Of a DNA stretch of 64,000 nt, positions 1-64,000 are shown in pieces; the first letter of the stretch is position 1; each line of letters begins with the position of its first letter. The notes beneath the pieces were generated by a model. That model saw nothing but the letters and a program-made list of their open reading frames with translations. It searched no databases and had not been told where the DNA came from. Source of the DNA: Spizellomyces punctatus DAOM BR117 (Eukaryota). The translations under genes were made by a program, and so were the position numbers. The DNA lies in NCBI GenBank assembly GCA_000182565.2, contig KQ257452.1; one strand, 5' to 3'.

Positions 1-1557
1 GGTGAAGCGCAGCTCCAATTGCTCGTAGTCGTTTGCAGTTGTGTGTGCGTGTATGTGTGTAATTAAGAGTATTGCAATGCTTCCGATAGTTTCGTATTGC
101 GTAGATTCTATAGGTAAAACATGTAAAGAAAGGTGAGCCGGAACTGATGCGACGCGTAGGGATTTTTGACAGCCGACACCATTCTTATAATCATGAAACG
201 GGTCCATAGCCTAATCTCATCATCCAATAACAAATCCCCCAAAATAGCGAGAGAGAAAGAATAGTAGGAGCTATTTCTTGTCTCCCTTCCAAGTTGCATA
301 GCTATTGCGCTCCATTTCCTGACGAGGCCCTCAAAGGGCGTGGCGTCCCTACGCCAAAATGCGGGCGTATCACAAAAACAGCTCCTACTCCACCCCTGCT
401 CCCCCCAACTGTCCAATATCTCTTTATCGTTTTGCATATCTAGGTATCAGGTATAGCATATACCTGGTTACCGCAGTTTATCCGGTCGTGTTGCGCAGTT
501 GAGGAACAAGCACAGAGAGAGACACGGAAAGAGTGTGCGGGCTCGAGACAGGCAATGCGAGAAACTGCGAGAGCAATATACACACCGAGCATGCCCGATT
601 CTTGTGCAAAACGCTACGAGTTGCCCTTTTTTATCCCTTCCAATTCCTCCATCCCGGCTTTTTGTAGTTGCCCAACAGATTACAGTACCGATAACCCAAA
701 CACTTTAGGCCCTTTTTTTGCGAATATCACACGAGCGACATTTGCATCACATATCACTCTCGTACGTCATACACAATGTACAAAAGGAGCGGAACTCCCC
801 TGGACGGTCCCTTTATTCCCCCCTCACCGGAGCGTGGCCACCGTGATTGCACACGACCAGCCGCACCAACCATTGCCAACAAAACCTACCTTTTACTCTT
901 GTTGTCCTCGTCCTCGTCGTCGTCGTGGTCGTCGTGATCGTTTCGTACGGAAGGCGCGTGTGGGGAAAAAAGTGTGAAATTCCTATTTAAACTGTTTCGC
1001 CCTCGTCAAGCGACGGGAAGCCAAACACGCGGATAAAATTACAAGCTTTTTGCTTTTGGGATGCAAATTGCATTTGAACCACTTTCACATATACAGATAT
1101 GGAGGGCATGGATTCAATTGGAATGTGGATTGTGAAATTTATGTTGCTTTTTTTATTTTTACTATTGCAATTTTTATTTTAGATACAACCTCGGTCAGGG
1201 ACTTGGGGGATGGTGTGACGCTGTCACCATGCTTGCCCTATTCACATGCTTATGTCCCCAACCGATTGTATTTTTACCCGTTGTGTTCCATCTTGATGGA
1301 CCCTTTTGCATTCGAGTGTGGCGATCGTGTTGGCGACGTACCAAGGGGTGTTGGCACCCGTGGCAAAGGGTGGAAGCCAATCAGATGCCTGGAGGGTGTG
1401 TGGGATGGATACTGATGTGGTGCATTCGAATGCAAAGAAGGAGGGGTCTACCATGGACTGCAGGGGTTTTGTGTGTTGCAGACTTGACACGGTGTCTCTC
1501 TAAAACCTCCGAATTTCCAATTGTTTGGCTACACGGACATGTGACAGAGCGTGTCCA
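1..1557. repeat. Apparently identical copy of 37513-39069 (SFP1 upstream region), ending at an N gap
   Basis: Same sequence and identical ORF translations at a constant offset of 37512; abuts the gap at 1558-1657. Confidence 0.95.
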
Positions 1558-1657
1558 NNNNNNNNNNNNNNNNNNNNNNNNNNNNNNNNNNNNNNNNNNN
1601 NNNNNNNNNNNNNNNNNNNNNNNNNNNNNNNNNNNNNNNNNNNNNNNNNNNNNNNNN
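1558..1657. other. Assembly gap (100 N)
   Basis: Run of N. Confidence 1.
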
Positions 1658-2233
1658 CATCATGTACTCTCTCACACCCGACCGACACCAACATGCCTCT
1701 TCCTGTCGCTTCAATACCTCTCTGCATTCGCATACGCACAGCCAAAACACTCTAGCAACGGGTCATCGCTGACCCCGTTGTTCCTCTTCACGTCGGCTCT
1801 ATCACTTGCCGATTCGTTCCTCAATGACTCGCCGCTAACATTGGCCCAATACGAACAAGCAAGCGGGTTGTCACGAATAAAAATTGCGAAAACCCGAACA
1901 ATGATCTGCGAAACACTGGAATGGAGGTTGGCCGTACCAGAGCAAGTCTTTGTCCGCTGGACAGCATTTTTAAAGACATTGATGAGAAGACCGCATGTGA
2001 TGCATCATAACAAGGTTACAAGACGGCGAGCGTCCTCTCCCGCCGTGTTGCGACAGGATCGGCCAATGAGCGGCAGAAAGGATGTGGAGCAGTGGGCGAG
2101 AGATTTTGTATATAAGGGAGTGATGCGTGCTGTTGGCAGCAGTGACCCTAGTGAGAACGCTAATATTATGGACAATTGTCACCAAGATGCGAATGATGTG
2201 GACACTGTTAGCAGTATAGCTGGCGTAATATAG
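1658..2233 (+). CDS. Pcl/Pho80-family cyclin-like protein, 3' part (5' end lost in gap)
   Basis: LFTSALSLADSFLND...SGLS...LEWRLAV...W resembles the C-terminal half of the Pho80/Pcl cyclin box. Confidence 0.6.
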   Translation, partial: HHVLSHTRPTPTCLFLSLQYLSAFAYAQPKHSSNGSSLTPLFLFTSALSLADSFLNDSPLTLAQYEQASGLSRIKIAKTRTMICETLEWRLAVPEQVFVRWTAFLKTLMRRPHVMHHNKVTRRRASSPAVLRQDRPMSGRKDVEQWARDFVYKGVMRAVGSSDPSENANIMDNCHQDANDVDTVSSIAGVI

Positions 2234-2483
2234 TGTTTCCTAGTGTAGTAATAGTCTAGGTGGTTTGTACAAATGATGGGTACTGGGCGTTCGTAAATAT
2301 CTAATATACGCCGTCGAATACATGCCTGGGTGCATGTGAAGCATCAACTTGAACAGAAAGGACCAGAGGCACATTGTCTGACAGAGTTCGCATATAATGG
2401 AATGTGTTGATTCCGCATACGTGAAGATGAATAAAGAAATTGCATTAATCTACAAATGCCAGTGAACGTGCCTATGAAAATGC

Positions 2484-3746
2484 CTATGAGAGAGTCTCGA
2501 CTGCTGAAATCAGCGACTGATAATCAAATCCGGCTGGATTCTTATGGAACGTCTCCACCAAATCCTTCTTGGCTTGAGATCCCGTCACATAAAAGATTTG
2601 CATCTGGTATACCAAGTTTTGCGCTTCCTGCAAAGTGAGGATTTTGCGATCGGGATCGCCAAGCTCACCAACCATGAGGACAATGTCTTTCTCATCTGCG
2701 AGCTCGACGTAGTGTGTCAGGACGAGATGGGGTCGAGCATTTTCTCGGTGCGTCTTGTATTCTAAAGTGTCGGTCCCTTTAGTGCCCATGCGGCTCCACA
2801 GGCCAAAACGGTAAAGCATACCTAATAGAGGTGTAAAGTAGATTTGATGACCGGAAAACTGAAGAAGAAAGAACTCGTAACCTTCGTTACGTGGAAGGGG
2901 TAAAAGGAACTGAATAGACATGGATGAGCTGCTCAATTCAAATGATCTACAAATGATAGCGCCAATCATACCATCGGGAACTTCTTGGCTTGGTCAAGCA
3001 GGCTCTGGTAGAAGCTTGACGGCATAGCACCACTCAAGCATTGTCTTGACGAGTGATACTCGTTCCAAATGTTGGCAATCTGGTCTGACGACTCTTGCTT
3101 GAGGCGCTCCACATCCACAATCTTTTCCAAGCTCTGACGATATGAATCCAAGTCGATCAGCTACATGCTAAGACGGTCACGTATCCAAGGCCATTATACC
3201 TTGACATGCGAGGGTAATCCATCAGCGCGAGGAGCTAGCCCCTTGACCGATTTGCCCGTCTTCGTTTCATCTGGCTTGTCATCCTTATTCTCATTGGACG
3301 GTTCTGGAGGAGGTGCAGAGCGCTTTCGCTGGATAAGTTCGTCTACCGATTTAGCCCCTTCGCTTGAGTCTCGGTCAGAAAATGTTTCAAGGTTCTGGGT
3401 AGTCAATTCAAACCCCACACCTCTGAACCGCTTTCTTGAGCTTGTCCGCATACTTTTTGCGATACTCGTTCGCGACATCATCAGGACTCAATACAGCAGA
3501 TAGTAGTCCGTCCCATATCGATCTCAGTGCAGTCGGAGGAGCTTTCGTGGCAGGAGCATTGTGAAGGAGGTGGTGAAATTCTGGGAGGTAGATCATTCTG
3601 ATCAGTATACGAAAAGAGCACTATGTGATGGAATTTGTCGTACCAGGAGCGAGAGTAGCAAAAGGTCTCGCCAACGGTCGCCAAAGACCAAAGGACGAGC
3701 CCCCTGCATGTGTCGTTAACCGTAATGAATGCCTGCTGATGGACAT
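2484..3746 (-). CDS. ATP11: Mitochondrial F1-ATPase assembly factor Atp11 (multi-exon)
   Basis: Arg-rich presequence MSISRHSLRL; IWNEYH, FLLPLPR.EGYEFFLLQF, FTPL.EYK, LTHY.EL..KDIVLMVGE and FH..P..FDY motifs; GT-AG introns. Confidence 0.9.
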
Positions 3747-4070
3747 GTTTGAAAACTTCAAAATCCTAAAGTCAAATTCCGTCCGAAAGAACTCTAAAGT
3801 CATGTGACATGTCACCCCGCCCAAAAACCAAACCACGTTTTTCCTTTCCGTCTAGACCTTCCTTCTGCCACGGCCACTCCTTCTGTTTTTTAGACTCGAT
3901 GCTTTTGGTACTCTTTCATCCCCCCACGTCTTTCTCGCCTTTTGTTTTGGGTTTATTTTCCTACCTTTGTTTATTATTCTTTGTTTTCTCGGGGAATTGG
4001 GTTTGGAGCCCATAGTCGTGAAAGAGCAGTTTTTAACAATATATCACTGGAGACGGAGACACTGTAAAGG

Positions 4071-5561
4071 ATGCCCGCGGGACGGACACCCAGGGAGAGC
4101 ATGAGTGCCACCGAGGATGAAGATGACGACCATGTCTTTGCATTTGACAAGGATGAAACATTCCGACGAAAAGGACCATGCAATGACTCGGCTTGTGAGG
4201 ACTTGAGTGGAATAGACTCTGATGGTATGTGTTCATTAGTGGGCTGTGCTGGCCAGGGCGAATTTTGGGCTGATGTATGGTCGTCTATAGCTTCTTCCAG
4301 TACGGTGCGGTGGCGACCGCCTGTCCCCAATGGTCAATCAAACCTAAACCCAGCCGTCCGCAAGAAGAGCACAACAATTGCCGAAACCCCAAGCAGTATA
4401 CTACCCTCTTCGCCCTCTGAGGAAGACACCGCATCAACTTTAGAACCGCGTCTCTCCTTTGCAGAACCTGCCGATGTCTCCCAAGTCGTTGATATTCACA
4501 ATTTCACAGCAATTACGTCTGCAGATACGCCCAACTCTGTTTATCGGCGGAAAGTAGGACTTTCTGACTTTGATGTTGTCAGTGTTATTGGAAAAGGGGC
4601 GTACGGAAAGGTGTTTTTGGTTCGCAAGAAAGGTGGCTTACATGCCACGCAAGGCAAGAGCGATCTCTACGCAATGAAAGTATTGCGAAAGGCTTCGATT
4701 GTTCTCCACGGTAAAGATGCGGAGCACACTCGGAATGAGCGAAATATTTTGGAAGAAGTTCAGCACCCCTTCATTGTCACACTTCACTACGCCTTCCAAA
4801 CTGAATTCAAGTTGTACCTGATTTTGAGTTATGCATCGGGAGGCGAACTCTTCACGTACTTGGCCCATGAAAAGATGTTTGCCGAAGATGTAGCGTGCTT
4901 TTACATTGCGGAGCTCTTACTTGCCATCGAGCATCTCCACGAACTCGGTATCATCTACCGAGACCTCAAACCCGAAAATGTTCTCCTCAACTCCACCGGC
5001 CACGTCCTGTTGACTGATTTCGGGCTCTCTAAAGTTGCGTTGGATGCGCGGACCGTATGCGGCACCATTGAGTTTATGGCACCCGAAGTATTGGACGAGC
5101 ACCGACAGGAGGGATACGACAAAGCCGTCGATTATTGGAGTCTGGGCGTGATGTTGTATGATATGTTGACGGGATCTGTGCCATGGAAGGGCAATCGCAA
5201 GCAAATCATGGACGGAATCTTAAAGAAGAAAGTAACCTGCCCGAAATACATGACTGCCCATGCACGCGATCTTTGCACGAAGCTCCTGCAAAAGAACCCT
5301 GGAAAGCGACTCGGAAGCGGTCCAAAAGGCCCTGCTCAGGCCAAAGAACACCTTTTCTTTCGCCGGAATAAACTAGACTGGCAAAAATTGGCTAAATTGG
5401 AAGTTGCTCCGCCACTTGTGCCCAAAATGTTGGATCCAGAGGATACCTCAAACTTCGATGAGTGCTTTACCAAGATGCCCGTAGCGGATTCGCCTTCTGA
5501 AGCTGCGTTTGATCATTTTGCAGGATTTAGTTATGTGGCCGAGAGTGCTTATCTCGGATAG
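4071..5561 (+). CDS. AGC kinase, p70 S6K / Psk1 / Ypk3 type
   Basis: GKGAYGKV, YAMKVL, YRDLKPEN, DFG, CGTIEFMAPE; C-terminal hydrophobic motif FAGFSYVA; N-terminal TOS-like VFAFD; probable 66-nt intron at 4225-4290. Confidence 0.92.
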   Translation: MPAGRTPRESMSATEDEDDDHVFAFDKDETFRRKGPCNDSACEDLSGIDSDGMCSLVGCAGQGEFWADVWSSIASSSTVRWRPPVPNGQSNLNPAVRKKSTTIAETPSSILPSSPSEEDTASTLEPRLSFAEPADVSQVVDIHNFTAITSADTPNSVYRRKVGLSDFDVVSVIGKGAYGKVFLVRKKGGLHATQGKSDLYAMKVLRKASIVLHGKDAEHTRNERNILEEVQHPFIVTLHYAFQTEFKLYLILSYASGGELFTYLAHEKMFAEDVACFYIAELLLAIEHLHELGIIYRDLKPENVLLNSTGHVLLTDFGLSKVALDARTVCGTIEFMAPEVLDEHRQEGYDKAVDYWSLGVMLYDMLTGSVPWKGNRKQIMDGILKKKVTCPKYMTAHARDLCTKLLQKNPGKRLGSGPKGPAQAKEHLFFRRNKLDWQKLAKLEVAPPLVPKMLDPEDTSNFDECFTKMPVADSPSEAAFDHFAGFSYVAESAYLG

Positions 5562-6552
5562 TTTGTTTTTGGTGGGCATTCGTTTTTGTTCAGTTGTAAA
5601 GGACTGCGAATACGCAGTGTACATAAGGTCGTAATCATAATATATTCTCGAATGGATCAATTTGGGACTGATTTTGAGGGGAAATTGGTGCATGGAAATA
5701 CCTGGAGGTGACCGCTCGAAAAGCTCAGCGGCCAGAATCGAAAACTCGCCATTCTTGGCATACCTTGTAAAGTTACGATTTGCCTCACCGAACTTTGTTA
5801 GGGAGGACAAAAGCCCAAAGAGTTAAAAGATCGTCACCGCCCGAATCCCTTACCAAGTTTTTAGGTTTCCCTGATACCTGGGCAATGTACTCCAAATTAT
5901 GCAAGCCCTCCGAAAGCCCAGTCGCCTGTGACCTTCTTTATTAGCATCTTTTCCCTGACAAACACACAGCCTATTGTTTCAAATCCCATCGTACAGATAT
6001 CAATGCTGTGCCTTTTCCCGCTTGACCAAGCATATCGACCAAGGGTTAAAATCTTTCAAGCACCTTCTTTAGAATCGGGCTCTTAACACTGCTACCAGAG
6101 TTAGGAAGCTGCTGGTTATGACTGCCATGTTTTGGATGGGTTTGCGTGAATTTGGGCTTTTCGTCTGTGTATTCCTCAGTTATGGTATTCCCCAGTTAGG
6201 TGTTTGTGAGGATTCCATCTACCGTCATATTCGACCCGCGGCTCACCATCTCATCATCTCGTGGAACATTGCAAACAAAGAGCAAGAATATAGATGGTTT
6301 GATTATTCGTAAACCAATGAGGGTTGGCAGCAAAGTTATATTTGATTTCCATTCAGCGGCACTATTCACATACAAAAACGTATACCAACAGTACAAACTT
6401 TGCAACATATAGTGTCCAGGAAGGTAAAACAAAACTAGCAAAAAAACATTGACACATCCCCTCGCTTTTTGGAGGGACGCAAAATGTGCTCATGCACAAC
6501 GCAACCATACCATGCACCAACCAACAAACTCGAGGGTCGCTACAATTCTTTT

Positions 6553-8281
6553 TTAATTCCCAGTACCTCCACCGTTTGCATTCCCGTTTCCATTTGCATT
6601 TCCATTTCCATTGGTATTCCCATTGCCAGCAGTCAAAACTCTCTTTACAGCCCCCTCAACAGTCTCACCCTTATCCACAAAAAATAATTTCGCTAATCCA
6701 CTCCCAATTTTTGCACAACGTCCCAAATTCAGAGCTCGCAACTCCTTCCATCCCAGGCACACATTGACAACTTCCTCTGTTACCCATTCGCATCCCCGCA
6801 AATCAATACTCACAATCCGGGGACACACTTTGACGAGACGCTCGAGTGCCGTTGTCGGTGTGATTGGAATTCGGGTTAGGTATGGTTGAGGCGTGTATTG
6901 AACGGTGGACAGGTATTCATTTGTCTCCTTTATCAGCGTGTCGGGGAGGATAGGACAGTTGGAGAGAGACACGTGAAGGAGGTTTGGACAGTTTATAGCG
7001 AGGGATATTAAGGATGACGATTGTATTTGCAGTCGGGGAGACTTTTTTATGTCTTTTGCCGGGGTGCTGGGTATTGTGTCGGTTTGGTGAACCCGTAGGT
7101 GATGGAGGATATGGGGTGGAATTGGTGGATTATGTCCAGGTTGGAAGGCGAGGGTGGAGCCGGGATGGTGGAGATGATGTACAAGAGGGTGTTGATGCAC
7201 GGCGGTAGGAGGCTGGTTTAAATAGTTCCAGACAACCGTGTGGTGAGGTGGTGCGGCCGTAGGTGGCTCTGGTGGGACCGTCGTAATTCCTTGTCCATCA
7301 GCACTCCCCCCCACATGACTCTCCGCATACCCCCACTGGCTACCATTCACCAACATGGTAACTGGCGGTAAAATCGTCGACAGAATATCAGGTTCGTTAT
7401 CTTCAGAAACAATACTATATCCATCATCTTCTACGCCGATCTGGTTGTTGTTTCCAGCTTCCCCTGTCTGAACAATCAGCTCAATGGTGCTCGTAGCCGC
7501 CGAGGAATAAATTGGAACGACGCGAGACGACCGCGCATTGCTGTTACTGGAATTAGATTTTGTTTCTGGTGAGGATAAATCAATCATCTGGAAAAGCAGC
7601 AAGTGTCAACATCATATCGCGCATGAGTATACATACAACATAATTGGAAATATAGGGCACTACAGCCGATAGTTACATACCTGAACAAATGTTCCCAGCG
7701 GACGAGTATTCTGATGGCGAATCAACGTTTGAATAAATTGTGCCCAGTTGAAGGTGGACTTGAATTTGGGATATCTAATGCAGGAAGGAAACCATATTTA
7801 ACACCAGGTTAACATTCTGTTCATCTGCAAACAGGGAAAGTCCTTCCCAACTTGCCTGTATAATAAAGGCGTCGCGCAAATGTTGAATGCGCGACAAACA
7901 AGCGCAATTCGTGCCAGGGTGGACTGATCGTGAATGTCTGTGTCAAAAGTCAAAGAGCGTATGAGCCACCCTTCATAACCTACACCACCCCTTTCGCCCT
8001 CTACTTTTCTTGAACACATGCGGAAACTCACAATAAAAGACCATCGAAATCAGTTCATGTGGCAGAGCAGCCACAGGACTCTCAGCCATTCTCTTCAGCT
8101 TGGCCTGTGCAGACTCTCTTTCTCGGTCGCAAAGCTCCTTCAATAACGGTCTCTCGACGTGCACATGGCCCGGCACGGAATCAATCACTGTCACTTTCTG
8201 CTCGCAAACTGTCAGCATTTTCTTGCTTGGCGAGCAGGGGCGGATGACCTCTTCGGAGGGACGTTTTTTGGGTGTGTGCAT
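6553..8281 (-). CDS. F-box / leucine-rich-repeat protein (multi-exon)
   Basis: F-box-like LPHELISMVF...LARIALVCRAF...ATPLLY; LRR-like CPNLLHVSLSNC, CPRIVSIDLRGC and LRALNLGRC; Gly/Asn tail. Confidence 0.8.
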
Positions 8282-8751
8282 GTGATGTCTGAGTGGCCCA
8301 ATCTCCGTCGTTGGAGGCAAGTAGAAAAGTGTTGCAAAATGGGTTTTCAAGGTGACTTGTCCTCCACCGATCGTGGAGGTTGGTGAAGTGGTCTCTGCGC
8401 ACTTTCAACTTCCTTTGTAAATAGCAGCCTCTGAGCACGTGTACGGCCAAGGATGGCACAGTCATGGATACTATTGAAGGTCTTTTCTGCTCTTCCTTTT
8501 TGTTTTTATTTTTAAAGGCCTATAACGAAAGCCTACATGCTTCCATCAGAATACCCCACAGTTCAACTCTCCACATCGTTTAATCCCAAAAGACTTGCAG
8601 TTGTAAATAATTGTATTGGACATGACTCAGGACACCAGCTCAGAGCACATCAACGCTTCTCTATCCGATATAATACTCGTTTCTCGACGACAGGACAACA
8701 CACTAATATATACAAGAAATCACCAAAAGTAAGATGTGGGGTCCGTACATT

Positions 8752-9677
8752 TTACTTCATGCAAGGAAAACGTTCAAAAAGGTCTGGAGGAACCGTCCAA
8801 TCGGCGGGGTCCCACGGATTGCCGTGACAAACCGCTCGCCGCACTAATTCATCACACAAGGCAGCAAGATCAATGTGTCGACCGTATTTGAGGATTTTCT
8901 CGCGAAGAACGAAACAAGGCATAGTCTCGGCACAGTTTTCAACGGCTGCAGGTGGCTCTAAGGTGGTAGAGAAGGGGTTCTTTGCAGGAGGGCAGCAGCT
9001 TTTGATGGGAGGGCAAGGATCGGGTGTGGGGAGGTGAGATATATGGGCGGTAATGACCGAAGACTCCTCAGCATTGGGTGTTTTGGGATTATCGTCCCAT
9101 TCTGATTGAATCGCCGGAAGGAATGTATCCTCGCCTCCCTCTTGAAAGCTTTCGTCCTCTGTATCATCTTCAGTCTGTGTTACGTCCATTGGAACTGGAG
9201 AGTAAGTCTTTACATTTGCTGGCTCAGCAAATACTTTCTCTTGACGAATGACTGGGCGAGCCTGTAACTCCGCTAATGCCTTTGCCGCAATCATCACGGC
9301 GTCGTGCGAGTGAGCATCCGCCATCTCCTGCGCAACCTCAGGAAGCCACGAGCTAAAGGTAAGAGCCAGAAGCTGTTGTAGCTGCCGGTTCTCTTGACGC
9401 AATTGCGCCCGTTCCTGACCAAGAGACGAGACCTGAGAGCGGAGAGAACGTAATTCGTTCTGGAGCTCAAAGGCCTGCTGTGCGCGTCGCTCTACATGAA
9501 GGAAAGCATGAATTTCGCGCACATGGTGGAAACCAAACCGAAAAACACGCTACCTCGCAATGCCTTTTGAGCCTGCCTGTTCTTCTCTTTCCTATGCGCA
9601 ACCATGTCCGTTATGAAGGGATTCGGCTTGGCACCTGGCTTCTTGCGCATTGGCCCAACAGAGTCCATATTGGTCAT
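8752..9677 (-). CDS. Yap/AP-1-like bZIP transcription factor with C-terminal Cys-rich domain (2 exons, intron 9492-9553)
   Basis: Splicing joins RKKPGAKP...RKEKNRQAQKALR to ERR and a leucine zipper; C-terminal IDLAALCDELVRRAVCHGNPWDP. Confidence 0.85.
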
Positions 9678-9797
9678 TCGCAAAGACGAAGAGGCGACTG
9701 TCCGTCGTTGGCGCAAGAAGAAAAAAAAAACAAGCTCAAAGGAAGAGCGAGAGCAAAAAGGAACGAGACACCTCTCCCAACACACGTCGCCAAATTT

Positions 9798-9877
9798 CTT
9801 CAAGCAAGGGATTAGTGTATTGGTTAATACACCAATGTGGATTGAACCACTGGACTGGCGACAACCAGCCCGGAAAA
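9798..9877 (-). ncRNA. Putative Fanzor omegaRNA, copy A: scaffold 9877-9813 plus about 15-nt guide AUCCCUUGCUUGAAG
   Basis: UUUUCCG-[GGCUGG UUGUCG CCAGUC]...GGUUCAAUCC...[UGGUGUAUU AACC AAUACACUA]; homologous to copy B with compensatory stem changes; matches the recalled SpuFz1 scaffold. Confidence 0.7.
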
Positions 9878-10410
9878 GCTAACTAGCTAACGAACTCCTT
9901 ACAAGTAACAAACTACTACTAGGCCCAATTACACATGCAATACATTACGGTTGTTCTAACCGGGTAACTAGCGCCCACCACCACGAGAGAAATCCTACTC
10001 GCCCTTTGATTCCGAAATTCTTGGAGGATGTTTCAGATACCAAGGTAGATCAGAATTAGACTGGGAATATGCGCGTGGGAAAAATCATCAAGATATACCT
10101 GCGATCATAGCGATATAGTAGTAGCAGCATTTGCAAGGGGTTATGTTGTATTTGTCGGGCGGACGAGGTCCTCGGCACCAGAGCAGGATTCTCATGATGG
10201 ACTTGAGAGTTGAGTGCTGGCAGATGCTTGCGAGTCGAGGGTAAAGAAACAAGAGGGAAGAAGAAGAGGGGGGGTTTATATAGAAAAAAGAGCAGATATA
10301 TTGAGTCATGCATGTATGCAGGTGGCAACTGCAGAATATTCCTCTCATAGATGGCCGCAAAGGGATAGTAATTGCCAATCATTCATTGCAGGTATTGGAC
10401 CCGTTTTTTG
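9813..10410 (-). mobile_element. Degenerate Fanzor ghost-derived locus, copy A, without intact TIRs
   Basis: Collinear conserved blocks shared with 26707-27501: TATA, 5' leader, 28-nt block, three-way junction, scaffold. Upper boundary approximate. Confidence 0.6.
10088..10195 (-). CDS. Candidate micro-ORF MRILLWCRGPRPPDKYNITPCKCCYYYIAMIAGIS
   Basis: Downstream of CTATATAAA (10283-10275); shares WCRGPRPPD and YYY with the copy B ORF. Confidence 0.4.
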   Translation of the reverse strand: MRILLWCRGPRPPDKYNITPCKCCYYYIAMIAGIS

Positions 10411-10683
10411 TTTATCTTCGTGAGGATGATGTCACAATAAATGTGGTTAATTCAACCTGGCTGCAATGCTTGCTGATGTGGGAGGGATTATGTTGCACTG
10501 AAGATGTTTGATTGGTTGAATTTGGCAAGCATATCACGTGTATTAGGTAATCACTCGGCGACGCTCGGCCTCTGGTTGCTAGGTTACTCACGTGATACCC
10601 TGTCGTGGCTGCTGTTGAAGGTCCTTCTCCGAGGTGGAAATTGGGCAATCGTTTTCCTCATCCATCACCCACATCCGCTAGCA

Positions 10684-11131
10684 ATGTCTGACGACTGGAA
10701 CCCCTCTGAAGACCCCAAGCCCCAGATTGAAGCCGGTATGTCATTTGTGCTTGTTTTGCGCAGGTGATTAGATTGTAGCATATTCACTCAATGCTAAATC
10801 TCGTCCGTTTTGGCAGACTGTGCTGAGGGTCACCATTGCCACAGCCTAAAGGCAAAACTCGACGCGTGTACTGCACGAGTGGAAGGCGGGGATGCTGGAG
10901 AAGAGACCTGCGTTGAAGAGTTCTTTGACTTGATGGTAAGCCTCCATTTCCAGCCCCTACTACAGTGTCGTGTTTGACATGTGTTCCTTTCTCTTGTGTA
11001 GGAGTGCGTCAACCACTGCGTAAGTCTGAAGATCATGGCAATCCCCTTCATAGTCAGATTTGACTGGTATCTAACTTGAGAAATTTGGAAACTTTTAGGC
11101 TGCGGACAAACTCTTTGCAAAGATGAAGTAG
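10684..11131 (+). CDS. QCR6: Cytochrome bc1 complex hinge subunit (Qcr6/UQCRH), 4 exons
   Basis: Spliced product EDPKPQIEADCAEGHHC...LDACTARV...EETCVEEFFDLMECVNHCAADKLFAKMK. Confidence 0.92.
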
Positions 11132-12001
11132 AGGAACAGTTGGCGAAGGGGAATGTTGCGGGTAGACTAATATATATCGATTTAATCCTGCGAATGGATC
11201 TGGTTGCGATTCTCCGTGGACTTTTGGATGATGAATTTTTGTGGGCCTTTTTTTTGCCTGTTGAGATGCCCCTCTGATGTGACATGGGTTCGGACGGCAA
11301 GATGATGCACCTCTTCCTTGAACCGGTTTCGTGAGGAAAAGTCGAAGCCGAGCACTAATGCATGAATACCACATGGCACAACTAAACAGTATGCAGCTCC
11401 ATAACACGGTGAAGCAACCCCATATGCAGATTACAGGGAGCGTAAAGACATATGAAAGTGCAAAACGGGGTTTCCCTCGCCATTTGCATTCATGTAAAGG
11501 ACCCATCTTCTGATGTTCGGGTTCCATGAGCCCAAGTTCTCCTTGTGCTGGAGACATCTCACCTTTCTTTTACATTTTCATCTGCCATTTAACTTCGTGA
11601 TGCTTTATAAAATTCAATGTTCTGAATGCCTTAATGGCACCCAGGTTACTACCAGAAGTTAATGGAAACCATCTTGTGCTCACAGATTTCATAAGTTACT
11701 TTTGTGTATATCCAGTGGCTCTGCAACAGCAAAAGTAGGTCCAACTCTGGTGCTATCGCTTTACTTTTTGTCGGGCAGCTGCTCCATGCTGCGACACTCG
11801 ACAGAGCCAACCTGACGTTCCTTACGCGTCACCAGGCGGAACGTCGGACCACCCAAATGGCCGACTTTGATATCCCAACCTGTTTGTCAGCGTTCGATTT
11901 TCGAAAACACTTTTGATCGACTGAATAGTTTTATTCATATAATCGACGAACAGACGAACAGATCTGTGGTCAAGCGACAAGCAAGGATTATGACGGGGAC
12001 T

Positions 12002-13776
12002 ATGCGAGCAGTAGTTGTCAAAAAGCCAGGTGGGGTTCACAGTTGCTTATTTATCTGATAGTGGCATTATTGAAAACGGGCGAAACAAAAGGCAATGCAT
12101 CCGGGCTGGCGATCGATACCGTTCCCAAACCGAGTCCAAAGGACGATGAGCTACTAGTGAAGGTAACAAACCTATCCATCCATTACAAAAAGGAGGTTCT
12201 GACTAATCAAAGTGAACCCAATATGATAGATCCACTCTTTTGCTTTGAACAGAATGGACATTCTCCAGCGGGACCAGCATTACCCCGTTCCAAAGGGGGC
12301 GTCTGATATCCTCGGGGTGGAATTTGCGGGTGTTGTGGAGGAAGTTGGTCCAAAGGGTATGCCGACGATCGCTCGATTTATAGATTGTGGATCTAATCTG
12401 ACTTGTTTGGTCAGTGGAGAGGTACAAGAAGGGGGATAGGGTTTTTGGACTCGTCTATGGGGGTGCCTACGCAGAGGTTGGTTGATGTCAACAAAGTTGA
12501 ATAATGGTATTCAGGAAAAGTTGACGTGCGATTCAGTATGTGACAATTTCGGAACACATGGCAATGTCCATTCCGGAACAGTTTACCTTTCAACAAGCGA
12601 CTGCCATTCCTGAGGTATGCAAAACACTTGTTTGTTTGTGCTCCACACATGATGCTGATCTAGTCCTTGGACAAAGGTTTGGTTCACGGCATATCAGGCT
12701 TTGTTTCTGATCAACGATCTCAAAGAAGGTACGCCTATGACAAAGGTAGATTTACGCAAACTGCCAAGACAGCTTATTTGTAAAACAGGCGAGGATGTCC
12801 TCATCCATGCTGGAGCCAGTGGTGTGGGGTTATCTGCTATTCAACTTGCCAAAAAGGCCAAGGCGTACGTCCGTTTTGTTTGTCATGAATCGTTATATAC
12901 CATTCCTCATAATTCTTTGTTTGCACCAAAAGAAAACACATCATTGTAACAGCCGGACACGAAGACAAGCTCGCATTCTGCAAATCCCTCGGAGCAACCG
13001 ACGGTGTCAATTACAAAAAAGAAGACTTTCAACAAAAGGTGCGGACTTGACAAATGACTTTTTAGACATGCTCAATGTCAACCCACTGCTGTGATAAACA
13101 AAAAGGTGCAAGAAATCACAAACGGAAAGGGTGTCAATGCCATTGTAGACTTTATCGGAGCGGGGTACTGGGATAAAAACCTGGCTTCTTTGGCAGTGGA
13201 TGGGCGTATGGTCCTCTTGGCTTTCTTGCAAGGTAAAGTATTTGCTGATCAGTATTTTATAGAGCGTCAAAGCCTGAGCCATTTGACCTATATAGGCGCT
13301 GTCCTCGAAAAGTCCAATATGGCACCTATCCTTCTCAAACGACTCAAGGTATGACTCGTGTGTTTCCATTCGACCAGACTACAAACACTAAGATTGGCCC
13401 GACAGATTCAAGGATCCACGCTTCGCTCCCGTTCACTAGAATACCAAATCGCTCTGCGAAACCATATTGAAAAAGAGGTCCTACCGGGCCTTGTCGATGG
13501 AAGTTTGAAATTGATTATTGATAAGGAATTTGGATGGGAGGACATTGCTGAGGCTCATAGGTGGGTAAATAGTGGTTTTACGCAAGTGAATTGTCACCAA
13601 TTTGGGGATTGAATCGCTCTGATTGGACTTTCCTTTGTTTTTCGGGACAGGTACATGGAAAGTAATCAGAGTATGGGTACGTTATGGTCTTATTCGCATC
13701 ACACAGTTTCTCTCCAGCCAAACTCACTTTCTGATCCGGCGCCTCAGGGAAAATCGTTGTAAATGTCACCAAGTGA
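12002..13776 (+). CDS. NADPH:quinone oxidoreductase, PIG3/zeta-crystallin family (about 13 exons)
   Basis: MRAVVV, LNRMDILQR..YPVP.GASDILGVEFAG, VLIHAGASGVG, GSTLRSR, GKIVV motifs. Confidence 0.9.
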
Positions 13777-14085
13777 GGGCATTTTATGCACTGATATCAT
13801 AAATCTGCTAGGCAGATAGTTAGGATCTTGCAGTGTTAGGCAGCATTTACCAGCCAACAGAGTATATATACGAGGCTTGGACAAAAAAGCAGAAAACAAG
13901 AAACTAAACACAACTTGGTAGATCAAAGAACAATATATACATCAGACCAGAATGCAATCGATACATGGCGTCCCATTCCCATTTGCATTGCACTCCAAAT
14001 TATGCAAAAGACATCATTCGCCTTCAGATTACTTATGCAGAACCCGCTGGTATACCCAATAACATACGCCACCTGCATCTCCACC

Positions 14086-15415
14086 TCACAATATGGGAAC
14101 ATTGATCCGGGTAGATCCATTCGTTGACGCCGAGCGCTCAGATGCGCGCATAGGATAAGAGGGTTGTCTGTTAGAACCCATAGGTTGAGCGTATTCTCTA
14201 GACGCCTGCAGTGGATGCGGTTGCTGAGGCTGCGAAGGTACACCGCGTTCGGAAGGACTATAATGCATCGAGACACCAGAGTCTCGCGGCTGCCGGGTTC
14301 CGGCGAATGCCTCTGGCGTCGCATGGTGTAGATGTGGGTCAGATACAGGACAAGACGCGCTTCTCGGAAGATTCAAGTGTGAAGCATTGTGCGCTGTTTC
14401 CCAGAATTCATGCATCGAGGGAATGGTGCTATAGCTCCTAAACACACCGATCCTATCAAAGAAGGGGTCAGAGAAAGGATCGCGGCGAGATGGATCTTGG
14501 GAAACTGAAGGACGCTGGCGAGTAATGCGTGCCCGTCCAGTCGGAATATCGGCAAAAGGATGACCCAAGAAACCCTGCAAAAATGGGTCCAGATGCTGAA
14601 AGCCGGGGTTAGGCCGACGTGTGCGGCTATGGGCTCGGAAATCTTCAAATGGATCATGACCTGGGGTAATGATAGCCGCGATCCATGGTCAATTCCCTGT
14701 CAAGCAGCGCAACCAAAAGCATGGTAAACGGCACATACTGAAAAGCTGTTCCATGACGGAAAATAGCGAAGTGTTTCCAAAGAAGGCTTCAAATACATGG
14801 AAAGGATCGACCGGATGTCCTCTCGGGTGTGCTGAAAGAATATAATGAAAAATCAGTACACAGGAGTCGTTAATACAGTGAACCGCAACACCACTTCACC
14901 GGATGGGACTGACGGATTCTCTGGGATATCCTTGGCTTGAGCACCTGAAGTAACACGCATGTGGTTAAGCACCTTTCACAAAATGGTTCTCTGAAAATGT
15001 CTAGGTCCTACCCGTGCGATCGTAGTACGCTCTCTTTTGATCTTGATTATCAAGCCAAATTAGAATCAACGATCTATCATGCTCTTCCACCGAAACTTGT
15101 TCATTCACTCCGTACCATCGCTCAACACTTCATATGCCTCAGCTACAAGCCGAAACCGCATTTGAGCTTCCTCAGCATTTTCCAAATTTTTATCGCTGAA
15201 CATCAAAGGAATCGGTATGAGGGCGCAAGTTGATATTCGCACTTCGAGTCAGACTTACGGGTGCCATTTAAGCGCTTCCTTTTTGTAACTACACATCAAT
15301 ACTACATTAGTACGTCAATTCATGGCAGGAAGAACCAACCCACTTACGCTTTTTTGATATCTTCTGCGGTGCAGCACTGTTCCAGACCAAGTATATCGTA
15401 ATACTCTGTTGCCAT
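14086..15415 (-). CDS. DnaJ/Hsp40 J-domain protein (multi-exon)
   Basis: MATEYYDILGL...DIKK / YKRKALKWHP / DKN...FRLVAEAYEVLSD. 3' end is approximate. Confidence 0.8.
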
Positions 15416-16417
15416 ATTGACGCGACGGTGACCGAGATCACAGATGAATGCGTTCAGCAAATCTCTTCACCGTAAAACAAGTAGACAAGTTCGACAGGTA
15501 AAGTTGCGGCAATCTGCAGTCGCCACAGATGGCGAATAAAACCTCCGTGGGGAAAACGAAGGAATGGCTGCGTAGGAAAGGGCGTGTTACGTGAAGTTGA
15601 TGGCACAGCTGTTCATGATTATGTCAGCAGAAACTGCCAGAACTGCGCTTTCGAACATTCCTTTTTGATAACCAGTTGACATGGTCTACCATGTGCAACA
15701 AGCAGATGTCATGACATGGTATCAGAGGCAGATACACACAAGTGGTACTCTGATACGCAGTCCGTGAGTGCTTTGAGAAGGCGACGTCTACTGAAATGGA
15801 GTAGACTGTAACGCCTAGCTGCATGCCCACCGTTGAGGTCCAATGCATGGGCTGTTCTTTAGTGCACTACGTTTCTTTCTTGGAATTGACATGCTCATGC
15901 GTTCATGCTTTCTACTCGTTTCTGGCTCAGCGTTACGATTTAATGAACTAAAACTTTAACAATTCTCTGTAACATTGTGCGTAAATACATTGCGACCCTC
16001 TTGAAGGCTGCCACGAATGACGATGACTCAGAGGGTTTGGGATCGCGCTTCCGTCATCCGGAATTCCCGCTGCCGACCAGCAAAACGGCATTTGTCAAGT
16101 TTCCAATTCCACATCTTTTAAAAAGAGCGACTTGCAAAGGTCACTTTTATAACCTCATCTCCATTCTCCACTCTCATACCATCGCAACGTTGCATCGCCA
16201 CGCCCAACGCATAGCCGCTTGGAGGCGATCCTTCGAGCACAAGCACCGAGACACTGCTTCTCAGCTCTCTGCTGCTATAGACAACTTTCGACGAGCATTA
16301 CCTAAAGGTGCTGACCCTCGAATTTGCAACGCTCAGAAAGCCCGTACTCTCAGAGTCCCGTTCTTTACTCCACAACGACTTGCCTCATTACGGCGGCGCA
16401 TTGTTCGACAGTCCACA

Positions 16418-18310
16418 ATGGCCGACGTTGCATTTGTGCCCCACCAACAACCCAAGGGCCGAAGTTGGTCTTTGTTCTCCTGGACACCGACATCAGTGAC
16501 GCTGGCGCAGGCGGCAGAAAACAGGTTGCTCTCTAGATTTCAGTACTTTAAGCCAGCGAGTACCCTCGTGGGAGCTGCTACACCACAGGAGGCTCGTGAA
16601 GCTGTACAAGAAACAACCGAACTGCCAACACCAACCAAAGACATCTCTCAAGATATTGCGTCGGTGCAATCCACGGAGCCGAACGAGAGTTTGATTGCCC
16701 GTGTGGGCCTTGTAGACGTTGGCGATGGGCAAATGATCAACACACTAGTTATCGATCGAACAGATGAAAAGTTGCATCATACCACGGGTGCTGGTATCCT
16801 GCGAAGAGAACTGAGTCATGGATCAGGCGGCGAAATGGTTCACTTGGAACAGGACGTGGCCCCCGTGGAAGAAGTTGGTCGAACGGGCACAAAGAAGAAG
16901 ACTCTGGTTATGGCGCACGGATATGGGGCTGGGTTGGGTTTTTTTTATAGGGTACGTTTGGTGATAAGCTCTCATCCAATACGGCAACCTGCATTGTTAA
17001 TTCTTTAAGGTCAACAGAACTTTGCTGGACTGAGCGACGTCTCCGGCTGGAGAATCTATGCTATCGACTGGCTTGGCATGGCAAATAGTAGTCGTCCGCC
17101 ATTCCCGAAATTAAAACGTGGAGCAACGGATGATGAAATCGTGGAAGATGCGGAGACGTTTTTTGTAGAATCATTAGAAAAGTGGAGAGAGGCGAATGGT
17201 ATTGATTCAATGACATTGATGGGTACGTATATCAGACTTTCATATTCGCCATGGTTATAATCTGATGCAGTTTTTAATAATAAATAGGACATAGTCTGGG
17301 TGGTTACCTCTCTGCATGTTACGCGTTGAAACACCCTGAAAGAGTCGAGAAACTTGTGCTTGTTTCGCCAGGTACATATCGCATGTTCAAATGGTGCAGC
17401 GGCTTGGCCTCTACTAAAATTCTCGGATATCAGCCGGTGTTGGCAAAATACCAGAAGGTCAGGAAGCGGCACTGAGACGACGTGGATTCCTACCCGCGCT
17501 CTTTACGACGTTGTGGTCATGGAATGTTACACCCATGTCTGTTATTCGTACGATGGGGCCCTGGGGTGAGTATTTTCTTATAAGATATCTTATTCGATAG
17601 TACACGTCAATTGCTAATGCGCTGATGAATAGGTCCATCACTGGTCCGCAAGTACACAAGTCGTCGGTAAGATGGACTGTTTGGACGTTGAGTGCGAGCC
17701 TGGATATTCATGATTATCGTTCAGGTTTGCCTACCTTGACCAGAGCGACGCAGACGATCTGCACAGTTATATCTATCATATATCAGCTCAGACCGGAAGT
17801 GGAGAGTTTGCATTAGCAAGATTACTTTTGCCGGTATATTACCTCTTCGAAGCTTGTTGTTGTTGCATCCTCTAATGAGTGCTTTGTTCCGCATAGGGAG
17901 CTTGGGCACGGAAACCCCTTCACGACCGCCTAGCCAATTTGAAGATGCCAACGACCTTCTTATGTAAGCACCAGTAAAATGTAGACCATCCGTTTCTTTA
18001 CAATTCTGATAACAAGACCATGTCACTTAGACGGAGCGCACGACTGGATGGATTACCACGCCGCCATGAGTGCCGTTAAAGGAATGAAGGTACCCACCCG
18101 AATAGCCCGCGTAGCTGATTCCGGCCATCACTTGTATCTTGGTACGTATAATTATCGTTTTGAGGACTGCCGCCATTTCTGACTCGACTGTTGTGCGTAG
18201 ATAACCCAATGGGGTTTAACAATGCCATGATTGCCGAGATGGTTAATAAGGATGTTGCGCGAAAGGGGGTGGAAGATGTTGAGTATGTTCATGTAAATGA
18301 CCGGCGGTGA
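16418..18310 (+). CDS. Alpha/beta hydrolase, Cld1/ABHD4/ABHD5 family (multi-exon)
   Basis: [42 protein letters not shown] nucleophile elbow, DWMD, GHHLYLDNP. Confidence 0.9.
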
Positions 18311-18580
18311 TATAAGGCTGGCGCTCGAAGCATAGATTTTAATTTATAGCGATTATCGTACGATTTATATGCAAGGAGGTTGAATCGCAAATACACGGCG
18401 AGTAGATCTGGTTTAGATCACGTGACAGACCTCAACTTGATGACATCACGCGAATTGTTGAGAAGTGTTCTTTCCTAGCCATTGCGTTTGATATTCCTGC
18501 CCTTGTTCTCTTGGTCGCCTTGTCTATCCTTTTGCATTTCCAAATATTCCATACTTGCATTACCGCAACAATCTTCCAAT

Positions 18581-19293
18581 ATGGCAATGAGAATCAGCAA
18601 CAAAATCTTGAACGGCCTTATTCAACAAGTATAATAGCAATTGACACTTTTCCGCAAATGCCACCTTTAATCGCTTCACATACACTCAGGCTAACCGCGA
18701 ACTGTCCAATTCAAATGCCTATCTCTCCATGTCCTTGTGGTTCCAAGACCGTGAACTTCCTGGCTCGGCCCAATGGTGCAAAACCCAATCTGACGAAGAG
18801 CGCATGCACGGTCTAAAGATTTTCGATCACATTGTAAAGAGGCGGGCAAAGGGGGCTTTGGTGCACGCAATCGGGCAACAAAAGTTTTCGTATGATGACC
18901 CTTTGCAGATTTGGTTAGTAGGTCTAAATGTTTTTTGGTTTGCTTGATTGGACATACTGATATATCATTTGTATGTGTAGGGAAAAGGCTCTGGAACAAG
19001 AACAGCTCAACTCGGTTGCCATCATGGATCTCGTCCGACAGGCGCGAGAAGAGGGTGACTATACGACCGACACGTTTCTTCAGTGGTATGTCGCGGAACA
19101 GCTTAATGAAGAAACGTCTGTGAAGGATATTTTGGAAAATGTAAGTCGGTTCTCTATTGTGTGCAACTTCTGGAGTATGCCCTTGTCGCATGGTGGTGAC
19201 AGTATTGCGTATTTGATCTAGGCTAAACGGGTCGCCGCAACGACTGGGTTGTATGTTACATTTGATTCGCAAATAACGAGGAAGCCACATTGA
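18581..19293 (+). CDS. Ferritin of prokaryotic (FtnA-like) type, 167 aa, 3 introns (18629-18689, 18914-18980, 19141-19221)
   Basis: NRELSNSNAYLSMSLWF, QSDEERMH, ALEQE and FLQWYVAEQLNEE carry the ferroxidase ligands. Confidence 0.9.
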
Positions 19294-19684
19294 GCATGTC
19301 ATGAGGAAAAGCAATTTTCGAGACGTTGTCCGCGTTATGGTCTGCTTGGTCGAATGGTTTGTGGGTGGGTAGGGAATATATTTAGGTCTGTGCATAGCAT
19401 CAAAATATAATGTAACTGAACCTCTGACAGCATCAAAGAATGGAAAATCGTATTTGTTTTGTGAAATTCGAAAGTCCAAGTGCATCCCAAAAAAAGCCAA
19501 ACCCGACAAAGGAGTGTCCCCACCCAAATAACAGAAACCCGAATAACAGAACTATATACATTTCGTTAAAAAGGCCTGCAAGATAGTCTGCTATACTATT
19601 CAAGAAGAGCCAACGTAACGCCCACCACCAAAAGATATTGAAAAGATCCAAGGCGATAACCTGCTAGAGCCAAAATATGTCCAC

Positions 19685-20880
19685 TTAAGCGGCGTGAACC
19701 ACTCGTACTTGCGGTTTGGCACCCAAGAAGGCTCGTTTGAAAGCTTTGGTGAGCTTCTTCACCGCCGGAGATTTCGATTTAACATCAATTTTTTGTGCTT
19801 CTTCTCCTTCTTCTTCATCTTCATCGCTGCTGGTGCTGTTCTTATTGCTTGTGGCAGTGATGATATTAGCGTCCGAGGTTTCCATTGGAGTAATGGATTG
19901 ATTTGATTCATTCTCCTCTATTTCTCCACTTTCATCCCCGCTCAATTCATTATCTGCATCGCCGCCCTCATCATCTATCAATTCCTCTGGGGGTATCAGT
20001 TTCACTTCTTCAGCGAATTGAACACGACGCTTTGGTCGATCTGTACTAGGTCTTTTCCGCGTCAAAACTCCAGTTGTTGCCGTCAAAGGACGACATACCA
20101 CCTCGGTTGGCTCCTCGTAAGAGTCTGATCCTCGTCTTGAGGCTTCTGCACTCGACACGTCCAAATGGGAACTCGCCGCAGCAGAATCCAGTTCCAGGCC
20201 CGCGAGGGCAGCATCCAGTTCATCCTTGGCGAACATTCGCCCGGCACCAAATGAACCAGTGCTCATGGATGATCGCCTGGCTGTCATATCGAGATTCGAC
20301 ATTGTGGATGATGTCGATGGGGTTGAGAGTTGGGTAAATGATGTCGACGCTTCGGATGGGGAGGAAGCGGCTTCAACGTCGGCGGCGAAGCTGGCGTTGG
20401 CGTCTCGTACAAGCGCTGCTCGATACCGTTTGGACCACCTTTGATATTATAAAATAATAAAAATACTTGTAAGCATTCTCCCCTCGTCAAGAACCATTAA
20501 ACTCGGTAAACTCCCATCACGCCTCACCTCAACATGACATACATCCTCTCCATTCTCTCCCGTTCCTCTCTGTCCTCTTGCCCCTCAGCCGGCGCCGCCC
20601 GCTTACCCAACATATCTCTCATAATAGCGTCATCCAATACACTCCCCCGTCGTCGGGTCGGAGGTGGAGGAACGCTGTCAAGCATGTCGTTTTCGTCCGA
20701 AGAATCGTGCTCTTTCTGCATGTCATCGAGAAGGTGCCCAGTAAGGGTTCTCGCATCGTCTTCATCCGAATGTCGGGAGAGTTTGTGGAGGTTCTCCTCC
20801 TGTGCCTCAAAAATGTGTGGTTCGGCCGTGGTTGTGATGTGGTGGGTGGGGGAATTAGACTTTGATATGCTTGCGTTCTT
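19685..20880 (-). CDS. Hypothetical low-complexity protein with RVxF-like motif (RRVQF); start codon unresolved
   Basis: Two open segments joined by a GT-AG intron near 20440-20527. Confidence 0.55.
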
Positions 20881-21969
20881 TTAAAGGACCGTGTTGCTTC
20901 GAATACATAAACACACACCGAGTTGCTCAACCCTTGTATGTACTTGAGAAATAGTGCACAAGATATACGCAAACTGAGAAAGTCGGTAATCTATAAAACC
21001 TAAACTGCCGTTTGCAGGAGAATTTCCACCAGGTCATTCTTTTCACATCCTTCCAGGTGTTATCGCAGTTTTTTTTTTGCTCACGGGCACACCAACACAA
21101 CACATACACACAACACAAATCCCACTCAAAATGTCTGGCTCACGTCACTATCAGCACCTTTTGCTCCCTCTTGTCCCTTCATGAACGAGATTTAATGGGG
21201 ACCACCCACGATCTCTTCATTGATGGCCTCACTGAACTGCACCGATACCCTAACCCTCGCGCGTATTCAAGTTATTATTGTTGTCCCAAGCCAAGCATCG
21301 CAAAGGAAACCCTGTTCAGCATCTATATGGTATTCCTTCTCAAAAAAGAATACGATCGATCTCACACACTCAGCTGCTCAGCAACACACATAGGAAGGAA
21401 TCAATCCTTTTCTGTCCCGCCTCGCCGAAATGCATACATCCCATCGGTCGGGTCCATGGAGTGCCCAAACAGAAAAAAAATAAGCTCTGGCTTTACTTCA
21501 AATATTGTGACCAACCCATTCAAGTATCCCGGTGGTATGGCATCGAATCAGAATTTACATGCAATTGGAAACGATGCACCTTGTATTTGGTAGACCATGG
21601 AGTTCAGATCTCATGCATGGAGCACAAAGAGTTTACAAGGTTTACAACATCACATCCCTCAGACGCTGTATGTTGGGGGATGACTCCCGATCATCAATGA
21701 GAGCCGACTAGGTCAATGATCCACAAATTGTGTTACCTCCCCTGACTCTAGAACTTCGAATACAGATATGCGCAAAGCTGAGCAGCGTCCTGCAAGTTTC
21801 TTGATGATTTAGTCAATGGTCGGGGGGAACAGCAAGAACGTTCAATGTAAGCACCGATGCGACAATGAACGTCCATTACAACGATTTCGTGGCGAGGGCA
21901 ATTCAATAGTGCTCGCTTGCCATCTCAACGATTACGTAATGTCGGAATAATACCAAAGCGACATTGGTG

Positions 21970-23791
21970 TCAAGTTGCATCGTTCTTTCCCACATTGAAT
22001 GAGCTCGTGGTTCCATCTCGCTTCATAATCGTCACTGATGGACCCGTGCGCTTTGGAGGCTGAGAAGCCATGGATGAAGTTGATGACGTTGAAGCTACAC
22101 GATTGCGGGACATTTTCCTGCTATCGTCTTTCTCTGGCCATGCCTCTGCAGGTTTTGAAAGATCCGTGGTTCCGGTATTGTCACGGGATCTCACTTGCCG
22201 AGGTTTACTTTTGCGAGTGTCTGTATCGCCTTCATTGATTACAGCCGTCACTCCATCAGCTGATGCATCGATGAGATCGCCTTCGAGTCGCGTTCGACGT
22301 TTCTGACGATACCCTCTCCCTTTACTTTCCTCCCTCTCCTGTAAACCAGGTCCATTGCTAGCTCTAGCTTCTGGCGCCGTATCCCCACTAGCGGAGGCAT
22401 CGTTTTGAGAGTCTTCATCCGCTTTTTGCTTTCGAGCACTCCCCCGCGGTCGCTTGGTCTCTTTGGCTCCGAGCACAGCACCCAATGAAGCCTTGAATAA
22501 TCCCCCGGTGGGAGCAAGGCGACTTCGCCGTTGTTCAGCTTTAGGTGTCACGTCCGTAGCCTCCTTGGAAGAAGCGCCAGATGCAGACGGAGTAGTTGCA
22601 GACTTCTTTCCAACGGGTGATGAAGATCGTTTGACTATTCCAGTTGGGACGACACTCTTTGTCATGCCAGAGGTACTTCCGGACTTGCCACCTTCCTTGG
22701 ACTTTGAGGAGGATTTCTTCTTTTCCGATCGTCGTGATTCTTTGCCTTTTGCATCTGTGACTGCTTTTGTTTGTTTACTTCCCTCAGCGCGTGACGCTGC
22801 CTTCTTTGCGCGAAGTGCATCGAGCAGAGGAGTCGACTTTGGTTTATCGGGTCCTGCGAGTTGGGATGAGCTTGCTGTTACTATCGAGGTGACGGTTGAG
22901 TGCGCAACGCCTTGCTCCTTCGCCACTTGATCCGCCAACAACGTTCTTTCCAATTTTTCCAGCTGTGTTTCTCCAGTGGCTACACTAGATGCTGCAGCCT
23001 TTGCTTCGTTGTCTTCTTCGAGACTTTTGAGAAATGCCAGAAAATCTGGGTCTGTGATAACCGCGTAAAGAGGATTAGTCTAGTAACAACTTGTCGCAAT
23101 TAGACACGTTGTACAAACCTTGTTCGATCGTATTCATTCTCGGGTCAGGCTTCTTCTTACTCTTTGGAATACGCTGGAAAGGGGCAAATTCAACCACAGC
23201 CCGATGCTCAACTCCTGTCGCAAAGATGAGATAAAGGTCTCGCGCCTAACAAACAAGCAGGTCCCCATACCTTTGGAATCTACAAAGAGATGACCATTGT
23301 ATGTACGACAGAAATCAAGAAGAGCATCGATGTTTTTAAAGTTGAGATATGCTCGAGAGAACACGCTGATCTTGGCTTGGCTGCAATTGAAATGAATGTA
23401 AGCTTTTACATAGGTGGTGCATCTGTTCTCCGAATGCTATATACTATACCTTGTGGCAATCTTTCCTGCAACAAAAGTCCACCAATCCGTCTCACCCAGC
23501 CATTTGTCAACGGTCGTCTTGAAGATCTCTTCGGGAAGATGAGGAGGTAATCTGCGAACGACAATCTTTGTGCGTGGCTTGTTTTCTTTTGCCTTACGAC
23601 CGGGTCGCTTCCGTGTTCGGCGTGAGCGTTTCTTGTCATCTGCCTGACTGCCTTTTGAGCGTTCATCTCCAACACTCCGAGTTGAGCTGTGGGATACTTC
23701 AGCAGCCGCTGGAGTCACTGCCAGTTCAGAGATATGTTCTAATATCACAGCAGAATATTCTTTGCTGACCTGCTTCCGCTGCTGTCACCAT
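21970..23791 (-). CDS. UPF3: Nonsense-mediated decay factor Upf3 (multi-exon)
   Basis: KIVVRRLPPHL.EE.F, FSRAYLNF, YNGHLFVDSKG, AVVEFAPFQRIP, TIEQDPDFLAFL, TPLLDALR. Confidence 0.9.
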
Positions 23792-25048
23792 GATGCCCCC
23801 AGGAATCCTCTTTAAGATTGTCGTTATCCCTTGTTCAAACAGCCTGTGGTCAATTCGATGCGTGGGTAAGTGGGGAACGATCGACAGTGCCACATGATAA
23901 GTGGCACAGTAACTGATAACGCACTTGTATGCAGCGATGGAATAGTTATCTTTGGCTGTTACCACCCTGAACAGGCACGCATCTCAAGGAGATCCGCAAA
24001 TGCAGATACTGGTACTCATTACATTTCTCATCGTTGTAAATGTGATGCTCAGACTCTTGTCTAGCTTACATATGGTGCCCATCCCTATATGCGCTATGGT
24101 TCATTCACCCTGGTTCCCAATGTCCTTATGTGTTGCATTCTGTCTTGGATCCAACAAAGTCAATGCTAATGTTGTTTTGCGCAAGGAAATAGTTCCCAAT
24201 GTTATTCATCGCCGTCCCTCCATCTAATGCATTGGGCCTGTTTGGCAGCACATTTGTCTTGGCATTCTCATCAATAAGAGCCTTTTGATCAAAAGTTGGA
24301 GAGCGAGTTTGTTAAATGACTTCATGTCCACAACGATTGTAGGCACAGCCATGAAACTGGGTGGCAACGTGACTCCACGTCATGATAGCGAAATTGAACG
24401 AGTTTAGCGGAGTTGATCAGTTTTGGCGTCAAGCAAACAGCCAAGTGTTCTAAAGTTGCAATTTTCACAATTTTGGTTTTCCATCCTTCCGCTTCCATCT
24501 ATCTCGAGTTTTGTCCATTCCTGTCTACCTCATTGCCTTTTTGCATTGAAAAAGAATATTCAAAAGCGACCTCAACTGCGACGCATACCTCGACCAGTCT
24601 GCGCATTCATCTCAGTGGACACTAGAACGTTGTGGTCAAGCTTGCCTTCTCGCCAACAATACAGTACAGGGTCTCTTGCTGACAAGCGTATGCCAACATT
24701 TGGCCGTAGCTAGACCTTCCGACGACCATAACGACCCTAAAAGCTTCAAAACCAGAGGAATAAGCTTGTGTGCAGTTAGTTGCTATTTTTAGCCTGGAAA
24801 CCTCCGAGGTCGTTGGTGGTTCCCACTTTATGAATACCAAATACGAACGTTTGAATCGCATGCGGTAGCTCAAATTGTCGTCAGAAGGACTGCCACCGGG
24901 AAAGGGACATTGGGGTGTGGAGGGCTACACAGAAAAAGCGAGAAAATTACTGAAGTTTAGCAAAAACCTACTCTCTTTGCAATCATTTTCACACAACCGG
25001 CTACATTCATTTCTGGAACATCAAGTACTTCCATAGGAACAACACACT

Positions 25049-26486
25049 ATGATGACCGATGGATCGTTTTCTATGGAATCAGAACGGAGTGCTTCCCACA
25101 TGCGTGCTGATAAACGCCCGGGGGTGCTTGACCCGCTCAAAATGAGATCCACAAAACATCGCACGAGTTACTCTTCTGCATCCTCATCCTCATCGACGAC
25201 CTCCTCTGTCGAGCATCACCTTCACGAATCAGCGGAAACAGACGCGGGTGGAGAGTGTGACTTGTAAGTTGTAAAGCTGTTCAGCCATCAGAGTGTTGCG
25301 TCAGGTTGTTAACTATTAACATTTACGTAGTGGTGAATCAATGTTACCGTCATGCATATCTCCTGCGCTGTATCCAGCTGAGCACTACACATCGCTAACC
25401 ACATTAAATCGCTCTCTTACCCAATCCGTTCTCCGATTTGACCAACTCACAACATCATACATCAACCTTCGAAACCAGTTGCGGAACATCCTGGACAGTG
25501 TCGAAGAGCAGGAACGACAATATGAAGCTTATATTGAAGAAATAGGGCAGCTGCGCTTTGAACGCAAGTTTTTGAGGGAAGTGGTTGAGCTGTCTTCGTT
25601 CAGGGAGCGTAAGCAGTCGAATGCATCGGACAAAAGTATAAACAGCACCGGGGCAAACAAGCGATGGAGCTCACCCATGAACACAGATAATGGTGATGGC
25701 TGGGGAAAAAACGCACGACGATGGACGGTGGGAGGCGCACATTCATTAGGAGCATGTGGTGCTTTCCACAGTTTGCCAACTAGCCCGCGTCTCTCAATAA
25801 CAAGTTCAACCTTCCTCCCGCACGTTGACGACGAGAATCGCGTAACGGTAGATGACCTAGCGTCGCGGAAAATTCAACGGGAAGCCTTTGCTGCCATGCT
25901 TCAAACTATACGTGAAACGTTTCTGGTGGGCGCGGGATTCGCTTCGACCATTGGGCCATTTCAAGGCTTGGAAGTGGACTCTGATGAGACGGATCGCTCC
26001 AGCTGTCGTTCCCCTTGCTCTTCCCCCGGCACCCCCGTCACTCTCCTCAACCCTAGTGTTCCGTCGTCACCAAGCCACATCCGCCCCACCCCACTCCCTT
26101 CGTACCCTTCCAACGAAAAACATGTAGAAACCATACACGCACGAATATCTCATCTCACAAACCTTATTGGACAGCTCGCACCTTCTGTTGAAGCCCTTCG
26201 CGAAAGTCTTGAGGACGTCATTGCAGGCCCCGCATTGGCGTATCGTGCGTGGGTCCGTGAAGCAGAGATTGAACGGGAAATGCTTCGAGTCGAATGTGAG
26301 GGTTTGCGAGAAGCTCGAGAGGGCTCTAAAAAAGTTGTGGATATGAGAGGAGTGAGTGAAGCATCAGTTGGCCTGATTTCGTCTGCGCTAGAGTCCTTGT
26401 GGGTTGAGCAAGGTGATGATGATCACGAAGAATGGGAATCAGAATCGGTGTACTGGTCGTGTGATGAGGGTGACGATGAACGGTAA
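25049..26486 (+). CDS. Hypothetical coiled-coil protein (2 exons)
   Basis: Long ORF with heptad-like segments; GT-AG intron at about 25264-25330. Confidence 0.65.
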
Positions 26487-37512: not shown

Positions 37513-39069
37513 GGTGAAGCGCAGCTCCAATTGCTCGTAGTCGTTTGCAGTTGTGTGTGCGTGTATGTGTGTAATTAAGAGTATTGCAATGCTTCCGATA
37601 GTTTCGTATTGCGTAGATTCTATAGGTAAAACATGTAAAGAAAGGTGAGCCGGAACTGATGCGACGCGTAGGGATTTTTGACAGCCGACACCATTCTTAT
37701 AATCATGAAACGGGTCCATAGCCTAATCTCATCATCCAATAACAAATCCCCCAAAATAGCGAGAGAGAAAGAATAGTAGGAGCTATTTCTTGTCTCCCTT
37801 CCAAGTTGCATAGCTATTGCGCTCCATTTCCTGACGAGGCCCTCAAAGGGCGTGGCGTCCCTACGCCAAAATGCGGGCGTATCACAAAAACAGCTCCTAC
37901 TCCACCCCTGCTCCCCCCAACTGTCCAATATCTCTTTATCGTTTTGCATATCTAGGTATCAGGTATAGCATATACCTGGTTACCGCAGTTTATCCGGTCG
38001 TGTTGCGCAGTTGAGGAACAAGCACAGAGAGAGACACGGAAAGAGTGTGCGGGCTCGAGACAGGCAATGCGAGAAACTGCGAGAGCAATATACACACCGA
38101 GCATGCCCGATTCTTGTGCAAAACGCTACGAGTTGCCCTTTTTTATCCCTTCCAATTCCTCCATCCCGGCTTTTTGTAGTTGCCCAACAGATTACAGTAC
38201 CGATAACCCAAACACTTTAGGCCCTTTTTTTGCGAATATCACACGAGCGACATTTGCATCACATATCACTCTCGTACGTCATACACAATGTACAAAAGGA
38301 GCGGAACTCCCCTGGACGGTCCCTTTATTCCCCCCTCACCGGAGCGTGGCCACCGTGATTGCACACGACCAGCCGCACCAACCATTGCCAACAAAACCTA
38401 CCTTTTACTCTTGTTGTCCTCGTCCTCGTCGTCGTCGTGGTCGTCGTGATCGTTTCGTACGGAAGGCGCGTGTGGGGAAAAAAGTGTGAAATTCCTATTT
38501 AAACTGTTTCGCCCTCGTCAAGCGACGGGAAGCCAAACACGCGGATAAAATTACAAGCTTTTTGCTTTTGGGATGCAAATTGCATTTGAACCACTTTCAC
38601 ATATACAGATATGGAGGGCATGGATTCAATTGGAATGTGGATTGTGAAATTTATGTTGCTTTTTTTATTTTTACTATTGCAATTTTTATTTTAGATACAA
38701 CCTCGGTCAGGGACTTGGGGGATGGTGTGACGCTGTCACCATGCTTGCCCTATTCACATGCTTATGTCCCCAACCGATTGTATTTTTACCCGTTGTGTTC
38801 CATCTTGATGGACCCTTTTGCATTCGAGTGTGGCGATCGTGTTGGCGACGTACCAAGGGGTGTTGGCACCCGTGGCAAAGGGTGGAAGCCAATCAGATGC
38901 CTGGAGGGTGTGTGGGATGGATACTGATGTGGTGCATTCGAATGCAAAGAAGGAGGGGTCTACCATGGACTGCAGGGGTTTTGTGTGTTGCAGACTTGAC
39001 ACGGTGTCTCTCTAAAACCTCCGAATTTCCAATTGTTTGGCTACACGGACATGTGACAGAGCGTGTCCA
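37513..39069. repeat. Copy of window positions 1-1557
   Basis: Apparently identical sequence at offset 37512. Confidence 0.95.
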
Positions 39070-40568
39070 CCCTTTCCGGACACTTTTAGTGAATGGCGAA
39101 TGACACGATAATGACCGTACAACTACTAACTAGCTATCGGAATGCCATTTGCATACCATTTGCACGCCATGGGCAGCCATCGACAGCCATCGGCAAAGAC
39201 CGTATGAAAACAAGCAAAAAAAACCTCGTCTATACTCGCCAAGAACAATGCAAATCCCCCATTTTTTTGTCTCCATTGTCCACACGGAAAAAGAATTTGA
39301 GGATCGTCCATGCCAACATCTTGTCCATGGCTCTCGAACGGCGGTCAAACCACCCGAAATGGGCCGTTTTACTAAGCCCACTACTGAGCCACTGGCAAAA
39401 GTTAAAATTAAATGCGCGGGTGAGCTGTGCCAGTCTCGTGACCTTGCAAGGGTCCAATGAGTTCGATTCTGGGCTCCCGCATTTTTTGTTTTTGTTTTTT
39501 TCATGGCCGTCGTTGCCCTCGTTTTGTCGTCGTTTTGATTTTTTATTAGTATTTTTATTTGCATTTTGCAATGATGATCGGGTGAGTGATTTTGTATGAA
39601 TATTTTTGCTGATCTTTATTGGAGAGTGAAATTAGGGTGGGCCATGAGCAAGGGTTGGCCATGTATCGACTTTATTCCACAACGAGTCGATAATGGGCAT
39701 GAACAGCACAGTATTGGTTGCGAGTAATTAAAAGTTTTNNNNNNNNNNNNNNNNNNNNNNNNNNNNNNNNNNNNNNNNNNNNNNNNNNNNNNNNNNNNNN
39801 NNNNNNNNNNNNNNNNNNNNNNNNNNNNNNNNNNNNNNTCTCTAAAACCTCCGAATTTCCAATTGTTTGGCTACACGGACATGTGACAGAGCGTGTCCAC
39901 CCTTTCCGGACACTTTTAGTGAATGGCGAATGACACGATAATGACCGTACAACTACTAACTAGCTATCGGAATGCCATTTGCATACCATTTGCACGCCAT
40001 GGGCAGCCATCGACAGCCATCGGCAAAGACCGTATGAAAACAAGCAAAAAAAACCTCGTCTATACTCGCCAAGAACAATGCAAATCCCCCATTTTTTTGT
40101 CTCCATTGTCCACACGGAAAAAGAATTTGAGGATCGTCCATGCCAACATCTTGTCCATGGCTCTCGAACGGCGGTCAAACCACCCGAAATGGGCCGTTTT
40201 ACTAAGCCCACTACTGAGCCACTGGCAAAAGTTAAAATTAAATGCGCGGGTGAGCTGTGCCAGTCTCGTGACCTTGCAAGGGTCCAATGAGTTCGATTCT
40301 GGGCTCCCGCATTTTTTGTTTTTGTTTTTTTCATGGCCGTCGTTGCCCTCGTTTTGTCGTCGTTTTGATTTTTTATTAGTATTTTTATTTGCATTTTGCA
40401 ATGATGATCGGGTGAGTGATTTTGTATGAATATTTTTGCTGATCTTTATTGGAGAGTGAAATTAGGGTGGGCCATGAGCAAGGGTTGGCCATGTATCGAC
40501 TTTATTCCACAACGAGTCGATAATGGGCATGAACAGCACAGTATTGGTTGCGAGTAATTAAAAGTTTT
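39009..40568. repeat. 730-bp direct duplication (39009-39738 and 39839-40568) either side of a 100-N gap (39739-39838)
   Basis: Apparently identical sequence at offset 830; typical unmerged contig overlap. Confidence 0.95.
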
Positions 40569-41213
40569 TTGTTTTGATCAGCACTGGCATTTCTACGGCA
40601 GGAACGCCATAGCATTTGTATTGCGGCCGTTTGTTGCTTCAACTGGACAAAGTTTTTTTGTTTGCACCGGGATCTTGCAGCGAGTGATTATGGAGGTCAA
40701 GATTGTTTATCTGCAGGAATGCATTTGAACAATATTCCAAGTGTTGCAATGCCAAAAACGATTGCGACCTATTGAACGCCATGCACACCTGACAAGACTG
40801 TCGCCAGGTTTGCAAGCAAGGGTTTGTCGATATCGACTCTGCAGGTGTTGAAAGGGATCGTCCAAAGGGCGCAAAATGCCTGACTGTGGCTTTTGTCAAC
40901 CTTGACCTCTTGTTATTCCTTTGCGATGAGCAGTGTCAAGGTTTTGGAACAAGCCCACAATGTACTTGTACAAGGCTTCTTGTTGATACCTTGTTCATGC
41001 TGGAAGAAGGACTCGATATTCGAGACCCTACGGCAAGACTGTTCACGTAGGCGACGGTTCAGTTCCCGTCACAAACAATGATAGCAAACAACACTCTTGA
41101 TGAAAACAAAAATAATACTGTCTGTTTTTTTGGACGATACATTATACACACACACACGAACACACACACACATTCACTTAAAAAGTGTCACTGTAACATC
41201 TCAAGGGTATCTT

Positions 41214-44000
41214 TCAAAAGCCCACTACCTCTGGAGTATCAGCCAGTTCGCGCTTTTCCGGCGTGTAGATCAATTCTGGGTCAGGAGCCGGGAGGTCCTT
41301 TGGATCTTCGGGACGCTCTGGTACCTCGGGAACCGGATAATACGTCCATTCTCGAGCCTTGACTCGTTCAACACGTTGGGTGGGCTCAACAGCTTCCCGA
41401 GCTTGAATCCTCGTTAGAGGCTTTCCACCTTTCAAGTTCAACGGCGGCAACGTGGCAGCCTGGGTCGCTTGAACTGTTTTTGTAGCAGCGACGTTAAACG
41501 CTTTAAAGATACCCGCAAACTCGTAATCTTTCTGCGTAATCTGCGATGATGCATACAAGGGTCCTTTGACGCTGTTATCCCGGTTGATGCTCCACATGGC
41601 CAGTTCGGCCACCCAGATTGTTTGCTGGGCCCACGTCAGCAGCTGGGATGCATCTGCCGTTCTAAAGATCTCGCCTTGGACATCATTTTGACCAATCATG
41701 GGTGTCACGCCAATCTTTGTCGTTTTGAGACCTGCGGATTGAACTTGTATGTACGTTGCTTGAGCGGCTTGGATGGCATATCCTCCCATTCCGGTTGCTC
41801 CGTTAGGTGCAGCTGCTGGGCCATAGTCCATGGCCATAATGTTGACAACGTCAACGCGGACACCGTACTTGACCGCCGATTGTAAGAGGTAGACTCCGTC
41901 GGCTGTAATGCCTGTCGGAAGAACGGGTAGCGTGTACGACACAAGAAGCTTTGGATTAGCTTTTTGGAGACCAGCAATGGCTTGGTTGCGGCGGTCAATA
42001 GAAGCCTTGTTCCCCAATGCACCACCCTCGATATCGAAATCGACCCAGGTGACCTGGTACGTATCAATTACAGACTGGTATTTGGCTTGCAATTGGGTTG
42101 CGTCCGTGACGCTCAGAGCTAGTTCGGTACCTACAATGACCATGGTGAGTTCCGTTCTCAATATCGAGGATTCGAAAACAAAACTCTACAAACATACCCG
42201 TAGCACCTCCAAAAGAAATAATGGCATCTCCACCAAGAGCACGCAACTTTGTCAATATATCCAAATAGAATTTATCTGACCATTTGGTCACCCCACCCCA
42301 TGCGGGGTTCTTGGCCGAATCAGCCGTGATAAATGCCAAAGTGTAGTACAGCGAACCTGTCTTTTGGGCGACTGCCGAGACGTCCAATGTGGGCCACAGC
42401 AGTACATCCACGTATGGAGCAAATGTTTTGGCGCCCCATCCGGATGCTGCTGGAGGAGGGGTCGTTGGCGGTGTCGGCACAACAACTGCCGTCGTTGCTG
42501 CTGCTGTCGTCTGGCAAGTCGTTGATGCGCCAGGTTGACCGCCAACAATCACACCACCCTCAAACGCAACAAGCGTCTTTACAAAATCGTAATCATTCTG
42601 CTTTAACTGACTGGAAGCATACAGCGGTCCAGCTTTAGAGGTATCACGGTTGACACTCCACATGGAAATCTCGGCTACCCAGCTGACACTTTTGGCCCAA
42701 TCAACCAGCTGCTTGGCGTCTTCTAACCGGAATACTTCCCCTGCTACATCATTTTGCCCAATCATTGGCGTCACTCCGATTTTAGAAGTCGTGAGACCGG
42801 CGGCTTGGGCTTGGGCGTAGGTTGCTTGGGCTGCCGAAATGGCGTACCCGCCCATACCCGTAGCACCATTAGGCGCGACGCCGGATCCATAATCCATTGC
42901 CATGATATTAACGACTAGAGAATCGCATTGAGATGGTCAACCCACCATGCATACTTGTTTGAATTTCACGAGCGCAACAGTACAACTCACCATCAACCCG
43001 AACCCCATACTTTACAGCACTCTTCAACAAGTAGACGCCATCGTCCGTTAAACCGTTAGGCAAAACAGGGAGGGTATAGCTAACCAGCAATTTTGGGTTA
43101 GCCTTTTGAAGCCCTGCTATCGCCTGGTTACGTCTATCAACAGATGCTTTATCGAGTAGGGAAGGTCCTTCAATGTCAAAATCGGCCCAGGTGAGTTGGT
43201 ACTTGTTGATGACAGCTTGGTATCTCGATTGGAGGGTGGCAACGTCTGCTACGGCTGCCGCAAGCTCTTGGCCTGGCAGAAATTATCATATTGCAAATCA
43301 ACTAAACAGTCATCTTGATATAACGGGAAAGAAACAAAAACGGAAAACATACCAATGGCACCTCCAAAAGAAATAATCACATCTCCTCCCATCCCTCTCA
43401 ACTTGGACACAATATCCAAATAGAATCCGCTACTGACAGGCGTAACACCCCCCCATGCTGGATTACCGGCAGTATCCGCAAACACAAAGGCCAAGGTATA
43501 ATGCGTCACTCCAGTCGTCTGCGCCACGGCAGATACATCCAGAGTCGGCCAAAGAAGAATATCAACATACGGCGCAAAGGTCCGTGAAGACCAAGCTGTA
43601 CCCGGTGGCACTGTAGTTCCTGTTGTCCCGGACACGACCCCACCAGGGACGACAACACCTCCAGCGGAACTACCATCCAAAGCACCAACAAGCTCCCAAA
43701 GCACCGCACAGCAACCAGGGTACCAATCCGCTTGACTAATGTGGTTGGCGACAACCCGGTACCGCAGTCCCTGGTAATCAACAATCTGACCTGCCGTGTA
43801 CTGCACTCCAACCGAAAACGTGTAATCTGAACCAACCCATAACATTCAATATCCATCTTGTCTTTACTTGAACACACACATACACAACACTTACCCCCAT
43901 TGGCAGCCTTGGCAGGTTGAGCCGCCGGCGCACCAACCACCAACCCAATACACGCCAACAACCCCACCCAACTCATAAATAAGCATTTAGAAACCTTCAT
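41214..44000 (-). CDS. Secreted chitinase: signal peptide, CBM5/12-like module and two tandem GH18 domains
   Basis: Hydrophobic N-terminus; YTAGQIVDYQGLRY...W; two copies of FAPYVD...YTLAF...ISFGG...DFDIEG...MAMDYG...TPMIGQND...MWS.NRD. Confidence 0.9.
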
Positions 44001-45117
44001 CGCAATTCAAAACTACCGCCAAAAAAAAACTTGACATCAATAAAAAAAAAACACATACAATAAAACCATCCAAAGCACCCAAAAAGAACTCACACACTCG
44101 CAGAACCAAAAGAAAACAGCCAAAAACAGCATGCTATGCACAATTCAACTGGTCTTTTATATCCCATTCCAGCTTACGTCACCGACCCCTCATGAAATCG
44201 CCAAGCACTTTAAAAAAACGCAAGGGAAAAAACACAATCAATGCCCGATGTGGGCCAGGAACAATCTTGAATAGAACATGCAAAACCGGGCAAAATCATA
44301 AAATCACCAGCTGGAAAAACCTTACGCGTCTCCTTCGGGGGTTTACTGGTCATGACTGTTTTTTTGGCTCAAGGTCGATATCGGTGTTAGGTGTAGGTGA
44401 CCATTGTCTCTGCAAGTAGGATTCACCCGTCGGAGTTGATTACATAATAATATGTGGCTGTGCTGCTGGATAAACCTTATAGTGTCATGTAGTGGAGTTT
44501 TTCAATGCTATTCGTGGTTGACTGTCATTTGTTTGTTTGTCGCTTGGAGCATGGATAGTGAGACTGTGCATTGCTAAAGTCATGCTTCTATTTGAAAAGA
44601 TGTACTGTGTGTACGTAAAAGTGGGATATTGGAATGGATGTCCAGATTGTTAGGTATCTCGTGGAGGTAGAGCGTGAGGGCAATGTACCGCACCATCAAA
44701 ACATGAAGCGATAAAAGATGTAGGATCCAACGTTCACGTATTCTGCATTTCATGTACGGGATTCAGTCTCGCATTTTTCTCGGGTGCCTGTGCATCACTA
44801 GGGTCGCTTTTAACATGTTGGCATACATCAAGGTTCATCGAAAATCAGACATGTGCTTGGCAGCCGATACTTTGTCGATATATGTGGTGAACCGCATAAA
44901 GATGAAAAGAAGAGCATACACTGCAAAACATCCTTACGCCATAATGCGTACCACCTGGCCAAAACATACCATATGCCAAACGAAACAACATTCCATATTA
45001 CAATACAATAAACAACACTCTAACACCATAATCTACATATACTCTACCGCCCTCACAAAGACCACGTCCAGAATCTCATCAGCAAAGCGCAGATCACCCA
45101 AAAACATACGCACCCTT

Positions 45118-45638
45118 CAACCCCGACACAGGAATCCAAACCCCAAATAACCCAATATAATCCGAACGTTTATTCCCAGCCATTGATAAAACTCCGTAAT
45201 TCTTAACAGTTGGTTGACCTACAAAATGCAACGGCCAAAATTTTAGTACCCACTCAAAGGAAATAAAAATACTTTTGAAAAAACGTTACCAGAAAAAACA
45301 TGTCGAGCACGGCTCCAGAATGTCGGTTCGGGACCAGGAAAAGAGCAAGGATTGGTTGCGTACGCTAGGACCAACAATCCTACAATCAAGAAAACCGCAA
45401 AAACAAATCGCAATGTCGGTTGTGAGAATTGGGATAGGGATTGGGGAGGTGAGGGTTGCTTTGACTCTATTTCGGGAGCTTCTTGAACGCTTTTGGGACG
45501 GGGTTCTGACCGTTTGGCTGTTCGAGGGAGGGGTGGGCGGGCGAATGTTGACATTTTGCTTGGTATATCCTCGAGTTCAAATCGTTCAATTGATTCTTTA
45601 GTGAGGGTTTGCGAGACTTGATGTTTGAATGAGGACAA
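45118..45638 (-). CDS. Hypothetical small membrane protein
   Basis: ORF with one hydrophobic stretch (FVFAVFLIVGLLVLAYA) and a likely 3' intron; start unresolved. Confidence 0.4.
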
Positions 45639-46379
45639 AGACTTCCCCCTCCATCCCTCTTTTATAACCCTTCGTTACTACATCCATCCGCAATGGCGGC
45701 ATTCCCCTCAACATCATAGGATCCCTCCAGATTTTGCCAGCTCCAATGTACTCATCGGCAGGTCTTATGATTTGGTGGATACAGTCTCATACGGAGCTGT
45801 CAAAATCAATGATACGGAGACTGCTCTAGCAAGAAATGAAGCCCCAAAATACGACCTGTCAAAAAAGTCGTCATTGTATCCCGAGAAACGTGCCATGTTG
45901 AGAAGAAGCTCCCTTTTCCGGCATGTAGCTCTGATTGAGCGTTTTTGTCCTGATTTTTTCTTTTTGCCCTTATACACTGCATTCTAATCTGTATGGCTTT
46001 GGTGGAGCTTTCTGCCGTCCAGCTTCTTTTCCTTGTACAAACTGTAGACAGAGAAAGCTCAAGGTGCGGCTGACTCTCAATGGGCGCTGCCGAGAAGAGC
46101 AGCACATGTCATTATGGAATGGGGAGAGTAATTGGTAGCGCGAGGACGGAGCACAGCAGTCAAAAGTCCCTCATGTTCAGACATCTCATTGTCTTCAGTT
46201 TCATTTTCAGCTACACAACGCTTTTTGCTCTGACGTATGTACATCCTAGCGCACAGCAACCGTTGGAATCTACAATCAATCTTTCAAGATTACCCAAACA
46301 CTTGTTCTGAAAGTTTTCACTCCGTTTCCTGACTTTGTCCATGATGCTTCCGCACAAAGCTTTGGCCATGTCAACGTGA

Positions 46380-48240
46380 TTTTCTCATGTTCTTCGCATG
46401 CCTTGAGAAACTTCCGTTGCTTTTTCTGCTCGTCATAAAACTGTTCTTTCAGGAAATCAGGACTGTGTTCGTCCTAGACCGGGGATATCTTTGCACAAGC
46501 TGCTCGTGTACATCTGACACATTGCTGGATGCTTTGCAGTTGTCTGGGTGTGCAGCAAGAATCTTGTCAGTAAACCCATAGTACCGGAGGAAAAAGTTAT
46601 AACCTTAATAATGAACGAGACGGAAATGACAAGTAAGCACCATTGCTCCCAAAAACCCTGAAGTTTTTGTGCTTTCAGCGGTTCCTCACAAAGGAGCCCT
46701 AGAAAGATATCCGGCGGATATTTCCCGGTGTCTCGGACACGTGCGAGAGGCATGCCCTAACGGGAACGACCACCGTGCCAGGGGTGATGAGTCTGCCCAA
46801 CTGGCATTAAGCACAGAAGAGAAGCCATCCTCCCGAACCACCGAACCACGAAAAGCAATAAGGAGTAACTACGTAAACCACCATCCGGCGGATGTGTTCC
46901 AATAGTTGGACACGTGCGAGAGGCATGCCCTAACGGGAACGACCACCGTGCCAGGGGTGATGAGTCTGCCCTACTGGCTTATATAAGCACAGAAGAGAAG
47001 CCATCCTCCCACGCAACCTTTCGGTTGCATCATCTCCTTACTGCTCCAAAACTTCAGGGCCACACGATTTAACAGGGAAGGACTTACCGACTGTCTTCTA
47101 CATAGCGCCACTTGCTCCCAAAGAGGTCTCGCTCCCGATGAGAAAGGTGCTGTTCTCGATAAATGGGCCGTCTCTGGTCTGGGCTGACCTACAAGGTTAC
47201 ACCAAACATAGACACATTCGGGAATTCGTTAGATAAAAGAACCATACATCCTGAAGTTTTTGTGCTTCGGCCGTTCCTCACAAAGGAGCCCTAGAAAGAT
47301 ATCCGCCGATATTTCCCGGAGTCTCGGACACGTGGGAGAAGCACACCCTACCGGGAACGACCACCGTGCCAGGGGTGACTGAGTCTGCTCAACTGGCAAA
47401 CGCACAGATGAGGAGCCGTCCTCCCGAACCACCGAAGCACGAAAAGCAATAAGGAGTAACTACGTAAACCACCATCCCGCCGGATGTGTTCCAATAGTCG
47501 GACACGTGCGAGAGGCACACCCTACCGGGAACGACCACCGTGCCAGGGGTGACTGAGTCTGCTCAACTGGCTTATTTAAGCACAGAAGAGGAGCCGTCCT
47601 CCCACGCAACCTTTCGGTTGCATCATCTCCTTACTGCCCCAAAACTTCAGGGCCACAAGATTTACAGGAAAGCACTTACCGACTGTCTTTTACGTAACAC
47701 CATTGCTTCCAAAGACGAACAAGTTATACTCCTAATAATGGACGAGACGGGAATGACAAGTTAGCACCTGCTCCCAAAAACCCTGAAGTTTCTGTGCTTT
47801 GGCGGTTCCTCACAAAGGAGCCCTAGAAAGATATCCGCCGGATATTTCCCGGTGTCTCGGACACGTGCGAGAGGCATGCCCTAACGGGAACGACCACCGT
47901 GCCAGGGGTGATGAGTCTGCCCATCTGGCACAAGGACAGATGAGAAGCCATCCTCCCACGCAACCTTTGGGTTGCATCATCTCCTTACTGCCCCAAAACT
48001 TCAGGGCCAAAAATATCTCACAGGAACACACTTACCCTCTGTTTTTTTCGGTTTCCTCAAGAGATCGACTGCGCTTCGGATTTCCTTCCTGGTCGGCAAT
48101 TGACTCAACAACTCTCTATGCGCAATGTTGTTGAGCTCACAGTACTCTTTCCATGAGCCTGTGGGATTCTCATGGATAAAGGTGGTGATGTCCATCAACG
48201 AGAAGTCTTTGAGTAATTCCTGGAAGATGGTTGCGGACAT
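46380..48240 (-). pseudogene. Possible gene or pseudogene hosting the repeat array in its introns
   Basis: Exon MSATIFQELL...KPKKTE ends at a GTAAGT donor (48035); downstream frames contain stops. Lower boundary approximate. Confidence 0.35.
46656..48006. repeat. Three tandem hairpin-rich elements (46656-47059, 47250-47652, 47781-48006) holding five copies of an approximately 100-nt core
   Basis: Each element is bounded by (C)CCTGAAGTTT...AAACTTCAGGG; cores start at 46735, 46908, 47326, 47500 and 47859. Confidence 0.9.
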
Positions 48241-49686
48241 CTTTTAGATGGCGAGCGCGTGGGAAGACTTTCGTGCTGCGCGGGACTTTATAGCCGTGAT
48301 TTAGAAACATGATGTGCTGGTTTCAATGCATTAATTCAAATAAATGCACCAGTCACTGCCCCGTTTTCCCAGTCACGTGATATCTATCATTGGAGGATGA
48401 TTGAAGTGTGCTTCAAAACAAACCAACAATGTTTTGGACTTTTGTATCATCCTCTTGAAGCAAACCACAAGAGATAATGACATGAATCCTACAACAGAAT
48501 GGATTGGATGAGACGATATATGGATATGGGTCCATCTGGCAACATGCGATGACTTTATATTTGCCGGACGGTTTGCTTGACCAAGATGCGTTCAAGAGAG
48601 CCACGTCCCGATAGGTATATTCCTGGCGTATCTGTCTCTCTGCTAGACTCTTCCCAGTTGCAGGCGTAAGGTTGGCTTGTCAGTCTGCTCAATGACAAAA
48701 AAATAATGCAGCAAGAAAAAGCAAACTGTCAGATTTCCTCGCCGCATTGTCATATTTCAGTCTGCTCCGCATCCCATACCCAAAAATACCACTGTGGAAT
48801 GCCACAGAACATATTGCATAACAATTGAATAATAACCTCCATGCTAATATATTTTATGCGAGTATGGGCCGATTGTCAACAAGAAAAAGAACACGTTTTT
48901 TCATTAAAAATCCCATCATCCAGAAACCAGATTGTGATATTGCATTTATACGGAGAGAAACGGGCGATGTTATAGGAGCGGATGGCAATACATGTTCATG
49001 GGTTTCCAGTTGGGCACATCGTCCCTAGGTATATCGATTGTAATTGCACACTACATCAAAACTCATTCCTTTCAGAAAACGGTGATTCCACATAGCTGGG
49101 AGAAACTTGTCCGCCATGCAATCTTCCAAATCTGCTTAAAGAACAAAACCTTTATCGAAATCTCTCAGTTTACACTACTACAGGACAAAGACCAACGTTC
49201 TATTGCAACAGTATGGATACAAGGTCCTCCACATCAAATCAGGCACCCATCCGATAGAAGCAAACCTTGATTCTATCCTTGGACAGATAGATTCCTTGAG
49301 AGCGAAGCCATGGTCTAAGAGATAACCCTCTGCATGCTTTAAATCTGTTATTTCAGAGTATTCAAACAAAGTTTTGCAGTTAGATTTCTAAACACGATTC
49401 CATTCATATAGAAGTGTTCGTAAACATTCCACTGCGGCTCTTGACAAGTTGGTGGGGCAAAGACCTACGTGGCGATCATCCCATGCGTCCCAAGCATTTC
49501 CATGAACTCTGCAGGAATAGATTAGATGCTCAGTGGAAGCATTTATCAAGATATAGATGTAAAAAAGAGAATGAGACACCTGAGGATGTCCACACCACAT
49601 AGAGTATTAGCTAGTACCCACCCCATCACGAATATAAGTTATAAAACCAAATAAAAAAATGCAACCAAAAATAAGCCTTGAGCTCC

Positions 49687-50370
49687 CTACCGCCCGTCCC
49701 CTCCAACTCCCACATTCCCATTATGAGATCCTACCCAGACGGTTTCCCAAGATTTGCGTTTGGACTGCTTTCCTATACTAAAATGCGACAGAATACTGGC
49801 AATTCGGTCTACTGCTCTCCTTTGAGAGGTCGCGGTGCGTTCCTTGGATTTTTGATCCAAGCAATCACTCAACCCCGCGGAGCCAAGCGCTTCCGCATAC
49901 GATGCCTCAAAAGTATCTTCATAGTCTTCGGCATCCATACTGGCAATAGAAGCCCTTTCCTCCCGATCCCGTTCCATTTCATACACAGACGGTAAACTCA
50001 AATCTGCGGGTGTTTTCTCCATCGTGATTCCCCCACCATACCCCATATTCAGCGCGTCCTCCCATTCCTCCCATTGATGCTCTCCTTCGCGCGTTCGCCA
50101 ATCAGATTGAACGTCTACGGCGTCCCAGACTTTGTCTGTCTCTTCTAGCGAGGCTTCTTCATAGGCGCTTGGGAGAAAGTCTTGAAACGCCGAAGAGGAG
50201 GAACTAGATGATGACGCGGGTGACGACTTTGTCGAAGAGGAGGCGAGAGAGGAGAGGGAGGGGAGAACCCATGACGGGCGCTTGTGGAGAAGGGTGGAGA
50301 GAATCGAACGTTTCGGTCGTTTGGAGTGTTGGCGTGGGGAGGGTGATGAGTACGGTGTCTGCCGGTTCAT
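49687..50370 (-). CDS. Hypothetical protein
   Basis: 227-aa ATG-initiated ORF, Ser-rich and acidic. Confidence 0.55.
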   Translation of the reverse strand: MNRQTPYSSPSPRQHSKRPKRSILSTLLHKRPSWVLPSLSSLASSSTKSSPASSSSSSSSAFQDFLPSAYEEASLEETDKVWDAVDVQSDWRTREGEHQWEEWEDALNMGYGGGITMEKTPADLSLPSVYEMERDREERASIASMDAEDYEDTFEASYAEALGSAGLSDCLDQKSKERTATSQRRAVDRIASILSHFSIGKQSKRKSWETVWVGSHNGNVGVGGDGR

Positions 50371-50806
50371 GTTCCCTCGTTGCCGTCGTCGTCAGAAATT
50401 AACAAAAGTTAAAATACAAGGAAATGACACCCGATCATCAAAAATTCTTTACATGGCAATCGGACAGAATCGGGGAATCAAAAGATCCCTTTTGAGGGTC
50501 ACTTGAAAGTGTTCGACATGTGTGAGTGGCTTAGTGGCGTGTTTTACCTTATCACGTGAGGTTTCGGACATGTCACTCGACTCTTTGGTAAGCCTTTGGG
50601 TTTTACGTACAAGGCACACACGAGATGGGGGGACTTTACATTCATGAGGGCTCATCGGTCAACTTATGGCTGGATGGATGACAGAATAAGGTGACCAAGA
50701 CGTCAGATCCGTCACAATATAGCTGCTATATCACAAAAAAGTGAGAGGCCAGTCGCTGTTTCACACCCATCAGACCCATATCCTCGCCATTGTTATCCAA
50801 CTCACC

Positions 50807-64000: not shown

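Follow-up and report, generated by a model that had tools for sequence, protein, structure and literature searches.

An omegaRNA-like locus between the bZIP-like and QCR6 genes of Spizellomyces punctatus is probably a rearranged ghost Spu-1 copy

The window analysed here is a stretch of 64,000 nt from contig KQ257452.1 (assembly GCA_000182565.2) of Spizellomyces punctatus DAOM BR117. On its minus strand, between divergent bZIP-like and QCR6 genes, lies an omegaRNA-like locus designated copy A. The locus is probably a rearranged copy of the ghost Spu-1 family that is no longer mobile, and it has no demonstrated host role. An initial annotation had proposed a domesticated, TIR-less guide-RNA gene at this place. 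The omegaRNA-like character and the absence of the repeats are borne out by the present data; the domestication is not supported.

Ghost loci have been described before, as have their guide RNAs. In S. punctatus, Saito et al. (2023, Nature, PMC10432273) counted 42 Fanzor loci and a further 134 loci that lack Fanzor, named "ghost Spu-1". According to that paper, a ghost locus comprises a conserved region of about 550 nt with 30-nt repeats on both sides and no Fanzor ORF. CA is found upstream of the 5′ repeat, and the TAM is CATA. A 75-nt scaffold extends across the 3′ repeat, and the variable flank provides a guide of 14–15 nt. Four ghost scaffolds were active with SpuFz1 in human cells, and conservation among the ghost loci is highest in the repeats and the omegaRNA regions (legend to Extended Data Figure 3). 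The 126 annotated unique ghost scaffolds of PMC13434818 are all 74–76 nt long and fall into several clades. Copy A differs from these loci in its lost repeats, its scaffold of 66 nt, and its naturally short stem 2. Fanzor ghost loci have been published and mined for genome-editing scaffolds, and the main value of the present analysis is that it keeps copy A from being over-read as a host "guide-RNA gene".

Genomic setting of copy A

The bZIP-like gene, on the minus strand, starts with the ATG at 9668. Its exon 1 extends to 9554 and is followed by a 62-nt intron, 9553–9492, which is removed in an RNA-derived contig. The bZIP label is based on a basic region read by eye and on the initial annotation; a Pfam search with the bZIP exons entered separately gave no bZIP call. 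The QCR6 gene starts with the ATG at 10685, and its exon 2 matches the Pfam family UCR_hinge with an E value of 1.8e-12. The guide position of copy A ends 129 nt upstream of the bZIP ATG, in accord with the distance of about 120 bp given before. The omegaRNA-like module lies about 65 nt upstream of the observed 5′ end of the bZIP mRNA.

The scaffold of copy A

The omegaRNA-like scaffold of copy A is 66 nt in length (9878->9813, minus strand), starts with CUUUUCC and ends with CACUA. Stem-loop 1 has 8 bp (9871->9852; GGGCUGGU-UGUC-GCCAGUCC) and holds the UUGUCG loop region. It is followed by a linker of 17 nt with an extra 4-bp hairpin, GUGG-UUCAAU-CCAC, at 9850->9837. The terminal hairpin has 9 bp (9834->9813; UGGUGUAUU-AACC-AAUACACUA) and carries CACUA at its end. 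By direct reading, the "guide" position immediately 3′ of the scaffold is taken up by 15 nt of flanking sequence, 9812->9798 (AUCCCUUGCUUGAAG). UUUUCCG, the UUGUCG loop on another stem, and the terminal CACUA, all pointed out in the initial annotation, are present on the minus strand, and stem 2 is indeed cut to a naturally short hairpin of 9 bp.

Folded as a 68-nt piece, the module reaches −25.9 kcal/mol with a z score of −5.2, and none of 200 shuffles gave an equally good fold. The 64 kb hold precisely two instances of the core TTTTCCG-N6-TTGTCGC, one in copy A and one in a second locus, copy B; the chance expectation for the core, 0.72, was calculated allowing two mismatches. On the published numbering of the SpuFz1 omegaRNA, copy A has U5, C6, C7, U16, G17, and G20, a match at six of six positions, which are all the named ones inside the first 20 nt of its scaffold. 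Copy A therefore possesses the 5′ U5-C6-C7 and the stem-loop 1 with U16, G17, and G20 of the SpuFz1 type. It does not possess a stem 2 that runs across a 30-nt 3′ inverted repeat in a scaffold of 74–76 nt. In the alignment to copy B, 26 nt of the distal stem 2, the interior of the repeat, are swapped for 8 nt in copy A, and the copy A linker, the protein-contacting region, has 10 additional nt. The proximal stem 2 is kept, with UGGUGUA pairing to UACACUA over 7 bp, as is the terminal CACUA. The sequence features support copy A as an omegaRNA-like module of the SpuFz1 type.

The SpuFz1 omegaRNA (75-nt scaffold and 15-nt guide; 8GKH) is like copy A in U5, C6, C7, and the UUGUCG loop, and also in the proximal part of stem 2 and in the terminal ACUA that precedes the guide. 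They differ in that copy A has no distal stem 2 (the C40–G70 region), an altered linker, and no adjacent Fanzor gene. A short stem 2 with stem-loop 1 kept is shared by copy A with the 52-nt trimmed core of SpuFz1, reported as active in PMC10432273, with gst28.m2 (PMC13434818), and with PpFz1, whose SL2 is 4 bp (PMC11423790, Cell 2024). The last of these papers states that beyond SL1 the region "may not be constrained". These scaffolds were tested and are active; the scaffold of copy A is a predicted one, and its linker is changed. The natural 9-bp stem 2 of copy A parallels such engineered minimal scaffolds, and its scaffold length is outside the 74–76 nt of PMC13434818.

Copy B and the family

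A BLAST search of 9701–10500 against the window detected a single related locus at about 26760–27290, with the same orientation. This is part of copy B, which lies on the minus strand as a complete element of the ghost type and occupies 26707–27501, or 26692..27501 with its guide. The 30-nt inverted repeats of copy B, 26707–26736 and 27472–27501, match at 26 of 30 positions. Its scaffold is 74 nt (26780->26707, minus strand), and the guide position in the flank is 26706->26692. Seven of the 12 named nucleotides in copy B (U5, C6, C7, U16, G17, G20, and C32) match the published numbering directly, and the other five (C34, U35, G37, A72, and A75) match at an offset of 1 nt, so that 12 of 12 fit. 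The offset is consistent with the 74–76-nt range of the unique ghost scaffolds (PMC13434818). The predicted stem 2 of copy B has a 3-nt bulge, as described for ghost scaffolds. The repeats, the 74-nt scaffold, and the 12 positions fit the published description, and copy B is therefore a ghost element.

Copies A and B share the TATA box and leader, a block of 28 nt, a block of 76 columns, and the start of the scaffold. Copy A belongs to the same family as copy B and shares its body; at a mean column identity of 70%, the two are distant family members.

The body of copy A

Along the minus strand, the upstream part of copy A, 10283..10482, extends to the 5′ limit and is without the outer 20 nt or so of the 5′ inverted repeat. 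It is followed by the TATA box and conserved leader, 10219..10282. The TATA box, by direct reading, is TATATAAA at 10282->10275. Between the leader and copy B 27243–27290, 48 columns align at 79% identity, and copy B has TATAAAAG at the matching TATA place. The first exon, 10099..10195, contains a short ATG frame and holds the most conserved block, 10153–10180, in which 27 of 28 letters (96%) are identical to copy B 27127–27154. Next is an intron-like segment of 59 nt, GTATAT...CCTTGG, at 10040..10098, with GG at its 3′ end in copy A; at the matching place, copy B reads as a textbook intron, GTATGT...CTGAC...TAG.

A conserved body block, 9913..9984, is located just upstream of the scaffold. 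It is 82% identical over 76 columns to 26783–26853 and is present in many related contigs. Between this block and the scaffold is a spacer private to copy A, 9879..9912, which falls into a gap of the alignment to copy B. The contigs of other copies part from the copy A sequence at 9895–9907, inside the spacer.

Copy A has the conserved body of about 550 nt without a Fanzor ORF, the longest internal ORF being 108 aa. It is like the ghost Spu-1 loci in this respect, in a 3′ scaffold followed by flank as the guide, and possibly in its CATA-type 5′ junction. It differs from them in that no 5′ repeat is recognisable and that only the last 7–9 nt of the 3′ repeat are left. Two further differences count against placing copy A among the ghost copies: the scaffold is 66 nt, against 74–76 nt in the 126 ghost scaffolds, and the linker is longer by 10 nt, which form a small hairpin.

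Termini and junctions

Three expected sequences of the 5′ inverted repeat were aligned to 10380–10620, and 65, 213, and 146 of 300 shuffles scored equal or better. With no significant repeat in 10380–10620 over the shuffles, the earlier statement that no intact left TIR precedes QCR6 is upheld. Of the two 30-nt inverted repeats of a ghost locus, copy A has no significant 5′ repeat and lacks the interior of the 3′ repeat. Because most of both repeats is lost or damaged, copy A is probably immobile, as had been assumed. Its upstream limit had been drawn too short at 10410: related contigs align to 10470, and an 8-bp repeat bounds 9815–10482.

The 5′ junction is at 10483..10492 (minus strand) and consists of CATA (10492->10489) and then ATCCCT. 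The 8-mer TAATCCCT of this junction, on the minus strand, occurs a second time at 9814->9807. On the plus strand the 8-mer is AGGGATTA, and it has just two sites in the window, 9807–9814 and 10483–10490, which bracket 9815–10482. About one such 8-mer is expected by chance per 64 kb; what is unusual about the repeat is its position, within about 20 nt of where the family similarity stops. The 5′ junction reads, on the minus strand, ...CAACATA ATCCCT CCCACATC..., and the 3′ junction reads ...ACACTA ATCCCT TGCTTGAAG... (CACTA followed by ATCCCTTGC...). In the alignment to copy B, the element sequence begins, after CATA and ATCCCT, about 20 nt into the 5′ repeat that would be expected there. The CATA is in place, yet it is followed by six flank-like letters and a shortened end, not by the repeat. 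The direct repeat of 8 bp also differs from the TA duplication proposed for SPu-1 in PMC3627910, which counts against copy A being an ordinary ghost copy.

The 8-bp direct repeat around the insert speaks for a rival reading, in which copy A is undamaged and belongs to a distinct subfamily that is still mobile and has short hairpin termini of its own. Three Fanzor1 families are given for S. punctatus (PMC3627910, Table 1), and a GGCUGG arm of the A type is found in contigs of another copy, with a loose end at 9907; both agree with such a subfamily. However, the ends of 9815–10482 are not inverted repeats of each other. Extra contigs are few on 9803–9869 and absent beyond 10472, which argues weakly in the same direction, as it relies on the absence of contigs. 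We consider a separate mobile subfamily quite unlikely. Two candidate similarities were rejected. The two flanks appeared inversely similar, but 89 of 500 shuffles scored as well, and a weak inverted pair, 9830–9850 and 10443–10463 (71%), was not distinguishable from chance.

Copy A also resembles MITE-like non-autonomous relics, being multi-copy, without a transposase or nuclease gene, with damaged termini, and in a gene-dense intergenic site. It differs from such relics in having a promoter-like region, an intron, and a guide-RNA module.

Copy number and RNA

Contigs of 4 of the 24 listed runs (X1, X2, X5, and X8) were aligned to 9200–11200 at a likeness of at least 80%; runs X9–X19, which have small word shares, were left out of the alignment. 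Summed contig depths were not taken as copy number or expression level. X1 and X2, from one sample, have exact contigs over 9211–9940, 9993–10149, and 10346–11161, introns and intergenic DNA included, and they behave as DNA of the same strain. X5 is RNA-derived. One of its contigs has the bZIP exons joined, with the 62-nt intron gone, and reaches 9730. No X5 contig lies on 9736–9802, a gap that carries no weight as an RNA end, since assembled contigs cannot reveal RNA ends. The mean depth of X5 on 9803–9869 is 143 and is not assignable to copy A.

Related contigs number 91 in X1, 109 in X2, and 145 in X5. The majority fall on 9870–10470, and many are 90–99% alike; on copy A they reach 10470 (records 7 and 23). 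The flanks outside the element are covered by single exact contigs, and no extra contigs are found beyond 10472. The many contigs on the body, against single ones on the flanks, indicate that the body of the element is a repeated family. On 9803–9869 there are few contigs besides those of the locus itself, so that the module looks nearly unique where the body is common; this is weak evidence, as contigs prove presence and not absence. With the same weakness, the near uniqueness of the module counts against an ordinary ghost copy, since it could equally reflect a distinct, possibly selected variant.

Ghost-family sequences are present in RNA, both in X5 and in a contig of X8, a soil metatranscriptome. 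The X8 contig of 261 nt comprises 9898–10039 and 10099–10203 with four differing letters, and is about 98% like copy A. It skips 10040–10098, the segment with the GTATAT start on the minus strand, and the DNA-like runs show no joint of this kind. The joint supports the view that a close relative of copy A is spliced. The skipped segment ends in GG, not AG, in copy A, and copy A may therefore splice poorly. The ghost body resembles a self-contained transcription unit, with TATA box, leader, and intron, and is present in RNA, which suggests how protein-less loci express guides.

The TATA box, ATG, and intron would also suit a host gene, either one for a small protein or a long non-coding one, with the omegaRNA-like end as an incidental structure of the 3′-UTR. 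In exon 1, the largest two indels between A and B are 3 and 24 nt, and the third codon positions hold 6 of the 10 listed family variants by our own count, as a coding sequence might. In exon 2, however, the reading frame by direct reading is not maintained between A and B. No protein relatives were found among candidates of 52–168 aa and no match in PDB, and the transposon repeats on copy B also argue against a host gene. Such a gene is highly improbable here. The PDB sequence search with the short reading frames of copy B gave no Fanzor match, and the protein search with the 96-aa frame of copy A returned one candidate, with none scored.

The guide and its target

The fixed guide of copy A had been taken to imply a host role. 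The guide is the 3′ flank, and since the 3′-adjacent DNA is the guide at every published Fanzor and ghost locus (PMC10432273), a "fixed guide" is not special. When the insert and one 8-bp repeat are removed, CATA is directly followed by ATCCCTTGCTTGAAG, the full 15-nt guide sequence. Only the site of copy A itself, when free of the element, would offer this guide a perfect target. Under the TnpB/Fanzor retention model, an ordinary insertion is predicted to have just such an element-free site, with a perfect TAM and target. Elsewhere in the window, four guide matches with up to three mismatches were found against 2.2 expected, which does not go beyond chance within the 64 kb.

At the 5′ junction, the copy of the guide shares its first six contiguous letters and 7 of 15 letters overall. 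Six contiguous letters are fewer than the guide length of 11–13 nt at which activity reaches a plateau (PMC10432273).

The same junction could be the scar of RNA-guided homing. The element-free allele, CATA plus target, would have been cut and the element copied from a filled copy, beginning at the 3′ flank; copying would have halted before the 5′ repeat and the end been joined to the resected left end, leaving CATA and six target letters. The 5′ junction of CATA and ATCCCT, the first six guide letters, with the element starting about 20 nt inside the 5′ repeat, fits such an event, as do the complete 3′ junction and the absence of the 8-mer from any further site in the window. An ordinary 8-bp target duplication also explains the repeat, and so does chance, with one extra 8-mer expected per 64 kb. 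Moreover, the scar leaves the deletion inside the 3′ repeat unexplained, and Fanzor homing in the host is not demonstrated, according to the discussion in PMC10432273. A homing scar is unlikely on this evidence. It would likewise be improbable that copy A still yields a working minimised omegaRNA and that its 5′ junction records a Fanzor-guided cut with incomplete copy-repair. The CATA and partial-target junction is a concrete place to seek evidence of homing, and if the scar were real, RNA-guided homing would have its first natural footprint in eukaryotes.

The kept fold and the question of selection

Stem 1 differs between copies A and B at 8 of 16 positions, with all eight pairs kept; three pairs are changed on both sides and two on one side. 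In a simulation of eight random substitutions, all eight stem-1 pairs were kept in only 183 of 200,000 sets, so that stem pairing was under selection at some point between the A and B scaffolds. In X2, two contigs of another copy run from the body into ...GCUUUUCGGCUGG (minus strand), the GGCUGG arm of the A type; these two contigs have an agreement of 0.7, and the arm is a loose end at 9907. Since A and B are distant, the ghost scaffolds fall into several clades, and the A-type arm is found elsewhere, the covariation is most simply a difference between lineages, which most simply arose while the scaffold lineages were propagating. The kept fold needs no selection at copy A.

The 9-bp terminal hairpin can be accounted for in a similar way. 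A single distal deletion leaves the proximal stem, to which two A-U pairs are added, and the hairpin therefore needs no selection. The distal stem 2 is dispensable (PMC10432273, PMC11423790), so the shortness of stem 2 points neither to a defect nor to selection. Copy A deviates exactly in the most conserved parts of the family while its body is ordinary, which looks like damage and not preservation. The preserved pairing had been read as selection on the RNA at copy A, a view that is not supported, as the covariation separates lineages and the hairpin is what a distal deletion would leave. The perfect stem 1 and the strong fold are unexpected in a long-decayed relic and count against a ghost copy. 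Given the clean fold and the few non-self contigs, the copy A module could be a private variant that still works.

A domesticated guide-RNA gene would be an immobile locus under selection, whose minimal omegaRNA directs a Fanzor or a nuclease-dead paralogue, through the fixed guide, to host, transposon, or viral targets. The idea of host regulation was modeled on TldR, the domesticated bacterial TnpB with fixed guides described in PMC10705468; at copy A, a nuclease-dead partner, a host target, and cross-species conservation would all be hypothetical. The good fold of the module (z −5.2), the intact protein-contacting 5′ nucleotides and stem-loop 1, the loss of the repeats required for mobility, and, weakly, the few paralogous contigs on the module are all in line with domestication. 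Against it, the guide is the 3′ flank with the element-free site as its perfect target, and no further target turned up in the window. The covariation lies between lineages, the A-type arm is also in another copy, and the short hairpin follows from one deletion. Copy A also deviates where the family is most conserved, in the repeats and the omegaRNA (PMC10432273). We judge domestication very unlikely, and copy A is better regarded as a rearranged ghost Spu-1 copy.

Proposed history of copy A

As a ghost Spu-1 copy, the element would have inserted beside a CATA motif between the divergent bZIP and QCR6 genes. The outer part of its 5′ inverted repeat and the interior of its 3′ inverted repeat would then have been lost or incompletely copied. 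What remains would be the minus-strand transcription unit of the ghost family. It would run from the TATA box and leader through a short first exon, the intron, and the conserved blocks to the 66-nt scaffold, with the flank taking the place of the guide. Should its 3′ end be processed in the manner of other ghost loci, the unit would give an RNA of about 81 nt, and a Fanzor nuclease may or may not still accept that RNA. The locus would follow the selfish homing or retention logic usual for TnpB/Fanzor elements, not host regulation.

Searches beyond the window

The metagenome scan with the most conserved body block gave 0 matches. The scan with the omegaRNA core gave at least 120 loci; among the 120 listed, one keeps seven of seven stem pairs, two keep six, 30 keep five, and 87 keep four or fewer. 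The best of those listed, L119, is in an AT-rich, bacterial-looking gene array and was rejected as a relative. When copies A and B were compared by BLAST with 121 metagenome loci, no match around the pattern exceeded 31 nt, and thus no relatives were found among them. In the scan of viral contigs, one contig of 70% GC matched over 24 nt only and was dismissed as chance. The literature consulted describes no repeat-less ghost locus or natural short-stem scaffold for S. punctatus, although the supplementary lists of loci and scaffolds might include copy A.

At copy A, Rfam gave no match at the gathering score or at E values up to 1. The single Rfam match at the gathering score in the whole window is a tRNA at 61395–61476.

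The conserved ghost body

Ghost elements are relatives of Spu-1 that lack Fanzor and carry an omegaRNA scaffold at the 3′ end (Saito et al. 2023, PMC10432273); the cited sections of that description leave the nature of the ~550-nt ghost body unstated. Two loci of this family lie on the minus strand, copy A, a rearranged locus between the bZIP and QCR6 genes, and copy B. With its TATA box, conserved leader, ATG and intron, the ghost body resembles a small RNA polymerase II unit (nt 10099–10282 in copy A and 27042–27311 in copy B, minus strand). Ghost body sequence was found in an RNA-derived run, and a soil metatranscriptome contig shows a spliced form.

The first exon contains a short reading frame (minus strand, nt 10099–10195 in copy A versus 27042–27172 in copy B). 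The residues WCRGPRPPD...YYY are common to both copies, indels of 3 and 24 nt between them leave the frame intact, and six of the ten listed family variants in the short frame fall at third codon positions. The protein search found no relatives, and in the second exon the reading frame is not preserved between copies A and B.

Copy B and the omegaRNA scaffold

Copy B (nt 26692–27501, minus strand) is a complete ghost-type element. Its inverted repeats of 30 nt each are identical at 26 of 30 positions, its scaffold is 74 nt long, its intron is of textbook form with 63 nt, and the 3′ flank at the guide position reads CUUAUGAUCAAGUAG. The 5′ repeat is preceded by CATCAA; therefore, copy B is without an exact CATA.

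Assembled contigs of other family copies depart from copy A at nt 9895–9907. Beyond this point they run into at least two distinct sequences, showing that the spacer ahead of the scaffold differs among family copies.

In copy B, 13 nucleotides (nt 27100–27112) are 92% complementary to nt 26755–26767, the 3′ half of stem-loop 1, the first scaffold hairpin, which lies ~330 nt downstream. Judged by complementarity, this pairing could form an alternative structure that masks the scaffold. Copy A has no counterpart of this stretch. Directly 5′ of the copy A scaffold, a conserved block (nt 9913–9984, minus strand) is predicted to fold into a long hairpin. According to Saito et al. (PMC10432273), the canonical scaffold is more active with a 5′ extension.

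The only Rfam match within the 64-kb window is a tRNA gene at nt 61395–61476 on the plus strand (RF00005, 58.1 bits).
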